Below are positions 1 to 64,000 of a stretch of 64,000 nucleotides of DNA, in pieces. A program made the position numbers and the translations under genes. Under the pieces are notes generated by a model, which was not told where the DNA came from, made no database searches, and worked only from the letters and a program-made list of their open reading frames with translations. Location: NCBI GenBank assembly GCA_021323375.2, contig JAJPCT020000016.1:1-64000 (forward strand). The letters are read 5' to 3'. Positions within the stretch are counted from its first letter, which is position 1. Every line of letters begins with the position of its first letter. This DNA is from Candidatus Wolframiiraptor gerlachensis (GTDB taxonomy: Archaea > Thermoproteota > Nitrososphaeria_A > Caldarchaeales > Wolframiiraptoraceae).

Positions 1-843
1 TAATAGCATTGTAAAATAATCCCCACGCTCACTTCTAAATTCGGCATGAGTAAATGGTATGCTGAGCAACAGCTTTCTGAAGTCCTCCATAGCCTTTACT
101 CTGACCATTAACGGAAGTATAAAGAGCTGAGGGTTCATATGAGGAACCCAAAAGACCGTGAAGAAGTTTATTAGATTCCTAGCATGTTTATAATGCTTGC
201 TAATTGTTTGACGCGTTAAATTGAACTTTCGAGCTATAATGCTATACTTTAATGGAATTATTCCCTTTTGAAGCTCCTTCACTAAGACAAGATCAATCTC
301 ATCTATCTTGGGCTGTGGATCAGGATATTCCGGTATTTCTGGAACTTCTCGGGATTTCCTCATGCTAATCCAGTCTTGAATCCATACTCCTCTTGAGAAG
401 TCAAAGAATTCAACCATGAAAGGAAGAGGTCTCATATATGCAAGCTTACATACATCCGTTCCCTTAATTAGATCCATTGATTGAAGCAAGTTCATGAATT
501 CTAAAAAGTCCTTTTCATAACTTGGCGGTATAGTGAAAATTACGAAAAACTTTTTCTCGGTCATTAAGTAGGTATAGTAATCTAGGTACGCATATTCTCC
601 TAGTAGGTCTAATATCTTAGAGATGTAATGGGCGGGATAGTTGCTCTGGAATGTTACAAGATACCTTTGCAGGCCTAGTGCTCCATAGTTTATTGATGGC
701 CTGATGGAGAGTCCTAGTTTTGGTAGTCTTTTTAGTAGTATGTATCTTACTGTTGAGACTGGGATACCTGTAGCTCTTGATATGTCGGAGAATCTGGGGC
801 CGACTTTCATTAATGCTTCTACTACTTTTCTAGTTTCCTCCAA
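1..843 (-). CDS. Lrp/AsnC-like transcriptional regulator with tandem wHTH domains (partial, runs off window start)
   Basis: Not in the ORF track. Hand-translated from TTG at 843: MEETRKVVEALMKVGPRFSDISRATGIPVSTVRYIL...INYGALGL...IDEIDLVLVKELQKG...YSIIARKFNLTRQTISKHY. Two HTH signatures, open to position 1. Confidence 0.7.
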   Translation of the reverse strand, partial: MEETRKVVEALMKVGPRFSDISRATGIPVSTVRYILLKRLPKLGLSIRPSINYGALGLQRYLVTFQSNYPAHYISKILDLLGEYAYLDYYTYLMTEKKFFVIFTIPPSYEKDFLEFMNLLQSMDLIKGTDVCKLAYMRPLPFMVEFFDFSRGVWIQDWISMRKSREVPEIPEYPDPQPKIDEIDLVLVKELQKGIIPLKYSIIARKFNLTRQTISKHYKHARNLINFFTVFWVPHMNPQLFILPLMVRVKAMEDFRKLLLSIPFTHAEFRSERGDYFTMLL

Positions 844-862
844 CCCCCATTCCCTTCCGTCT

Positions 863-1285
863 CTAAGCTTCCTTTAAAACTTGAGGTGTCTCGATTATCT
901 TGGGCTTCACGCTTCGAAAATTTGCAACTTTCTCCAGCGCTTGTATGAGCGTGTCTATGGCATCTTTCTCTCCGCGTATAAGTGATCTCGCGAGTGTGTC
1001 CGGGTCTATTGTTGTGATGTTTGATCTTAATAGGAGGCGTTTGAGGAGTAGCTTTAGGAAGATAAGGCTGCCCTCGTTTCCGAAGATTGGTGTTAGCGCG
1101 TTATAATATAGCTGGGGTTCTCTTAATAGCAGCTTATGGGGGCTTGTCTCGGGATAATTCTTGGAGAGCTGGTACTCGAGGACCTTTAACGCGCTGCTTC
1201 CGAGAAGCTCCTCGAGGATTGACCTGAGGATGGAGGCGTATCGATCTTCCTTGGACATGTTTTCAGTAAAATACTGTCGGGGCAT
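863..1285 (-). CDS. Small helical protein, DUF3227/Nitrososphaera output-domain-like (KaiC-associated)
   Basis: LEELLGSSALKVLEYQL...EPQLYYNALTPIFG pattern; clear paralogue of 3898-4275. Confidence 0.55.
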   Translation of the reverse strand: MPRQYFTENMSKEDRYASILRSILEELLGSSALKVLEYQLSKNYPETSPHKLLLREPQLYYNALTPIFGNEGSLIFLKLLLKRLLLRSNITTIDPDTLARSLIRGEKDAIDTLIQALEKVANFRSVKPKIIETPQVLKEA

Positions 1286-1442
1286 GGATATATATTTTTA
1301 CAAATTTTCTTCAATTCTTTTGCAAAAATGTAAAGAAAGTCGCCTTGAATGCTGGTACCGGTTTATATATTTTTCTCGAGATGGCCATAAGCTATGCGTA
1401 AAAACCTATCATGTTCGGGATCTATAGGATATTGGAGGGGTC

Positions 1443-2489
1443 GTGGGGAGGGTTTATCCGCCTAAGCCCATCTCGTGTGGTATTCTTCTCTCCTACAAGT
1501 GCACCTCGGTTTGTAGGCATTGTATGTATGCTTGTTCTCCATCTTGGAGTGACGACTGGATCTCGGAGGGTGATTTGAGTAGGATATTGGACCAGCTTTC
1601 AGGTAGTATTGCGCCTGCGCCTGGTGGTTCGTCGAGGATCGGCGTCAATTATGGTCTTCATTTTACTGGCGGTGAGCCGTTCCTTAATTATAGGCTTCTC
1701 TTGAGGGCTGTTGAGCTCGCGGAGGATTATGATATACCGTCGGTTTTTGTTGAGACGAATTGTTTCTGGTGTGTGAGCCGTGAGAGGGCTGAGGAGATGC
1801 TTCTTGAGCTGAGGCGAGCTGGCCTCGATGGCGTGCTCGTCAGCGTTAACCCGTTTCTCGTGGAGTATACGCCGTTTGAGAGGCTGGTGCTGGTGGCTGA
1901 GCTGGCTGAGAGGATATTTGATGGTGGCCTGATAATCTATCAGCGTGAGTTCTATGATCAGTTTAGGAGGATTGGGCTTCGGGGGACTATGAGCTTCGAG
2001 GAATATTTGGCGAGGCTTGGTGTTAATGGGTTGAGATGGGCTGAGCTTCTGCCGATGGGGAGGGCGTGCTATAAGCTTCGAGAATTGTTTAGGAGGTATC
2101 CCGCGAAGGTCTTCTTCGATGAGGATTGTAGGGGTAGCTTGCTGAGGAGCTGGCATGCTCATATTGATAATTATGGTAACCTCATCACTGGGTATTGCGC
2201 CGGCTTATCGCTCGGCGATGCTAGGAGGCTTGATGAGCTTGTTGAGGGGGGCTTGGATCTCGATGAGAGGCCCATCCTCGGCATGCTCATCCTCGAGGAT
2301 CTTGGGAGCCTATACAGGTTCGCGGTCAAGGAGTATAACTATGTGGAGAGGAGTGATGGCTATATCTCGAAATGCGACCTATGCCTCGATATTAGGAGGC
2401 ATATTGTTGAGCAGGCTGGTGCTGATGAGTATCCGGAGCTAGCGCCCCGGGAGTTCTACAAGCACTTGGAGGAGGAGCGAGGGGGCTAG
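1443..2489 (+). CDS. Radical SAM protein
   Basis: CxxxCxxC (CTSVCRHC), FTGGEPF and ETN motifs; C-terminal CDLC. Confidence 0.9.
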   Translation: MGRVYPPKPISCGILLSYKCTSVCRHCMYACSPSWSDDWISEGDLSRILDQLSGSIAPAPGGSSRIGVNYGLHFTGGEPFLNYRLLLRAVELAEDYDIPSVFVETNCFWCVSRERAEEMLLELRRAGLDGVLVSVNPFLVEYTPFERLVLVAELAERIFDGGLIIYQREFYDQFRRIGLRGTMSFEEYLARLGVNGLRWAELLPMGRACYKLRELFRRYPAKVFFDEDCRGSLLRSWHAHIDNYGNLITGYCAGLSLGDARRLDELVEGGLDLDERPILGMLILEDLGSLYRFAVKEYNYVERSDGYISKCDLCLDIRRHIVEQAGADEYPELAPREFYKHLEEERGG

Positions 2490-3901
2490 GTGATTGGGAT
2501 GAGCCTTGTCTCGTAGCATCCTCTCTCAGTTTCTACCTTTACGGCATGTAAGGGTATCATAGGCTTGATGCCATAGAGGAGGAGACACCCGTGTCTTCTT
2601 GTAAGTTTCAAGTGGATGGAAGCTATTGAGGATATTTTTCTGGTGAGCTTCGGATACGAGGATTTATCTGCTAGGAGGCTTAAAGCATTATTCCTCCTAG
2701 TCCAAGCCGCAATTCTCGAGACTATCTTCAGCACATCCTCGAGCTCGTAGTTGAATTCAAGCGAATCCATGCTTACCACGATTAAGGGTGGGCTCCCAAC
2801 CTCTTTCATTAGCTCATCAGCAGAGGATTCGATTTTCTCGATTAATGAGCCTATGCCAGCCTTTGGATCATATGTTATTATATTTGTTGTAGAGAGCTGG
2901 TTAACAGCCTCTACTGCTAGGAAGTGTCTTGCGAGCTTTCGTTCGTCTTCGGGAAGCGCGTAACTCTCATAGAATGCTTCTAGATCTTTCGGACTACTCC
3001 CTATTCCAGGGATCGTTATTATCGGCCTTTTGTTTCGGAGGAAGTTGGCCGAATGTGGCCAGATTAACATTCTATATTGATCCCTAGTTACCCTCGCGTC
3101 TATTTCTAGGAGTATTGTTGAGCCCTTTGGATACCCTCCTAAAGCCTCATCCAAATCCTTTAGCCCGCTGGAGTATCTACCGGGCGGGTCTGGAATTGGG
3201 TCAGGGGTTTTCGGGTTCTCGAGTACTGGTGGCTTGTATGGTGGGAAGGCTATGAATCCTGCTCCGAGCGTGTAACACGCTATTTTACTTCTTATTGGGA
3301 GTCCTCTCAGCTTCTCGATCTTCATTCTCCTGATGAACCTATTCTCTATTATGTCCTTCTCGAGTAGTATGACTGCTGAGGCTACGAATTCCTCGAAGCC
3401 GTATCCTATCCTCGTCTCGCCGACTGGGACCTCCTCGATTAGTATTGTCGTGCATCCTAGGCCTCTCATTATCCTTGAGAGGAGTGTGTGGAGGAAGACT
3501 CTGAGCTCTCTCGGCTCCCTCATCCCTTGGGCGAGGGCTGAGAGGGAGTCTATGACCAGCCTCTGGGCTCCGAATGACGATGCCTCCGCTATTATTGTCT
3601 CGAGGAGCTCAGCCATACCGGCCTCCATCACCGTTAGGGCGTCGAGGAAGCGGAAGAGCCCGCGATCCTCCAGCTCCTTGAAGTCGTAGCCGATTCGCTT
3701 CATGTTTCTGATGAATGTCTCATGATCCTCGGCGAGTGAGACATAGAGGCCCTTCTCGCCGTATTTCACCGCGCCCCAGTATAGGAATCCCGCCGAGAAT
3801 ATTGTCTTCCCTGTTCCCGGGCCTCCAGCTATTATCACGAGCTCTCCTTTTGGCAGGCCTCCTATCAGCTCGTCTAAGCCGGGTATCCCGCTTGGATTCA
3901 T
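2486..3901 (-). CDS. KaiC/RAD55-family ATPase with active N-terminal and degenerate C-terminal RecA domain
   Basis: SGIPGLDELIGG, Walker A GGPGTGKT, RLVIDS, IEKLRG; the second domain starts SSGLKDLDEALGGYPKGS but has no Walker A. Confidence 0.9.
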   Translation of the reverse strand: MNPSGIPGLDELIGGLPKGELVIIAGGPGTGKTIFSAGFLYWGAVKYGEKGLYVSLAEDHETFIRNMKRIGYDFKELEDRGLFRFLDALTVMEAGMAELLETIIAEASSFGAQRLVIDSLSALAQGMREPRELRVFLHTLLSRIMRGLGCTTILIEEVPVGETRIGYGFEEFVASAVILLEKDIIENRFIRRMKIEKLRGLPIRSKIACYTLGAGFIAFPPYKPPVLENPKTPDPIPDPPGRYSSGLKDLDEALGGYPKGSTILLEIDARVTRDQYRMLIWPHSANFLRNKRPIITIPGIGSSPKDLEAFYESYALPEDERKLARHFLAVEAVNQLSTTNIITYDPKAGIGSLIEKIESSADELMKEVGSPPLIVVSMDSLEFNYELEDVLKIVSRIAAWTRRNNALSLLADKSSYPKLTRKISSIASIHLKLTRRHGCLLLYGIKPMIPLHAVKVETERGCYETRLIPIT

Positions 3902-4275
3902 CTGATGCCACCTCCCATTCTGCGTTGGGAGGAGCAGAGGATTGCGAAGAAGTGGGTCTTGAGCTCCTGATCGCCGCTCTCGAGGATCTCGATGATCTGG
4001 CTTGGTGTCAGGCCCTGTATCCCGCTCTCCCTTATCAGGGTCTTAGCTAGGACTATGAGGAGGCCTCTAGCCCCGGGGCCGAAGAATGCTCTCAAGCCAT
4101 CACAGAGAAGCCTTGGATCCTCGTAGAGGGCTTCATATGGATCCTTCCCGAGAAATCTCCTGAGATGGAGCTCGAGGATTCGGGAACCATTCTCGCCGAA
4201 GATCGATCTCATGGCATTCTTGAAGGCCTTCTTGACTATGCTTGGCTCAAGATACTCCTCGACCAATCCCCCCAT
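3898..4275 (-). CDS. Small helical protein, DUF3227-like, translationally coupled to KaiC gene
   Basis: IFGENGSRILELHL...LYEDPRLLCDGLRAFFG; 4-nt overlap with the KaiC start. Confidence 0.55.
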   Translation of the reverse strand: MGGLVEEYLEPSIVKKAFKNAMRSIFGENGSRILELHLRRFLGKDPYEALYEDPRLLCDGLRAFFGPGARGLLIVLAKTLIRESGIQGLTPSQIIEILESGDQELKTHFFAILCSSQRRMGGGIR

Positions 4276-4446
4276 CCCAAGCTTTAATGCGAATGGCTTC
4301 TAAGATAAGGCTTACGCATAATTATCTCGCAGAGCTGCTATCGGACTCGTGGCCAAAATGTTTAAGGATCATCGTTTTCTCCACGGCCAGCATGGTCTCC
4401 AGCATAAAGCATATATAAGGGTAATTTTGAGAGTTTTCGCGAGAAG

Positions 4447-4878
4447 ATGGTTAGAAGGGTTTCGAGAAGGGGTCTATCGCCGCTACTCGCTATAATAATC
4501 GGCCTAGTCGTGACTATTGTCGCGGGAATACTGCTAGCACAGCTATACTTCAGCTACGCGGCAACGCTATCATCAAGACCAGCAGCAAACATAGAATATG
4601 TGGATCTAGTCGTCCCGACTGGAAGCACAACGGGAACATTAGTAATCTCTATAAAAAATACAGGCAATATCTACATAGAATCTGGAACGGTGAAAAGAGA
4701 CGGTACTACTCCTATTGAATGCAGTATTCCTAAAATATATCCCGGAGGCGTGAATAGCACCGTTTGCTCTGTTCCTGATGTTGTACCAGGCCAAGGCTAC
4801 ACGTTCACAGTATCGTTAAGCTTCGCGGACAAGAGCAATCAGACATTAGCGGTAGTTGCAAGGGCTAGGACAGCATAA
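4447..4878 (+). CDS. Archaeal type IV pilin
   Basis: Class III signal peptide RRG^LSPLLAIIIGLVVTIVAG followed by a beta-rich domain with IKNTG motif and two Cys. Confidence 0.85.
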   Translation: MVRRVSRRGLSPLLAIIIGLVVTIVAGILLAQLYFSYAATLSSRPAANIEYVDLVVPTGSTTGTLVISIKNTGNIYIESGTVKRDGTTPIECSIPKIYPGGVNSTVCSVPDVVPGQGYTFTVSLSFADKSNQTLAVVARARTA

Positions 4879-5037
4879 ATTCAAACAAACAATCATTTTT
4901 ATTTTGGCTGAGAATTGTAGAAATTAATTACTCCATTTTACAGATGATATCTTTCTTTAAGATTAATAAGTAGTTATAAGTAGTTTATGAACTTAAGCAG
5001 ATCCTCCCGTACGCTCTATTAATCTCGTAGAAGCCTC

Positions 5038-5259
5038 TCATGTTTTCAATCTCTCTCCCAGCTGGTTTAGCCGGATTCGGTAAGGACATGTTAGAATGGT
5101 TTCCAGAGTGTTTCTTTCTACGAGTCGTGGTAGTAGGTTTATATCGTCTACTATCGCGTCGGCTCCTTTCCGGATGAATATTTCCAGAGCATGCGGGTTT
5201 GTTAGGACTCCTGTGAAGAGGGCGTTAAGCCCTATTCCCTCTGACGGGGAGGTCACCAC
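5038..5259 (-). pseudogene. C-terminal fragment resembling a HAD-family hydrolase
   Basis: FTGVLT...GADAIVDDINLL resembles a HAD C-terminus; no N-terminal DxD domain fits before the rnpB 3' end. Confidence 0.45.
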
Positions 5260-5331
5260 AATTACTGATACAATATTAAGTCCGAGATATAGGTTAGAAG
5301 ACCTTCTCCACGGTTGTCCCGAATTTTATGC

Positions 5332-5642
5332 GGGGGCGTGCGGCGGTAGCCCTCCTTCTGTGTTGAGGCGGGATTCGTCTAGTCGGCTCGGAGGAGCCTC
5401 GCCGGGAGGCGTGCTCATAGGCCCCTCACCCTTTCCCCGCGCGGGACGCCCGTTTCACCCAATCCCACGCCCTCGCTCATCGGCTTCACCGCGCCGAGTC
5501 ATCCTCATCCGGGCGTGGGAGGTCTCGTTTCTGCGGCGTTGCCCGGGGTCTCCCCCGGGTGCCTCACGGCACCGCGCGCCTCCCGGAGTGGGGGAGGAAC
5601 TTCCTCGGGAGCTCCCCGTGGCCCGCCCCGCCGCTCGCCCCC
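5332..5642 (-). ncRNA. rnpB: RNase P RNA
   Basis: GC-rich island. Minus strand carries GAGGAAGUUCCUCC and ACAGAAGGAGGGCUAC (P4 pseudoknot halves), GCAGAAAC and GGUGAAACGG; terminal P1 helix GGGGGCGAGCGGCGG / CCGCCGCACGCCCCC. Confidence 0.93.
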
Positions 5643-5699
5643 AGCAAAACATATTACCAGTCTTTTATTTCAGGCTTGCCCTCCTCTAGGGGATGGGCT

Positions 5700-6485
5700 C
5701 TAGGTCAGGTCTCCACACTCGCATAAGGCATCGTTTATCAGGTTGTATAGGTCTTGCATGCCCTGCCCGGTCTTCGCCGAGGTTCTCACAATCCTCATGG
5801 CCTTCGAGTACTCCCTTACCAAGTTCATGAATTTTGCCGAGAGCTCTGCGGCGAGCCCATGCTCCTCCAACGCTATCCTCTCCACAAGCTCGGACTCATT
5901 GAGCAGCATCTTCTCGAGCTCAATGCCGCCGCTGAGCAGATCCACCTTGTTTACCACGGAGACTACTGGGATTCTGAGCCTAAGCCTCGTTATAATGGAC
6001 ATTGAGACTCCGACCGCGAGGCCGGAGAGGCTCGAGGCGAGAAACGGGTCGAGTATGTAGACGGCGACAGCCCTCGATCCCTCTGATAACCTCTCAACTA
6101 TCCTTGGCCCCATCTCCCTGAAGAGGAAGAGCTCCATTTGCCCCGGCGTATCGATGAGCCTGAAGCCAGCACCATCAATAGACCGTATTCTCGCGACAAC
6201 ATCATCTAGCCTCTCCTCAATTATCTCAGCCGCCCTAATCATCGCACCATTCGGTCCGAGACCAGCCTCCCTCATCAAGTCATCAACTCTCACAAGGGAC
6301 CTAACATCATAATCAGGCTCATATGGAAGCCTCAGGACGCCGGGATCCAAGTTAACATAGATGGGCCTCTCACCAAGCTCCTCCTCAAGCCACCTGCCAA
6401 ACGATGCGACCATCGAGGTCTTACCACACCCAGCAGGCCCAATCATCACAACACTTATCCAAGCATTCATCCAAGACAGATCCAC
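5700..6485 (-). CDS. GPN-loop GTPase
   Basis: GPAGCGKT, NLDPG, GLGPNGA, DTPGQME, NKVD and SAK motifs. Confidence 0.95.
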   Translation of the reverse strand: MDLSWMNAWISVVMIGPAGCGKTSMVASFGRWLEEELGERPIYVNLDPGVLRLPYEPDYDVRSLVRVDDLMREAGLGPNGAMIRAAEIIEERLDDVVARIRSIDGAGFRLIDTPGQMELFLFREMGPRIVERLSEGSRAVAVYILDPFLASSLSGLAVGVSMSIITRLRLRIPVVSVVNKVDLLSGGIELEKMLLNESELVERIALEEHGLAAELSAKFMNLVREYSKAMRIVRTSAKTGQGMQDLYNLINDALCECGDLT

Positions 6486-6581
6486 GCAACCTTAAATTTA
6501 AGTTAGTGATCATGCCCCTCGAGTTAAATACGCCATCAACTCAGGAAAGAATAATATAATCGCCTTAAGATACAATATCCT

Positions 6582-6642
6582 CGGATGATGTATGCGGCCG
6601 TATCTGATCGCCGTGGATGATGAGTGCGTGCTTAGCTGATTA
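6582..6642 (+). ncRNA. Box C/D 2'-O-methylation guide sRNA
   Basis: C box ATGATGT (6585-91), 12-nt guide, D' CTGA (6604-07), C' ATGATGA (6617-23), 12-nt guide, D CTGA (6636-39). Intergenic, with an AT-rich TATA-like element about 30 nt upstream. The D' guide is complementary to conserved 16S UACGGCCGCA. Confidence 0.85.
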
Positions 6643-6657
6643 ATCTGCGAAAAGTCT

Positions 6658-7629
6658 TCACTTCATTATCCTTATTCTTCTCCGGTCTATCGTCAGGATC
6701 GCCATTGTTATGGCGATGGCTCCGAAGATTATCATCCTGACATTAAGGTCTATTGCGAGCATGCTCAGCCCTGAGTCCAGCCATCTGATGATCAGGACCC
6801 CGAGCAGGGTTCTGTGAACTCCGCCCACGCCTCCGGTTAACGCGGTTCCCCCGACCACGACGCTCGCGAACAGCGGTATCATGTCGAGAACCCCCACTTG
6901 CATATGTGCGCCCTGAATCTGCGATGCATAGAGTATTCCAGCTATGCTGGCGAGCAAAGAGCAGATCATGAAGACAAGCGTTCTCACCATCCTGACATTT
7001 ATGCCAGCCAGCCGCGCTCCAACGATATTGCTACCCACCGCGTAAACCATCCTGCCGAAAGGCGTCATAAAAGTCAGGAATACACATATTGCCCAGATTG
7101 CTATAGCCCAGTAAAATATTGATGGTAATCCAAGTATCATGGTCGTGGAGATGGCTCTGAAAGCCGGGTCTGTGATCATCCTCGTATATCCTCCGGAGAT
7201 TACCTGCGCCAGCCCCTCGGCCACCATCGATGTCGCGAGTGTCGCCATGAACGATGGTATATTAAATCTAGCTAGCAGGATGCCATTAATGAATCCGAAG
7301 AGAAGCCCAACCATGATCGCCACAATTATCGAGGAGAATCCTATTGATGGATAGAGCACGGCAAATATCATCGCCGAAAGTTTTAGTACGCTGGGCACTG
7401 AGAAGTCAAATGATCCCATAAGTATCACAAGCGTCAAGCCGCATGCGGCGATGAGGAACCAAGACATCCCATAAACTAGTGTTATAACACTGTCCCAGCT
7501 CGTCAGGAAGTAGGGGTTTGCCATCCTAAGAGCGATCACTAGCGCGATGAAGCCCATAGCGGGTATTATCGTGTTAATATTCCTCTGGAGCCATTCTCGG
7601 GAGAACCAAGCTTGAGCCATCTTCAACAC
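6658..7629 (-). CDS. Sugar ABC transporter permease (RbsC-like)
   Basis: GSFDFS, FGRMVYAVGSN..GARLAGI and VVVGGTALTGG motifs. Confidence 0.92.
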   Translation of the reverse strand: MLKMAQAWFSREWLQRNINTIIPAMGFIALVIALRMANPYFLTSWDSVITLVYGMSWFLIAACGLTLVILMGSFDFSVPSVLKLSAMIFAVLYPSIGFSSIIVAIMVGLLFGFINGILLARFNIPSFMATLATSMVAEGLAQVISGGYTRMITDPAFRAISTTMILGLPSIFYWAIAIWAICVFLTFMTPFGRMVYAVGSNIVGARLAGINVRMVRTLVFMICSLLASIAGILYASQIQGAHMQVGVLDMIPLFASVVVGGTALTGGVGGVHRTLLGVLIIRWLDSGLSMLAIDLNVRMIIFGAIAITMAILTIDRRRIRIMK

Positions 7630-7633
7630 CTCC

Positions 7634-8626
7634 TTACGCTATCAAAGCCCCCTTGAGAGCTCTGGATGCCGCGACCACTGCTCCCAATAGCAACGTCCCA
7701 ACATATAGCTTGAGATGGTTTGGATCCACTCCTGGCAGGAGGAATAGCCCGTTGAATATGAGGACATAAACCAGCGCTCCGAGCAGTGTTCTATGCGGTC
7801 CTCCCATGCCACCTGCAAGAGGAGTTCCTCCGAGCACTATGGCTGCGAGTCCTCTTACAAGCTCACTGGGGTCGAAGTCTACCCTTGTCTGGCATCCAAG
7901 GTGAACAAAAATAGCTATTGAGCCAAGTCCTGTTAACAGTCCACTGAGCGTGAAGGCTAGTATCTTATATTTTTCCACATTTATCCCAGCAAGCTTCGCT
8001 CCCTCCTCATTCGACCCTATCGCACAAAAGTATGTGCCCAGCTTCGTGAAGAACATTATGAATAGAGCGAGCACTATTACAGGAAGAGCTAGCAGGAAGG
8101 GTGATGGAATATATGGTATGGGTGACTCCCGCAGGAAGTTATATGCGGGAACCGTTAGTGTGAGAACTCCTGAGACATTCCTTACATAGGTTGTTAGAAA
8201 GGCAAATACCGCGGTCACGGCGATCGTTAATATGAATGATGGTACCTTGGCCTTCACATGGATCACACCATTAAAGAGTCCTACCAGCAGGCCGAAGATC
8301 GGGTATATCATTATTGATGCTAGCCCCAGGTAAGGGTATAGTAGCCAGACGAGAGCTCCACCAAACATCCATATACCCATGTATGATACGTCAATAGAAC
8401 CGAGTAGTATCACGAAGGTCGGCCCCACAGCCAACATCGATGTAACGGCGAAGTTCTTCAGTATAGCCACCAAGTTACCCGTTGACAGGAATTTATCAGG
8501 TACTAGCGCTGAGAATATCGCGACCAGCGCAATTATCGCCCATACGGCTGGGTTCGCCTTTACCAGCCTCCATATGGAGGTCGCGACCACTGAACCTATT
8601 CTCAGTCCTTCTAACCCACTCTTCAT
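7634..8626 (-). CDS. Sugar ABC transporter permease (RbsC-like)
   Basis: GSIDVS, AIGSNEEGAKLAGI and IVLGGTPLAGG motifs. Confidence 0.92.
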   Translation of the reverse strand: MKSGLEGLRIGSVVATSIWRLVKANPAVWAIIALVAIFSALVPDKFLSTGNLVAILKNFAVTSMLAVGPTFVILLGSIDVSYMGIWMFGGALVWLLYPYLGLASIMIYPIFGLLVGLFNGVIHVKAKVPSFILTIAVTAVFAFLTTYVRNVSGVLTLTVPAYNFLRESPIPYIPSPFLLALPVIVLALFIMFFTKLGTYFCAIGSNEEGAKLAGINVEKYKILAFTLSGLLTGLGSIAIFVHLGCQTRVDFDPSELVRGLAAIVLGGTPLAGGMGGPHRTLLGALVYVLIFNGLFLLPGVDPNHLKLYVGTLLLGAVVAASRALKGALIA

Positions 8627-10194
8627 AGCTCCATCAGCCTCCTGAACTCCTCATTAGTGTATACTGCCCCTATAACTCCACTCCTTATAGAGATTACCTT
8701 GTCACATAGAATGGCATACTCCTTCGGATCGTCGCTCACGAGAACCATCGCTATGCCATTCTTCTTCATCTCGAGTAAGACCTCGTATATTTCCTCTCTC
8801 GCCCCGACATCTATGCCTATCGTCGGGTCCTCGAGTATGAGTATCTTCGGGCTCTTCTCAAGCCACTTGCCGACTGACACCTTCTGCTTATTTCCTCCAC
8901 TTAACGAGTAACATTCGGTTTCTACACTTGGCGCCCTTATCTTAAGCTTCTTCATTATCTTGTCCGCCAACAATCTCTCTGCATTAAAGCTTATCACCGA
9001 GATTATCTTCAGTGGCTTCTTCGTGACTTTCTCAAAGTTCACTATTGACACATTCTTTCTTATAGGCCAGAAGAGGAAAAGCTCTTTCCCGGTCTCGCCT
9101 GAGAAATATCCTATGCCCAGCTTAACCCTTGCATAGGGTTCACTTTTTAGCTTAACTTCTTTGCCATCTACGAGGATCTTGCCAGTGTCGGCGGCTATCT
9201 CCCCGTATAGCGCCTTGGCTATCTCACTCTTACCGCATCCAGCTGGGCCAAATAGGCCTATGCACTCCCCCTCATGAAGGTCGAAGGAGATGTTTTCGAA
9301 GTAGCCCTTCTTCGTCAGGTTTTGCACAGATAAGACTATGCGTCTCCCTTCCACTGCGCCCACGCCATATACATATCTTGCCCATAAGTCATAGTAGGAT
9401 TCCCTTCCAACTATCTCCCTGAAGATCTGATCCTCGGTAATCTTCTCCGATGAAAGATCATGATGTGCGACCACCTTTCCATCCCTCAGCACATAGATAC
9501 GATCACTGAACTTCATCACTTCTGGGATTATGTGGGAGACGAAGATAAATGAGTTTGATTTCTTTAAGTTAAGAAGGTAATTAAATAGTTCGTCTCTCTC
9601 CTCAAGTGAGAGAGGGGCTGTCGGCTCGTCAAGTATTATAACTGGCGTTATCTCCGACCCGCCATCCATCCCTACCACTAACCTGACACTCAATATCGCT
9701 CGAGCTATCTCAACCATCTTCTGAGTCGATAGCGGAAGCTCATACATGCTACTTGCGAGATCGCATTTTAACCCAAGCTCCTCAAAAACGGATTTTGCTA
9801 AGCCGATTATTTTCCCGAGCTGTAGCCTCCCAAGCCTCGTAAACTTCTCCTCAAGGCCTAGAAACAGAAACTGATAAACCTTCAAATGTGGTATGACCCC
9901 CCTTTCCTGATAGACTATTGAGATTCCCCTACTAAGAGCATCTAAGGGGTCCTTCGGGAATGGGACTCTTCTCCCCATGTGATACATCTCTCCGCTGTCC
10001 GGCTGATAGACCCCAACTAAGATCTTCATTAAAGTGGATTTTCCGGCCCCATTCTCGCCAACAACACTCACTATTTCGTTTCTCCGAACCATAATGCTAA
10101 CATTGTCAAGCGCCCTAACAACTCTATCGAAAGTCTTGGAAACATTCCTGACTTCAATAATAGGGTCTGAAGCATTCATTACAGTCACACTCAC
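8623..10194 (-). CDS. Sugar ABC transporter ATP-binding protein (RbsA-like, two NBDs)
   Basis: GENGAGKST, ILDEPT, LSGGNKQKV and PTIGIDVGA motifs. Confidence 0.95.
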   Translation of the reverse strand: MSVTVMNASDPIIEVRNVSKTFDRVVRALDNVSIMVRRNEIVSVVGENGAGKSTLMKILVGVYQPDSGEMYHMGRRVPFPKDPLDALSRGISIVYQERGVIPHLKVYQFLFLGLEEKFTRLGRLQLGKIIGLAKSVFEELGLKCDLASSMYELPLSTQKMVEIARAILSVRLVVGMDGGSEITPVIILDEPTAPLSLEERDELFNYLLNLKKSNSFIFVSHIIPEVMKFSDRIYVLRDGKVVAHHDLSSEKITEDQIFREIVGRESYYDLWARYVYGVGAVEGRRIVLSVQNLTKKGYFENISFDLHEGECIGLFGPAGCGKSEIAKALYGEIAADTGKILVDGKEVKLKSEPYARVKLGIGYFSGETGKELFLFWPIRKNVSIVNFEKVTKKPLKIISVISFNAERLLADKIMKKLKIRAPSVETECYSLSGGNKQKVSVGKWLEKSPKILILEDPTIGIDVGAREEIYEVLLEMKKNGIAMVLVSDDPKEYAILCDKVISIRSGVIGAVYTNEEFRRLMEL

Positions 10195-10261
10195 CCGAAG
10201 AATAAAAAGAAAATGAGAGTTAAAAAATATTTGGTGTATTTACTGTGTTCTATGGATGTCG

Positions 10262-11926
10262 CTAATCCCCGACCTTACCCCAGAGTGGCTCTAGCTTTAA
10301 TCCCTCGGCCTCAGCTGCCTTAATCTTCGCCTCGTTGTCGCTCCAAGTGTCCCAGTTGAGGTCGAGGAAGTACTTCATCGTTAATCCGAACTGCTTTCTG
10401 AAGGATTCGAGGTTCTCTCCCTTCGTCCTGTCCTCGGTGACTTTCATCCTGCCCATTAATGGCACATAATAGAAGTCGTTTGCTGTTAAGTAGTTCTTCG
10501 CATGCCTGTCGTATGTTAGATTAAGCTCCTTACACTTGCCAACAGACAGCGTCCTGAAGTCATATGGGTACAGTGTGGACGGATAGACTTCGCTGATCTT
10601 CAGGAAGTCTAGAAGCTTTGCTGCATCAACAACGATGAAGTTCGGGTGCCACCATAGGCCCGAGTTCTTAATAAGCTCCTCATTCTCCTCCTTGACGCCT
10701 GATGTTGATAGGTTTAGAACCGTTGTAACCCATGGTGACTGGACCATCTCATCTCTCAGCGGATATGAAGCTCCAGTGACTGCATCATATGTATCAGCAA
10801 CACGCTTTCCACCGAAGTACTGGAACTCGGTCAGCGAAGTAACGAACCAAGCGCCCTTGATCACCTCCTCAACACAGGCGACAATAGCATCCCTAGCGGC
10901 TGCAAAGGGTCCTATGTCAATCCCTCGCTCCTTGAATACTGAGACTGTGCCCATGGCCTGGTCATCATTGTGGCCCCAGACAGCTTCATAATCGGTTCTA
11001 ACGGCCAGCGCATCCTCTCCAGCCTTTCTGCCTCCTGGATAAGCCCACTCACCCCAATAGTGCCCAAGTAGCAGTATGAATGGATACCTTCTCCAAGCAA
11101 TCGAGATACCTTGGTTAATCAATGCTGTGGAGTCTGGGGCGATTGTCTTTGAGGACTGTACATGCAGGACCTTGCTCTTGCCATACTTCCTCATCTTCTC
11201 GAAGAGTAGTGTCATGCAGTGGAAGCTCATCTCATCAGACATCGTGCTGAACTCTAGGAACCAGTATGGACCCCTATCGCCGGGCAGTAGAGCCGGATCC
11301 CTGCACCATGCAGTAGCAGCAAACACCTTGTTAGCCTCACAAAGCCTGACTATCTCCTCCATAGCAGCGAGGGCTGGAGCCCAGTAAACGACACCCTTAG
11401 CTCCAGCCGCGATCAGGGAGTCCGTGGCCTCCACGGCCTTTAGGGCCTCAGCGCCAATCTCAATTCCCTTGAAGTCCAGCTCAAGCTGCTTGCATGCCTG
11501 ATCCGCGCCCTGATAATCGTATTTCGGCGCCTCTTGGGCCAAGGTCCAAGTAACATATCCCACGAGGAACTTCTCGCCCGGCTTGCCAGTGGCATATCTC
11601 TGAGCTAGCTCCCTCCTCATCTCCGCGAGGCCAGGAGCTACAGGAGCAGCCGTCACCGTAGTGGTAACGGTCTCCCTCACGGTCGTAGTGACAGTCCGCT
11701 CTGCAGCCGCCACCGTGGTAGTAACAGTCTCCCTTATAGTTGTCGGTACGGTTACTGTTTCGGCAGGAGCTGCCGGTTTCGCGAAATAACCGACAATCCC
11801 TCCTACTACAAGACCTGCGACTGCAGCTCCGGCTACCTTGGCAGCGGTCCCAACAGCCTTCCTCCGAGTCATCCTAGCCTTTAGCATATCCAACCTCTCA
11901 AAATTCTCCTTCTCCGACATACTCAT
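10262..11926 (-). CDS. Sugar ABC transporter substrate-binding protein, Tat/TM-anchored with Thr-rich linker
   Basis: TRRK signal, TM helix, TVTTTV repeats and a periplasmic-binding-protein type I core (GHNDDQAMG); first gene of the ABC operon. Confidence 0.85.
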   Translation of the reverse strand: MSMSEKENFERLDMLKARMTRRKAVGTAAKVAGAAVAGLVVGGIVGYFAKPAAPAETVTVPTTIRETVTTTVAAAERTVTTTVRETVTTTVTAAPVAPGLAEMRRELAQRYATGKPGEKFLVGYVTWTLAQEAPKYDYQGADQACKQLELDFKGIEIGAEALKAVEATDSLIAAGAKGVVYWAPALAAMEEIVRLCEANKVFAATAWCRDPALLPGDRGPYWFLEFSTMSDEMSFHCMTLLFEKMRKYGKSKVLHVQSSKTIAPDSTALINQGISIAWRRYPFILLLGHYWGEWAYPGGRKAGEDALAVRTDYEAVWGHNDDQAMGTVSVFKERGIDIGPFAAARDAIVACVEEVIKGAWFVTSLTEFQYFGGKRVADTYDAVTGASYPLRDEMVQSPWVTTVLNLSTSGVKEENEELIKNSGLWWHPNFIVVDAAKLLDFLKISEVYPSTLYPYDFRTLSVGKCKELNLTYDRHAKNYLTANDFYYVPLMGRMKVTEDRTKGENLESFRKQFGLTMKYFLDLNWDTWSDNEAKIKAAEAEGLKLEPLWGKVGD

Positions 11927-12030
11927 TTTCTCACATAGAATGCGAGATCAACCAAGAAATAAAGCTTTCTAACGCATAATGTTATGCCTGCGTTATCTAA
12001 TGACCATGCAGTAGATGCTTAACCAACCTA

Positions 12031-12046
12031 ATTGAATTAATTCAAT
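12031..12046. promoter_or_regulatory. Perfect 16-bp palindrome in a divergent promoter region (candidate operator)
   Basis: ATTGAATTAATTCAAT between the divergent SBP and thermosome genes. Confidence 0.35.
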
Positions 12047-12147
12047 CAAGCAAGTATGGGTCTTATTAACGTTAAGCTCGGTTTTCATTTAATTTATGCG
12101 GGAGGAAGACATACATTTAGATTGGAGTAGTTTCTTATCTATGTTTT

Positions 12148-13788
12148 GTGGATGACCTGATGTCTGAAAGAAGTTATATAATTCGTAATCCCTTCTTGCT
12201 ACATCGTGAGGGTGTTCTTAGGTCTCGGGGTGAGAAGGCCAGGGAGGGGAATATTAGGGTGGCTAAGACTATGGCCGAGTTTCTGAGGAGTTCTCTGGGG
12301 CCTATGGGCATGGGCAAGCTTATGATAAACAAGTTCGGCGATACCGCTGTTACGAGAGATGGCGCAGTTATACTTGATATGATGGATGTATATCACCCGG
12401 TTGCCAAGTTTTTGAAAGAGGCCGCCAAGAGTATTGAAAGTAGCGTCGGAGATGGAACGAAGACGACAATAATATTGGTTGGAGAGCTTGTAAAGCGAGC
12501 TGAAAGGTTGCTCCAGAGCAGGATACAGCCAGGGGTCATAGTTAGTGGATACAAGAGGGCATGCGAGATAGCCTTAAGATGTATGAAAGGTCTTTCCAAG
12601 ACGTTTGATATAAGTGACCTAGAGATAATGAGGAAGATCGTAAGGAATATGATTGGCACAAGGGGAATTGAGGGCGCTGTTGATCACCTCACCAATCTCG
12701 TTACTGAGGCCATAAATATCGTAATTGAGTTCAGGGGTGGTAAGGCTATCATAGACAAGGACTTGGTTCATATAATCAAGAAGCCTGGGAAGGACATCTT
12801 GGAAAGTGAACTTATCAGGGGAGTCATTATTGATAAGAGGCTAGCGCATCCGATGATGCCTAAAAGAGTTGTCGGAGCAAGGGTTGCTGTCCTCGATATG
12901 GCCTTGAAGGTTGATCCGTTTAAGCATCTTCAGCCATATAAAAGAGAAATACATGTTTACAGGAATGGGCTGGTTAAGAGATTCCTCGAGGAGGAAGATG
13001 AGATCGAGAAGAATTTTGTTAGGCGAATAGTCTCCACTGGGGCAAATGTAGTCATTTGTAGAAAGCGCATCGGAAGAGTAGCGAAGCATGAGTTTGCGAA
13101 GGCTGGGGTTATGGCTGTTGAAAGGCTTCTCAAGGATGAGCGGATAGAGCCTATTATAAGAGCTACGGGCGCTGTGAGGGTTGCGAATCTTCAAGATCTC
13201 AGGGAAGAAGATTTAGGACATGCAGACTTAGTTGAGGAGCGAAAGATCGGAGGAGACCGTATGATAGTTATTGAAGGAGGTAAGGCCTCTAAGGTGGCCA
13301 CGATACTTTTGAGGGGTGACCCACATCAAGCAGATGAGGTGGAGCGCGCTATAAAGGATGCCGTGGTCATGGTCTCCAACCTCGTCAATGAGCCAGCATA
13401 TGTTCCCGGAGGGGGAGCAATCGAGGAGGCTCTCTCGATATTTGTTAGAAATGAGTCGCTCAAGTATTCGGGGAAGGAGCAAATCGCGATGCAAGCATTT
13501 GCCAATTCTCTAGAGGCTATACCTGTATTACTGGCCCGCAATTCTGGGCTCGATCCAACGAACATAGTAACAGAGCTAAGAACAAAACATGTTGAAGGTA
13601 TGCACGAGTATGGGATAGACGTTTACTCCAAAGGTATTGTAAATACCATTGAGGCCGGCTTAATAGAGCCCCTAGTAGTCAAAGAACAGGTCTTGAAAAC
13701 TTGCACGGAAGTTGCCTCGGCAATAATCAGAATAGATGATGTAATTGATAGGAGATACGCAAAAAGGCATCGAGGAGAGATTCCTTAA
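12148..13788 (+). CDS. Divergent group II chaperonin (thermosome subunit paralogue)
   Basis: SLGPMGMGKL, TRDGAVIL, VGDGTKT, VPGGGA and IRIDDVI motifs. Confidence 0.9.
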   Translation: MDDLMSERSYIIRNPFLLHREGVLRSRGEKAREGNIRVAKTMAEFLRSSLGPMGMGKLMINKFGDTAVTRDGAVILDMMDVYHPVAKFLKEAAKSIESSVGDGTKTTIILVGELVKRAERLLQSRIQPGVIVSGYKRACEIALRCMKGLSKTFDISDLEIMRKIVRNMIGTRGIEGAVDHLTNLVTEAINIVIEFRGGKAIIDKDLVHIIKKPGKDILESELIRGVIIDKRLAHPMMPKRVVGARVAVLDMALKVDPFKHLQPYKREIHVYRNGLVKRFLEEEDEIEKNFVRRIVSTGANVVICRKRIGRVAKHEFAKAGVMAVERLLKDERIEPIIRATGAVRVANLQDLREEDLGHADLVEERKIGGDRMIVIEGGKASKVATILLRGDPHQADEVERAIKDAVVMVSNLVNEPAYVPGGGAIEEALSIFVRNESLKYSGKEQIAMQAFANSLEAIPVLLARNSGLDPTNIVTELRTKHVEGMHEYGIDVYSKGIVNTIEAGLIEPLVVKEQVLKTCTEVASAIIRIDDVIDRRYAKRHRGEIP

Positions 13789-13866
13789 GCCCGCTAATAG
13801 CTTGGACTTCACGCATGCATAACGTTTATTTCCCATCACAACATCTAAGATTCTTGATGAGATGTC

Positions 13867-15417
13867 ATGTCACCCCAGTATTTCATTGGAGTTGATATAG
13901 GAACCGCTGGGACAAAGGCAACTATAATCGATGAGGAGGGAAGGCAGCTTGCTATAGCCTACGAAGAATCCAAGCTCTATTATCCAAGGGTGGGCTGGGT
14001 TGAGCAGAAGCCTGAAGACTTCTACTCCTCAGCCGTAAATACTGTAAGGGAGATATTGAAGAAGTCACAGGTGGATCCAAAAGATGTTGCCTCTATAGCC
14101 TTTAGCGGTCAGATGGCCGGGATACTAGGCATAGATAAAAACTGGGATCCCGTGATTCCCTATGACTCATGGCTTGATATAAGATGTAAGAAGTACATTG
14201 ATATGCTTGCGGAGAAATATGCTGACCTTTTGATAGAGGTTACCGGTGTTCCACCCACAGTTGATCATCTTCCTAAGATGATGTGGTGGAAGCATGAGAG
14301 GCCCGAGATATTCGAGAGGATCTATAAGTTCACTGTTCCAGCGGTGTATGTTGCGGGCAGATTTGCCGGGCTTAGGGGGGATGATGCCTTCTACGACTAC
14401 ACATATGTCACCTTCACGGGGCTGTTCGATATCAGGCGGATGGAGTGGTCTGAGGAACTCAGTAAAACCTTTGATCTCCCACTTGATAAGCTTCCAAGAG
14501 TGGTGAAGCCTTGGGATATCGTAGGAGAGCTAACATCGGAGGAGGCAGGGAGACTAGGCCTCGTTAAAGGAATACCTGTAGTTGCTGGAGCGGGCGATGG
14601 CATGGCATGCTCCCTCGGAGCAGGACTTACGGAGCCCGGAATATGCCTCGACATAGCTGGAACAGCCTCAGCGTTCTATGTGTCGGTCGACACGATAGTG
14701 CCTGACACAAAGTATAAGACACTGCTCCATCTTAAGTCTGTTGTTCCAGAGTTATGGAATATCGGCGCATATATCAACGGTGGAGGCCTATGTCTTAGAT
14801 GGTTTAGAGACGAGATCGCAAAAGATGTTAAGATTGAGGCCGAGAAGAGGGGCATAGACCCGTATAAGCTGTTAGATGAAATGGCCTCAAAGGTTCCCGA
14901 GGGATCGGAGGGCCTCTTCTTCATACCGCATCTTGGTGGAAGGGCCTACCCGTATAACCCTAGGCTACGCGGCCTATGGATAGGATACACTTGGAAGCAT
15001 ACCATGGCACATTTCTACAGGTCGATTCTCGAGGGAATAGCCTACGAATATCATCACTACCTAAGGATATTGAGAGAACTCTTGAGAAATGTGAAGATCA
15101 CAGAGGTTAGGGGTATAGGTGGTGGGAGCAAAAGTCTGATCTGGAGTCAGATTAAAGCCGATATACTTGGAGTGCCATATGTCTTGCTGAACCAAGAGGA
15201 GTTCGCCGCGTTAGCCCTTGCGGTTATTGGTGGATACGCGGTTAAGGCCTTTAAGGACTACAAGAGGACAATAAACGAGTGGGTGAAGCCCGTTAAGCGA
15301 ATAGAGCCGAGAATGGACATTCATGAGAAATATCTACGGTATGCGGAGTTCTATGAAAAGCTGATCGTGAAATCGGATCTCCTCTTCGAGGGGCATGAAC
15401 GACTAGTCGAAGAATAG
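13867..15417 (+). CDS. FGGY-family carbohydrate kinase (xylulokinase-like)
   Basis: IGVDIGT, GWVEQ.P, SGQM, GAGDG and GGGSKS motifs. Confidence 0.9.
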   Translation: MSPQYFIGVDIGTAGTKATIIDEEGRQLAIAYEESKLYYPRVGWVEQKPEDFYSSAVNTVREILKKSQVDPKDVASIAFSGQMAGILGIDKNWDPVIPYDSWLDIRCKKYIDMLAEKYADLLIEVTGVPPTVDHLPKMMWWKHERPEIFERIYKFTVPAVYVAGRFAGLRGDDAFYDYTYVTFTGLFDIRRMEWSEELSKTFDLPLDKLPRVVKPWDIVGELTSEEAGRLGLVKGIPVVAGAGDGMACSLGAGLTEPGICLDIAGTASAFYVSVDTIVPDTKYKTLLHLKSVVPELWNIGAYINGGGLCLRWFRDEIAKDVKIEAEKRGIDPYKLLDEMASKVPEGSEGLFFIPHLGGRAYPYNPRLRGLWIGYTWKHTMAHFYRSILEGIAYEYHHYLRILRELLRNVKITEVRGIGGGSKSLIWSQIKADILGVPYVLLNQEEFAALALAVIGGYAVKAFKDYKRTINEWVKPVKRIEPRMDIHEKYLRYAEFYEKLIVKSDLLFEGHERLVEE

Positions 15418-15576
15418 TCCTTTGTTCCTTCATTATGGACGAGGCTGGAGTCGCCATGGAGAAAATGTTTATCATTTTTCGCGGGATTCTAATAACATAT
15501 CTCTAAGTTTATGACCTAGGATATAGAGGGAATATTTATCACTAGGAGGTTAGCGGTCATCTCACGGTGAAAGATT

Positions 15577-17439
15577 ATGGTATCTACAGATGCTCAGAAG
15601 TGGAAGGGGGTCATGGGAAGACTTCTGAGGATAAATCTCTCGACCGGGAAGATTACAGTTGAGGATATCCACCTCCCCTGGATTCAGAAGTACTTGGGTG
15701 GTAGGGGGCTTGCAGCGAGATACTATTATGAGGAAGTTGAACCGAATGTTGACCCATTATCTCCGGAGAATAAGCTGATATTCATGAACGGGATAATGAC
15801 AGGCGTTCCGGCCTTCGGCTCGACAAAGTCGTATATTGTCTCGAAGTCTCCTCTTACTGGGCACTATTCAGTAACGAATGCTGGTGGATATTTTGGCGCC
15901 CATTTGAAGTGGGCTGGATATGATGGTATTATTATCGAGGGCAGGGCTAGCAGCCCCGTGTACATCTCGATAGTGGATGAGAATGTCGAGGTAAGAGATG
16001 CGAGTAGCGTTTGGGGGATGAAGACTACTGAGGCTCAGGATGCGATTAGGGAGGAGGTTGGCGATAAGCGGGCCTCTGTCGCCTGCATCGGCCCAGCAGG
16101 TGAGAAGCTATCGAGAATTGCGTCGGTCATGGTTGATCATTCAAGTCGTAGGGGAGGGGCCTTTGGGAGGGGCGGATTCGGCGCCATCATGGGTTCAAAA
16201 AACCTGAAAGGGATTGCCGTTCTCGGGACAAAAAGTGTGGAGCTCGCGGATCCAGATAGCTTACGAAGCTACCTGAAGGAGCATATTAAGGAGCTTAAGG
16301 AGACGACTGGAAACCACACAAAATATGGTACGCTCCAGTATACTGGGCCGCTCTATGAACTTGGAGCATACCCGCTTATGAACTTCACTAGGACGAGGGT
16401 TGATGACGAGTCTCTAATGAGGGATCTCTACGCTGAGGTTATGAGGAGCTGCTACCTCGCTAAGGATGTCGCGTGCGCGAACTGTCCAGTTGCTTGTGGA
16501 AAGTTTTTGGAGGTGAGGGAGGGGCCTTGGAGAGGTGCAAAGTGCAAGGTGGAGTATGAGACTCTTTGGTCACTCGGCCCCCATTGTGGAGTCTTCGATT
16601 ACAACGCCATAATAGCTGCTCACCAGCTAGTTGATGAGTATGGTTTTGACGGGATATCAGCTGGTTATACCGTCGGATTCGCCATGGAACTCTATGAACG
16701 CGGCATAATAGATAAGGAGTTCACTGGGGGCATTGATCTGAGGTTTGGGAATGGCGAGGCTGAGATCCAGCTGCTTGAGCTCATGGGTGAGAGGAGGGGT
16801 GTTGGGGAGATCTTCGCAGACGGCTCCGTCGCCGCTGCTGAGAGAATTGGAAAGGGCTCGATAAAGTATGTTATGCACGTTAAAAGGCAGGAGTTCGCCG
16901 CATACGAGCCGAGAGCATTCTATGGCATCGGGCTGGCTTATGCGACCTCCTCAAGGGGCGCCTGCCATAATGTCGGTGGCTGGACCATCAGGGATGAGCT
17001 CCTCAAGCCGAAAATTGATAGATTCGCCATCAAAGGCAAGGGCTCGCTTGTCAAGACCCTTCAAGATGTCAGAGCATACATAGACTCGATCGCGTTATGC
17101 ACGATACCAAGGCGGTCGCTAAACCTTACAGACGATCCAAGCCCCGAGGTCGTAAACTATGTCACGGGCGCTGGGCTTACTGGAAGAGATCTCATAATAG
17201 CGGGGGAGAGGGTTTACACACTTGAGAGAGTGATCCTGAATCGCGAGGGCATAACTAGGAAGGATGACATACTACCGCCTAGGATAATGTATGAGCCGGT
17301 GCCGGATGGGCCTGCTAAGGGTCATAGAATCTCACCCGCGATGCTCGACTTCATGCTCGATGAGTATTATGAGGCGAGAGGCTGGGACTCTAATGGTGTT
17401 GTGAGGGAAGAGACTAAGAGGAGGCTCGAGATAATCTAA
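15577..17439 (+). CDS. aor: Aldehyde:ferredoxin oxidoreductase (tungstopterin AOR family)
   Basis: SKSPLTG, CIGPAGE, GRGGFGAIMGSKNLK, CANCPVAC, EYET and RGACH motifs. Confidence 0.92.
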   Translation: MVSTDAQKWKGVMGRLLRINLSTGKITVEDIHLPWIQKYLGGRGLAARYYYEEVEPNVDPLSPENKLIFMNGIMTGVPAFGSTKSYIVSKSPLTGHYSVTNAGGYFGAHLKWAGYDGIIIEGRASSPVYISIVDENVEVRDASSVWGMKTTEAQDAIREEVGDKRASVACIGPAGEKLSRIASVMVDHSSRRGGAFGRGGFGAIMGSKNLKGIAVLGTKSVELADPDSLRSYLKEHIKELKETTGNHTKYGTLQYTGPLYELGAYPLMNFTRTRVDDESLMRDLYAEVMRSCYLAKDVACANCPVACGKFLEVREGPWRGAKCKVEYETLWSLGPHCGVFDYNAIIAAHQLVDEYGFDGISAGYTVGFAMELYERGIIDKEFTGGIDLRFGNGEAEIQLLELMGERRGVGEIFADGSVAAAERIGKGSIKYVMHVKRQEFAAYEPRAFYGIGLAYATSSRGACHNVGGWTIRDELLKPKIDRFAIKGKGSLVKTLQDVRAYIDSIALCTIPRRSLNLTDDPSPEVVNYVTGAGLTGRDLIIAGERVYTLERVILNREGITRKDDILPPRIMYEPVPDGPAKGHRISPAMLDFMLDEYYEARGWDSNGVVREETKRRLEII

Positions 17440-17445
17440 TGCGAG

Positions 17446-18042
17446 GTGGATGAGATGGGCTCGGAATTCCCATCAAGGGCAATCACCATAGATCTGAAGA
17501 GTTTTGTGATGACCCCTGCTACCCGCAAGAGGGAGGTTAGGCTCAGCGAGCTGAAGGACTACTTTAGCGATCCTGAGGCCGCCGATAAAATCCTCTCATC
17601 CGGCAGGGATCCGATAGTCTACGAGTATTACGAGTATGTTGTCGAGGAGTCCACAGGCCATTTAAGCCTCGGGTTGACGATAATTTATCCGGGGAAGGTT
17701 GGGAAGGAGTATTTCATGACTAGAGGACACTTCCATCTAAAGCCTGCCGCAGAGTTCTATTACGGGATTCGTGGTAAGGGAATGCTCTTAATACAGAGCG
17801 AGGATGGCAGGGTGGAGTATGTTGAGCTTAGACCCGGGGTTATCGGCTATGTTCCGCCAGGCTGGGGTCATAGAACGATAAACACGGGCAGGGGTAAGTT
17901 CGTGTTCTTCTTCGCCTATCCATCGGACGCGGGCCACGATTATGGGATAGTGAAGGAGAAGGGATTTGCGAAGATAGTCATTGAGGAGAAGGGTAAGCCG
18001 AAGGTTGTAGACAACCCCAAATATGCCAGCTCAACAATCTAG
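17446..18042 (+). CDS. Cupin-type glucose-6-phosphate isomerase family protein
   Basis: TIIYPGKVGKEYFMTRGHFH, VPPGWGHRTINTG and DAGHDY motifs. Confidence 0.9.
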   Translation: MDEMGSEFPSRAITIDLKSFVMTPATRKREVRLSELKDYFSDPEAADKILSSGRDPIVYEYYEYVVEESTGHLSLGLTIIYPGKVGKEYFMTRGHFHLKPAAEFYYGIRGKGMLLIQSEDGRVEYVELRPGVIGYVPPGWGHRTINTGRGKFVFFFAYPSDAGHDYGIVKEKGFAKIVIEEKGKPKVVDNPKYASSTI

Positions 18043-18086
18043 ATGTGTTCCCTATTTTCTTCTGAATCTAGCTTCGATTTTTATTT

Positions 18087-19118
18087 CTAAGGCTTTATCA
18101 GTACTCTAAGGCCTTCTCCTCTTAGCGTTGTCGAGAATGCTTCTAGGCCTTCTTTTAGCCCGAATATGTGGGTTATCAGGGGCTTAACATCGATAACTCC
18201 GGCCGCGACCAGTTCTAGAGTTTTCCTGAACTCATATGGTGTCTGCATCGATGTCCCGAGGACAACTATCTGCTTATAGTGTATGATGTTCGTATTTATC
18301 GGAACTTCCTCTTTTCCGGCTGGCAGGCCCGCGAAAAAGTTGACTCTCCCGCCCCTCGAAACTATTTTCAGCGCATCCTTCTGCGCGGCACCGACGCCAA
18401 CAGCAACTATAACCGCATCAGCTCCCTTGCCTCCCGTTATCTCCATCACCCTCTTCTCGATATCCTCCTTGGCCGAATTTATCACATAATCCGCCCCAAA
18501 CTTCGCCGCGATCTCGAGCCTCCTCTCATCAATCTCGCTCATGATAACCTTCGCCGCTCCAAATGCTTTTGCAAGCTTCAGGTGCATGAGCCCTATCGGA
18601 CCTGCGCCTATTATCGCGACCACGTCGCCCGGCCCTATCATGAGCTTCCTCTGGCCTCGGAAGCAGGCTGCAAGTGGCTCAACCAGCGAGGCCTCCTCAT
18701 AACTAAGATGACTAGGTATCTCGAGAACGCCTCCAACCTCGAATGCTTGGCCAGGAATGGCTACATACTCCGCAAATGACCCATCAACATCGATACCTAT
18801 TGCATATCTACTTGGACATAGAACATGCTCTCCCTCAAGGCAATATTCGCATCTGCCGCAGAAGATGTTTGGATTGACAACAACACGCTTACCAACATAT
18901 TCTCGATACTTCTCGCTCGCCTCAACAATCTCTCCAGCAAACTCGTGGCCTAGTGTTATGGGAATTTTGGTCCTAGCGCCAGTCGTATAGGCCTTTATAT
19001 CCGTCGCGCAGATTCCAGTGGCCTTAACCCTGAGTATAGCTCCATCACCCTCAAGCTTCGGCACATCAACATCCTCAAGCCTGAGATCCTCCTTACCATA
19101 AAGCCTCAACGCCAACAT
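18087..19118 (-). CDS. Zn-dependent polyol/sugar-alcohol dehydrogenase (MDR family)
   Basis: GICATD, GHE, CGRCEYC...C and GAGPIG motifs. Confidence 0.9.
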   Translation of the reverse strand: MLALRLYGKEDLRLEDVDVPKLEGDGAILRVKATGICATDIKAYTTGARTKIPITLGHEFAGEIVEASEKYREYVGKRVVVNPNIFCGRCEYCLEGEHVLCPSRYAIGIDVDGSFAEYVAIPGQAFEVGGVLEIPSHLSYEEASLVEPLAACFRGQRKLMIGPGDVVAIIGAGPIGLMHLKLAKAFGAAKVIMSEIDERRLEIAAKFGADYVINSAKEDIEKRVMEITGGKGADAVIVAVGVGAAQKDALKIVSRGGRVNFFAGLPAGKEEVPINTNIIHYKQIVVLGTSMQTPYEFRKTLELVAAGVIDVKPLITHIFGLKEGLEAFSTTLRGEGLRVLIKP

Positions 19119-19194
19119 ATCTAATCCGCACTTTCCACGGAGGACGCCTCTTAAAAGAATTTCGAAAGAATATAGAAAGCAGAAGCATCTTCAA

Positions 19195-19246
19195 GACCGC
19201 GCTCATAGGCCTCGAAAACACTTTCGCCTAGATAGTAAGCGCCCCT
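19195..19246 (-). other. 3' strand of the pre-23S processing stem with BHB motif (pairs with 23008-23058)
   Basis: GACCGCGCTCATAGGCCTCG...GATAGTAAGCGCCCCT is the inverted repeat of 23008-23058; BHB with central helix CGCC/GGCG and bulges UAC and AAA. Confidence 0.9.
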
Positions 19247-19589
19247 CGTGGACCCCTCGGGCGATTGGGAGTGGCGGGCTGAGGGCGTCCGGCACAAAGG
19301 CCTCCGCCCTTACACCCCCACCCCATCAACCCCCTCTTCTAGGGGAGCCCTCGTCGAGGGCCGAGGCCCGTCGCCGGGCCCCATGGCCCTCGATTGGCCG
19401 CCTGGTCTCGGGAGCGGCTTCGGGCTTAGATGCTTTCAGCCCTTATCCGCTGGGGCGCGGGTGCCCGGCGTCCCCCTGTAGGAGGACCGGTACCCCGTTG
19501 GCCCCGGCGCTCCGTTCCTCTCGTACTAGGAGCACCTTCCCCTCAGGCGGCCACCGCCCCCGGCAGGTAGAATCCGACCTGCCTCACGG

Positions 19590-19621
<32 letters not shown>

Positions 19622-20254
19622 CGCCGAACAGGCGCACCCTTGGCCGCTGCTGCACGGCCAGGGTGGGAAGAGCCGACATCGAGGTACCAAGCCGCGGGGT
19701 CGATGGGGACTCTCGCCCGCGACGAGCCTGTTATCCCTGGGGTAACTTTTCTGTCACCACCGCCCCCCATCGGTGGGAGGCGATGGATCGCTAGGCCCGG
19801 GTTTCCCCCCTGCGCCCCTTACGTTCAAGGGCGCAGTCAGGCCGGCTTTTGCCCTTGCACTCTACGGCGGGTTTCTGTCCCGCCTGAGCCGACCTTTGGG
19901 CCCCCTCGATACCTTTTCGAGGGGGTGCCGCCCCAGCCAAACTGCCCACCTGCCGTTGTCCCAGGGCACAGGCCCTGGTTAGCGGCGCAGCCGGAGGTGG
20001 CCGGTGTTACATCGGCGCCTCCCCCAGCCCCCGGAGAGGCTGGGATCGACGGCTCCCGGCTACGCTCTGCACCCCCAGCCGCACCGCAGCGACAGGCTGC
20101 AGTAAAGCTCCACAGGGACTTCTCTCCCCGCCGGGGGCCCCTGGACTGTGCATCCAGGTTACGTGGGTTCACGGGGTTCCGGGCGGGGACAGCGGGGCCC
20201 TCGTTGATCCATTCATGCACGTCGGAACTTACCCGACAAGGCATTTGGCTACCT

Positions 20255-20298
20255 TTCTCCCGGGGCCTTACCCACCTTGTGATAGGGCAGGTCCCCGT
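20255..20298 (-). other. 44-nt hairpin BHB intron in 23S rRNA (about position 1927, E. coli numbering)
   Basis: Interrupts CUCUUA^AGGUAGC; BHB formed by ACU-CUCU-UAA-CGGGG and CCCCG-GGAG-AAA-GGU. Confidence 0.92.
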
Positions 20299-20926
20299 TA
20301 AGAGAGTCAGAGTTACTCCCGGCGTTTAGGGGCCCTTATCCCGGTTGGACCCGGGGTTCAGGGACCCCCACTGGCCAGGATTGAGGAGCCGTTCACAACC
20401 TTTCGGTCTCGCGGCTCCCTATGTTTTTATTAAACAGTCGGGACCCCCTTGTCACTGCGACCTGCGATCCCAGGCTCGTGGCCCAGGATCGCAGGCACCC
20501 CTTCTACCGAAGGTACGGGGCTAATTTGCCGAGTTCCCTCGCCCGGAGTACCCCCAGACGCCTTAGGCTCCTCACCTAGGGGCACCAGTGTCGGTTCTTG
20601 GTACGGTCACGGGGGCTCGTTCCCGCCTCCCTTTTCACCGGCCCCAGGGCTCAGCCGAAGCCCCCATACGGGGGCCCCATCCCGCTTTCACCCGGTTCTC
20701 GCCATTACGGCACTCCCCGGGCTTATACGGTTGGACCGGGCTACGGCCCGGCTCGGCCTACCCCGAGGCGTCAGGAGGCGGGCTTGCGTTGCCGCACCTA
20801 CCCCCGTGGCACCGGAATCTTAACCGGTTTCCCTTTCGGCCTACCCGGTTAAGGTCGGCCTTAGGACCGGCTTACCCCCGGCTGACGACCATTGCCGGGG
20901 AACCCTTGCCCCTACGGCGGAGGGGA

Positions 20927-21499
20927 TATGAGGAGGGGGCTGAGGACCAAACTTTCCCAAAAAGGAAAATAGATCTACAAGCAACACGTTATAAACCCTG
21001 ATTGATAAGGTTCCAAGGCTCTGAACATGAACCATTAACTCTCTATCCTATGAAGGGTTTACGGAATTGTGAAAGAGGTATTTTCAACAGAGCTGACCAT
21101 TTGTGCTCTAACTTCTTCACCTTAGACGTTGATTCGTTAAAGCGTAATCTTATTTGCAATATTGCCTGATTTCTTTTCTTGAGGCCCCAAGCATTTCAAG
21201 AAAGTTTACTACAGCTATTATCTTTTGCAGATCGCTATTAACAAATTCGAAATCTTGTTTTCATGTAGCTTAGTCTCTTTGTCCCTTCACCAGCATAGAG
21301 TCCCAGAGTGTGTCCGAATAATGTTGCTGGAATATGGCGACGGATTTTCAGCACGTTTTTTGCAACCGTTACCGTATCGGAAGCGAAGTAACACGTTCTC
21401 CTCGTCAGTTGTCTTCTCAAAGATTAAGGTATAAAAGATTAAGGTATAGATAATAGATAATATTTTTAGAATAAGCTCAGACATAACTACATTGCTCAT
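20927..21499 (-). pseudogene. Frameshifted single-motif LAGLIDADG-like homing endonuclease
   Basis: LGLYAGEGTK (motif at 21283-21306), then after a frameshift FEFVNSDLQKIIAVVNFL...KWSALLKIPLSQFRKP, then GTLSIRVYN in a further frame; start uncertain. Confidence 0.7.
21419..21462. repeat. Tandem duplications inside the intron (15 bp x2 and 7 bp x2)
   Basis: AAAGATTAAGGTATA twice (21419-21448) and GATAATA twice (21449-21462). Confidence 0.85.
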
Positions 21500-23145
21500 A
21501 CTTACTCGTAGAGAGCAGTGCACTACCTAAGTACTATAAGTTCATTTGGTCCAAGCCCCCTCTTTCTCACCCCTCTAGCGCTGTTACTACCGCCGGGATC
21601 TGCATTAGGGGCCGGTCCACCGGACCTCACGGCCCGGCTTCTGCCCAGCCCCTACGCCCCCCTACCGCCACCCGGCATCCGCCGGGTGACCCGGGGTTTC
21701 GGCGGCCCGCTTAGACCCGTCAATTTTCGGGGCCTCCCGCCTCGGCGGGTGCGCTGTTACGCGTTCCTTAGAGGATAGCTGCTTCTAAGCTTACCTCCCC
21801 GCTGTCTTCGGCGGGAGACGCCCTTCGGTTTGTTCACTTAGCGGGCACTTAGGGGCCTTAACCCCAGGTCTGGGTTGTTCCCCTCTCGGGGCAGGAGCTT
21901 ACCCCCCGCCCCCCACTCCCGGGGTCTACGGCGCCCAGGGATTCGGAGTTCGAAAGGGAGGCGGGCCCTTTCGAGCCCTTACCCCCCTATCGGTGCTCTA
22001 CCCCCTGGGCGGCCTCGCCCGGGGCTGTCCTGCGAGACACTTCGGGGGGAACTAGCTATCACCGGGCTTGATTGGTCTTTAGCCCCTACCCCCAGGTCAG
22101 GGGACCGAATTGCACGTCAGGACCCCTTACGGGCCTCCACCGGGGTTTCCCCCGGCTTCACCCTGCCCAGGGGTAGATCGCCCGGTTTCTAGCCGCACGG
22201 CCGTGACTTCAGGCCCTTATCAGACCCCGCCCCTCGGAGAGCATAATGCTCTCCTGCGGGCTAGTCGGTTTCCCTACGCCTACGGGCCTTGGTGAGCCCT
22301 TAGGCTCGCCACGACCGTGCACTCCCCGGCCCGTGTTTCAAGACGGAGCGGGCGACCCCGGTATCCCCCCTCGACCCCCATGGTGAGGGGTCTTCGGAGG
22401 GATTGCCCTTGAGGGCCGCCCACGTCTGTTACCGGCCGGTTTCAGGCGCTTTTCACCCCCCTCCCGGGGTACTTTTCACCTTTCGCTCACGCTACTGGTG
22501 CGCTATCGGTCTCGGGACGTATTTAGCCTTGGAGGCCGATGACCCCCAACTTCCCGCACCCTATCCGGGGTGCGGTACTCGGGGACCCGGGCATCACCCC
22601 TCCCGCCTTCCCCTACGGGGCTATCACCCTCTATGGCGGCCCATTCCAGGGCACTTCGGGTCAGCGGGCTGGGGTGGGCCCCGGGCCCATCACCCCACAT
22701 TCCCGCAGAGTTATCCCCTGCGGGTTCGGTTTGGGCTCCTCCCCTTTCCCTCGCCGGTACTCGGGGAATCCCATTTTGGTTTCTTTTCCTCCCCCTACTT
22801 GGATGTTTCCGTTCGGGGGGTTCCCGATCCCAGGGGCCTTAACCCCCGGGATCGAGGGCTGGGAGCAGAGCCCCCAGCCCTCAGGAGATCCCATTCGGAG
22901 ATCCCCGGATCAACGCCCGCCTGCGGCTACCCGGGGCTTTTCGCAGCTTGCCACGCCCTTCCTCGGCGCCCGAGCCGAGGCATCCACCGGCCGGCGTACT
23001 CGGGTCCAGGGGCGCTTACTATCCAGTAGGCGGTGTCTCGAGGCCTATGAGCGCGGTCATCGAAGTGAGCGCTCTCCCGCATCCGATTTCCAGCGCGGCT
23101 GCGCTGGAAACCTTCATCGTGCCAACCATTTCTCCTATGCGGCTG

Positions 23146-23162
23146 CATATAAGTATTTTCAA
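23146..23162 (-). promoter_or_regulatory. BRE/TATA promoter of the stand-alone 23S rRNA gene
   Basis: Minus strand TTGAAAATA-CTTATATG upstream of a leader hairpin (TTTCCAGCGC...GCGCTGGAAA, about 23087-23110) and the processing stem. Confidence 0.65.
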
Positions 23163-23223
23163 GGCAGGGGGCTGCACAACCCCTATAATCAGCCGGCTTT
23201 GGTCTTACGAGCGTGATGCCGGG

Positions 23224-23919
23224 ATGAGCAAGCTTGGCGTAAGCTCCAAGGTTCTTAATGAGGTCATGGAGGGCGTTTTGAGGGTTTCTCGAGAGCTGTT
23301 CGAGGAGGGCCTCGTGAAGAGCACCTTTGGCGTGGTGAGCGCGAGGATCCCAGATACCGATTATGTAGTCATTACCCCGAGCGGGTTCAGGAAGGAGAGG
23401 GTTGCTAAGAAGAATCTCGTTATCGTGAACCTAGAGGGGGAGGTTGTTAGGGGTAATTTCAGGCCTTCAAGCGAGACGCCCATGCACGTCTATATTCATA
23501 AGAGGATTCCCGAGGCTAGATGTGTTGTCCACACGCATTCGCCCATGGCCACGGTCTTCGCCATACTAGAGATGGATATACCGTGCTTGACTACCGAGCA
23601 GGCGCATGCCTTCGAGGGAAGAGTACCTGTTGTTAGAAACTACTCGTATCCTGGAACGACGAAGGTCGAGGAGCTGGAGAGCATAGTTGAGGCTCTTAGA
23701 AGGAGCAAGGTCGCCCTGCTGAGAAAGCATGGCGTAATAACTTATGGCACGAGCTATGAGGAGGCCTTGGATAACGCCGTGGTCGTTGAGGAGCTTGCGA
23801 AGTCGGCGATCTTCGCACTACTTCTCGGAAAGCCGGAAGAGCTTACAGAAGCTGATATAGAATACATGAGAGAGTTTAAGAAAAAAAGGTATGGTCAAAG
23901 GCCGGCTCAGCAGCCTTAG
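23224..23919 (+). CDS. Class II aldolase/adducin family protein (fuculose-1-P aldolase / ribulose-5-P epimerase-like)
   Basis: [18 protein letters not shown] and LRKHG motifs; real start ATG 23224 (the track's upstream extension overlaps the rRNA leader). Confidence 0.9.
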
Positions 23920-23950
23920 CCCACTCTCGCCAATTTTTTGCTTACTAGCT

Positions 23951-24586
23951 TTACGGAGTATTCGATGTCTGGGACCTGTAGTTCTCCGTAGTCTCCGAGC
24001 CTATCTCGGGCAGCTCTGGGAATTGCTTGCTCATCCGCTGGGCAGCGATCTCAGCCGCCTCCTCCAAGATCTTCCTAGCCTCCCTGTCGGCAACTGTTAC
24101 CGATGTCATTGCTCCTGTGAAGTTTCCAGCCTCAACCATCAAGCTCTCGAGCATCTCATCGATCACCTCAAGGTTGTGTGCAACCTCGGGGACTATTCCC
24201 GAGAGATCCGTCTGGATCTGCTTGATTATCCTCGTAGCGGGCGCTAGGACATTCATGACGTCCCCGAAGTCCTTTATCGTCTCTAGCCTCAGGATCACCT
24301 TCTCGAGGGATATCTGGCTCCTCAGAATAGTTCTGCTCATCCTTCGCAGCTGGGCTATCTCATTTGCGTATATCGTCGCTCTATCCCTATCCAGCTCCTG
24401 CTCAGCCGTTACACATGCCTCGAATAGCTCTCTATCTCTTGCCACCAGCCTCTGATAAGCCCTCTTCAGCTTCTCCGATTGAACTCTAAGCTGGATTATT
24501 ACATCGTTTATCCTAGGGCTCAGCGTTAGGCTTCTCTGCTGCTGGGGTTGAGGGCTCTCGCGCCTAAACAGCTCCCAAAACCTCAT
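23951..24586 (-). CDS. cdvB: ESCRT-III/Snf7 family protein (CdvB paralogue)
   Basis: RATIYANEIAQLRRM, SLEKVILRLET..DFGD, EARKILEEA and FPELP motifs. Confidence 0.88.
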   Translation of the reverse strand: MRFWELFRRESPQPQQQRSLTLSPRINDVIIQLRVQSEKLKRAYQRLVARDRELFEACVTAEQELDRDRATIYANEIAQLRRMSRTILRSQISLEKVILRLETIKDFGDVMNVLAPATRIIKQIQTDLSGIVPEVAHNLEVIDEMLESLMVEAGNFTGAMTSVTVADREARKILEEAAEIAAQRMSKQFPELPEIGSETTENYRSQTSNTP

Positions 24587-24757
24587 CTATGACCACTCAA
24601 CCGCCCCTCATGCATCACTACCTATTTAGAGATTTGTAGAAACGCCTTCTAAGATAAGACGCGGAGAATTCCAGAAGAATTCCAAGGATACTATGATGGA
24701 ACAGCCAAAAATTGAGGAGGAATGTTGAGGCAAATATTTTCAAAGTAGATGAGCACC

Positions 24758-26311
24758 TTAAGGCTGCGTAGAGGACATTATTTCCGAGGCGAGCTCATAG
24801 CATTCCAACAAACTTTCATGTAGTTTCTTGTAAAGCTGATAATACTTGTCGTATATCTTGACATTCTCCGGGTTCGGCTTCACCACATTCTCGACGGAAA
24901 CCCACTCATATATCGTCTCATACTTCAGGTATCCCGTCCCCACGCCGGCCATCAGCGCGTCGCCGAGTGGGGCTCCTGGAGCCGGCTCGACATACCTCAA
25001 CTCCCGCCCGGTGACATCGGCCATTATCTGCCTCCAGATCGGGGACTTCGCGCCGCCATTAACTAAGATTATCCTCTTTATCGGTATTCCAGCCTCGTGG
25101 GCGACCTCTATGCTGTGCCTGAGCGCATATGCAACCGCCTCCAAGAAGGCTCTATAGATGTGCGCTTTGGTATGTGATAGCCTCAGGCCGAAGAGGCAGC
25201 TCCTCATGTTTGGGCTCCAGAAGGGCGCTCGCTCGCCGACCATCATGTGGGGCGTGAAGATGAGTCCATCAGCTCCCGGCGGGATCTTCTCAGCCATCTT
25301 GTCCAAGAGCATGTATGCTGATATGCCCGAGCTCTCCGCGACCAGCTTCTCATGCTGTGATAACATGTCCCTGAACCATCGGATTATTGCGCCGGCCGTC
25401 GCTATCCCGGAGTGCGAGTAGACCTTCTGCAGGTCATAAGCTACATGTGGCAGGGTCACGATCTTCTTCGATAGCCGAAGCTCATCCTGAATGACTCCGT
25501 TACACATTGATGTCCCGATCATCGATGTTAGGTCTCCATCGTTTAGCGCCGTGACGCTGAGCGCTGACATAGGGGCATCTATTCCACCAGCAACCACTTG
25601 AGTCCCCTTCCTGAGGCCCGTTGCCTTTGCCCCCTCATCCGTGATCTCGCCAACAACATCCTTCGAACAGTTTATCTCCTCAGGGAAGAAGTCCCTCGGA
25701 ATTCCCATCTCCTCCATCAAGTCCTCGGCCCAATCCCTCTTATGAATATCATATATTCCCCCGATGTTGCCAGCGCTTGAGTGGTCTATGCAATTGACGC
25801 CCGTGAGCTTGTAGATTATGTAGCCGTATATCGTCATGAGCTTGTATATCCTTTCCCAGTTCTTCGGCTCGTGTCTCTTTATCCAGAGTATCTTCGGGAA
25901 GCCATAATATGGGTCGATGACGTTCCCGGTCTTCTTGAAGACCTTATCCTCCCCTATCTCCCTCCTAATCCACTCGCATTCCTCGATAGCCCTCCTATCC
26001 ATCCAGATTATTGCGGGGCGTATTGGCTTAAACTCCTTATCAACAGGCACTCCGGCTCCCGAGAATAAGCCGCTTATCGAGATGCCTACTATATCTGCGG
26101 GATCAACCTTAGCCGCGTGGAGGACTCCACGTATGCTCTCGACATAGGCGTTCCACCAGACATCGGGCCACTGTTCCGCCCAGCCCGGATTGGGAATCAG
26201 TATATCCGACTCAACAAAGGATGTCGCCAAGATCCTCCCAGACGCATCCACTATGACGCTTTTTGTCCCGAAAGTCCCGACATCGGTCCCGAGGAAGAGG
26301 GGCCCGCCCAT
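24758..26311 (-). CDS. FGGY-family carbohydrate kinase
   Basis: LGTDVGT, GWAEQ.P, IIWMDRR, GGID and NGGAKS motifs. Confidence 0.9.
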   Translation of the reverse strand: MGGPLFLGTDVGTFGTKSVIVDASGRILATSFVESDILIPNPGWAEQWPDVWWNAYVESIRGVLHAAKVDPADIVGISISGLFSGAGVPVDKEFKPIRPAIIWMDRRAIEECEWIRREIGEDKVFKKTGNVIDPYYGFPKILWIKRHEPKNWERIYKLMTIYGYIIYKLTGVNCIDHSSAGNIGGIYDIHKRDWAEDLMEEMGIPRDFFPEEINCSKDVVGEITDEGAKATGLRKGTQVVAGGIDAPMSALSVTALNDGDLTSMIGTSMCNGVIQDELRLSKKIVTLPHVAYDLQKVYSHSGIATAGAIIRWFRDMLSQHEKLVAESSGISAYMLLDKMAEKIPPGADGLIFTPHMMVGERAPFWSPNMRSCLFGLRLSHTKAHIYRAFLEAVAYALRHSIEVAHEAGIPIKRIILVNGGAKSPIWRQIMADVTGRELRYVEPAPGAPLGDALMAGVGTGYLKYETIYEWVSVENVVKPNPENVKIYDKYYQLYKKLHESLLECYELASEIMSSTQP

Positions 26312-26458
26312 AGGCCATCAAAGAGTAAATATCATCATGTGGCATAAATATAAGCAGTTCCGCCCACGGGCTTTAGGCGTCGCTCGAGCTTCCCCTAGGA
26401 GGCTGCGCAACGATTAATATTCCCCGCTATTGGATGATAGACTGTAAGTGGGGGTTTC

Positions 26459-27094
26459 ATGGATAGAGCTTCCGCCGTGATCTATATTGGAATTGATAGG
26501 TCGTGTAGGCGTGAGCTTGGGCTAGCGAAGATAGCGGGTAAGCCCATGATAGAGCATGTATTGGATGCTGTTCCGGATGATGTCGAGGAACTAGCAATAC
26601 TCGTGGGCGAGTGCGATGACCCGGAGGTTTATAATGAGGTCGCGGAGAAGTATCTCGCTGAGATTATAGAATTTAAGGAGCAGGCTGTTAATGATCGTAG
26701 GCTGATAGAGTTCGCGATCGATAATATTCAGGGTGACAGGATGCTCATACTCCCGGGGAACGCCCCGCTTATCACGAGGGATTTCGCCGCATTTCTTCTC
26801 GAGTGCTCCAAGAGGTTTAGGGCTGTTTTGCCAAGATCGCCCGCGAGGAACACGATATACTTGATGGCATCATATCAGACCAGGCCCATTAGAGAGTTCT
26901 TCGGCTCCCACCCCAGCGCCGGGATGGATGAGGCTGTTAAGAGCATCGGCGGCGCGATCTACCTCTCAAGCATGAGCCTCAGGATATTTGATGAGAAGCT
27001 TGGGATGTTCTTCAGGGTCTCGACTCCTCAAGACCTGAAGAGGGCGGAGAAAATATTGAAGACTAGGAAGACTCAGCGCCTGATTGAGCTATGA
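26459..27094 (+). CDS. Divergent MobA-like NTP transferase
   Basis: IAGKPMIEHVL, LPGNAPLI and FFRVSTPQDLKRAE; canonical LAGGxxxR motif degenerate. Confidence 0.65.
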   Translation: MDRASAVIYIGIDRSCRRELGLAKIAGKPMIEHVLDAVPDDVEELAILVGECDDPEVYNEVAEKYLAEIIEFKEQAVNDRRLIEFAIDNIQGDRMLILPGNAPLITRDFAAFLLECSKRFRAVLPRSPARNTIYLMASYQTRPIREFFGSHPSAGMDEAVKSIGGAIYLSSMSLRIFDEKLGMFFRVSTPQDLKRAEKILKTRKTQRLIEL

Positions 27095-28083
27095 AAAAGC
27101 TCGGGAAGATTGATCGAGAGCTTCTCGAGAGGTTTGTCTTCCGCAGGCTTGGCTATAGGAGAAGAGATGTAATAGTCCCGCCTAGATTTGGCGAGGATGC
27201 CGGGGTTGTTAGGGCCGGGGGCGGGCCCCTCGTATTGGCCACGGATCCCATAACAGGGGCCAGCGAGCTGGCGGGCTGGCTCTCCGTCCACGTGAATGCG
27301 AATGATGTCGCAGTCATGGGGGCTGAGCCGAAATGGTTCTCGGCAACGATACTTCTTCCAGAGGATGGTTTGGGGGGTCTCGACCGGATAACACATGATA
27401 TTCATCGAGCCTGTAGAAGCCTGCGCGTAGCGGTTGTAACAGGGCATACGGAGGTCTCCCCTGGGATCTCTAGGCCCATAATAGTTGGCCAGATGATTGG
27501 TGAGCTGGTCTCTAGGAGGCCTATCACGTCCTCTGGTGCGAGGCCCGGGGACCTCCTAGTGATGTCTAAGACCGCTGGGATAGAGGGGACCGCGATCCTA
27601 GCGTCGGATTTCAGGAGCATGCTTGCCGGGAGGGTGCCAAATGAGATTCTGGCCCAAGCGGAGAAGTTCTACGAGAGGATAAGTGTTGTCAAAGAGGCTT
27701 TGAGGCTGGCTAGGGAAGGGCTTGCCAACGCCATGCATGATCCCACGGAGGGCGGCCTGATCGGCGGAGCTTATGAGCTCGCGGAAGCCAGCAGCTGCTC
27801 CTTCATAATATATGAGGAGGCAATCCCCGTGGCTAGGGAGACCAGGATAATATGCGAAGCTCTTGAATGCGACCCCCTAAAGCTCATCTCCTCCGGCGTC
27901 CTGCTCGCTGCTGTTCCCAGAAGGCTTGCCAAGAGGCTGTCGAGAATACGAGGTTTCAGAGTAATCGGTGAGCTGAGGGGGAGGGGGGAGGGGAATATTG
28001 TCGTGAGGAAGGATGGTTCAGAGGAGAGGATTAAGGGGCCGGTTCTAGACGAGCTCTGGAGATTATTTATGGAACATGGGTAA
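27091..28083 (+). CDS. AIR synthase-related (PurM/HypE-like) protein
   Basis: GEDAGV, TDPITGA, NANDVA, GHTE, MHDPTEGG and ISSG motifs. Confidence 0.85.
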   Translation: MKKLGKIDRELLERFVFRRLGYRRRDVIVPPRFGEDAGVVRAGGGPLVLATDPITGASELAGWLSVHVNANDVAVMGAEPKWFSATILLPEDGLGGLDRITHDIHRACRSLRVAVVTGHTEVSPGISRPIIVGQMIGELVSRRPITSSGARPGDLLVMSKTAGIEGTAILASDFRSMLAGRVPNEILAQAEKFYERISVVKEALRLAREGLANAMHDPTEGGLIGGAYELAEASSCSFIIYEEAIPVARETRIICEALECDPLKLISSGVLLAAVPRRLAKRLSRIRGFRVIGELRGRGEGNIVVRKDGSEERIKGPVLDELWRLFMEHG

Positions 28084-28136
28084 GCCCCCGGCATCAATAA
28101 TAAATTTCAGCATGTCGTTTTCGCGGAGGGAAATCT

Positions 28137-29591
28137 GTGGCGGAGATTTTAGGGCGTATCGGCCTCTCCTTCGATGATGTTCTACTTGTTCCAAGAAGAT
28201 CTTCCATAAGGTCTAGAAAGGAGGTTGATACGCGGAGCAAGTTCACGAGGAGGATCTGGCTGAATATACCCATCGTCTCTGCCGCTATGGATACTGTGAC
28301 GGAGTCTAGGATGGCTATAACCATGGCTAGGGAGGGTGGGATAGGCGTCATACACAGGTTTATGCCGCCCCAGAAGCAGGCTGAGGAGGTCTCGAAGGTC
28401 AAGCGCGCTGAGAACATCGTGATAGAGAAGCCCGCGACGATAAGGCCTGAAGCCACGGTCAAGGATGCAAAGGATCTCATGAGCTTCCTCGGGATAAGCG
28501 GCCTCCTCGTGGTCGATGATCATGGCAAGCTGCTCGGGATCATAACTAGGAGGGATGTCCTCTTCGAGGATAATAGGAGGCTTGTCAAGGATTGCATGAC
28601 TCCGAGGAGTGATATGATAGTCGCGAGGGAGGGTGTTTCGCTCGAGGAGGCTAGGGAGATATTCAGGAGCCATAAGATAGAGAAGCTGCCGATAGTGGAT
28701 GATGAGGGGAGGCTTAAGGGTCTGATAACGAGCGTCGATCTTGTTAAGCGCGAGGCCTATCCGAATGCCTCTAGGGACTCAAAGGGGAGGCTTCTAGTCG
28801 CTGCTGCCGTGGGCGTCAAGGAGAGGGAGCTTGAGAGGGCTCAGCTCTTGGTGGAGGCGGGCGTGGACGCACTTGTCGTCGATGTGGCCCATGGCCATAG
28901 CGAGATGTGTATGGAGATGGTGAAGAGGCTTCGGATAATCTATGGTGACGATGAGGAGATTGTTGCGGGGAATGTTGCGACGCGGGAGGGCGTGGAGGAT
29001 CTAGCATCGGCTGGGGCGAGCGCTGTCAAAGTTGGTATAGGCCCTGGATCCGTCTGCACGACTAGGGTTGTTGCCGGCGTCGGCGTCCCCCAGCTCACGG
29101 CGATAATAGAGTGCGCAGAGGCTGCTGAGCAGATGGATGTGCCGATAATCGCTGATGGCGGGATAAGGGAGAGCGGTGACGTCGTGAAGGCCCTTGCCGC
29201 CGGGGCATCAACCGTGATGATAGGGAGGCTTCTGGCGGGCACGGATGAGAGCCCAGGAACGATCGTGATGAAGAATGGGAGGAGGTATAAGATATACAGG
29301 GGCATGGCCTCGATGTATGCCATGCTCGGGAGGGAGTTCATGATGAGAGATGATGCGGAGGCCCTGCTAGACGCCTCGGAATACTCATACTATGCTGAGG
29401 GCGTGGAGGCCTATGTTCCATATGTCGGCTCGGCCTCGGATGTTGTAAGGAGGCTCGTGGCAGGCCTGAGGTCTGGCATGAGCTATCTCGGTGCCAGAAA
29501 TCTTGATGAGTTGAGGAGGAACGCCATCTTCATCAGGATCAGCCCGGCCAGTGTTAGAGAGAGTTATCCCCATGATGTGGAAGTGATCTAG
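28137..29591 (+). CDS. guaB: IMP dehydrogenase with CBS pair
   Basis: [33 protein letters not shown] and YRGMAS motifs. Confidence 0.97.
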
Positions 29592-29593
29592 GG

Positions 29594-30841
29594 ATGCCGG
29601 GGATAGTGATAGTCGGGCTCCAGTGGGGAGATGAGGGCAAGGGCAAGATATCATATCTGTTATGCAGGGATGCCGATTGTGTTGTCAGGTTTCAGGGAGG
29701 CGCGAACGCCGGCCACACCGTCGTTATTGAGGGGAGAAAGCTCAAGTTCAATATCCTTCCAGCAGGCTCGGCGGCTGGGGCGAGGCCATGTATAGCATCA
29801 GGAACGGTCGTTGATCTCGATGAGGTCTTCGAAGAGCTTGAGATGCTGAGGTCTATAGGCCTCGAGGCGAGGCTCATGATAAGTAGATCCGCCAGCGTTG
29901 TCCTCCCGATACATAAGAAGCTCGACTCGAGGATCGAGGAGGCTAGGGGTGGGAGCGCTGTTGGGACGACTAGGAGGGGTATAGGGCCGACATACTCGGA
30001 TAAGGCGCTGAGGACGGGGCTTAGGATTGAGGACCTACTCAACCCCGATGATCTTAGGGATAAGCTCGAGATCCTGAAGAGGCTCCATGGAGAAGAGCCG
30101 GACGACTTCGAGAACCTCAGGAGGATCGGTGAGAAGATAGCGCCCTACGTTGGGGATGTTGAGCTATATGTCAATGATGTCTTGGATGAGGGTGGGAAGG
30201 TTGTCTTTGAGGGAGCTCAGGGGACGCTGCTAGACATAGATCATGGCACCTATCCATATGTTACCTCCTCGAATACGATAGCTGGCGCGGCGTGCACGGG
30301 CTGCGGCGTCGGGCCCACGAGGATAAACGAGGTAGTCGGCGTCGCGAAGGCTTATACAACTAGGGTTGGCGCTGGCGTCTTCCCAACCGAGGTTGGGGGT
30401 GAACTGGGCGAGAGGCTCCGAGAGGTCGGCCAAGAGTATGGCACAACAACCGGCAGACCTAGAAGGGTTGGATGGCTCGACATCCCACTTCTCAGATACG
30501 CGATAAGAGTAAGCAATGTGGACTGGATAGCCTTGACAAAGCTCGATGTTCTAAGCGGCTTAGATAAGATCAAGATATGCGTCGAGTATGAATATAATGG
30601 TAAGGCTTTGGGGATCGCCCCGCCTGCTGTGAGGCTTCTCAGCAAGGTTAAGCCCGTCTATGAGGAGGTTAAGGGCTGGGGGAAGATCTCCAAGGATGAG
30701 TGGAGGAGGATCTCTAAGAGAGGGTGGGAGGCCCTTCCTGATGAGGCCAAAGCGTATGTGGAGCTCCTTGAGGATCTACTGGGCAAGCCTATCAAGCTGA
30801 TATCTATCGGGGCTGATACTGGAATGGAGGTTGAGAAGTAG
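29594..30841 (+). CDS. purA: Adenylosuccinate synthetase
   Basis: QWGDEGKGK, GGANAGHT, EGAQG and GTTTGRPRR motifs. Confidence 0.97.
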   Translation: MPGIVIVGLQWGDEGKGKISYLLCRDADCVVRFQGGANAGHTVVIEGRKLKFNILPAGSAAGARPCIASGTVVDLDEVFEELEMLRSIGLEARLMISRSASVVLPIHKKLDSRIEEARGGSAVGTTRRGIGPTYSDKALRTGLRIEDLLNPDDLRDKLEILKRLHGEEPDDFENLRRIGEKIAPYVGDVELYVNDVLDEGGKVVFEGAQGTLLDIDHGTYPYVTSSNTIAGAACTGCGVGPTRINEVVGVAKAYTTRVGAGVFPTEVGGELGERLREVGQEYGTTTGRPRRVGWLDIPLLRYAIRVSNVDWIALTKLDVLSGLDKIKICVEYEYNGKALGIAPPAVRLLSKVKPVYEEVKGWGKISKDEWRRISKRGWEALPDEAKAYVELLEDLLGKPIKLISIGADTGMEVEK

Positions 30842-32236
30842 ATGGACCCCCTAGAGGCAATAACACCGATAGATGGTAGGTATAGGGAAAAGCTTGAGCA
30901 CCTATCAAGATACTTCTCAGAATACGCGCTGATAAGGGAGAGGGCTAGGGTCGAGCTGGAATACTTGGCGAAGCTCGTCGAGGAGGTTGAGTCCGGGAAG
31001 ATAGTCGGCCTGCCGCTGAAATGGAAGGAGGTTCTAAGGGTCATAGGAGAGGAGGTCTCTATCGAGGATGCTAGGAGGGTTAAGGAGCTTGAGAAGACGC
31101 TTGGCCACGATGTCGCAGCCCTTATCAGCTTTCTTAGGGAGAAGCTTCATGATTACGGTCTCGGGATCCTCGCGCCATACATCCATATTGGATTAACCTC
31201 CGAGGACGTGAATAATCTCGCGCTCTCTAGGCTGCTTCACAGGTTTAATCAGGAGGCCTTAGTCCCGGCGCTTGTAAGCCTTATAGAGACCTTATCATCG
31301 CTCGCCCTAGAGCATGTTGACACGGTGATGCTCGGAAGGACACATGGCGTCCCAGCGGTTCCAACAACCTTCGGCAAGTTCCTAGCGAACTATGCTTATA
31401 GGGTGGCGAGGATTGCGGAGGAGCTATACTCCTTCAAGTTCCCCGGAAAGCTGGGTGGGGCTGTTGGAGACTTCTCAGCCCTAAAAGTCGCCTACCCGAA
31501 TATGGACTGGATCGAGTTCGCGAGATCATTTATCGAGTCGATGGGCTTGGAGTATTTCCCAGCAGCTACACAGATCCTGCCGCATGACCGGATCTCAGAT
31601 TACCTGCTGAAGGTCTCTATCCTAGACTCCATACTCTCGAACCTCTGCAGGGATCTATGGATGCTCTCATCGCTCGGCCTCCTAGTATTCGGGATAAGGG
31701 AGAAGGAGATACACTCTTCAACAATGCCTCATAAGTCCAACCCGATACTCCTCGAGAATGCTGAGGGAGCCTTCGACCTCGCATCTGAGAGCCTAGCATA
31801 CATAGCGAGGAGGCTTATCTCGAGCAGGCTCCAGAGGGATCTATCCGACTCGATAATCAAGAGGTTCTATGGAATGCCGCTCTCATTGACAATACTCGGC
31901 ATAAGGAACTTGGAGGGAGCTTTAGAGAGGATGATCGTTAGGAAGGATGATATGCTTCTAGAGGTTGAGGGGCATCCAGAGGTCTTGGCAGAGGCCTATC
32001 AGGTCTACTTGAGGAAGCTCGGAGTGGAGGATGCTTATGAGCTTATCCAGCGGGCGGTTAGGAATGGATGGGACAATGTTGTCGAGGTACTGAGAAGCCA
32101 CCTGCCGGAGAGCGAGTATAGCAGGCTGGCGGATCTAAAGCCGTCAAGCTACATCGGCGAGGCGGAGAGGATTGCGATCCAGCTCCTCGATGAGGTCAAC
32201 AGGATCTACAAGAAGATCACGGCTGCTCAATCCTAA
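30842..32236 (+). CDS. purB: Adenylosuccinate lyase
   Basis: PIDGRY, GLTSEDVN, GRTHG, SSTMPHKSNP and SRLQRDLSDS motifs. Confidence 0.95.
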   Translation: MDPLEAITPIDGRYREKLEHLSRYFSEYALIRERARVELEYLAKLVEEVESGKIVGLPLKWKEVLRVIGEEVSIEDARRVKELEKTLGHDVAALISFLREKLHDYGLGILAPYIHIGLTSEDVNNLALSRLLHRFNQEALVPALVSLIETLSSLALEHVDTVMLGRTHGVPAVPTTFGKFLANYAYRVARIAEELYSFKFPGKLGGAVGDFSALKVAYPNMDWIEFARSFIESMGLEYFPAATQILPHDRISDYLLKVSILDSILSNLCRDLWMLSSLGLLVFGIREKEIHSSTMPHKSNPILLENAEGAFDLASESLAYIARRLISSRLQRDLSDSIIKRFYGMPLSLTILGIRNLEGALERMIVRKDDMLLEVEGHPEVLAEAYQVYLRKLGVEDAYELIQRAVRNGWDNVVEVLRSHLPESEYSRLADLKPSSYIGEAERIAIQLLDEVNRIYKKITAAQS

Positions 32237-33119
32237 CCCCATCAACCCCAAGCCTGACCCTAAACACCTCAAACCTCCTCGAGACCACCGGGATTATTTT
32301 ATCCAGCTTATCCGGGTCCGCCACAGCTATCACGCAGCCGCCTCCACCAGCCCCGGTCAGCTTGGCACCATAAGCTCCCCCCTCCAAGCATAGGGCGATA
32401 GCCTCCTCTATCTCCGGCGACGACACCCCAACCATCCTCAGGAACTCCTGGTTCCTATTCATTAGCCTCCCGAGCTTTTCTAAGTCTCTGCTCCTCAGAT
32501 AATCCAGCCCCTCCATAATCATCCTCCCAACCTCATCAAGAAGCTGCTTGAATAGCTCAGGCTTCTTCTCGCTGAACTCCCTCACCCTCAGCACCAAGTC
32601 CCCGGTCCTCCTCTGCCTGCCGGTGTTCACGACTAGGATCTCCTCGAGCCCAATGTCGAGCCTCCTATATCCATCCGACCGCGTGTAGAGCCCGGATCCA
32701 CCGAATGTGGCGATCGAGGTGTCCATCCCGGATGGCATGTAGTGAACTATTTTCTCGCCCTCATACGATGCTTCGAGTATCAGGCTGTGGTCGACCCTTC
32801 CCGTCAGCAGATGGAGTGCTGCTGCCGAGGATGATGCGGCGACCGCGGCCGATGAGCCGAGCCCAACACTCTGAGGTATCTTGGACCTGATCTCTATCAC
32901 GAGGCCCGCACTCGCGCCTAGCCTGCTTAGAATGTACTCGGCAGCCCTCACCGCCGGACTGCCGCGGGATCCATCTCTCAGCCTAACACCACCCGATCTC
33001 GCAAGCTCAACGATCGCGGTTGCCCTGAGATCTATTGAGGCCACGATCGCGGGAGACCCATGAACGACGAAGTGCTCGCCGAATAATATTACCTTCCCCG
33101 GGGCCGATGCAGTCCTCAT
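32217..33119 (-). CDS. mvk: Mevalonate kinase
   Basis: APGKVILFGEHFVVHG, GLGSSAA and KLTGAGGGG motifs. Confidence 0.95.
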   Translation of the reverse strand: MRTASAPGKVILFGEHFVVHGSPAIVASIDLRATAIVELARSGGVRLRDGSRGSPAVRAAEYILSRLGASAGLVIEIRSKIPQSVGLGSSAAVAASSSAAALHLLTGRVDHSLILEASYEGEKIVHYMPSGMDTSIATFGGSGLYTRSDGYRRLDIGLEEILVVNTGRQRRTGDLVLRVREFSEKKPELFKQLLDEVGRMIMEGLDYLRSRDLEKLGRLMNRNQEFLRMVGVSSPEIEEAIALCLEGGAYGAKLTGAGGGGCVIAVADPDKLDKIIPVVSRRFEVFRVRLGVDGVRIEQP

Positions 33120-33826
33120 TCCTCCTCATGCTCCCTCCTACTCCTGACTATCATCGGGATGACGATCTCATCTATGTACTCTATGAACTCCGACTCCGGC
33201 ATCCTTGTGAATGACGTGATGACACAGTTCCTCGTCAGCCCCATAACCCTATTGGTCCCGGCCACCGTGAATACTATATACCATATCTTTCCATGTTTCA
33301 GGTACTCTTCGTAGAGCGCCGTGTTCTTCAGCGAGTCGCCGTAGAGGGCGAGCTTATCGACATCAACGAAGTCGAGGTCGTCGAAGTATATCACCTTTGT
33401 TCCTTCCGGGTTTCTTTCATGAAACTCTCTCATGACCGATGGTGCGATCCTAGCCTCTGTGATCGCCTTATAGGATAGGAAGAGGTGGTGGGAGAGTAGT
33501 GAGGCAACAGCATTCGCGAAATGCTTCTCCTGAACCACCGTGAGAAGCGTGAGACCCTCGGCTCTCCTGAAGATTATCCTCGCCTCAACGGTCTTGAGGA
33601 CTGGCACAAGCCTCCCCCTCTGATTAACTGTTATCAACTTATCCCTGCTGAACACGCCCTCAAGCCTATCACTTTTTAGATCCAGATCCCTTACCTCTGT
33701 TATGAGCTCAAATTGCTGGCCATCCGCCTCTCTCTCCTCGATAAGCCTATAGCCCATCAGCTTGTCAGCTATCTCCTCGAGTGTTGTCTCAGCCCTTATC
33801 TCGAAGATCTTTGCGGCTAGCGGCAT
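33116..33826 (-). CDS. Conserved hypothetical protein coupled to mvk
   Basis: 236-aa ORF with typical composition and a 4-nt overlap with mvk; no recognisable motif. Confidence 0.75.
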   Translation of the reverse strand: MPLAAKIFEIRAETTLEEIADKLMGYRLIEEREADGQQFELITEVRDLDLKSDRLEGVFSRDKLITVNQRGRLVPVLKTVEARIIFRRAEGLTLLTVVQEKHFANAVASLLSHHLFLSYKAITEARIAPSVMREFHERNPEGTKVIYFDDLDFVDVDKLALYGDSLKNTALYEEYLKHGKIWYIVFTVAGTNRVMGLTRNCVITSFTRMPESEFIEYIDEIVIPMIVRSRREHEEE

Positions 33827-33850
33827 CTAGTGGTGGGGATGCCACCGAGC

Positions 33851-34765
33851 TCATAAAGATAGCTTGCGGCCGCGTCGGGGTAGGGCCCGCTCATAGACCA
33901 GTATCGTGAGGATTGTCGCGGCGGCTGAGGCGGCGATTAGTTGGAGCGTTTCATTCAGGCTTGTGAGCGCCCATGGTCTTAGGAGCATTGAGATGGCGAG
34001 CGCGATCATCAGGTAGCCCGAGAAGAGCTTTATCCTCCTCGACCATGCTTCCGAGATCCTCATTCTGCCCAAGGTGTATGCGAAGACGAGGACTATCCCG
34101 AGCATCGGCATGACATATATCATGTTGTAGAGCGCGAGGTAGATGTAATACTCCACATGGCCTATGCCGAGTGATGAGAGGAGGCTCGTATAGTATAGTG
34201 GGAAGCCCGGGGTGCAGGCGAGCTCGTATATGTTGACTGTGAACGCGAGCGCGGCCGAGCCAGCCGCTAGAGCCCCTAGAGAGCTTACGCGTAGAAGCCT
34301 TCTAGCGGATCTACCAACTTGGGCGAGGCTTTTCTCGGATGCGCCTAGGGATGGGCCGAGTCCATGGGCGAAATAGTCCTTCACGTTCAAGGCTCCAGCA
34401 GCCGCCACCATTATCATCACTATGAGGAAGAATGGGCCAAAGCCGCTCAGTATCCTGAAGACGTTGAGTACCGCGGCCATAAAGAAGAAGTAGGCGAGAC
34501 CTGAGATGAGGACGAATATCCCGCCGACTAAGAGGATGCGGGCGCGATCCCTCGCGTATATCAGGATACTGAGGAGGAATGTCAGGATGTAGAAGGCGCA
34601 GGGATTAACGCTATCCATCCCTGCGATCACGAGCGTGAGCCAGAGGAGGTTCTCGCCTGCGTTGCCGTCATCAAGCTGAGCCCCCATAGGGCCTAGCATA
34701 AATGCTAAGGATAACATGATAAGAACCGCTGCGAAGAATCCCCAAGCGATCCGCGAAGCCTTCAA
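33851..34765 (-). CDS. CcdA/DsbD-like membrane thiol-disulfide transporter
   Basis: DSVNPCAF and ELACTPGFP paired Cys motifs in multiple TM helices. Confidence 0.8.
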   Translation of the reverse strand: MKASRIAWGFFAAVLIMLSLAFMLGPMGAQLDDGNAGENLLWLTLVIAGMDSVNPCAFYILTFLLSILIYARDRARILLVGGIFVLISGLAYFFFMAAVLNVFRILSGFGPFFLIVMIMVAAAGALNVKDYFAHGLGPSLGASEKSLAQVGRSARRLLRVSSLGALAAGSAALAFTVNIYELACTPGFPLYYTSLLSSLGIGHVEYYIYLALYNMIYVMPMLGIVLVFAYTLGRMRISEAWSRRIKLFSGYLMIALAISMLLRPWALTSLNETLQLIAASAAATILTILVYERALPRRGRKLSL

Positions 34766-34814
34766 CCTCGATGACTTTTCTCAGCCATGGGATCTAGAAA
34801 ATTTTTCCATTCAG

Positions 34815-35297
34815 TTAGAGGTCTTTCTCGGCGCGATAAGCATCCCTGCCACGGCCATAATAATCCTTCAGCCTAGATGCGAAGGTGTATCCGAGTGACT
34901 TATAGAGCCTTATCGCGGGCTCGTTATCAACCGCCACCTCTAGGATCGCCCTCTCGCATCCGAGCTTCCTGAACTCGTTCTCGAGGCTTTTCAGGAGGGC
35001 TGCGCCGACGCCCCTTCTCCGGAAATCCGGCCTAACATCAAGCGTGTAGACATGGCCCACGACTCGGCCGCCGATCTTCTCAACTCTTCCTATCGCTGAG
35101 CCCACTATTTCGCCCTCCCCCGTAACAGCCTTCAAGGGGATGGAGCTTGGATCTATCAGGAGAAGTCTTAGAAACTGTTTCGAGTAGGCATCCCTGCCGA
35201 AGCAGGTTCTCTCCAGTTCATACATCCTCTCGAGATCCTCTAGGCTCGCCTGCTCGATCCTAATGCTCCTCGCTGGGCTCACGTAATTCATCAGCAT
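34815..35297 (-). CDS. rimI: GNAT N-acetyltransferase (RimI/Ard1-like)
   Basis: LDVRPDFRRRGVG, LEVAVDNEPAIRLY and YY..G.DA motifs. Confidence 0.85.
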   Translation of the reverse strand: MLMNYVSPARSIRIEQASLEDLERMYELERTCFGRDAYSKQFLRLLLIDPSSIPLKAVTGEGEIVGSAIGRVEKIGGRVVGHVYTLDVRPDFRRRGVGAALLKSLENEFRKLGCERAILEVAVDNEPAIRLYKSLGYTFASRLKDYYGRGRDAYRAEKDL

Positions 35298-35349
35298 GCC
35301 TTATATGATTCTATACTTCTCATCAAATACTTTAAGCCTTTCCTCTGAC

Positions 35350-35549
35350 ACGTCCCCCTCTTGTGATGCTTCTCTAGCCACCTCTCCCGTAGTGATCCCT
35401 GCGGCTATCGAAGAGTGTATCCCTTATGATATTTCCTTTTTTCTGTGATCCAGAAAATATGTCTTCTCATCACATATATCCTATCTCCCCGCTTATCAAG
35501 CCCATCCCCAGAACTGTTTTCTACACCCCTTGCATATCACTTGAACCAT
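35350..35549 (-). pseudogene. Possible decayed small Zn-ribbon gene
   Basis: ATG 35549 gives MVQVICKGC...; another frame gives KRGDRIYVMRRH...HKG; interrupted by stops and shifts. Confidence 0.3.
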
Positions 35550-35764
35550 CCCCATTTTCGGGATGGTCCTTAATGAATAAGTGGGGACCCGTGTCGGGGA
35601 TATGTGGGGATGTTATTGCCCGGGGTTCTAGCCGGGATTTTTGTCCTCTAGAATCTTGGCGGGATTGAGGGTTTCGCCAGGGCTTATGCCCAGCATTTTA
35701 GGGGAATCCATGATGAGGGCGCTATGTGGCGAGCTCAGGAGCCTGCTTGAGGGAGGTGATATGG

Positions 35765-36635
35765 ATGGCTAGGATCTATTACGTTGATGTCACGATTCCC
35801 AGTGATAGGAAGAAGATACATGCGGGTCTTTGATGGTGGCAGGGTTTTCAGGGTTGGGAGGCTGAGCGAGCTGGAGGATGCCAGCGAGGTGTTCATTGAC
35901 GCGCTGTTTCCGGAGCCATATGAGGAGGTTCTTGAGCTGTTGAGGAGGGGTTAAGGCGTATCTGCTGAAAGATATTACCAAGTTGAGGAAGCTGAGGATG
36001 GAGAACAACTTGAAGAAGAGTGATGAGAATGATGCCATGCTACTTATACGAATTTCAAAAGAGAATTTTAGACCACTAGCGATTGAAGAACTGAGGCTCA
36101 GGATGCGAATGGAGCCGCTGATAAACAAATATGAGCGGATTATGCGATGGAAGAAGACCTTAAAGAGGCTGGTAAAGCGGGTCTTGATTGCAATTTCAGG
36201 GAGGTAGTAAGGCTTATGAACGCGGATAGACAGAAGATATCTGAGGAGGTTATTCGACAGGTGACCTCTCTTCCCATCCATGGTGAGGTTTATAGGAGGG
36301 CCTGCGAAATCCTCGGCGTTAAGAGGAGCGCCGAGCTAGCCATACTGGCGGTAAGGCTACCACTTCATCTACCGATGGTAAGATTGAAAGGACTATTGGG
36401 ATTGATTCCGGGCGGAAATGGAGGGCGATATAACCATGAACTGAGAGCACATATTGCAAGCTTTGCAGCAACTCTCTACATGAATGCTAAAAGACATGTG
36501 AATGCTTCGGATAAAGTTGCTGAGGTCGTTAATTGTCTACCAAAGAAGATGGCATTATGCAAGTTACAGCTAATGACTGTAAAGGCGTTACGGATAGCAT
36601 ATATTATGACTGTGAAGCCGCTGGTCGGCGAGTAG
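35765..36635 (+). pseudogene. IS110/Nop-like RuvC-fold protein (about 290 aa when three frameshifts are repaired)
   Basis: SD GGAGGTGA; MARIYYVDV...HAVFDG...VFIDALF...KKSDENDA...coiled coil...EILGVKRSAELAILA...LKGLLGLIPGGNGGRYNHELRAHI; frameshifts near 35825, 35949 and 36178. Confidence 0.7.
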
Positions 36636-36758
36636 TAAAAGCCATAAAGACTGGTGAGGTTACACCCGGATTCCCACCATGGAGGATTTCATGAATCCAT
36701 GGATGATTTTATATGGTTCCCCTGCCGGTCTTTATGGCTACGAGGACTCGTCGGCCAG
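36621..36758 (+). ncRNA. Candidate structured RNA (bridge/seek-RNA-like stem-loop)
   Basis: Nested stems CTGGTCGGCGAGT/ACTCGTCGGCCAG, GCCATAAAGACTGG/CCGGTCTTTATGGC and CCATGG/CCATGG enclosing an internal loop; followed by a T-run. Confidence 0.55.
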
Positions 36759-36896
36759 TCCCACCCCCTAATCCCCTTTTTTATTAATTAAGTCTAGACT
36801 GGGAAGGGGAATGAAAACGAACCTAGATCTTAGTCTACTACTGAATTTTTATCTGGAAGAATTACTCAAGTTTGTTACTCGTGGGGTGCTGGAATT

Positions 36897-37685
36897 TTGG
36901 GGCCGCCGCTAATAATAGTGAAGCTCGGGGGATCTTTGATAACGGATAAGAGCCGGAGGTTCTCGCTAAACGCTGATGTGGTTAAGAGACTTGGAAGGGA
37001 GCTCGCCGAGGCTGTCAAGGAGTCGGGCGTGGATCTGATAGTCGTTCATGGAGGCGGATCATATGCTCATCCAATTGCTAAGGAGTACTTGGTCTCAGAG
37101 GGCTTAAGGAGCAAGGGGGGCTTGAGGGGCTTCGTCGAGACATCGAGGGTAGTTCGGATGCTCTGCCTCGATGTTCTCTCAAACCTTGTCGAAGGCGGCT
37201 TGATGGCAATATCAATACCAGCATCATCAATATTCACGACGAGATCAGGTAGGATAAGCACCTGTAATCTCGAGCCAGTATTTTCGGCATTGAGGCTTGG
37301 CCTCGTCCCAGTAACATCTGGCGATGTGGTTTTTGACCGGGATTTGGGGTTCACCGTCCTATCCGGAGATGAGATAAGCTCTTACCTGGCTGTCAGGCTC
37401 CGGGCGAAGAGGCTCATTTACACCATGAATGTGGATGGGATTTATGTTAGGGACTGGACGACCGGGGGAGTCAAGGTTGCCGAGGAATTCTCCCGGGGCA
37501 TGAGCATAGTGCCAGTCGGAGGCGAAGTCGAGGATGTCACGGGCGGGATAGCGAGGAAGATAGAGGAGGGCTTCATGGCAGCCGAAGCCGGAGTCGAGGT
37601 GCTATTCATCAATGGATTAGCCGAGAATAGGTTGAAGAATGCTATTTTGGGGCTGCCTGTTCCCGGGACGAGGCTTAAGCCTTAG
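36897..37685 (+). CDS. ipk: Isopentenyl phosphate kinase
   Basis: KLGGSLITDK, VHGGGSYAH, GDVV..SGD and DVTGG motifs. Confidence 0.9.
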   Translation: MGPPLIIVKLGGSLITDKSRRFSLNADVVKRLGRELAEAVKESGVDLIVVHGGGSYAHPIAKEYLVSEGLRSKGGLRGFVETSRVVRMLCLDVLSNLVEGGLMAISIPASSIFTTRSGRISTCNLEPVFSALRLGLVPVTSGDVVFDRDLGFTVLSGDEISSYLAVRLRAKRLIYTMNVDGIYVRDWTTGGVKVAEEFSRGMSIVPVGGEVEDVTGGIARKIEEGFMAAEAGVEVLFINGLAENRLKNAILGLPVPGTRLKP

Positions 37686-38328
37686 CCTGCTGGACCCTTA
37701 TCTGGAGGAATTCCTCGGGCTTAAGCTTCTCAGAGAGCTCGGGCGTCAGCTCACCCCTCTCCATCAAGACCCTCCTAGCCAGATACCAGAAGGCGTATGG
37801 TAGGGCCAGCCTCCCCCTATTATTTACCGGGATCACGAGATCGACGTTCGAGATCATGTTATCCGTGCTACACATGGCTATAACGGGGATCCGGGCTATC
37901 TTCGCCTCCATCACCGCCTGGTTATCATATCTCGGGTCGGAGACGAGAACAAGCCCCGGCTCTAAATATGTCTTAAGGCTCGGGTTGGTGAATGTGCCGG
38001 GCTCAAATTTCTCCACTATTGGTATGCAGCCCGTGTACTCACAGAACTTCCGGACTGGGACAACGCCATAGACGTGGGTTGAGACGACGACCACCTCCTC
38101 GGGCCTATAATATGAGATGAACCTAGCCGCGATATTCAGCCTCTCGATAATCTTGTTCAGGTCTATAAGATAGACACCATCAGGCCTAAGCTTGAAGATG
38201 AACTTCTCCATGTGCTTGACCTTTATCTTTGAGCCTATGTAGAGGCCATTCTTGATGAAGAGTTCCTGAATATTCTCCATCGAGTCTATGGATCCCTCAC
38301 TCATGCCCGCTTCCAGCCCGATAATCAA
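37675..38328 (-). CDS. rps2: 30S ribosomal protein S2 (uS2); start probably 38304 or later
   Basis: RPDGVYLIDL, FEPGTFTNP, DPRYDNQAV.EA and VIPVNNRG motifs. Confidence 0.95.
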   Translation of the reverse strand: MIIGLEAGMSEGSIDSMENIQELFIKNGLYIGSKIKVKHMEKFIFKLRPDGVYLIDLNKIIERLNIAARFISYYRPEEVVVVSTHVYGVVPVRKFCEYTGCIPIVEKFEPGTFTNPSLKTYLEPGLVLVSDPRYDNQAVMEAKIARIPVIAMCSTDNMISNVDLVIPVNNRGRLALPYAFWYLARRVLMERGELTPELSEKLKPEEFLQIRVQQAKA

Positions 38329-38432
38329 ATCCTTTAAAAAACATTACTGTAAGATGGTCTGGAGATCTTCTAGGCTCGTGAAGGCGTCTCCTCTGGGGGA
38401 TCTTTGCGTGGGAGGGAAGAGTGTTTCGGCTT

Positions 38433-39683
38433 CTAGATCCTTAGCTCCGCCATCTTGTCCATGCCTATGTTCTCGCCTATTCGCAGTAGCTCGTTAGCTT
38501 TCGCGATGCGCTCTCCGCCGACTACCCCGGCCTTCAGGAATTTCCCGCCCCAAGCTACGGCGAGCTGGGCTAGATACCCCTCCGGCGGCTCTCCAGACCT
38601 GTGGGAGACGACGGGCACAATTCCATTCTCGTGGGCTATCTTGACAGACTTCATAGCGGTTGTGAGAAGGCCCACCTGATTCGGCTTAATTATCACGGCT
38701 CTAACAGCCTTTAGCTCAGCCGCTCGGCTCAAGATACTCGGATTGGTCACGATCAAGTCGTCGCCGCAGATTAGGGTCTTCCCGCCCACCTGCCTGCAAA
38801 GATCGGCGAACCCCTCCATATCGTCCTCCTCAAGGGGGTCCTCGACATAGAAGAGCTCATATTTGTCAACCCATTCAGCGACCCTACTCATCTGCGCCTC
38901 CCGATCAAGCTCTATGCCCTCGGTTGGATAGACATATTTCCGCTTCTTCGGGTCCCATAGGCTGGATGCCGCGACATCCACGCCCACCCTAATATTAAAG
39001 CCGAGCTCATCGGATATTTCGTCCGCCGCCTGTTTAAGGAGCCGGAGGCCATCCTCGGTCTTTATCGGCGGGGCATATGCACCCTCATCACCCCTACCGA
39101 GCGTGAAGCCCCCCAAGTGCTTGTCGAGGAGCTTCCCAGCCCTCGCATGAACCAGTATATTAGCCCTAACAGCATCCCCCACATTCCTCGCCCCAATCGG
39201 GCTCACGAGCATCTCCTGCCAGTCCGGGGCCCCCCTGCCAGCGTGAGCACCTCCACCAATCACGTTTCCAAGCGGATATGGTAGCCTGAATGAGTCGACG
39301 ATCCGGAGATGCTCGTAGAGGGGCTTTCCAGCAGCATTCGCTGCGGCTATGGCCACCGCGAGCGAGACTGCGAAGGCTGTATTGCCTCCCAGCCTCCGGA
39401 AATCCTCGGTCCCATCGAACTTCTTTAAGGTCTCATCAAGCGCCTCGTGATTGGAGACGTCTAGGCCCCTGAGCTTGGCCGCGAGCTCGCCGTTGACGAT
39501 TCTAACAGCCTCATCAACGCCATCCTCGGGATAATACATCACCTCCTTCCCGCCCTTGCTTTTCCCGGCTGGCGCCGCAGCCCTCCCAAAGGCGCCATCA
39601 ACCCAAGCATCCACCTCAATCGTCTCCTCTCCACGACTATTGTAAACTTTCCTAGCCCTCAGCCTCTCAAGCTTCAGGCCCAT
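38433..39683 (-). CDS. eno: Enolase
   Basis: [29 protein letters not shown] and SHRSGE motifs; ATG at 39683. Confidence 0.93.
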
Positions 39684-39927
39684 TCTCCTCCACCTCCTCC
39701 TTCCCAGCCCGGGGATAGGGCTTGGAGCCATAGAGCGTATGAAGCTTAACTATCTCGTCAAAATACTCGTAGTGGCTTAGGAACATCCTCCTACAGCAGT
39801 ACCTCTTTATGCCCAGATCATCCAAGACCTTGCCCGGATGCTCACCCTCCTCAACCCTCCTAGCATACTCCTCCCACTTATCAGCGATCAACGCGCCACA
39901 GCTAAAACACCTAATCGGGAACATCAT
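39667..39927 (-). CDS. rpoN: RNA polymerase subunit N (Rpo10)
   Basis: FPIRCFSCG and RYCCRRM motifs. Confidence 0.97.
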
Positions 39928-40010
39928 TTCCCAAAACCCCGGATCAAGAAGCTCTCTATCATTATTTTAACATACTGTTAGGATCTAAACATTTAAGATA
40001 GAGCCTCTTT

Positions 40011-40730
40011 GTGGCAAAAATGATGCGCGTAGACGTGGCACTAGGCCCGCCCAAAGAACATCCTGAAAACCTTGTCGTCGTTGATATATTCAGGTCAAGC
40101 ACATCCATTGTTACGGCCTTAGAAAATGGAGCAGGCGAGATAATCCCCTGTCACTCGATTGGTAGAGCTAGACTACTCAAGAAGAGGCTGGGCGAGGGAA
40201 CGCTGCTCGTCGGCGAGCGGAGGGGGATAACCCCGAAGAACTTCGACCTCAACATTTCTCCAAGTCTACTCGTCCGAGAGCGCGTGGAGGGTAAGAGGAT
40301 AATATACTGTTCAACTAATCTGATACGCGTTGTCTCCAAGTATATGAATGATGCCAAGCATCTTATCATCGGCGGGCTGGTGAATGCCAGTGCCGTCGCG
40401 AAATATCTGAAAAAGCTCGGCCTCGACAACGTCACCATAGTCGCGTGCGGATATATCCCCGACAATCATGTGTCTTTGGAGGATGTGATAGGGGCTGGCG
40501 CAATAATCTCGAGGCTCGATGATGAGGATCTCTCGGACACTGCGTTCCTCGCCAAGCTGGCCTATGAGAACAAGGATTGGAGGAGGCTTGTATTACAAAG
40601 CCGCACCGCGAAATATCTCCAAAGTATTGGATGGGGGATTGATCTAGAGTTATGTCTAAGAGAGGATATATCAAATATCGTCCCAATTCTATCAGGCGGT
40701 ATCATCAAGGGAGTTAGAGTTGATGAGTAG
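40011..40730 (+). CDS. comB: 2-phosphosulfolactate phosphatase family protein
   Basis: VVDIFRSSTSI, GERRG...FDLNISP, STN and LEDVIGAG motifs. Confidence 0.85.
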   Translation: MAKMMRVDVALGPPKEHPENLVVVDIFRSSTSIVTALENGAGEIIPCHSIGRARLLKKRLGEGTLLVGERRGITPKNFDLNISPSLLVRERVEGKRIIYCSTNLIRVVSKYMNDAKHLIIGGLVNASAVAKYLKKLGLDNVTIVACGYIPDNHVSLEDVIGAGAIISRLDDEDLSDTAFLAKLAYENKDWRRLVLQSRTAKYLQSIGWGIDLELCLREDISNIVPILSGGIIKGVRVDE

Positions 40731-41129
40731 CTACCTGTATGACTTCTGCTTGAATCTTCTAGCAGATCTCCTGTTCGGCTTCTTGGGCTCAGCCTGCCTC
40801 GGATCGCCGGCTAATAGCACCCTGTTATAGCTCCTTATCTCCTCGCGGACCTTCTCATCATGATCCGCTATCGCTCTTGCTAGGGCGAACGCAGCCGCGT
40901 CGGCAATGGCCATGATGCCGCCGCCCTCAACCTTGATATCAAAGTCATGGCTCTTCCAGAACTTTTCATCGAAGTAGAGGGGCGTTAATATCTTCATTCG
41001 GGCGATCTCGTTCCCGAAGTACTCGAGGGGCTGATTGTTTATCAGTATCCTGCCAGTGCCGGGCCTAATTACGAGCCTCGCGACAGCCGTCTTTCTCTTC
41101 CCAACAAATACCCCAAGAGCCTTAGACAT
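40731..41129 (-). CDS. rps9: 30S ribosomal protein S9 (uS9)
   Basis: GKRKTAVA, VEGGG, DPRQAEPKK and QKSYR motifs. Confidence 0.97.
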   Translation of the reverse strand: MSKALGVFVGKRKTAVARLVIRPGTGRILINNQPLEYFGNEIARMKILTPLYFDEKFWKSHDFDIKVEGGGIMAIADAAAFALARAIADHDEKVREEIRSYNRVLLAGDPRQAEPKKPNRRSARRFKQKSYR

Positions 41130-41622
41130 AGGTTAGCCTCCCCCCTGTAAGCTCCTTACTCAGCTCTCCGAGGGTCATATACCTGATCACCCTGCCAGAC
41201 CTACTCATGGGCTCCCGGAGAATTGCGTCCTCTATCACTATCTTCTCAGCGCCTTCAAACTCCTTTGGAACGCCGACATAAATCTTCAGCCTCTTTAAGG
41301 CCTCCTTCCAGCGCTTATTATGCCTTGGAAGCATCCTGTATACCGTGTACCAGAAGATCCTCTCAGGTCTCCTCGGATACCATACCGTGCCGCGCTTCGG
41401 GGAGACGAGGGCCCTCCTAGAGATTAGGAACTTGTATCTCTCGAGTATCGCCTCCTTCTTGCCCGTGATTATCGCCTTCTCCACGTTGACGACCGTCACG
41501 TTCACGCCCTTCAGCAGCATTTTCGCTATCCTAGAGGCCGCCCTACCCAGCCTATGCATCGTCAGATCTACAACCACCTCCCTCGCGCCCTCCTCCAGCA
41601 TCCTCAGCCTCTGAGCCGCCAT
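41122..41622 (-). CDS. rpl13: 50S ribosomal protein L13 (uL13)
   Basis: LGRAASRIAK, VNVEKAIITG, PRRPERIF..TVYRMLP and LKIYVGVP motifs. Confidence 0.95.
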   Translation of the reverse strand: MAAQRLRMLEEGAREVVVDLTMHRLGRAASRIAKMLLKGVNVTVVNVEKAIITGKKEAILERYKFLISRRALVSPKRGTVWYPRRPERIFWYTVYRMLPRHNKRWKEALKRLKIYVGVPKEFEGAEKIVIEDAILREPMSRSGRVIRYMTLGELSKELTGGRLTYV

Positions 41623-41683
41623 GATCTCGAGTCCCAGATCAGCTTGAAGAGACTTAAATATATAGATGCACGCCCCTTGGGGA

Positions 41684-42895
41684 TTAAGCCTCCTTCCCGC
41701 TACTCGGGGACTTCAGCGTGGCTGTCGAGACTATTAGCCCGATCACAGCTAGGATCGCCGTCGTCAGAAATGCCGGGGAGTATGATCCAGTGGTTGCCTG
41801 GATATAGCTCGCTAATGTTGGGCCTATGAGAGCGCCAGCCCCATATCCTGTGAAGACTATTCCATAGTTTGTCCCGAGATACTTTAGGCCGAAGAATGTG
41901 GAGGTGCCAGCGGGCGCGATCGCGAGCCATCCGCCGAAGACGAGCCATAGAAGGGCGAATGAAATTATGTATAGTGGCAGCGTGTAGGCCTGCGTGGCCA
42001 GTAGAGCCGCAGCGAAGATCACGATAAACGATATGAGCGCCGTCTTTCTTACCCCAAGGCGGTCGCAAAGATATCCGAAGAATGGCCTCCCCGCCCCATT
42101 AAAGATCGCGAAGACGCCTGTTGCGGCTGCGGAGAGCTCGGGCGTGAGCCCCACAACCTCTTGACCGTATTTCGCGGCAAGCGATATCGCCGTGAAGCCG
42201 CCGAGTGTCCCGAGAGCATAGGAGAGCCATAGTCCATAGAAGGTCGGCGTTCTAATCATCTGCTTGGGCTCGAGCTCTGCTAGAGCGTGGTTTTTCGCCG
42301 CTTGGGGCGTTGTGCTGAGCGGCGTACAGCCCTCGGGTGGGAAGCTAAGGGGGATCGAGAGGATTATCAGCAACGCTCCGAAGGCTATTCCAAGATATGC
42401 GAACGTGTTCATAAGACCGACCACGTGTATCAAGTAGTTTGCTAGGGGCGCGGTTATCAGCGGGGAGAGGCCGAATCCTAATATCGTTAGCCCAACCGCA
42501 AGGCCCCTCCTCTCGGGAATCCACTTGCTCGAGACGGATATCGGGACACCATATGCTATCCCAACGCCGGCTCCCGCGATAACGCCATAGAAGATCAGCG
42601 TGAATATTAGTGGCTCCGGCAGGCTGGCCACGAGGCTTGTTAGGAGCCATCCAAGACCCACTAACACCCCACCTATCAGCGATGTCCTTCTTGGCCCCAA
42701 GGCCTCCATTAACTTTCCACCGACAGGCATTAGAAGCGCAAATACGAGCAGGAATACCGTGAAGGGTAGACCTGACTCCACTGCGCTCCATCCGAAGAAG
42801 CTCTCCAGCGGCTTCCTAAAAACGCTCCAGCTATAGATCGTCCCAAGCATCAGGTTTATCACGAGGCCTATGGGCGGATATATCCACCGCTTCAC
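41684..42895 (-). CDS. OFA-family (oxalate/formate antiporter-like) MFS transporter
   Basis: GTIYSWSVF, KWIPERRGLAVG, FNGAGRPFFGYLCDRLG and FFGLKYLGTNYG motifs. Confidence 0.88.
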   Translation of the reverse strand: MKRWIYPPIGLVINLMLGTIYSWSVFRKPLESFFGWSAVESGLPFTVFLLVFALLMPVGGKLMEALGPRRTSLIGGVLVGLGWLLTSLVASLPEPLIFTLIFYGVIAGAGVGIAYGVPISVSSKWIPERRGLAVGLTILGFGLSPLITAPLANYLIHVVGLMNTFAYLGIAFGALLIILSIPLSFPPEGCTPLSTTPQAAKNHALAELEPKQMIRTPTFYGLWLSYALGTLGGFTAISLAAKYGQEVVGLTPELSAAATGVFAIFNGAGRPFFGYLCDRLGVRKTALISFIVIFAAALLATQAYTLPLYIISFALLWLVFGGWLAIAPAGTSTFFGLKYLGTNYGIVFTGYGAGALIGPTLASYIQATTGSYSPAFLTTAILAVIGLIVSTATLKSPSSGKEA

Positions 42896-42997
42896 AAGAC
42901 CCCACCAGACGCGTAGAAACCGATAATGCTGCTATTTTGACCCTCCCTTTTTGAGAGTTAACAGAAGTTATAAGGCTGGAAGAATGTGTGGGGAATT

Positions 42998-43360
42998 CTA
43001 GCCTATTATCTTCACACCGCTCCCGGTTGGGTATTTCTCGGCAAACTCCCTCGTCGTGAGGACTATGCAGCCGGATTTCAGGAGCTTTTCATAGGCCTTT
43101 TTCGAGAAGCCGAAAGCCGAGATCGTTATCGGGTGGTCGATGCTACCCGTCCCCAAGACCTTGCCAGGAACATAGACCACGTCGCCACTGCTCGTCAGCC
43201 TATTCAGCTTGTAGAGGTTTACAGCCCTCCTCTGCCTCCTCGACCTCTCAGCCTCCTCGAGTATCCTCCTCCAGAACCTCGTCTTCCTCGCCTCCCTCGG
43301 TATAGCCCTGATTATGCTCATCCTGAGACCCGGCTTAACAACCTTCCTCCGGCTAACCAT
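42998..43360 (-). CDS. rpl18e: 50S ribosomal protein L18e
   Basis: RRAVNLYKLNR, VPGKVLGTG and AFGFSKKA motifs. Confidence 0.95.
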   Translation of the reverse strand: MVSRRKVVKPGLRMSIIRAIPREARKTRFWRRILEEAERSRRQRRAVNLYKLNRLTSSGDVVYVPGKVLGTGSIDHPITISAFGFSKKAYEKLLKSGCIVLTTREFAEKYPTGSGVKIIG

Positions 43361-43394
43361 CGCGGATCAACTCATCATAAAGGTCTCTAAAAAA

Positions 43395-44054
43395 TCATTT
43401 GGTGGACCCCTGCTGGAGGGCTTCTTGGAAGAGCGCCTCGAGTTCCGCCGCCTTCTTTTCTAATGCCTTAGCAGCCTCCACCAGAATCCTCCTAGGCGGC
43501 AGAAATCCTATAGACTCGATGTAGAGTATTCTCTCATCTCCTCCGCCAGCTTCGGGCTCATATAGGGTTGCTATGGCGGCCTGCCACTTGGCGTGCTGCC
43601 TCCCCCTCCCAACCCTGACATAGAGCTCGAGCTCGATCTTCTGGCCCGGGCTGAGCTTTACTATCGGAATCCGGGGGCTTACAGGCTTCACGGTGGTCTC
43701 CTCCTCAGGCACTATGTCGCCGCTGTAAACCGTTATCGGCTCATCTTTGGCCTCAGCCCTAAGGACAAATCTCGCTGCACAACGCTCGCATCCAAGCCTC
43801 TTACCACAGCCACACTCCTCCGGGGGCACATAACGATCTATATCCGAGATAAATGGTATCAGCGAGATCCTATGCACCAGCACATCATTTGGCATACTGG
43901 AGCTATTCTCTATTATCAAAACCTCCTCAATCGCCATGGTTGGAACCTCATTAATCGCCATACGCCTAATAGCATTCGCAACCGCTAGGGGAACCCCCGA
44001 CAACAATATTCTAATGCTCTTATTATCCTCCTCCAAAAGCTTGACCGATATCAT
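43395..44054 (-). CDS. rpoD: RNA polymerase subunit D (Rpo3)
   Basis: ANAIRR...EVPTMAIEEV, HRISLIP, Cys cluster CGC...CERC and HAKWQ; ATG at 44054. Confidence 0.95.
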   Translation of the reverse strand: MISVKLLEEDNKSIRILLSGVPLAVANAIRRMAINEVPTMAIEEVLIIENSSSMPNDVLVHRISLIPFISDIDRYVPPEECGCGKRLGCERCAARFVLRAEAKDEPITVYSGDIVPEEETTVKPVSPRIPIVKLSPGQKIELELYVRVGRGRQHAKWQAAIATLYEPEAGGGDERILYIESIGFLPPRRILVEAAKALEKKAAELEALFQEALQQGSTK

Positions 44055-44112
44055 GAGCCGAGCATCCGGCCTTGAAGGCAGGCTAAAAGCATTTCGCACA
44101 AACACGTAGGAG

Positions 44113-45096
44113 CTATGTTACGTAAAAGCAGGCCACATAATGATCATTTTCAGCCTCCCTTAACTCGGGCTCTTCTCTTCGACAAATCTCCCCTGCGATC
44201 GGGCACCTCGGATGAAATCGACAACCAAGAGGGGGATTAATTGGGTTGGGAACCTCACCCTTTAACTCCACCCTCTTAGGCTCCTTCAATGGTCTTGGAA
44301 CGGGTATCGATGTCAGCAGCGCTTTGGTATAAGGATGGAGCGGGTTTTCAAAGACTAGTTCAGACGGGCCATGCTCAACGATCTTCCCAAGGTACATGAC
44401 CGCTATTCTATCCGCAATATACCTCGCCACTGCAAGGTCATGAGTTATGAATATGTATGTTAAGTTAAACTCCTGCTTAAGCATTAACATGAGGTCTAGA
44501 ATCGAGGCCCGGAGCGAGACATCAATCATCGAGACCGGCTCATCCGCGACGACAAGTTCCGGCTTCAAGACTATTGCACGCGCTATTGCAACCCTCTGCC
44601 TCTGACCCCCGCTAAGCGCTCGTGGATAAACATTATAGAACTTCTCCGGAGGCGTTAAGCCAACCTGCTCCAAAGTCTTCATCACAATGTCCCTAAGCTC
44701 GCTTCCCTGTGCCAATCCATGAATCTTTAATGGATGAGCAACCTGCTCGCCTATAGGCATCCGGGGATTAAGCGAGGCATATGGGTCTTGGAATATTATC
44801 TGCATCTTTCTCCTAAGTCTTCTGAGCTCCTCGCCTCGCAGATCTGTTATATCCATGCCGTTAAAGATAATCCTTCCGGAAGTTGGATCAATAAGCCTGA
44901 CTATTAGGCGGCCGAGGGTGGTTTTTCCACAACCACTCTCCCCAACAAGAGCTAAGGTCTCGCCACGCCAAACAGTTAAGCTTACTCCGTCAACCGCCTT
45001 GACAAACAGCTTCTCCTTAGCTAAAAGCCTCTCTAAGAAGCTCTTCTGAACTGGGAACCACTTACGGATATTTATCAGCCTTAAGATTTCATCCAC
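44113..45096 (-). CDS. Oligopeptide ABC transporter ATP-binding protein (OppF-like)
   Basis: [21 protein letters not shown] and GCRFHPRCP motifs. Confidence 0.95.
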
Positions 45097-46063
45097 CGCT
45101 CTCTAACCCCCCATTATATAAATGGCATCTAACCATTCTACCATCTAACTCCAGTGGTCTCGGAGGAATGCTTTTGCACATATTCATTACCTTGGGACAT
45201 CTAGGCCAGAATCTGCAACCAGCTGGCGGGTTCATCATGTCTGGCGGGCTTCCGGGAATATAAATCAGCTTGGTTCTAGGCTTTTCAACATTAGGTATAG
45301 ACTCTAATAGAAGTTGAGTGTAAGGATGTAGCGGCTCTTGAGACACCTTCTCTGAGGAGCCCACTTCACATAGCTCACCTGCATACATGACAGCTACCCT
45401 ATCACTTCTCTCGATCACCAGCGCTAGGTCATGGGTTATTAGGAGTATCGCCATTTTCATACTCCTTTTCAGATCAGATAATAAGTCCATTATCCTTGAC
45501 TGAACTATTACATCAAGGGCCGTTGTCGGCTCATCAGCAATTAGTAAATCCGGATTAAGCATAGTCGCCATAGCGATCATCACCCTCTGCCTCATCCCGC
45601 CGCTAAGCTGATGTGGATAATCATCAAATCTATCAGGAGCTATGCCAACACGCTCTAAAGCTCTCAACGCGATCTCCTTAGCCTCTTCCTTATTAACGCG
45701 TGTATGCACTATTATAGTCTCAATAAGTTGATCACCTATTTTACGTAAAGGATCCAAGGAAGTTAGAGGGTCTTGGAAAATCATTCCAATGTGTTTTCCA
45801 CGTATGTTCCTGAGCTCTTTTTCAGGAAGTTTTAGCAAGTCCATTTTTCGAAAAATGATTTCACCATCAACTATCCTACCTGGTGGTGGAATGAGACGCA
45901 CTATTGATAAGCCTAAGCTGGATTTACCGGAGCCAGATTCCCCGACTAATCCGAGGAGCTCGCCCCTACTGATTGAGAGAGATACATTATCAACAGCTCT
46001 AATGACACCCTCCCTAGTGAAGTAGTATGCTTTCAGGTTTCTCATCTTAAGGATCTCTTCCAC
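45089..46063 (-). CDS. Oligopeptide ABC transporter ATP-binding protein (OppD-like)
   Basis: GESGSGKS, YPHQLSGGMRQR and ADEPTTALD motifs; GTG start at 46063 after GGAGGTG. Confidence 0.95.
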   Translation of the reverse strand: MEEILKMRNLKAYYFTREGVIRAVDNVSLSISRGELLGLVGESGSGKSSLGLSIVRLIPPPGRIVDGEIIFRKMDLLKLPEKELRNIRGKHIGMIFQDPLTSLDPLRKIGDQLIETIIVHTRVNKEEAKEIALRALERVGIAPDRFDDYPHQLSGGMRQRVMIAMATMLNPDLLIADEPTTALDVIVQSRIMDLLSDLKRSMKMAILLITHDLALVIERSDRVAVMYAGELCEVGSSEKVSQEPLHPYTQLLLESIPNVEKPRTKLIYIPGSPPDMMNPPAGCRFWPRCPKVMNMCKSIPPRPLELDGRMVRCHLYNGGLESGG

Positions 46064-46917
46064 TAAGTCCTCACCTCCATTGCTTGGAAATATTCCGCTA
46101 CACTTTCGCCAATGAAGGTAAATCCTACAGCCAATATCATTATCATTAAGCCCGGGAACGTTATTAGCCACCAATATCCTGATAGCAAGTATGGGTGACC
46201 GGCTTTTAAGTCAAATCCCCAGTCTGGTGTTGGTGCTGGAACGCTTAGTCCGAAGAAGCTTAAAGCTGCCTCGGTTAGAACAACGTCTGCCACGCTAAGG
46301 GTGAAGACTACAGTGATTATTGAAATCACATTTGGGAAAATATATCTCACGAGAATCGTCATATGATTGGCTCCTATAGCCCTAGCTGCCTCAACATATA
46401 GCTGCTCCTTTATGCTTAACGTTTGTCCTCTCACCATCCTAAAATATGTAGGAACATAAACGATTGCAATTGCTATTGCCGTGTTGATGATCCCGGGCCC
46501 TAACGCCGCCGCCATAGCTATCGCTAGAATCAAGCTAGGGAACGCATAGATGGCATCCATAATCATGCTTAGGATCCTATCTAGTAAGCCGCCGACATAC
46601 CCTGAGATTAAGCCGAGTGGAACTCCTATTAGCATCGAGATTGCTGTTGAAAGCAAGACTACTATAATGATCGTTCTAGCACCATATACTATCCTGCTCC
46701 ACATATCCTGTCCTATCTTGTTTGTCCCAAGAGGATGTTCCCAGCATGGCGGCTGGAAGCCCGGACCCACGGTTCTCGTGGGGTCGTAGGGTGTTAAGAG
46801 TGGAGCAAATATTGCGAGAAATACTACGAACGTTACCATGCCCACGCCAACCCATCCTAAGGTACTCAACTTGACTTTGGGGACAAGCTTCATGAGAATT
46901 GGCCGAAAGGTGTACAT
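46063..46917 (-). CDS. Oligopeptide ABC permease (OppC-like)
   Basis: HPLGTNKIGQD, YVEAARAIGA and EAALSFFGL...PDWG motifs. Confidence 0.95.
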   Translation of the reverse strand: MYTFRPILMKLVPKVKLSTLGWVGVGMVTFVVFLAIFAPLLTPYDPTRTVGPGFQPPCWEHPLGTNKIGQDMWSRIVYGARTIIIVVLLSTAISMLIGVPLGLISGYVGGLLDRILSMIMDAIYAFPSLILAIAMAAALGPGIINTAIAIAIVYVPTYFRMVRGQTLSIKEQLYVEAARAIGANHMTILVRYIFPNVISIITVVFTLSVADVVLTEAALSFFGLSVPAPTPDWGFDLKAGHPYLLSGYWWLITFPGLMIMILAVGFTFIGESVAEYFQAMEVRT

Positions 46918-46929
46918 AGCATCACCTCC

Positions 46930-47988
46930 CTAGTATCTTATCCTCGGATCTATGTACGCGTAGAGTATGTCAACTACTAGGTTGATTAGTGAGATTATTA
47001 TTGCGAAGAATACCACCGTGCCTTGGACTGTCGTATAGTCTCTATATTCTATTCTCTCGAAGAGGAATGTCCCCATACCCGGCCAGCTGAATGTGGTTTC
47101 CGTGAGAATCGCCCCCGTCATTAGGAGGGCGAGCTGAAGCCCCATCATGGTCATTATCGGGATGAATGCGTTCCTGAGGACGTGAATCACGAGCCTATGC
47201 TCTGGTATCCCGCGGGCCCTAGCAGCGATAACAAAATCCTGCCTCATTACCTCCTCAACACTGGTCCTGGCAACTCTGCTAAAGATCCCAGAAATGACAA
47301 GCCCTAGGGTTAGAGATGGAAGGATTATATGCCTCAGGGCACTCACAAAGCTATCCCACCTCCCGGTAAGAATGCTGTCTAAGAGGTAGAGCCCTGTGAT
47401 CATGGGAGGCTCAAGCCCCGGATCTATTCTTCCTCCAACCGGGAGAACTTTAAGCCAAACTGCGAATAGTAGCTGGAACATCATGCCTATCCAAGGTATA
47501 AAGAGCGCATATGTGATCGCGCTATAGATCTTGACTGCGGAGTTTGTCTTTCCACCCTTCCAGCCCCCTAGAGTACCCAATGCCACCCCGAGGATTATGC
47601 TGACCAAAAAGCCCGCTATCGCGAGCTCTATTGTTGCTGGAAGATGTTCCATTATTTCGACCAAGACAGGTCTTTTACCCCAGATCAAAGATCTACCGAA
47701 ATCGCCTCTAAAGAGATTTGCAAGATAGTTGAGGTACTGTATTGGGAGGGGTATCGGATTTCCAGACTCATCAACAAGACCCAAAGCTTTTCTAAGCTCC
47801 AGTACTCTCTCCGGAGGAGCCTTCATCCCGACAATCGCAATGACGGGATCACCGGGCATGACGCGCATGATGAAGAAGACTAAAGAGACCAATAGCAGTA
47901 TCGTCGGTATCACCAGCAAAAGCCTAGCAATTACAAAGACCTTGAGCGACGTCACTTCAGCATCACACCACCTTATGCCCTTATGCAA
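46930..47988 (-). CDS. Oligopeptide ABC permease (OppB-like)
   Basis: MPGDP, GDFGRS, LPATIEL, AARARG, ETTFSWPGMG and DPRIRY motifs. Confidence 0.95.
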   Translation of the reverse strand: MHKGIRWCDAEVTSLKVFVIARLLLVIPTILLLVSLVFFIMRVMPGDPVIAIVGMKAPPERVLELRKALGLVDESGNPIPLPIQYLNYLANLFRGDFGRSLIWGKRPVLVEIMEHLPATIELAIAGFLVSIILGVALGTLGGWKGGKTNSAVKIYSAITYALFIPWIGMMFQLLFAVWLKVLPVGGRIDPGLEPPMITGLYLLDSILTGRWDSFVSALRHIILPSLTLGLVISGIFSRVARTSVEEVMRQDFVIAARARGIPEHRLVIHVLRNAFIPIMTMMGLQLALLMTGAILTETTFSWPGMGTFLFERIEYRDYTTVQGTVVFFAIIISLINLVVDILYAYIDPRIRY

Positions 47989-48026
47989 AGAATGAATTTC
48001 GAATGGAAAAATAAAAGTTTGGGGTG

Positions 48027-49748
48027 TTAAACAAGGGAATAGCTGGCGGCTAAACCGAATTCAAGCTCGGTGGTTCCTGGAATATATCTCATCATACCGG
48101 TCATAATGTTGTTCAAGATCTCCCACGTGAAGAAGTCGTAAGCATTTGCTGGATCCAAATCTGTTACCTTATCGGTAACGCCTATTATAATACGGTCCGC
48201 GATCCTGCCGCCCTCTTCCTTGTAGATTAGCCAGTATCTAAGTAATAGTGTTGGATCTAAAACCACTCCCTTAATACCCTTTCTATAAGCAATTTCCAGC
48301 TTACCTTGAGCAAACGGCACTATTACGGCATCCTCAGCCCAAATGTCTTGGATTCTCTCGTATAATGTGGTCCTCTCCTCAATTGAAGTCTTTGTTCTGG
48401 CCTCGACTAACAGTTTGCCCAGCTCCTCGCTCACATAAGCATTGCCCAGCCATCTACCAGCCTCATTAACAAATGGCGAGGTATAGTCGTCTGGATCAAT
48501 ATAGTCCGGATACCAGCCGTATAAGGAGGCTCCTAGCATTCTATTCCTCGTGTAATCTAGATACGTGGTCCACTCCGCGCTCTTAAGCTCGACTTCAACC
48601 ATTCCGATTTCCTCCCATTGCTGCTTTATCATCGTTGCCACATCAACTTCAGTGTCTCCATAATGTGTCGGCGTATACCATAGCTCTATCTTAAGCTTGT
48701 TAGACGAGCTGTAGCCGGCCTCTTCCAGAAGCTTTCTAGCTAGCTCGAGGTTCCGGTCACCATACTTTTCCTTGAAAGAATCCTTATGACTCCACATGCC
48801 CATAGGCACCATGCTGTAGAGTGGCTCATAGGTTCCGAGATAGACCTTCTCACAGATCGCTTTTCTATCAAGCGCAGCTGCAAGAGCTTTTCTAACTCTT
48901 GGATCGTCAAATGGTGGTATGTGCATATTAAATACTATGTATCTTATGGCTCCTCCCGGTGCTTCGAGAACTTCTATTCCCTCCTTCTTTTTCAAGTCCT
49001 GTATATCGGTTGGTCTAAGAGTTCTCCAAGCAATATCGACTTCACCCGCCTCTAAGGCCATTCTGAGGGCCGTGGCGTCCTTGTAAAACTTCACAATTAC
49101 CTGCTTAGTCTTTGGCATCCCGGCGAACCAGTATGGATTCGATTCTAAAACAAGCTCAACATCTCTTGTCCATTTTATAATCTTATGAGGTCCTGCACCG
49201 CCTGCTGTTTGATCGCTATCAATTTCATCTGGCTTATAAGCAGGATGAACTGGGAAGTATGTCGGAACAGCTAATAGTGCGGGGAAGAATGCAACCGGCT
49301 CCTTTAACGTGAACTTAACGGTATTGTCGTCTAAGGCTTTCCAATCGTCCAAGAAGTCTAGGACGAACCATGCTGGATCACCTTCTATCTTCGCTACCCT
49401 GTCAATAGATCTGACCACATCATGTGCTGTTAATGGTGTTCCATCAGCAAAATAGAGACCTGGCCTAAGCTTTACAATACATTCTTTCCCAACAACAGGT
49501 GGAGGAGCAGTAACGGTTGGTGATACCGTGACTGTTTTCGTTGATATTATTGTTGTTGCGATTGTTTCACGTCTTGTTTCGGTTACTGTGGTTGTTGGAG
49601 CGGTTGCGCTTCCCGCAAAGTAGCCTGCAACGCCTCCAGCAATTCCTGCAACGATGACCCCTGCAGCAACTTTCCCAGCGGTTGATAATGCTTCTCGCCT
49701 AGTTAATTTCCTCCTCTCATTCGCGCCCATGATGCTCTCCTCAACCAT
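48027..49748 (-). CDS. Family 5 (OppA/DppA-like) substrate-binding protein, Tat/TM-anchored, apparently circularly permuted
   Basis: TRREAL signal and Thr-rich linker, then LRPGLYFADGTPLTAHDV, PFDDPRVRKALAAALDR and GWYPDYIDPD; the normally N-terminal LDP...LAASY segment sits at the C-terminus. Confidence 0.9.
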   Translation of the reverse strand: MVEESIMGANERRKLTRREALSTAGKVAAGVIVAGIAGGVAGYFAGSATAPTTTVTETRRETIATTIISTKTVTVSPTVTAPPPVVGKECIVKLRPGLYFADGTPLTAHDVVRSIDRVAKIEGDPAWFVLDFLDDWKALDDNTVKFTLKEPVAFFPALLAVPTYFPVHPAYKPDEIDSDQTAGGAGPHKIIKWTRDVELVLESNPYWFAGMPKTKQVIVKFYKDATALRMALEAGEVDIAWRTLRPTDIQDLKKKEGIEVLEAPGGAIRYIVFNMHIPPFDDPRVRKALAAALDRKAICEKVYLGTYEPLYSMVPMGMWSHKDSFKEKYGDRNLELARKLLEEAGYSSSNKLKIELWYTPTHYGDTEVDVATMIKQQWEEIGMVEVELKSAEWTTYLDYTRNRMLGASLYGWYPDYIDPDDYTSPFVNEAGRWLGNAYVSEELGKLLVEARTKTSIEERTTLYERIQDIWAEDAVIVPFAQGKLEIAYRKGIKGVVLDPTLLLRYWLIYKEEGGRIADRIIIGVTDKVTDLDPANAYDFFTWEILNNIMTGMMRYIPGTTELEFGLAASYSLV

Positions 49749-49881
49749 GTTTTTATCAAGTTATTTTTTGGGCTTCTACTGTCTGATAAACTTTATCCTA
49801 CTCTCCCCACGCGCCCCTTATACACTAAAATCGAATGAACTCTTCAAAGGCTATATTCTCCTACGAAGATATAACTATCTG

Positions 49882-50421
49882 ATGCTTAGGGTTGGTGGCT
49901 CAGTTATTGAGCTTGTTAAGGGTGATATCACGGAACTTGAGGTTGATGCCATTGTTAATGCTGCTAACTCGAGCCTTAAGATGGGTGGCGGTGTTGCTGG
50001 AGCCATCCTAAGGAAAGGTGGATGGAGCATTCAGGAGGAATGTGATAGGATTGGATACTGCCCGGTTGGTGGGGCCGTGATCACGGGCGCTGGAAGGCTT
50101 AAGGTGAGATACGTGATCCATGCGGTTGGCCCGAGGATGGGCGAGGGCGATGAGGATAATAAGCTCCGCAACGCAACCCTAAACTCCCTAAAGCTCGCGG
50201 AGCAGCATAATGTCAGGAGCATAGCATTCCCCGCGATCTCAACCGGGATATTTGGCTTCCCGAAAGATAGATGCGCGAAGATAATGCTGAGGACGGCGGT
50301 GGAGTATCTCCAGAAGGGCAGCAGGATCGAAAGGGTCATCTTCTGCCTCTATGACGATGAAACCTATAGGATATTCGAAGAGGAGCTTGAGAGGATAAAG
50401 AGGGAGCTCGGACAGGCTTAG
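49882..50421 (+). CDS. Macro domain protein (O-acetyl-ADP-ribose deacetylase-like)
   Basis: GDIT, IVNAAN..L..GGGVAGAI, VIHAVGP and FPAISTGIFGFP motifs; ATG at 49882. Confidence 0.93.
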   Translation: MLRVGGSVIELVKGDITELEVDAIVNAANSSLKMGGGVAGAILRKGGWSIQEECDRIGYCPVGGAVITGAGRLKVRYVIHAVGPRMGEGDEDNKLRNATLNSLKLAEQHNVRSIAFPAISTGIFGFPKDRCAKIMLRTAVEYLQKGSRIERVIFCLYDDETYRIFEEELERIKRELGQA

Positions 50422-50439
50422 TGGTGCTGTATCATCTCT

Positions 50440-51291
50440 TCAGGTGATGTATAGTGGACCTCCATGTTGCTCATCATACATCCTTTCGATCTCCTCGACT
50501 ATTCTCCTCAGATCCGCGTTCTCCTCCATGGCCTTGCTCATTGCCTGCTTGAGCGAGTCGGCCATCATCTTAAGCTCGCTAAGATCTACAATTATCCTCA
50601 TCAACTCGGTGAGTTTCATGGCTAGATGATAGGCGGCTATCGCGTTCGGATGCTGCATATAGGCTGGTGTATGAGCCCAGAGGCCCACGGCCTCGACCCC
50701 TACCTCCCTCGCCCTCAACATGAGATAACTATGGATGCTTGCCGGCCCACTGTACTCCGTTAGATCCAGCCCGGATAGCTTCATCTCGGCCCTCAAATGC
50801 TCCATGTTCACGACCGCGGAGATCTTCGTCCTGCGGGTATGTGGAACCTGATCCAAGACACCGCCCACGAGATACATCCTCTTAGCGGATAACATGCTGC
50901 AGAGATTTAGTATTAGGTTGGAGAACTCCCTCCAGCGGAGGCCTGGCTCCACGCCACTAAATATCACGAGAGACGCATCCTGTTCCTCATCCATCCAATA
51001 GTATATCGCGGCTCCAGGCATCTGAAGCCTCTCGATCAGCGCACCCCTTATCTCAACAAATGGTCTGCTTGTCGTCAAGTCATGAATCTCGGAGTAATCG
51101 ATCTCCATGATCTTCTCAGCGTCGAGCGCCCTAGCGAAGTACTCGACAGTGAGTGAGGCGACCCTGCCGGCATCGGGCCAGCCGCTAAAGCCGAGCAGCA
51201 TGTAACGCTTCTCAGCAGATCTTCCACTCTTCACCTTATTCTCGACCTCTCGGGGGATTTCTAGGAACATTAGGACACCTGACGCGAACAT
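50440..51291 (-). CDS. PAC2 / proteasome assembly chaperone family protein
   Basis: GFSGWPDAG, EPGLRW, VPHTR and GLWAHTPAY motifs. Confidence 0.85.
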   Translation of the reverse strand: MFASGVLMFLEIPREVENKVKSGRSAEKRYMLLGFSGWPDAGRVASLTVEYFARALDAEKIMEIDYSEIHDLTTSRPFVEIRGALIERLQMPGAAIYYWMDEEQDASLVIFSGVEPGLRWREFSNLILNLCSMLSAKRMYLVGGVLDQVPHTRRTKISAVVNMEHLRAEMKLSGLDLTEYSGPASIHSYLMLRAREVGVEAVGLWAHTPAYMQHPNAIAAYHLAMKLTELMRIIVDLSELKMMADSLKQAMSKAMEENADLRRIVEEIERMYDEQHGGPLYIT

Positions 51292-51345
51292 GGGCTTCGG
51301 GGGATTTGAGGGTATCGGTCGCTGAGCACCCGCTTAAATCCTCCG

Positions 51346-51882
51346 ATGATAATCGGCTATAGGGTGCTTGATAGTATGGAGATCCGATTACAGCCTATAG
51401 GATATGTGGAGACTGACTATAGCGATGAGGAGATTTCAGAGGCATGGCCCCATGGTGTCGAGGGCAGAATCATAATCTATCCGAGGTTCTCTAATGGGCT
51501 CATGGACTTGGAGGGCTTCTCCCATATAATAGTCATTGCTTGGCTTCATAAGATCCCGGAGGAGGCTAGGATGACCCTCAAGGTCAGGTTCAAGAGGCTG
51601 ATCAGGCTGGGGCTAAGCATAGAGGAGGTTCCGGAGGTTGGGGTCTTCTGCTCCGACTCGCCGCATAGACCCAACCCGATGGCATCAACAATATTAAGGC
51701 TCAAGAAGGTTTATGGAAATGTGCTCCAAGTCTCGGGGCTCGACTTCCATAATGGGACACCGATACTGGATCTAGGAGCCTATACCCCATCATATTCTAT
51801 AGAGGGCTATATATTGCCGGACTGGTATACTGGATTGCTAGAGAAGCTTAGAGGAATTGGAATAAGTTGGGATAAGCTTTGA
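51346..51882 (+). CDS. tsaA: TsaA/TrmO-like tRNA methyltransferase
   Basis: PIGYV, LEGFSHI, GVFCSDSPHRPNP and GLD..NGTPILD motifs. Confidence 0.85.
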   Translation: MIIGYRVLDSMEIRLQPIGYVETDYSDEEISEAWPHGVEGRIIIYPRFSNGLMDLEGFSHIIVIAWLHKIPEEARMTLKVRFKRLIRLGLSIEEVPEVGVFCSDSPHRPNPMASTILRLKKVYGNVLQVSGLDFHNGTPILDLGAYTPSYSIEGYILPDWYTGLLEKLRGIGISWDKL

Positions 51883-52014
51883 GAAGGGGGCTCCACAGCC
51901 ACCGCGTTCACTTGAAACATACCTTGAGCATTAATGTGGTTTTCTTCATAAAGGTGTCATAATTAGGATGTGGGTTTAAGGTTAATAGGAGGCGTGCCGC
52001 GACTCCCGAATGGT

Positions 52015-52998
52015 ATGGCCGAGGTTTCCCGAGCTTCTTCACAGGGGGTTAGAATCTCGCTGCTGAAGCTTAGGCTCTCAATGATAGGCGTATGGGCGCT
52101 TATAACAGGCCTAGCAACGCTCATCATTACGGCCATCTTGCTTTATCTTGGGTTCCCGATAATCGGCATTTACGGGATACTTGGGTTCGTCGTCGCGTTA
52201 CATTTCTTCCAGTGGCTTATAGGCCCTTATATCGTCAACGCGATTTACCGGGTGAGGGAGCTTAGGCCCGGCGAGTATCCATGGCTGCGTGAGGCGGTTG
52301 AGAGAATCTCGGCGAGAAGCGGCTTAAAGCCTCCGAAGATCATGATAGCCGAGATAGATATACCGAATGCATTCGCCTATGGGAGCCCATTGACGGGGAA
52401 TATGGTCGCCGTTACTAGGGGCTTGTTAAGAACCCTAGAGCCGGAGGAGGTTGAGGCCGTGATAGGCCATGAGCTGGGCCACCTAAAGCACCGGGACATG
52501 GTGGTCATGATGATGATCAGCCTCATACCCGCCCTTATCTATTACATCGGATACACATTATACGTTTCCGGCTGGCTTGGTGGAGGCCGGAGCAGGGAAG
52601 GTGGTGGAAGCGGCTTCGCTATCCTGATAGGGATGTTGCTGATAGCCCTTAGCTTCATCTTCAACCTCTTCGTCTATTACATGAGTAGGCTTAGGGAGTA
52701 TTATGCGGACTCGCATGCCGCCCTCAACGTGGAGAATGGCGCCAAGAGACTCCAGAGAGGGCTCGTCAAGATAATGGCCGTATCCGGCAGAATCCCGAGA
52801 TCCATCAGGAGCAGACATGACCAGCTCAAGATGTTCTTCATCTCAGATCCAGACGTTACCATAAAGGCTTATGGCGACATCGACACGTTGATAGAGGAGA
52901 TTAAGAGGGAGAAGCCGAGTATGATCCTAGAGCTATTCAGCACCCATCCACATCCCGCGAAGAGGCTGAGGTTCTTGGATCAATTCATAACCGCGTGA
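52015..52998 (+). CDS. htpX: Zn metalloprotease HtpX
   Basis: PNAFAYG, HELGH, SRLREYYAD and STHP motifs; likely start ATG 52015. Confidence 0.93.
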   Translation: MAEVSRASSQGVRISLLKLRLSMIGVWALITGLATLIITAILLYLGFPIIGIYGILGFVVALHFFQWLIGPYIVNAIYRVRELRPGEYPWLREAVERISARSGLKPPKIMIAEIDIPNAFAYGSPLTGNMVAVTRGLLRTLEPEEVEAVIGHELGHLKHRDMVVMMMISLIPALIYYIGYTLYVSGWLGGGRSREGGGSGFAILIGMLLIALSFIFNLFVYYMSRLREYYADSHAALNVENGAKRLQRGLVKIMAVSGRIPRSIRSRHDQLKMFFISDPDVTIKAYGDIDTLIEEIKREKPSMILELFSTHPHPAKRLRFLDQFITA

Positions 52999-53084
52999 AA
53001 TCTTGGCGAAAAGTTTATCCCTCAACACATATTTTTCAGGCAATTGAAGAGGGGCTGGAGGCGGTTGCTGGAGGCTGGATCTGC

Positions 53085-54401
53085 GTGAGCGCTATAGAGG
53101 TTCTTGAGAGGCAGCCTCTCAGGAAGTTTCACTACGTCCTTCTAGCGATCACGAGCCTGATTTATGGCCTGACGGCGATGAATGTCATGCTTATCTCTGT
53201 CGCCCTCCCGCGAATCAGTGCTGAGTGGTCTCTCAGTACGCCAGCTGCCGGACTTCTCGCGAGCTTCGGCTATATCGGGATGTTCTTGGGCGCCCTCTCA
53301 AGCGGCTTCATAGCGGATAGAATTGGGAGAAAGCCCACGATGATAATCATGATCCTGATAGGGTCGGTGTTTACGGGGCTCTGCGGTCTCGCCCCGGGCT
53401 ACGAGATAATGGCGGCTTTTAGGCTGATAGCGGGCTTTGGGCTCGGAGGAACACTACCACTCCCGGGAGTCTACATGAGCGAGTATCCGCCGGCCAAATA
53501 TAGGGGCAGATTCGTCGGCATCGTTGAAACCGCATGGGTCTATGGAGCGATATTATCCGTCGTCTTCGGCTACATCCTGATACCGGAATATGGCTGGAGA
53601 GCCGCATTCAACGCCGCCTACATACCATTGATTCTCATACCGTTCATAGCCCTCCAAGTCCCTGAGTCGATAAGGTTCCTTGAGAGGAGAGGCCGGATAG
53701 AGGAGATCAAGAGCATATTCAAGAGATATGGGCTCGTCGAGGATGTTGAGGGGCTTTATTTAAGACCTCAGCCAATTCAGAAAATCGGAGTCAAGAGGCT
53801 GATCTCTGGCGAGTATCTGAGGAGGACGTTGATACTCTGGATGCTCTGGGCCGCCCTCGTATACACATATCACGGGATATTCATCTGGCTACCATCAATC
53901 TATGCTGAGAGGCTTGGCTTCTCCATCGTGAAGTCCCTCGAATGGGTTCTGATCGTCACCTTGGTGCAGGTTCCCGGCTACTATAGCGCCGCGCTGCTCC
54001 TAGATAAGGTTGGCAGAAAGCCCATCCTAGCCTTCTATCTAGCTGTTGCCGGCGTCGCATCCCTCTTCCTCTCAACAACCCGCGACATCAACATGATCCT
54101 TATCTATAGCTGTGTGATAAGCTTCTTTAACCTCGGCGCTTGGGCCGGGCTCTATGCCTACACGCCAGAGCTCTATCCAACAGAGCTTAGGGGGACTGGA
54201 TCCGGGGCTGCCGCGAGCATCGGGAGAGTCGCGGGCATACTGGCCCCATATCTCACTGGATACCTGATGTATATCAGTGGTGGAGAGCTTTTCTACGCCT
54301 TCCTAGTGTTCGCGCTGGTTCATCTCGTGGCCGCTGCCATAACAGGCGCCTTCGGCGAGGAGACTAAGGGCAGGAGACTTGAGGAGATCTCGAGGATCTA
54401 G
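53085..54401 (+). CDS. MFS transporter (sugar-porter / aromatic-acid-like)
   Basis: ADRIGRK, SEYPP..RG, PESIRFL, ELYPTELRGTG and EETKGRRLEE motifs; likely GTG start at 53085. Confidence 0.9.
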   Translation: MSAIEVLERQPLRKFHYVLLAITSLIYGLTAMNVMLISVALPRISAEWSLSTPAAGLLASFGYIGMFLGALSSGFIADRIGRKPTMIIMILIGSVFTGLCGLAPGYEIMAAFRLIAGFGLGGTLPLPGVYMSEYPPAKYRGRFVGIVETAWVYGAILSVVFGYILIPEYGWRAAFNAAYIPLILIPFIALQVPESIRFLERRGRIEEIKSIFKRYGLVEDVEGLYLRPQPIQKIGVKRLISGEYLRRTLILWMLWAALVYTYHGIFIWLPSIYAERLGFSIVKSLEWVLIVTLVQVPGYYSAALLLDKVGRKPILAFYLAVAGVASLFLSTTRDINMILIYSCVISFFNLGAWAGLYAYTPELYPTELRGTGSGAAASIGRVAGILAPYLTGYLMYISGGELFYAFLVFALVHLVAAAITGAFGEETKGRRLEEISRI

Positions 54402-55822
54402 TATGATCTCGCGACATAGACCACTGACCTGGCCTCGCCTCCGCATACCGCGCATGGGCCGAATGGCTTCTCGACTATATCATATCTCTCTCCCCTAACC
54501 TCTCCACCGACCTCGTCCTTCAGCTTCTCGGCGCACTCGATGCTCCCGCACCAGTTTATCCTCGCAATCCTCCTCTCCTTCAAGATCTTCTTTATCTCCT
54601 CCATGTTGTTGGCGTCGGAGATCACGCTGAGCATCATCCGCCTGCTCCTCTCAAGCAGGTTCGACTCTATTGCCCTCATCAGCTCATCCACTTTTCCGAC
54701 GAGCTCATCCAGCGACGCCTTAACCCTCTCCAGTGTATCTCTTCTCGCGAGGGTCACAGAGGACTCAACAACCTCCTTCGGCCCTATTTCCACCCTGACT
54801 GGGACGCCCATGAGCTCCCAATGATAGAACTTCTCACCCGGAGTAATGTCATCGCGATCATCAAGAACAGTCCTCCACCTGCCTGCCAGCATATCCCTCA
54901 CCTTGGACGCGTAGTCAAGTATCTGCTTCTCCTGCCCCTTGAATAGTATCGGGATTATCACGACCTGTGTTGGGGCAACCACGGGCGGTAGTACCAAGCC
55001 CCTATCATCCCCATGCTGGGCTATGATCGCTGCTATAACCCTGCTGAAGCCGAAGCCGTAGCATGTCTGATATGGCGTGCCCCTACTTCCATCCCTTTTC
55101 TCGAACTCTATCTCATATGCCTTTGCGAAGTTTCTCCCGAGGTTATGGATTGTGGCGACCTGATTTACCTTCCCATCGGGGTTCCATGCGTCGAATGCTA
55201 TCGAGTAAACTGCTCCAGCGAACTTGTCGAAATCCGGCCTCTTGAGTATGATGTAGCCTATGCAGAGCTTCTTCAGGACTGTCTCGTAGATCTGCATGGC
55301 CTCCCTAACCTGCTTCTCCGCCTCGGCCGCGTTCTCATGCACTGTGTGAGCCTCATTCCAGGGTATCTCCCTAACCCTATAGAGGGCTCTCGTGGCCATA
55401 GTCTCCCTACGATAGACATTCACGCTCTGATGAACCTTGAGTGGGAGATCGGCGTGGCTCCTTATCCAGAGCTTGAACATCGGATACATTATCGTCTCGG
55501 ATGTGGGCCTGATTATCAGCTTCTGCTCCCCGGAGCCCTGATCTATCACAAAGACCTCCTTCGAGAATCCCTTGATATGCTCCGCCTCCTTCCTGAATAG
55601 CTCCTCGCTGGTGACGAGGGGGAAGTACATCTTCTTGTGCCCAGTTTTCTCGAGCTCATCCTCGAGGAGCTTCTTGATCACGTCGAGCATGAAGGCCCCA
55701 TTCTCCAAGTAAACCGAGAAGCCCTTCACCGGGAACCTGTTATCAACTATCCTAGCCCTGAAGATGACGTCGTCAAACCACTCGGAGAAGTTTTCAAACT
55801 TCTTCGAAGCGGAGACGCTCAT
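54398..55822 (-). CDS. proS: Proline-tRNA ligase (archaeal type)
   Basis: KEAEHIKGF, RPTSET, WIRSHADLP, HGDDRGLVLPP and C-terminal ARSY motifs. Confidence 0.97.
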   Translation of the reverse strand: MSVSASKKFENFSEWFDDVIFRARIVDNRFPVKGFSVYLENGAFMLDVIKKLLEDELEKTGHKKMYFPLVTSEELFRKEAEHIKGFSKEVFVIDQGSGEQKLIIRPTSETIMYPMFKLWIRSHADLPLKVHQSVNVYRRETMATRALYRVREIPWNEAHTVHENAAEAEKQVREAMQIYETVLKKLCIGYIILKRPDFDKFAGAVYSIAFDAWNPDGKVNQVATIHNLGRNFAKAYEIEFEKRDGSRGTPYQTCYGFGFSRVIAAIIAQHGDDRGLVLPPVVAPTQVVIIPILFKGQEKQILDYASKVRDMLAGRWRTVLDDRDDITPGEKFYHWELMGVPVRVEIGPKEVVESSVTLARRDTLERVKASLDELVGKVDELMRAIESNLLERSRRMMLSVISDANNMEEIKKILKERRIARINWCGSIECAEKLKDEVGGEVRGERYDIVEKPFGPCAVCGGEARSVVYVARSY

Positions 55823-55889
55823 CCCGCTAAGCCGCGCCTCCCCCCGATATATAGCCTATCCACCATAAATCCCGGCCCATGGGGGCTTT

Positions 55890-56594
55890 CTAGCCCCTCC
55901 TCTCCCAGCTCTTAAGCGCCGCTTCCACCATTTCAGCTAGCAACTTTTTCGGGTCCTTTGCCTTGACATATGCGCTGGCTAGGAGGACTCCCTCGGTCCC
56001 GAGCTCTATCGCCTTGGCCACGTCATCGCCCGTCGAGATGCCCGCGCCGCAGAGTATGTGGACTGATGGATTTACCCTCTTAATCGCCTCAACGGCCCCC
56101 GTGACGACCTCAGGCTTCGCTTTCGAGACAGGTATCCCCGTCCCTATTAGCTCCGGGGGCTCAATCGCCAGCATATCCGGCCCTAGCGCCGCCCCAGCCC
56201 TAGTGGTCTCAACAGTATCTGTGCATAGCAGGGAGATCAACCCAACCTCTCTCAACCTCTCGAGAACCGCGCCAATATCCGCTAGGAGGAGCCTCTTCTC
56301 AGAATGGTTGACTATCGAGCCCACTGCTCCAGCAGCCTTAACATTCTCCGCGATTATTGAGCCTGTGTGGCTTCCGGGGCGATATGGGTCAACATGCTGG
56401 GCGAAGATCGGTATGCTGACATGCTCCACAACAGCCCTGAGATCGAGTAGCGGCGGGGCGACGATAATCGAGATACCATATTCCCTCGAGACCTCTTCAG
56501 CAATCCTAGCAAGCCTTATAGCATTCTCACCTATGGACTCGAGGTAAACCTTGAAGTTCAGTGCAATTACTGGATACTTTATCTCAACACTCAT
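55890..56594 (-). CDS. tpiA: Triosephosphate isomerase (archaeal type)
   Basis: NFKVY, AQHVD, NHSE, EPPELIGTG and CGAGI motifs. Confidence 0.97.
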   Translation of the reverse strand: MSVEIKYPVIALNFKVYLESIGENAIRLARIAEEVSREYGISIIVAPPLLDLRAVVEHVSIPIFAQHVDPYRPGSHTGSIIAENVKAAGAVGSIVNHSEKRLLLADIGAVLERLREVGLISLLCTDTVETTRAGAALGPDMLAIEPPELIGTGIPVSKAKPEVVTGAVEAIKRVNPSVHILCGAGISTGDDVAKAIELGTEGVLLASAYVKAKDPKKLLAEMVEAALKSWERRG

Positions 56595-56627
56595 ATCTTT
56601 CTTGGAGTATGAGCCTGTTGATAAGAA

Positions 56628-57533
56628 TTATCTCGTGGGCTTTGGTCGAGTTTTCTCACGCTTCCTCTCAATCACTTCTCCCCACATGAGCTTTATCTCC
56701 CCTATCAGCTCATCCACCTTGAGGGCACCCTTCTCGGTAATATAGGTGGTTATCAGCCTCGGCCGCAGGATCTCAAAATAAGGGTTCAGGCATCGGAGCT
56801 TGGCTTCCCCGACATATACCTCCTCCTCTGGATGCCTCTCTAGACCGAACCCGTAGATCGCCGCTTTCCAGAGATCCGTCACGATATTCACCGGAACCCC
56901 AGCATCCATCGCTGAGAGGGCGATCATCTTTGAGCCTATCTTGTTCGCGATCGAGCCATCATCGAGTATCGCATCACACCCCAGCACCACCGCATCAACA
57001 AGCCCCTGGTCCATAACATGTGATGCCGCCGCATCGACTATTAGTGTCACATCATGTCCCCTAGCCGCCAGCCTCTCAGCAAGCCTCCTCCCCTCATAGC
57101 CTGGCCGCGACTCAGTAATATACACGCTAATATCCCTGCAGTTTTCGAGGGCGCTGGCAACAGTTGAGCTATAACTATGGGTTAGAATGCTCCTATATCT
57201 CCTGATCATCTCGGAGGCGTTTTGCACAACGCTTCTCAGAGAGCTCTGGTACTCGTTTATGCACCTCCTCACAGCGTTCTCTATCGCTTCTCCCACGGAT
57301 TTTCCAGCCGAGACCTCCTTCTCGATTATCGAGCCAATCATGTGCGCTATGTTTGCTATCGAGGGCATGCTCGGCCTAGCTTCTGAGAGAGCCTTCACAA
57401 GCCTCCTCACGTCTTTGAGGCTCACGGGCTTCTCGAGAAGCTTCATGAAGGATACTGCGGCCCTGATCGTGAGCTGTGACGCGCCGCTCACCGAATCCTC
57501 CTTTATCTCCCTCACCAGATCCGCGATGTTCAT
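56628..57533 (-). CDS. eIF-2B alpha/beta/delta family protein (R15P-isomerase-like fold)
   Basis: ARPSM, LTHSYSSTV, ESRPGYEG, NKIGS and NPYFE motifs. Confidence 0.85.
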   Translation of the reverse strand: MNIADLVREIKEDSVSGASQLTIRAAVSFMKLLEKPVSLKDVRRLVKALSEARPSMPSIANIAHMIGSIIEKEVSAGKSVGEAIENAVRRCINEYQSSLRSVVQNASEMIRRYRSILTHSYSSTVASALENCRDISVYITESRPGYEGRRLAERLAARGHDVTLIVDAAASHVMDQGLVDAVVLGCDAILDDGSIANKIGSKMIALSAMDAGVPVNIVTDLWKAAIYGFGLERHPEEEVYVGEAKLRCLNPYFEILRPRLITTYITEKGALKVDELIGEIKLMWGEVIERKREKTRPKPTR

Positions 57534-57564
57534 CTTCCGCGAGGGCTACTGGATCACGTTATTA

Positions 57565-59007
57565 TTAAGGTGTTTGCGCCGATTCCTCGCCCAGCCGCCG
57601 CTCTTCAACCCCAGAGCCCAAGTGGATTATCTTGACCAAGTGGACGAGCTCTTCCCTCATGCCATATGTGAGGACCGCAGTTGGTTCTCTCACCCTTATC
57701 TCGCCCCTCATGATCTTCTTCTCCAGCTCGTTTAAGCCCTCCTCATAGCTCGTTGAGAACGCCTCAACGGTCTCCACGCCTCTCAGGAGCATCAGTCTTC
57801 TCAGGGTTCTCTTGCTGGGTGAGACCGCTATCACGCTCACGGACGGCCTGAAGCCCGCTATCCTCTGAGCTGTTCTACCGGAGATTGTATAGATGAGTAT
57901 CGCGGCGTTAAGGGACTCGGCCAGCGAGGCGACACCATATGCGAATCTTGTTCTAATATCCTCCCTAGGATCCACGCTCCTCCTCGGGGGAGTTATCCCG
58001 GGCTCATATCTCTCGATTATCTTGTGGAGCCACTTGACCGCCTCGACCGGATATTTGCCGACCGCCGTCTCATTCGTTAGCATCAGGACATCTACGCCCT
58101 CGGATACCGCCGCGACCACGTCCACGACCTCGCTTCTCGTCGGGACAGGGTTCTCTATCATCGAGCCGAGGAGCTGTGTAGCGATTATCACGGGCTTGCC
58201 CCTCTCAATGGACTTTCTAATGATCACGCTCTGTAGCCTTGGAACCTCCTCGAGCGGGAAATGCATGCCTAGATCCCCTCTCGCGACAAGGATCGCGTCA
58301 GCCGCATCCACTATCTCCTCTAGGTTCTTCACAGCGGCTGGAATCTCTATCTTCGCTATTATCGATGTCTGCTCCGCTCCGAGTGATAGTAGCATACCCC
58401 TCAGCATCGCCACATCATGCTCTCCCCTGACATAGCTTAACCCGATATAGTCGAACTCCTCGGTAGCTGCGAACTTCACGATCTCAACCTCCCTGCTGCT
58501 TATTGTTGGCAGGTCTAGATCCCTACCCCTTACAACCATGCTCTTCCTACTGCTTATCCTCGCATTGGTCAAGGCCTTCAAGACGACCTCTGAGGCTGAT
58601 GCTGACTCAACCTCGAATGCCGCGAGGCCATCATCCATTAATATCACATGCCCGCGTCTCAGCACCTTGAGAACAGTCTCGTTGGGAAGCGGGATAACTT
58701 TCTCATCTCCCCCACGAGCCCTATCTAGGGGGACAAGTTTCACAAATTCTCCAGACCTCACCTCTATCGGCTCATCAAGTATCCCCACGCGGACTGATGG
58801 GCCTGGCAGATCACCTATAAGAGCTAGATGTGTTGCGAGCTCGGCCTCAACCTCCCTAACGATCCTAACGGTCTCCCTCCACTCCTCGATGGACCCATGG
58901 CTAAAGTTTATCCTGAAGATCCTCGCCCCGGCTAGCGCCATCCCCCTGACGATCTCACGGCTCCTACTAGCCACGCCAACGGTTACAGCAATCTTTGTCC
59001 TGGTCAT
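57565..59007 (-). CDS. pyk: Pyruvate kinase
   Basis: RINFSHG, IIAKIE, VARGDLG, ATQLLGSM, PTRSEV.D and ETAVGKYP motifs. Confidence 0.96.
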   Translation of the reverse strand: MTRTKIAVTVGVASRSREIVRGMALAGARIFRINFSHGSIEEWRETVRIVREVEAELATHLALIGDLPGPSVRVGILDEPIEVRSGEFVKLVPLDRARGGDEKVIPLPNETVLKVLRRGHVILMDDGLAAFEVESASASEVVLKALTNARISSRKSMVVRGRDLDLPTISSREVEIVKFAATEEFDYIGLSYVRGEHDVAMLRGMLLSLGAEQTSIIAKIEIPAAVKNLEEIVDAADAILVARGDLGMHFPLEEVPRLQSVIIRKSIERGKPVIIATQLLGSMIENPVPTRSEVVDVVAAVSEGVDVLMLTNETAVGKYPVEAVKWLHKIIERYEPGITPPRRSVDPREDIRTRFAYGVASLAESLNAAILIYTISGRTAQRIAGFRPSVSVIAVSPSKRTLRRLMLLRGVETVEAFSTSYEEGLNELEKKIMRGEIRVREPTAVLTYGMREELVHLVKIIHLGSGVEERRLGEESAQTP

Positions 59008-59057
59008 CCCATATCACTAGACAGGAGCTATGAGATAAGTTGTCCTCTCTAGGGGGC

Positions 59058-60122
59058 TTATAAGTATCCCTCAGCCTCGGCGAGCTCGGCATTTAGCACC
59101 GCGTTCCCAGCAGCCCCCCTGATCGTATTATGGCCCAAGACAAGGAACTTTACCCCATTTCTTAGAACCGGGTCTCTCCTAATCCTGCCGACGACCACCG
59201 ACATACCGTTACCAGCATACCTGTCCAGCCTCGGCTGAGGCCTATCCGGCTCATCCCTCACGATTATCGGCCTCTCCGGCGCGGTCGGCAGCCTGAGCTC
59301 CTGCGGCCTCCCCTTAAACCTCCTCATAGTCTCCGCGACATCCTCAGGCTCAGCCGGCTTATCCAGCTCGACGAAGATCGCCTCGAGATGCCCTTCGAGA
59401 ACATTAACTCTATGGCAGCTCGCCGAGATCTTGAAATCCGCGGGAGTGATCCTCGAGTTCTCCAGCCTGCCTAGGATCTTCAGCGCCTCCCGCTCAACCT
59501 TCTCCTCCTCATTTCTTATGTATGGTATGATGTTGTCCGTTATCGCCATAGAAGGCACCCCAGTCCAGCCCGCGCCCGAGAGAGCCTGCATCGTTGAGAC
59601 TATCACGCTCCTTATGCCATACTCATCCATGAGCGGTTTCAAGGCTATTATCATGGCATTCGACGTGCAGTTCGGGCTCGTGACTATGAAAGATCTCCAG
59701 CCCCTCTTCCTCTGCTCCCTGACAAGACCTAGGTGATCGGGATTAACCTCGCCTATCAGGATCGGGACATCCGGCTCCATCCTATAGGCACTCGTATCGC
59801 TTATCACAGGGATCCCCTCCCTCGCGAACTCAGCCTCAACCTCTCTAGCCACCTCCGATGGAAGCGCTGAGAATACTAGATCTACATCTCCCTCATGCTT
59901 AACATCCTCAAGCCGCGCCTCAACAACACGCATCCCCGCTGCCCGCTCCGGAATCTCGCCCTCAATACACCAGTGAACAACCTCAGCATACTTCTTCCCC
60001 GCAGATCTCGAGGAAGCAGCTAAGACCTCGAGCTCAAACCTCGGATGATCAGAGAGCAACTTGACAAATCTCTGACCGACCATCCCCGTAGCGCCCAGCA
60101 CAGCAACCCTCAACTTATCCAT
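59058..60122 (-). CDS. asd: Aspartate-semialdehyde dehydrogenase
   Basis: LGATGMVGQ, PNCT, QALSGAG and HNTIRGAAG motifs; ATG at 60122. Confidence 0.96.
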   Translation of the reverse strand: MDKLRVAVLGATGMVGQRFVKLLSDHPRFELEVLAASSRSAGKKYAEVVHWCIEGEIPERAAGMRVVEARLEDVKHEGDVDLVFSALPSEVAREVEAEFAREGIPVISDTSAYRMEPDVPILIGEVNPDHLGLVREQRKRGWRSFIVTSPNCTSNAMIIALKPLMDEYGIRSVIVSTMQALSGAGWTGVPSMAITDNIIPYIRNEEEKVEREALKILGRLENSRITPADFKISASCHRVNVLEGHLEAIFVELDKPAEPEDVAETMRRFKGRPQELRLPTAPERPIIVRDEPDRPQPRLDRYAGNGMSVVVGRIRRDPVLRNGVKFLVLGHNTIRGAAGNAVLNAELAEAEGYL

Positions 60123-60284
60123 ATGCACTCCACCCCAACCCCATGCACCAAAACAGCCATGAATTAAAACTTTTGACATGCTCTAAGAACAATCTCCTAG
60201 ACACTTGACTCATGCCCCTTAAACTCCACATTCCATGATTACGGATAGCCCTCCAAATACTTATAAGAAGGGTTTAGGCTGGTT

Positions 60285-60731
60285 GTGCGAGGTGCAGTCT
60301 TAGTTTTGGGTATGATTCCTCGTGATAAGCTTATCGGAATGCAGGTATACAACCCGAATGGAACATTTGTTGGGATTGTTCAGGATATTGCTCTGCCGCT
60401 TGGAGAAGGTGAGATGGGCATAGTAGTGACGACAAGGGCGCAGGCTATGGAGACGATTCCATGGAGCAAGATCTCAGCCGTTGGAGATATCATAATCCTC
60501 AAGGAGAATATTGAGATTAAGGTCCCGCCCGTGGAGATGGCCGCGCCGCAGGCCTTCCCATCACCTCAGGCACCATCAACAGAGAGCAAGGCTGGAGGAG
60601 CCTTGAAATCCATCGCCGGGGTCTTTAAGAGGGGTGGGGAGAAGCCCGCCTGCCCAACATGCGGCAAGTCATTAACATATATCGAGCAGTATAAGAGATG
60701 GTACTGCTATAACTGCGGCAAATACGTCTAG
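60285..60731 (+). CDS. PRC-barrel domain protein with C-terminal Zn ribbon
   Basis: LIGMQVYNPNG..VG.VQDI and IPW..I.AVGDIIIL; Pro/Ala linker; CPTC...WYCYNC. Confidence 0.85.
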   Translation: MRGAVLVLGMIPRDKLIGMQVYNPNGTFVGIVQDIALPLGEGEMGIVVTTRAQAMETIPWSKISAVGDIIILKENIEIKVPPVEMAAPQAFPSPQAPSTESKAGGALKSIAGVFKRGGEKPACPTCGKSLTYIEQYKRWYCYNCGKYV

Positions 60732-60792
60732 CATTCACTCAATTAATCATTTTTGGCCGTTTTAGCTGAGCTGGCAAAATTTTGTATTTTGA

Positions 60793-62187
60793 TCAGTGTG
60801 CTATATTTAAGCCGAATGCTCTGTGTACCGCTCTTAGCGCCTTGACACCATCCTCTTCTTTGACTGCGAAGGAGATGTTGAGCTCTGATGATCCCTGTGC
60901 TATCATCTTTATGTTTATGCCCTCTGCGGCGACCGCGTTGAAGATTTTCGCGGCTACCCCGGGCTTGCCCCTCATCCCGGATCCTATGACTGCTATTACG
61001 CATATCCCCTCCTCATAGTCTATCTTTATCTCGTCCTCGGCGAACTCGCTCTTTATCGCCTTTAGCGCCTTTTTCAGGTCCTCTCTCGGCAGGGCTATCG
61101 AGATGTTTGCCTGCGATGATGCCTGTGAGACCATTATCACTTGGGCGCCTATCCTCGCGAGGAGGTCTAGGAGCTTGACATTAGTGTTCATAGCTTCTGA
61201 TGAGCCGATTCCGCTTGCGAGGATTATCGCCGCATCCCTTATCATCGTCAAAGCCTTGACGGTGTCGGACTCAGCCACTCTACTTATCAGCGTTCCCTCA
61301 GCGGATGGATTATAGAAGTTCTTCACCCTTATCGGGATATTCTCCTTGGAGGCTGGCTCGAGCGCCCCCGGGTGGATGACCTTCGCGCCGAAATATGCTA
61401 GCTCAAGAACCTCATCATAGGACATTCGCGATATCGGCCTTGCCTCTGGCACGAGCTTGGGATCCGCGGTCATCACGCCATCAACATCCTTCCAGAGGAT
61501 TATCTCGTCAACTTTGAGCGCCGCGCCTATTATTGTCGCGGTATAGTCGGATCCGCCCCTTCCCAAGGTCGTGATTACACCATCAGGAGTCGAGGCTATG
61601 AACCCTGTCACCACCGGGACTATCCCCTTCTCCAATAGGGGGCCAAGCCTCCTCCTAACCTCATGATATGTTATCCCCAGCGGCTTAGCGGATCCAAACT
61701 CGTCATTCGTGATTATGCCCGCATCCCATCCAGTGAGATACTCCGCCTTGACGCCGTGATCAACAAGCGAGCCCCAGAAGATCCTTGTCGAGAGCCTCTC
61801 GCCGAATGATAGGGCATAGTCCTTGATCCTCGGCGTGACCTCCTTTAGGTATGCGGTTATTGAGAGGAGCTTTCCGAGCTCCTCGATCTCCTGCTCAAGC
61901 TTCTCCCAAACATTTCTTCTTAGATCCTCCTTTCCTATCGCCTCCATGCAGGCATTTTTATGCCTCGCTCTAAGGCTCTCGATGAAGCTACGCACCTCGT
62001 CCTCGCGCCCCTTCTCAGCACTCCCAAGCGCCCCGAGTATCCCATCAGTTACACCGCTGAGCGCGGATACAACTGCGACAACGCGGCACCCGCGCTCGAC
62101 ATAATCCCTGACTATCTCGGCGGACCTCCTCAGAGTAGACCCGTCCTTGACACAGCTTCCGCCGAACTTCATCACGTAGCTGGCCAT
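60793..62187 (-). CDS. lysC: Aspartate kinase
   Basis: KFGGS, VVSAL, TLGRGGSDYTA, DVDGVMTADP and two ACT domains. Confidence 0.96.
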   Translation of the reverse strand: MASYVMKFGGSCVKDGSTLRRSAEIVRDYVERGCRVVAVVSALSGVTDGILGALGSAEKGREDEVRSFIESLRARHKNACMEAIGKEDLRRNVWEKLEQEIEELGKLLSITAYLKEVTPRIKDYALSFGERLSTRIFWGSLVDHGVKAEYLTGWDAGIITNDEFGSAKPLGITYHEVRRRLGPLLEKGIVPVVTGFIASTPDGVITTLGRGGSDYTATIIGAALKVDEIILWKDVDGVMTADPKLVPEARPISRMSYDEVLELAYFGAKVIHPGALEPASKENIPIRVKNFYNPSAEGTLISRVAESDTVKALTMIRDAAIILASGIGSSEAMNTNVKLLDLLARIGAQVIMVSQASSQANISIALPREDLKKALKAIKSEFAEDEIKIDYEEGICVIAVIGSGMRGKPGVAAKIFNAVAAEGINIKMIAQGSSELNISFAVKEEDGVKALRAVHRAFGLNIAH

Positions 62188-62331
62188 GGCCTCCCGCCCT
62201 CCAAGGATGTCTCGCCGCTGAATTCTCTCACCAAAGGAAATTTTCCGGCTTATAGCCTTAAGCCGAGCCTGTCTCTGCAGCGCTAGCCTAATTAACGGGT
62301 TGGAGGGTAGGGGGCACGGGAGGCTGCTTGA

Positions 62332-62799
62332 ATGAGGGTTAAGCTTACTCTAGCTCTTAGTGATAGGCCCGGCGTCCTCTTGAAGGCCTTGGAACAGATC
62401 GCCTTGAATGGCGGTAATATTGTCTCGATAATTCATCGGAGGGATAGCATTACATCGGGCTATGTGCCCGTGAGCATTAACGTGGAGTTTCCTGATTCGG
62501 CGAGCCTTGAGAGGGCTAAGAAGGGAATAGAGGCCTCGGGGATACCGGTGATCGAGGCTGAGACCCTTGAGAAAGCCATTTGCACGATACTATTGATAGG
62601 TGCCGTGAAGATCGAGGATCTACTTAGAAGAGTTCATGAGCTCGGGTCTAGAGTTGCTGAGGTCTCCATGACCGGCGGCTTAACATCCCCATGCATCAAG
62701 GCGGTTATCGAGGCCCCATCCGAGAAGCTTAGCACACTTCTCGCATCCTTAGAGAGCTTTGCCGAGGAGCAGGGAGCGCTCCTGATAACCGAGTGGTGA
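62332..62799 (+). CDS. ACT-domain protein (probable allosteric subunit of homoserine dehydrogenase)
   Basis: LSDRPGVL...GGNIVSIIH; overlaps hom. Confidence 0.85.
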   Translation: MRVKLTLALSDRPGVLLKALEQIALNGGNIVSIIHRRDSITSGYVPVSINVEFPDSASLERAKKGIEASGIPVIEAETLEKAICTILLIGAVKIEDLLRRVHELGSRVAEVSMTGGLTSPCIKAVIEAPSEKLSTLLASLESFAEEQGALLITEW

Positions 62800-63791
62800 A
62801 GAGAATCATGTTGAGATGCATCATAGTTGGATACGGCTTCCTCGGGAAGAGGCTCGCCAAGCTAATAGCCTCTGGAGCTGTTAGGGGCATCAAGCTCGTT
62901 GGGATAGCATCCTCCAAGGGATACATCTACAAGGAGGATGGATTTCTGCCAGGCGATCTCCCGGATGACCTACGATCATCCAGCATGCTGAGGCTCGCGC
63001 CCGCATCAGAGCTCATCGATAAGAGGATTGCTGATCTTCTGGTCGAGCTTACTCCAACAAATATTAGGGATGGCGAGCCGGGGCTGAGCCATATCAGGCT
63101 CGCACTCGAACAGGGCATGGATGTTGTAACGGCGAATAAGGGGCCTATAGCCCTCGCGTATAAGGAGCTGATGGGGCTCGCCGAGGAAAAGGGCGCGATG
63201 CTCCTGCACGAGGCCACCGTCGGCGGCGGGATACCGCTCATCTCCCTCAAGAACCGCTGCCTAGTAGCCGACGAGCTCCTATCAATCAAGGGGATACTGA
63301 ATGGGACTACCAACTATATTCTTAGCAGGATGCACTTCGAGGGGATGAGCCTCGATCTCGCGCTAAGGGAGGCTCAGATGCTCGGAATAGCCGAGAGGGA
63401 CCCCACGCTCGACTTGGAGGGCGTGGACACAGCGCTGAAGCTCGTCATACTCGCGAACAGCCTGATGAACATGAGTAAGAGACTGAGCGACGTGAAGATC
63501 AAAGGGATAACCGGGATAACGAGCGAGGCCATCGCGGCGGCGAAGGAATCCGGGATGACGATAAAGCTCATCGGGATCGCTGATGAGGATGGCCTCAGGG
63601 TAGCGCCCAAACTCGTAAGGCTGAATGACCCAATATGCGTTCATGGAACCCTGAATGCTGTCAGCTTCAATTTCAGGATCCTCGGGAGGCTCACGATAAT
63701 CGGGGAGGGTGCTGGCGAATCAACAGTCTCAGCCCTCATAAATGATATCCATGAGGTTGTGAAGACTAGGATGCGGTCAAATAGGATTTAA
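62793..63791 (+). CDS. hom: Homoserine dehydrogenase
   Basis: GYGFLG, VVTANKGP, EATVGGGIP, GILNGTTNYIL and DLEGVD motifs. Confidence 0.96.
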   Translation: MVKRIMLRCIIVGYGFLGKRLAKLIASGAVRGIKLVGIASSKGYIYKEDGFLPGDLPDDLRSSSMLRLAPASELIDKRIADLLVELTPTNIRDGEPGLSHIRLALEQGMDVVTANKGPIALAYKELMGLAEEKGAMLLHEATVGGGIPLISLKNRCLVADELLSIKGILNGTTNYILSRMHFEGMSLDLALREAQMLGIAERDPTLDLEGVDTALKLVILANSLMNMSKRLSDVKIKGITGITSEAIAAAKESGMTIKLIGIADEDGLRVAPKLVRLNDPICVHGTLNAVSFNFRILGRLTIIGEGAGESTVSALINDIHEVVKTRMRSNRI

Positions 63792-63827
63792 GCGGGCTCG
63801 TGATCGGCTCTGTCCCCGGGAGCAGGC

Positions 63828-64000
63828 ATGCCTAAGATAGCTGTGGTCGGCCATCTAACAATAGACGAGATAGAGGTTGAGTGTGGAAGCTATACGAGTA
63901 TGGGTGGGGTCGCCTGCTACGCCTCCCTCGCCGCGAGGGTACTCGGCGCTGACGTGAAGATATTCACAAGGATTGGAGGAGACTTCCCGAGAAACTATCT
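63828..64000 (+). CDS. PfkB-family carbohydrate kinase (partial, runs off window end)
   Basis: Hand translation: MPKIAVVGHLTIDEI...GGVACYASLAARVLG...IGGDF. Confidence 0.8.
   Translation, partial: MPKIAVVGHLTIDEIEVECGSYTSMGGVACYASLAARVLGADVKIFTRIGGDFPRNY

Follow-up and report, generated by a model that had tools for sequence, protein, structure and literature searches.

IS110 bridge recombinases, such as those of IS621 and ISCro4, work with a bridge RNA that carries two programmable loops, one for the target and one for the donor. Their elements have conserved ends, a short fixed core, and a fixed orientation to the target. Homing endonuclease genes and TnpB/IscB elements encode a nuclease that recognizes the uninterrupted site but not the filled one; homing endonucleases do so through the protein, and TnpB/IscB through a guide taken from the sequence that flanks the element.

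The guide of TIGR-Tas systems has two spacers that pair with opposite DNA strands of an ~18-bp target, and TasR is reported to make a staggered cut with 8-nt overhangs (Faure et al. 2025, PMC12045711). Nop5 of the box C/D sRNPs has a RuvC-like domain, a coiled coil, and a helical RNA-binding domain without any serine element, as argued by Vaysset et al. (2024 preprint). That study found no homologues beyond IS110, Nop5/56/58, and Prp31, and could trace Nop5 to none of the archaeal IS110 clades in its database. The evolutionary origin of Nop5 is an open question, and the family described below bears on it.

Here we compare with these systems a locus in the window, a 64,000-nucleotide stretch of Candidatus Wolframiiraptor gerlachensis (contig JAJPCT020000016.1, positions 1 to 64,000). 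The original prediction, made from the letters of this stretch, was that a broken gene in it had encoded a compact, serine-less IS110/Nop-like protein, possibly an RNA-guided one.

Results

A dead gene within a polymorphic insertion

The DEDD/Nop-like reading frame of the window is divided into four frame pieces (35765-35824, 35826-35951, 35947-36186, and 36147-36632). All four are collinear over their full length with P0005, an intact 294-aa paralogue on contig C1 of the same genome (G000), and align end to end with P0022, an intact 306-aa homologue from another metagenome. These alignments bore out the three frameshifts that had been predicted near 35825, 35949, and 36178, as well as the size of the repaired protein, ~290 aa; we placed the frameshifts near 35825, 35949, and 36180 and additionally found a 4-residue deletion. 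A check against reads had also been proposed, and metagenome contigs from other studies' public runs (X2, X3, and X5) indeed carry the same frameshifts. Such contigs span 35553-36265 with 0 gaps, and their indel table has no entries at the three frameshift places. Because independent contigs cover them gap-free, the frameshifts are real and not assembly errors.

The pseudogene contains the motifs YYVD, FID, and KSDENDA, in agreement with the acidic RuvC-like motifs first read there, and GLIPGGNGGRYNHELR. A coiled coil, also part of the original prediction, is suggested by the look of the sequence. Just upstream, the small gene orfA has likewise decayed: it contains an in-frame TAG at 35649-35651 and changes frame. 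The window copy is dead, as had been anticipated, and P0005 and P0022 supply the intact homologues.

The gene lies within an insertion of ~1.57 kb (Table 1). Its flanks, 34600-35310 and 36885-37900, are only 20-25 nt apart in the sister genomes G005, G002, G008, and G011, and in metagenome run X2 position 35306 is joined to 36885 with 24 other letters between, the filled form being present as well. Since the right target half of the G005 empty site is absent from the window, this copy shows one target half only. The left arm is 82% identical over 113 nt to a segment of contig C13, with single-copy matches in seven sister genomes, and the repeat that follows it occurs at seven other loci of the genome with 83-88% identity. 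The core, 35543-36776, matches other copies at 70-73%. One of these, G000:C25:27366-28650, matches window 35624-36898 and is the only genome match that blastn gave for the right arm. The conserved start of the core likely provides an archaeal promoter 30-40 nt ahead of orfA, and by analogy with archaeal oligo-T termination the C-rich tail with its T run likely marks the transcript end and may serve as a terminator.

Table 1. Features of the insertion in the window (window coordinates)
Feature	Position	Strand	Basis or remark
Whole insertion, ~1.57 kb	35311..36884	+	Comparison with sister genomes and the empty metagenome allele
Left target half, retained beside the insertion	35301..35310	+	Equal to the 3' guide at 9/10 positions
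Left arm, a captured host-gene piece; full gene copy elsewhere in the genome	35311..35423	-	G000:C13:3505-3617
60-70-nt repeat, part of the left region of related elements	35484..35552	+	blastn
Start of conserved core (CATTTTCGGGATGG...AATGAATAAG)	35553..35609	+	Conserved in 10/19 upstream flanks
orfA remnant	35610..35772	+	Intact versions in G000:C5, C25, C16, C7
Pseudogene of DEDD/Nop-like protein, three frameshifts	35765..36635	+	Paralogue alignment
Structured RNA, putative guide	36620..36762	+	Covariance model R1, RNAalifold
RNA outer stem P1	36620-36632/36747-36759	+	Conserved internal loop follows
RNA stem P2	36641-36654/36725-36738	+	Variable internal loop follows
RNA hairpin P3	36673-36706	+	
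5' guide segment g5	36662..36671	+	Complement matches right half of G005 empty site, 8/10, by eye
3' guide segment g3	36709..36718	+	Equal to left half 35301-35310, 9/10
C-rich tail and T run	36760..36782	+	CCCCACCCC then T run in nearly all copies
Right arm	36785..36884	+	Common only to the C25 copy

A protein distantly related to IS110 recombinases

Searches of the family protein against Pfam, NCBIfam, and PHROGs returned sub-threshold transposase matches only. The single recurring Pfam family was PF01548, the IS110 DEDD domain, which matched 11 of 36 members in register with 12-16 bits against a cut-off of 29; PF02371, the IS110 Tnp domain, gave no Pfam match in the family. The NCBIfam IS110 models reached E = 0.013 and 14.7 bits against a cut-off of 140. 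In a protein language-model atlas, the nearest named clusters were PF02371/PF01548 (0.95-0.96).

Comparison of alignments by hhalign upheld the proposed relation to IS110. The C-terminal 126 columns of 36 diverse members matched nine archaeal IS110 proteins with a probability of 93% (E = 3.5e-7). A narrower family alignment gave a weaker match that was collinear and full-length (E = 0.0087), and P0201 matched the IS110 alignment over KSDENDA at E = 0.0019. The sole large gap of the 126-column alignment fell over the 'SG...GRI.K' catalytic Ser loop of IS110.

The absence of this serine, read from the window copy, proved to be a family-wide trait. In an alignment of 50 members, the loop is shortened to P-x-K/R-N-x-G-R-Y; between P and RY, one position holds Ser in 5/50 and Thr in 7/50 members, and no Ser is conserved. 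The IS110 loop, in contrast, reads G-L-x-P-x(4)-S-G, and seven of the nine canonical archaeal IS110 proteins have a P-x(4-5)-SG motif. In two distant members of the family the loop is longer and contains T-G in one case and S-G in the other. The acidic residues are conserved in the 50-member alignment: all members have D8, E46, and D95, as well as K90, and 49/50 have D50 and D92. These residues suggest that the protein is a nuclease. A distant subfamily from a complete genome, G024, is without the first Asp of KSDxxD. Its three copies are 87-97% identical and, being the most similar, are the most recently moved; as it is this subfamily that lost the Asp, mobility may not need the full acidic set.

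When the family profile was run against the PDB, it matched TasH chains (21kl_A and seven other entries) at E = 7.5e-6, query 131-256 aligning with chain residues 96-227, and did not match IS621 or ISCro4. A control profile of IS110 proteins did not match TasH; its matches included IS621 and ISCro4 (E = 1e-39 to 1e-41) and, with an E value of 1.4e-5, a 331-aa chain named 'IS110 C-terminal domain'. PDB sequence searches with P0005 alone or with the narrower alignment gave nothing relevant. The TasH match fits the Tnp/Nop-like C-terminus and the kinship on the TasR side that had been suggested for the window protein.

Alignment of the family with Nop5 by hhalign gave E values of 0.23 and 0.081, that is, no detectable similarity, a weak negative because the same small alignments miss the accepted IS110-Nop5 link (E = 0.092). 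Pfam Nop (PF01798) found one gene in G000, the canonical Nop5 on contig C23. Thus, of the lineage between IS110, TasR, and Nop5 that the original prediction envisaged, the kinship with IS110 and TasH stands; a position between IS110 and Nop5 is not shown, because similarity to Nop5 is undetectable.

As judged from sequence, the protein is distantly related to IS110 recombinases and has lost their catalytic Ser loop. It is predicted to begin with an IS110-type DEDD RuvC-like domain, which a helical linker connects to an IS110/Tas-type RNA-binding domain.

Extent of the family

With P0005 as the tblastn query, the 1.28-Mb genome yielded 19 protein loci, the matched pieces of which are 31-70% identical to it. 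Seven of them are apparently full length and open, and the others are frameshifted or truncated. Among 5.8 billion clustered proteins there were 157 matches, all given names being 'hypothetical protein', and none of the 120 matches listed of the 157 had a Pfam domain. A profile search of 1.84 billion representatives returned 225 matches at E <= 0.001, many of them fragments.

The family profile was positive in 18 of 41 related genomes, across three families of the order. Named records with the family are Candidatus Geocrenenecus, a genus that belongs to Candidatus Wolframiiraptoraceae (NCBI taxonomy), and uncultured Nitrososphaeria, with Candidatus Wolframiiraptor sinensis more distant. Intact copies of orfA encode 53-101 aa, and the orfA stop overlaps the start of the main gene; orfA matched no Pfam or PHROG family. 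In the G024 elements, an opposite-strand ORF that we considered as PCNA-like had no Pfam support.

A structured RNA overlaps the end of the gene

Every G000 copy ends in a conserved structured segment of ~140 nt, which begins within the gene's final codons and overlaps its stop codon. RNAalifold on 25 copies gave three stems with 31 pairs, 16 of them with compensatory changes. On the named structure 94.9% of cells were paired, versus 20-42% with the partners slid, and the covariation score was 0.390 versus 0.256, a value reached by 0 of 500 shuffles. Covariance model R1 scored the window RNA at 133.9 bits on the + strand and 55.3 on the - strand, and across copies the sense-strand scores were about twice the antisense scores. 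G-U pairs occur in 11/25 sequences at two pairs and in 22/25 at another; because they are so frequent, the fold is strand-specific. The window RNA has a minimum free energy of -67.2 kcal/mol (z = -5.81). These data suggest that the 3' element is transcribed as a sense-strand RNA.

The covariance model placed ~27 RNA loci in G000, some without a remaining gene. In 14 of the 15 named loci, the RNA stands directly after the gene, with one sense-strand match per locus; in a large scan with stricter filters it was seen in 3/41 genomes only. An Rfam scan of 35300-37000 found no family above threshold, the best being a C/D model with 19 bits versus 50, located inside the ORF.

Only the loop between P2 and P3 is variable. 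The other internal loop is nearly invariant, with AGUA opposite GA, which may be a loop-E-like arrangement. When we looked by eye for a donor-type match of this invariant loop to the element ends, none was consistent.

The variable loop matches the two halves of the insertion site

One internal loop carries two segments of 10-12 nt, g3 on its 3' strand and g5 on its 5' strand. Where matched, g3 has the sequence of the top strand in one half of the site, whereas g5 would pair with the top strand in the other. The two guides together thus read 17-19 bp on opposite strands, in the manner of tigRNA spacers and of the target loops of bridge RNAs; the halves are adjacent in the empty sites of sister genomes.

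The C1 copy is a 1597-bp insertion defined by flanks contiguous in four sister genomes (G002, G008, G011, and G005); its g3 is identical to 10 nt on the left side, and its g5, once complemented, to 10 nt on the right, exactly at the junctions. A 6-bp direct repeat flanks this copy, and the G005 allele of the site has two central mismatches. The C4 copy has a guide match of 12 + 10 nt and an 8-bp repeat, and its halves are contiguous in the empty site of G005. The intact C7 copy lies in the opposite orientation, with its site also contiguous in G005. Reciprocally, copy L054 of G005 matches perfectly over 12 + 10 nt that are contiguous in the G000 empty site.

We then compared each copy's own guides with those of all others. 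For the relatives, we used the 16 G005 and G002 RNAs with a right flank that could be placed in G000; at the G000 site, 7 of the 16 copies matched their own guides better than any of the 42 others, where 0.37 would be expected by chance. Within G000, an exact own-guide match of at least 9 nt that beat all 24 other guides on at least one flank was found in 10/25 copies, five per orientation, and two further copies were confirmed via empty sites. Most differences among the three G024 RNAs fall in two short segments and in a hairpin with compensated changes, and both flanks were matched, 9 + 9 nt, in two of these copies. Among the named loci, 7/15 RNAs had a flank match of at least 10 nt, a count with no formal null for the inverted orientation; locus L164 matched over 11 + 11 nt.

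No clear match between guide and flank was found for 13/25 G000 copies, 9/16 of the relatives' copies, and 1/3 G024 copies. Many of these are remnants; the intact copies C5, C1_65560, and C16_88677 are among those without a clear match. Within G000, none of the 25 guides reaches 19/20 on an intact contiguous target of its own, the best being 18/20. We saw no motif common to the target sites among the sites read. A candidate guide RNA with matching targets is thus in place for the RNA-guided protein that the original prediction had proposed.

Insertions are site-specific but imprecise at their ends

Direct repeats of 4, 6, or 8 bp, differing between copies, are located at the centre of the target; in the G024 copies they measure ~4-5 bp by eye. 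Insertions occur in both orientations. The ends of the elements are not conserved, and their arms vary from 0 to ~350 nt and hold pieces of host genes from elsewhere in the genome. Strains differ in the insertions they carry, and one metagenome contained a filled and an empty allele side by side. For four G005 copies, a search over 3.9 kb did not reveal the left junction.

Discussion

Our leading explanation, to which we give roughly even odds, is that the family represents a self-guided, site-specific selfish element whose protein acts as an RNA-guided homing or insertion nuclease, similar to TasR, and not as a serine bridge recombinase. An intact element of 1.2-1.9 kb, hosted by hot-spring archaea of the Caldarchaeales type, would comprise orfA, the ~290-aa protein, the ~140-nt RNA, and the C-rich tail with the T run. 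The protein would bind the RNA via its Tas/IS110-type domain, and a protein dimer with one RNA would recognize the uninterrupted site. Its RuvC centres would cut the two strands a few bases apart, as TasR does, and the element would enter, or be copied into, the break by repair or copying. Such entry would account for the 4-8-bp direct repeats, the two orientations, and the imprecise arms. In a filled site the halves lie 1.5 kb apart, so that the element would no longer target its own locus. We prefer a nuclease to serine bridge recombination because the Ser loop and the donor loop are missing, the ends are unconserved, and the orientation is free. However, the direct repeats sit badly with homing, since homologous repair would not create them.

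In a second reading, possible but in our view clearly the less probable, the protein is a serine-less RNA-guided recombinase or transposase that itself joins DNA, either via Y128, Y182, or S194 or through a DEDD centre that transfers 3' ends in the manner of DDE enzymes. The central repeats would then be the product of staggered strand transfer; the three residues are invariant and lie outside the lost loop; the protein is kin to IS110; and a preprint, in the part of it that we draw on, reports that a truncated, target-loop RNA acts in IS110 transposition. Against this reading, the RNA has no second, donor loop and the invariant loop has no consistent match to the ends (by eye), the ends themselves are unconserved with arms of 0 to ~350 nt, both orientations occur, and the Ser loop that IS110 requires is gone. 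The same features, together with the 4-8-bp repeats and a single guide loop in place of two, make it quite unlikely that we are dealing with an ordinary, very divergent IS1111/IS110-type element equipped with a 3' seekRNA or bridge RNA, even though its RNA lies 3' of the gene, as in IS1111 elements, its guides match the flanks, and the NCBIfam IS110 models respond at E = 0.013; the scores of 14.7 bits against 140 and 12-16 bits against 29 lie far under those cut-offs.

The protein might instead have lost catalysis and bind DNA in order to regulate genes or to counter mobile elements, comparable to TIGR-Tas repressors with a dead nuclease; something else would then spread the elements. Repressor TIGR-Tas systems are reported in the consulted part of a 2026 preprint, and the distant G024 subfamily is without one acidic residue; yet in the subfamily to which the window copy belongs all four acidic positions are conserved in 49-50 of 50 members, and the targets are the elements' own insertion sites and not the promoters of other genes, so we regard a regulator as unlikely. 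Least probable of all, and in our judgement hardly credible, is that the 3' structure functions at the DNA level, as a hairpin or an inverted repeat for recombination, and that the flank matches arose from recombination at the site. P1 does form a 13-bp inverted repeat, and the segment between its arms is inverted at G000:C16:72547-72694, but the G-U pairs make the fold strand-specific, the sense strand scores about twice as high with the covariance model, and the matched segments, both part of an internal loop, read opposite strands of the target, which is the known geometry of RNA guides.

Returning to the nuclease, the family shares with IS110/IS1111 elements (IS621, ISCro4) the N-terminal K-S/T-D-x-x-D-A motif with conserved acidic residues, a homologous C-terminal RNA-binding domain, an RNA encoded in the element beside the gene, and two guide strands of an internal loop that read the target halves on opposite strands. 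It departs from them in the missing catalytic Ser loop, in an RNA with one programmable loop and no donor loop, and in unconserved ends, insertion in both orientations, and direct repeats of 4-8 bp. Unlike IS110 elements, each lineage of the family has its own unique site and not a repeated target. The proteins of different copies in one genome share 40-65% identity, and the family belongs to no Pfam or NCBIfam entry.

With TIGR-Tas proteins (TasR, TasH, and TasA) the family has in common the Nop-type RNA-binding domain, for which TasH is the best PDB match, the absence of the serine, and a guide of two segments that address opposite strands of one target, ~18 bp long in TIGR-Tas; with TasR it also shares the order of RuvC, linker, and Nop domains. 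Staggered cutting with 8-nt overhangs, as reported for TasR, would fit the central 4-8-bp repeats. In contrast to the tandem arrays of TIGR-Tas, whose guides are processed to 36 nt, the family has a single guide unit set in a long stem scaffold over the stop codon, and what this guide addresses is the site where the element itself inserts. The family further differs in the IS110-type motif of its N-terminal domain and in being carried by a multi-copy mobile element of archaeal chromosomes, not by phages or CPR bacteria.

The architecture would be common also to Nop5 of the box C/D sRNP if the argument of Vaysset et al. is followed, and both proteins are serine-less. The differences are a sequence similarity too low to detect, acidic residues that are intact in the family, a separate Nop5 in the genome, targets that are DNA sites instead of rRNA, and an RNA outside the box C/D families of Rfam. 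Homing endonuclease genes and TnpB/IscB elements resemble the family as selfish elements whose filled and empty alleles are polymorphic among strains, whereas recognition in the family would fall to an internal dual guide RNA.

A more far-reaching interpretation, which we put forward tentatively and rate well below an even chance, is that the family is a living archaeal branch between IS110 transposons and TIGR-Tas or box C/D systems: a self-contained RNA-guided homing or insertion system in which a serine-less DEDD-Nop protein and a single dual-guide RNA recognize a motif-free 18-bp site, make a staggered cut, and install the element, each lineage at its own chromosomal site. If this were true, the family would be an archaeal IS110-like lineage of the kind that the hypothesis on the origin of Nop5 had assumed extinct, and a natural, compact, and programmable gene-drive-like module. 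Should the nuclease reading itself hold, the family would represent a third use of the IS110/Tas RNA-binding module, with one guide unit, no serine, and no array, the module being carried by an element whose site it encodes. A protein of ~290 aa and an RNA of ~140 nt would then suffice to read 17-19 bp on both strands.

We found no description of this family in the literature on IS110, TIGR-Tas, and Nop5, as far as the consulted portions of these papers go, and could not find described the combination of a serine-less protein with its own RNA that encodes both halves of the insertion site. A survey in a 2026 preprint, in the section of it available here, chose its IS110 elements by two Pfam domains, for neither of which this family scores. 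Together, the elements and their remnants make up ~1-2% of this genome, all of them currently labelled hypothetical.

Relationships between lineages

An intact 306-residue homologue of the pseudogene product from another metagenome, P0022, is 93% identical to the translation of window 35732-36632 over its last 162 residues but only 51-72% identical over its first 157. This uneven identity suggests that the C-terminal half is swapped between lineages together with the RNA module.

A distant subfamily resides in the complete genome G024, where three copies (L096, L097 and L098, all on contig C1) are 87-97% identical to one another. Their guides differ in blocks of about 5 nt adjoining the constant TTAA/ATTT. 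The acidic motif, KSDxxDA in the family, reads KSARADV in this subfamily, the first Asp having been lost. These elements also carry a conserved opposite-strand ORF of 136-186 aa, for which no Pfam family was found.

Insertion sites

At the window site (35306/36885), filled and empty forms occurred together in a single hot-spring metagenome, the public run X2. The short spacer between the two genes flanking this site varies among strains, and three versions of it were seen. For the copy on contig C1 of G000, the empty site in the closest sister genome (L107, on G005:C4) departs in two central bases from the sequence that the guides specify. The difference could represent a resistant allele, or simple drift.

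Several copies adjoin tRNA genes, assigned by eye (L055 on G002:C55, G000:C1:63446-63560 and G000:C17:86600-86760); in one copy, the 5' guide matches what appear to be the first bases of a tRNA gene.

Core boundaries, arms and accessory sequences

By eye, the G-rich stretch GGGGATATGTGGGG with which the conserved core begins (window 35595-35612) is approximately complementary to the C-rich tail CCCACCCCC...CCCC that follows the RNA (36760-36776), and other copies of the element show the same approximate complementarity. These two stretches could be the halves of an imperfect inverted repeat in the core, or they could engage in long-range RNA pairing. In a remnant at G000:C16:72547-72694, the segment of the RNA module that the arms of the outer stem enclose has the opposite orientation to the gene remnant, as though DNA had been inverted there through the 13-bp inverted repeat.

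In two insertions, pieces of host genes are found in the non-conserved arms; full copies of these genes are present elsewhere in the same genome (table). It looks as if these pieces were DNA flanking an earlier site and had been carried along with the element. The left region of the window element further includes a 60-70-nt sequence that recurs at seven other loci.

The small gene upstream of the main gene comes in two variants, apparently related, with no family match in Pfam or PHROG; it is missing from the C4 copy. The two genes overlap where the small one stops and the main one starts.

Locations of arm segments, the repeated sequence and the small upstream gene
Feature	Location	Related loci or size
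Left arm, window element	35311-35423	G000 C13:3505-3617 (82% identity)
Left arm, G000:C1 element	L080:1008-1136	C16:98634-98786 (78-92% identity)
Repeated sequence	window 35484-35552	C16:109681, C26:6712, C17:100213, C1:61483, C2:252, C25:26943, C15:3704
Small upstream gene	window 35610-35772; L153:1206-1487 (-); L152:1210-1512 (+)	53-101 aa

Follow-up and report, generated by a model that had tools for sequence, protein, structure and literature searches.

A conserved hairpin at the end of a decayed TasR-like gene as the likely guide RNA of a small archaeal mobile element

The window analyzed here, a 64,000-nt stretch of DNA from Candidatus Wolframiiraptor gerlachensis, carries at 35311..36884 on the forward strand an insertion that is absent from four relatives. 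At their loci (G005:C47, G002:C78, G011:C28 and G008:C12), the counterparts of window positions 33900-35310 and 36885-38298 follow each other in this order with 20-33 bp between them; the right edge of the insertion is uncertain (~36875-36884). A conserved core is set between two stretches of filler DNA. The left filler (35311..35552) shares 82% identity with C13:3505-3616 over positions 35312-35423 and includes, at 35487-35552, a minus-strand fragment of a multicopy small gene. For the right filler (36789..36884), which separates the core from the right chromosomal flank, BLAST found no second copy in the source genome; one paralogue, C25, shows weak similarity to it. The core opens with a conserved non-coding or leader module (35553..35764, forward strand) beginning CATTTTCGGGATGG, a point at which similarity starts sharply in eight copies. 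A short upstream frame (35632..35772, forward strand), ending in ILGESMMRALCGELRSLLEGGDMDG before its stop, overlaps the gene start and shows third-position changes between copies; it is longer in copies C25 and C7. The core ends (35553 and ~36788) were also considered as termini of the element, with an ATTTT-like core at their junction; this was dropped, since the empty sites put the junctions at 35310/35311 and ~36884.

We found 42 DNA matches and 29 protein matches to the element in the source genome, and matches in 31 of the 76 genomes of the class, with a patchy, multicopy distribution. Across insertions, the filler between the target half-sites described below and the conserved core ranges from 0 to 320 nt on the left side and from 38 to 792 nt on the right side, and is predicted by no simple transposition model. 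A search for long target-site duplications gave weak alignments only, between flank and filler. Short repeats flank some copies (the 7-nt ATAGGTT at C4, C(C/G)GAGC at C1a, and TAA on either side of copy L080). A tRNA scan of four loci reported a single tRNA-Thr, beside copy L080, and a TnpB-like ORF lies behind the same leader module at C17:100591-101277.

The gene itself (35765..36635, forward strand) is a pseudogene of a RuvC/coiled-coil/Nop-like protein, spread over three frames by at least three frameshifts and surviving as ORF pieces at 35765-35833, 35784-35954, 35983-36207 and 36147-36635, none of which had a Pfam match. Intact paralogues of 286-296 aa are present on C1, C7 and C4. For the AF2 model of one of them, C1a (pLDDT 91.2, pTM 0.82), the best Foldseek matches were TIGR-TasR (9mty, E 3.1e-7) and IS621 (8wt6, E 5.2e-6). 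With VIA-align, the model matched 9mty at Z 16.1 (257 residues aligned), and ISCro4 and IS621 at Z 15.7 each, with the TasH Nop domains matching residues 114-291 (Z 13.2), RuvC 4ld0 matching residues 2-110 (Z 6.7), and Nop5 giving a weak match (3pla, Z 6.4). Sequence similarity of the family profile to 9mty is marginal (E 2.2e-4), and the IS110 profiles score at E 0.18 and 12 bits against a cut-off of 29 (Pfam PF01548, DEDD_Tnp_IS110) and at E 0.013 and 14.7 bits against a cut-off of 140 (NCBIfam NF033542); the Pfam search of the protein gave no match to PF02371 (Transposase_20). An alignment of 14 sequences has D8, D50, D92 and D95 conserved (at least 90% or invariant) and no conserved serine between the GL(T)P and Y-x-H-R-L-R motifs, and the C1a model is all-helical beyond residue 110. 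All 157 homologues retrieved are unnamed or annotated as "hypothetical protein," without a Pfam domain. The N-terminal domain is modeled as RuvC-type, keeps the four acidic residues and is a putative nuclease domain. The model also has a coiled coil and a Nop-like RNA-binding domain, and the ~290-aa protein is distantly related both to TIGR-TasR and to the IS110/IS621 bridge recombinases.

Across the end of the gene, positions 36600-36790 of the window fold into one nested hairpin of -68.1 kcal/mol. Shuffled versions of this stretch averaged -48.2 kcal/mol (sd 4.2), which sets the real sequence at z -4.72, and none of 200 shuffles was as stable. The hairpin (36620..36759, forward strand), our proposed guide RNA, is built from stem A (36620-36633 pairing with 36746-36759), a conserved 6x6 internal loop, stem B (36640-36655 pairing with 36724-36739), a guide loop, and a terminal stem-loop (stem 36675-36683 pairing with 36696-36705). 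The stop codon TAG (36633-36635) falls within its span, in agreement with an earlier note on this DNA that had described a nested hairpin over the stop codon. That note had also raised the question of its conservation beside homologues, which we confirmed: RNAalifold of 21 hairpin copies in the source genome gave 28 pairs, of which 10 show compensatory changes on both sides, and a long nested hairpin covers the ORF end in 21 of 22 loci from other genomes, the 22nd lying partly beyond the cut. Distant homologues have the same hairpin architecture, likewise across the ORF end. The hairpin is real and conserved, with compensatory changes present. Its 6x6 internal loop (AGUAAA/ACGAGG) is invariant and has no flank match, and inspection by eye recognized no K-turn in it. 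Rfam, searched over 34500-38000 at E up to 1, placed no family, C/D or other, on the hairpin, the sole match in that range being a weak sR52 at 35991-36034 (19 bits against 50). A pyrimidine-rich tail (36760..36788, forward strand) with a T-run at 36777-36782 closes the conserved core; all 25 aligned hairpin tails finish with a C-rich stretch plus TTTT(T), and this tail is likely to act as a transcription stop.

The guide loop is made up of loop A on its 5′ strand (36660..36673, with the guide segment at ~36662-36670, ACACCCGGA) and loop B on its 3′ strand (36706..36719, with the guide segment at ~36710-36718, TATATGGTT), both on the forward strand, each guide segment being about 9 nt long. 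These spacers are flanked as GG-loop-CC in the source genome and as AUGAC-loop-ACGU in genome G018, with AUGAC and GACGU as the flanks in genus g4. Each gene copy has one hairpin at all loci that we read, and no tandem array was seen there by reading. Solo hairpins also occur elsewhere in the source genome, always single, and a second type of hairpin is present there in eight copies, one of them behind an intact gene on C5.

Comparison of the guide loop with the chromosomal flanks revealed a match at the point of insertion. Loop B at 36709-36718 (TTATATGGTT) is sense-identical at 9 of 10 positions (8/9 over 35302-35310) to 35301..35310 of the forward strand (TTATATGATT), the left half of the insertion target and the last chromosomal bases before the insertion, and this half-site ends exactly at the 35310/35311 junction, which was defined independently from the relatives' unoccupied loci. 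The reverse complement of loop A matches the right half of the unoccupied G005 site (GCGGGTGT). On both strands, the matching parts of the loop are its basal parts, and the half-sites abut and lie on opposite strands; the dual-guide geometry resembling bridge RNAs or tigRNAs that the earlier note had put forward is thus found, for the insertion site. When the window loops were compared with the whole unoccupied G005 locus (3,640 bp), the best tandem site was at the junction (TATATGATT/GCGGGTGT, 16/18), a score that shuffled loops reached anywhere in the locus in 3 of 300 cases. The window's own right half-site is unrecognizable, and the match rests on a relative's allele. The window copy is a decayed member of the family, with its gene frameshifted, its hairpin intact and its right half-site eroded.

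Two intact paralogues in the source genome gave the same picture, again with the best site at the junction. The loops of C4 scored 18/18 against G005 and 17/18 against G008 (shuffles 0/300 for each) and 16/18 against G002 (2/300), and those of C1a scored 17/18 against G008 (1/300) and 16/18 against G011 (2/300); C1a against G002, at 14/18, was not significant. Overall, seven of eight copy-by-relative comparisons reached 16-18 of 18 exactly at independently defined junctions, with 14/18 in the eighth. At the centre of the target, the two guides have 1-3 nt in common. Loop B corresponds to the left half of the target in L077, L079, L080, C1a, C4 and the window copy, and loop A does so in L078 and L081, as well as in L089, for which only the upstream loop-A match is clear; the gene lies in either orientation relative to the target. 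Searching each copy's own flanks in the source genome, we found that 3 of 13 type-1 hairpins reach at least 18/20, compared with 2 of 156 cross pairs. The remaining type-1 hairpins, including the intact copy C7_29 at 15/20, score like controls with 3 kb and 1.2 kb searched; great age of these copies, or boundaries beyond those distances, could account for this.

G018, which belongs to another genus, has five young copies that are 87-96% identical and differ in their loops. Their own left-plus-right half-sites score 18, 18, 18, 18 and 17 of 18, whereas none of 20 cross-copy controls reaches 17 (maximum 16), and in one pair with 96% identity across 1,616 bp, the loops disagree at 9 of their 11 variable positions. 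The unoccupied site of copy L080 is contiguous in G015 and G031 (CATCCTTAAATAATCT). In G018, as among the copies compared with unoccupied loci above, the loops differ from copy to copy, and each set fits its own site. For an automated test on 17 loci of three genomes, loops parsed from minimum-free-energy structures proved unsuitable, with most hairpins mis-parsed and 1/17 both-sided, and hairpin halves were used instead, without hand-picked loops; both-sided exact 9-mers occurred in 8/17 own pairs and 20/272 cross pairs, a background of 7%.

From these sequence relations, we consider it very probable that the loops of each copy define the site at which it is inserted; the likeliest role of the hairpin is that of guide RNA to a small archaeal mobile element. 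Our preferred reading, which we hold to be reasonably probable, is a compact, multicopy archaeal mobile element with a single dual-guide RNA for its own insertion site, including a nuclease or homing mode. The element's transcription, RNA binding, cleavage and insertion chemistry we infer. Because the hairpin spans the stop codon and is followed by the T-run, the guide is probably made as the 3′-terminal part of the transcript of the gene itself. The large internal loop would present two short guide strands, and loop B, which has the top-strand sequence of the left target half, would pair with the bottom strand. The element sits exactly between the two target halves, so that the uninterrupted site would be recognizable and the occupied site would not. 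The protein-RNA complex could then open the empty site at the guide overlap, and the element would be copied or captured at the opened site, which would amount to RNA-guided homing or insertion of the nuclease type rather than IS110-type bridging of donor and target. The source of site-fitting loops in copies up to 96% identical finds no explanation in this mechanism. More tentatively, the element may be self-programming, with the cassette of loop A, apical stem and loop B rewritten from the new target halves, or swapped for a fitting cassette, at each insertion; the copies cited for this idea are those 96% identical over 1.6 kb, which differ at 9/11 variable loop positions while each scores 18/18 for its own site, and we regard it as possible, with the odds against it.

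The same relation between guide and target could also serve an IS110-type recombinase, which would join the target to a circular donor junction by a conservative recombination bridged by RNA, the two sharing a short core, in place of homing or cut-and-capture. The fold is as close to IS621 and ISCro4 (Z 15.7) as to TasR (Z 16.1), the overlap of the guides at the target centre recalls that of LTG and RTG on the IS621 core in the available portion of the bridge RNA paper, and the position of the RNA in the right end is that described there for IS1111-group elements. TAA flanks copy L080 on both sides, and the profiles PF01548 and NF033542 do give matches, weak ones well under their curated cut-offs. 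The RNA, however, has one guide loop and lacks a second, donor-binding loop, the half-sites are adjoined by unique filler rather than by conserved termini, and insertions occur in both orientations. The alignment shows no conserved serine in the stretch of the IS110 catalytic serine, and the C-terminal half of the protein model is all-helical, whereas the serine of IS110 recombinases is placed on a beta-sheet (IS110 paper). We judge conservative recombination of this kind to be unlikely.

Sequence matches alone cannot separate RNA from DNA, and the hairpin might act as DNA, a single-stranded or cruciform element end pairing with the target in the manner of the IS200/IS605 subterminal hairpins. 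Correction of a DNA-DNA heteroduplex could rewrite the loops from the target, and the TnpB-like ORF on C17 follows the same leader module. We regard this as improbable: the closest structural matches are RNA-binding proteins with a Nop domain whose structures include guide RNAs, no HUH/Y1 transposase is encoded by the element, the hairpin is set back from the right boundary by 38-792 nt instead of being terminal, and the T-run after it is expected of a transcript end.

Still less probable is that the loops guide the protein to an 18-mer in the element's leader (35692..35709, forward strand), for autoregulation or end recognition. The earlier note had proposed this target, as the element's own left end or promoter, and the match that it reported is present: GGATTCCCA with ATGATTTTA against AGCATTTTAGGGGAATCC at 35692 gives 15/18, the best tandem 9+9 match inside the element, in the same order of loop B and reverse-complemented loop A as in real targets. 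Upon shuffling, however, mononucleotide-shuffled strands reached at least 15/18 in the same 1.3 kb in 65 of 300 cases, and three bases of each 9-mer in the match belong to the conserved paired terminal stem, the rest being apical loop parts. The site is also part of the conserved coding upstream frame (35632-35772, ..ILGESMM..), and its homologue stays GGGGAATC(C/A) in C1a and C25 despite quite different loops. Of the co-variation between loops and DNA that the note had suggested seeking, that with insertion targets is seen in the own versus cross scores, while the 18-mer is kept in copies with other loops. Catalytically dead TasR and TasA are RNA-guided repressors according to the part of the TIGR preprint available, but the present family retains the four acidic RuvC residues. 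The resemblance of the loops to 35692-35709 is probably due to chance.

A purely structural hairpin (a terminator, mRNA stabilizer or protein-binding site) with unconstrained loops and coincidental flank matches would fit the T-run, the faster evolution of loops than stems expected for any structured RNA, and the lack of flank matches in most old copies of the source genome, but is hardly credible given the scores at independent junctions in seven of eight comparisons (14/18 in the eighth), the separation of own from cross pairs in G018, and the loop differences between its 96%-identical copies.

In this TasR-like family, comparative genomics alone can assign each guide to a natural target, its own insertion site. 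The combination of a TasR-like protein with an IS110 lifestyle and core-overlapping guides brings the evolutionary relationship proposed for Nop-domain nucleases and bridge-RNA transposons within reach of direct tests, and a protein of ~290 aa with a single guide of ~140 nt that would read ~18 bp on both strands is of practical interest. Were self-programming true, it would offer a natural route for dual-spacer acquisition, and the family would stand as a present-day intermediate that connects TasR nucleases with the bridge-RNA transposons of the IS110 type. We found no published description of such an element in the full-text literature, a coverage that stops before the TIGR supplements with their further Nop families.

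Among known systems, TIGR-TasR (PDB 9mty), the best structural and profile match, shares with the element the RuvC, coiled-coil and Nop architecture, the acidic residues kept in the family, an archaeal host and, here by sequence relation, a guide with two short spacers, one for each of two adjacent half-sites and directed at opposite DNA strands. In the accessible part of the TIGR preprint, stem-loop guide units are also found within tas genes or at their 3′ ends. The tigRNA spacers are ~9 nt long and flanked by box C (CCA) and box D (UG) in the sections available of Faure et al. 2025 (PMC12045711), which, like those of the preprint, state natural TIGR targets, biological role and spacer acquisition as open. 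In contrast, the element has a single guide unit per gene rather than a TIGR array, its spacers have GG and CC flanks, or AUGAC and GACGU in genus g4, in place of the two boxes, its guides overlap by 1-3 nt where TIGR guides abut, its unit is itself a multicopy insertion, and its natural target can be assigned as its own insertion site.

With the IS110/IS1111 elements (IS621, PDB 8wt6), as far as the available portion of Durrant et al. 2024 (PMC11208160) describes them, it has in common its mobility together with a structured RNA of its own. The strands of an internal loop correspond in both to the bottom-left and top-right target sequences, with an overlap at a central core, and the RNA is in the right end, as in the IS1111 group; the protein fold is also alike (Z 15.7). 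It differs in its single-looped RNA without a donor-binding loop, in the apparent lack of a conserved serine or beta-sheet module by alignment and model, in Pfam and NCBIfam scores well under the cut-offs, and in having filler DNA at its ends and both orientations of insertion. Guide and target are copy-specific, whereas the copies of an IS have target sequence, ends and orientation in common.

TnpB and IscB of IS200/IS605 and the homing endonuclease genes follow a similar selfish logic, in which a nuclease recognizes the uninterrupted site that the element disrupts, and the omega-RNA, too, overlaps its nuclease gene at the 3′ end. In TnpB and IscB, the guide of the omega-RNA is the flank beyond the element end; the two guide strands of the present element are internal and have to be made to fit the site, and the protein fold is unrelated. 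Archaeal box C/D sRNAs with Nop5 resemble it in the Nop-like domain and coiled coil and in the bulged, pseudo-symmetric arrangement of two guide strands, but the hairpin matches no Rfam C/D family, the Nop5 match is weak (3pla, Z 6.4), and the target of the element is a DNA insertion site rather than rRNA.

Folding of window positions 36600-36790 gave a single nested hairpin of -68.1 kcal/mol, far beyond chance: shuffled sequences averaged -48.2 kcal/mol (z -4.72) and none of 200 folded as well, so the structure described in the earlier note is real. From its base it comprises stem A (36620-36633 with 36746-36759), a conserved 6x6 internal loop (36634-36639 and 36740-36745), stem B (36640-36655 with 36724-36739), a large internal loop whose 5′ and 3′ strands we call loop A (36660-36673) and loop B (36706-36719), and a terminal stem (36675-36683 with 36696-36705). 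The stop codon TAG at 36633-36635 falls within its span, and a C-rich tail and T-run (36777-36782) lie 3′ of it. The hairpin had no Rfam match at E values up to 1. A weak match to the C/D-box sRNA sR52 inside the upstream pseudogene (35991-36034; 19 bits, gathering score 50, E 0.85) is probably due to chance.

BLAST located 26 hairpin-like places in the window's own genome, and after removal of five truncated ones RNAalifold found 28 pairs in the 21 complete copies, 10 of them with compensatory changes on both sides. Stems occur in two variants, type 1 and type 2, of unchanged architecture; the stems and the 6x6 loop are kept across copies, while both strands of the large loop differ in each. 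The earlier note had proposed looking for the hairpin beside homologues, and a long nested hairpin does overlap the ORF end in 21 of 22 loci examined from other genomes, the remaining one lying partly outside the cut (29 loci were returned, and 7 with partial matches or contig ends were dropped). These hairpins differ in stem sequence and carry two loop segments of about 9 nt that vary between copies, flanked by constant bases. Solo hairpins with no adjacent gene occur in the window's genome at C10:17576-17720, C16:72545-72696, C18:58430-58571 and C22:92006-92148, and may be gene-less, MITE-like derivatives, possibly using the protein in trans; loop A of the one on contig C16 is matched exactly over 10 nt by a site 330 nt upstream.

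In four relatives (G005, G002, G011 and G008), the counterparts of window 33900-35310 and window 36885-38298 lie, in that order, within 20-33 bp of each other. The stretch 35311-36884, between acetyltransferase-like and isopentenyl phosphate kinase-like genes, is therefore an insertion. The ten chromosomal bases just before the insertion, TTATATGATT (35301-35310), match loop B, TTATATGGTT (36709-36718), and the bases that come next in the unoccupied G005 allele (..TTATATGATT GCGGGTGTGG..) match loop A (36662-36670) taken as its reverse complement. When the whole 3,640-bp G005 locus was scanned for tandem sites on both strands, in all 9+9 registers and with overlaps of 0-3 nt, the best site was the junction, at 16/18, a score that 3 of 300 shuffles reached anywhere in the locus. 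The window copy is decayed: its own right half is eroded by a 10-nt deletion and substitutions, and the upstream gene (35765-36635) is split over three frames, with no Pfam match in the pieces. The dual-guide geometry of the earlier note was right in kind, since the loops match abutting half-sites of the insertion site, but its named target was not: the 18-mer at 35692-35709 is present, and no tandem 9+9 match inside the element exceeds its 15/18, yet 65 of 300 shuffles of the two loop strands equal or beat it, so the match is not beyond chance and was rejected.

The insertion is a mosaic of a left filler piece (35312-35423), a minus-strand fragment of a small gene (35487-35552), the conserved core (35553-36788) and a unique right filler (36789-36884), filler being non-conserved DNA between core and insertion boundaries. 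The left piece, 112 nt at the insertion edge, is 82% identical to C13:3505-3616, and since it is single-copy in six relatives (69-82% identity) it seems to have been captured as part of a conserved gene. The small gene (..HIEKHEAVCDLCGG..VQVICEGCRKRFWG*) encodes four Cys in a zinc-ribbon-like arrangement and is multicopy (C1:61493-61822, C15:3452-3745, C2:5-316, C17:100224-100460 and C26:6538-6840), often lying 170-730 bp upstream of the leader module and divergent from it; the window keeps only a fragment, cut at the core boundary. The leader module (CATTTTCGGGATGG.. plus a short upstream frame) also precedes a TnpB/OrfB-like ORF (C17:100471-101277, locus L013), and its presence before two different genes suggests a shuffled promoter/leader cassette common to two kinds of RNA-guided nuclease genes. 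In the window the upstream frame (35632-35772) overlaps the gene start (ATG GAT GGC TAG vs ATG GCT AGG); it is kept as coding between copies, extends to 81-107 codons in C7 and C25, and may stand for an additional small protein or for translational coupling.

For each of the two intact paralogues tested, relatives carry the empty site uninterrupted: G002, G008 and G011 for C1a, and G005, G002 and G008 for C4. C4 scored 18/18 against G005 (GGGAAATAGGTTTAAGCC) and 17/18 against G008, each reached by 0 of 300 shuffles, and 16/18 against G002 (2/300); C1a scored 17/18 against G008 (1/300) and 16/18 against G011 (2/300), and each of these significant best sites falls at the junction. For C1a against G002 the best tandem was 14/18, reached by 216 of 300 shuffles and not significant. 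The unoccupied C4 site of G002 (locus L102, G002:C7, ~2850-2880) has about 10 extra bases (..GAAATAGAAGGCATAGGTTTAAGCC..) resembling the right end of the insertion in the window's genome (..AGAGGCATAGGT, then TTAAGCC), which could be an excision or cleavage-repair footprint. Among occupied loci of the window's genome, compared using fixed loop segments, a score of at least 18/20 was reached by 3 of 13 type-1 copies and by 2 of 156 cross-copy pairs; the remaining ten copies, including the intact C7_29, scored like controls.

The complete genome G018, from another genus (g4), holds a young subfamily, made up of five of eight fetched loci, whose identity is 87-96% across 1.3-1.6 kb. The pattern AUGAC-[10 nt]-ACGU occurs twice in their loops, and the first 5-6 nt of each vary in every copy; the 9 nt that open one loop are found in sense to the left of the element, and those that open the other, as reverse complement, to the right. 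The co-variation of loops with insertion targets that the earlier note had suggested checking was found here, as own-site scores were 18, 18, 18, 18 and 17 of 18 against a cross-copy maximum of 16 in 20 pairs. At locus L080 the unoccupied site is contiguous in G015 and G031 (CATCCTTAAATAATCT), and the occupied form has CATACTTAA before the element and TAAATAATCT after it. With loops left unpicked, we scored an exact 9-mer of one hairpin half upstream together with the reverse-complement 9-mer of the other half downstream; 8 of 17 own pairs were positive compared with 20 of 272 cross pairs (17 of 20 loci, three being dropped where the hairpin finder took tRNA genes). Directly downstream of several copies (L091-L093 in G040, and L080) are tRNA genes, some apparently with introns, and the right half-site of L080 is about 20 nt from a tRNA-Thr.

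Two G018 copies share 96% identity across 1,616 bp. Of their 11 variable loop positions 9 differ, as does the apical stem that separates the loops, yet both copies match their own sites perfectly. A route by point mutations and then a jump seems too slow to produce this, and the stretch running from loop A to loop B, apical stem included, looks as if it had been swapped as a cassette. The guides may be rewritten with the target as template, exchanged, or chosen from a varied pool. Copy L079 of G018 carries in its right filler, 29 nt beyond the T-run, a stretch that agrees at 9/10 positions with the reverse complement of L081 loop B; it looks like a fossil half-site, old flanking DNA brought along from a previous location.

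The gene region is repeated in the window's genome (1.28 Mb in 27 contigs, with archaeal gene content around the site), giving 42 DNA and 29 protein-profile matches, with intact paralogues on C1 (294 aa), C7 and C4. Across the class the family is patchy, present in 31 of 76 genomes, and one genome can hold as many as about 30 matches. It is a small family without a name: a search of 1.84 billion proteins gave 58 representatives at E 1e-3 or better, and all 157 homologues retrieved are unnamed or 'hypothetical protein', none with a Pfam domain, their NCBI names leading to Thaumarchaeota MAGs. Curated IS110 profiles were sub-threshold (PF01548, 12 bits vs a cut-off of 29; NF033542, 14.7 bits vs 140). 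An alignment of 14 sequences (3 from the window's genome and 11 of the 58 representatives, picked for full length) has conserved D8, D50, D92, D95, Y227 and R232 and no conserved serine. AF2 modelled the C1 protein with confidence (pLDDT 91.2), predicting an alpha/beta domain at the N terminus, then a long coiled coil and a wholly helical C-terminal domain. Among solved structures the closest is TIGR-TasR 9mty (Foldseek E 3.1e-7; VIA-align Z 16.1 over 257 residues), also found by sequence with the family profile (E 2.2e-4), followed by the bridge recombinases ISCro4 and IS621 (Z 15.7), TasH (Z 13.2, C-terminal domain only), RuvC (Z 6.7, N-terminal domain) and Nop5 (Z 6.4). On these matches the protein is one with RuvC, coiled-coil and Nop domains, with TasR and IS110 recombinases at about the same distance from it.

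The best explanation is that the hairpin serves a TasR/IS110-like mobile element as its single dual-guide RNA and specifies the element's own insertion site. Full-text literature searches found no paper describing this element. The target has the form of the loop B segment followed by the reverse complement of the loop A segment, with the guide segments overlapping by 1-3 nt at its centre; in the left half loop B would base-pair to the bottom strand, and in the right half loop A would base-pair to the top strand. IS110-like recombination, in which RNA bridges donor and target, stays a serious rival because the protein is just as close to IS110 recombinases in fold and the guides overlap at a core. 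Each hairpin has one guide loop, and no candidate donor loop was seen. Instead of conserved element ends, the half-sites adjoin unique filler of 0-320 nt (left) and 38-792 nt (right), some cores are 5′-truncated, short flanking repeats occur (TAA at L080, ATAGGTT at C4, C(C/G)GAGC at C1a), and the gene runs either way relative to the target (three vs three among readable genus-g4 copies). Donor-target bridging is not the reading we favour; we infer instead a nuclease or homing step. Since the element lies between the half-sites, only an empty site holds the full target, which a TasR-kind RNA-guided nuclease would open, the element then being copied or captured there, by the same logic as in homing endonucleases. 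Pairing with opposite strands, predicted for this RNA, is also what PMC12045711 says of tigRNAs, and the central guide overlap is the same as in the IS621 target-binding loop as treated in the relevant part of PMC11208160.
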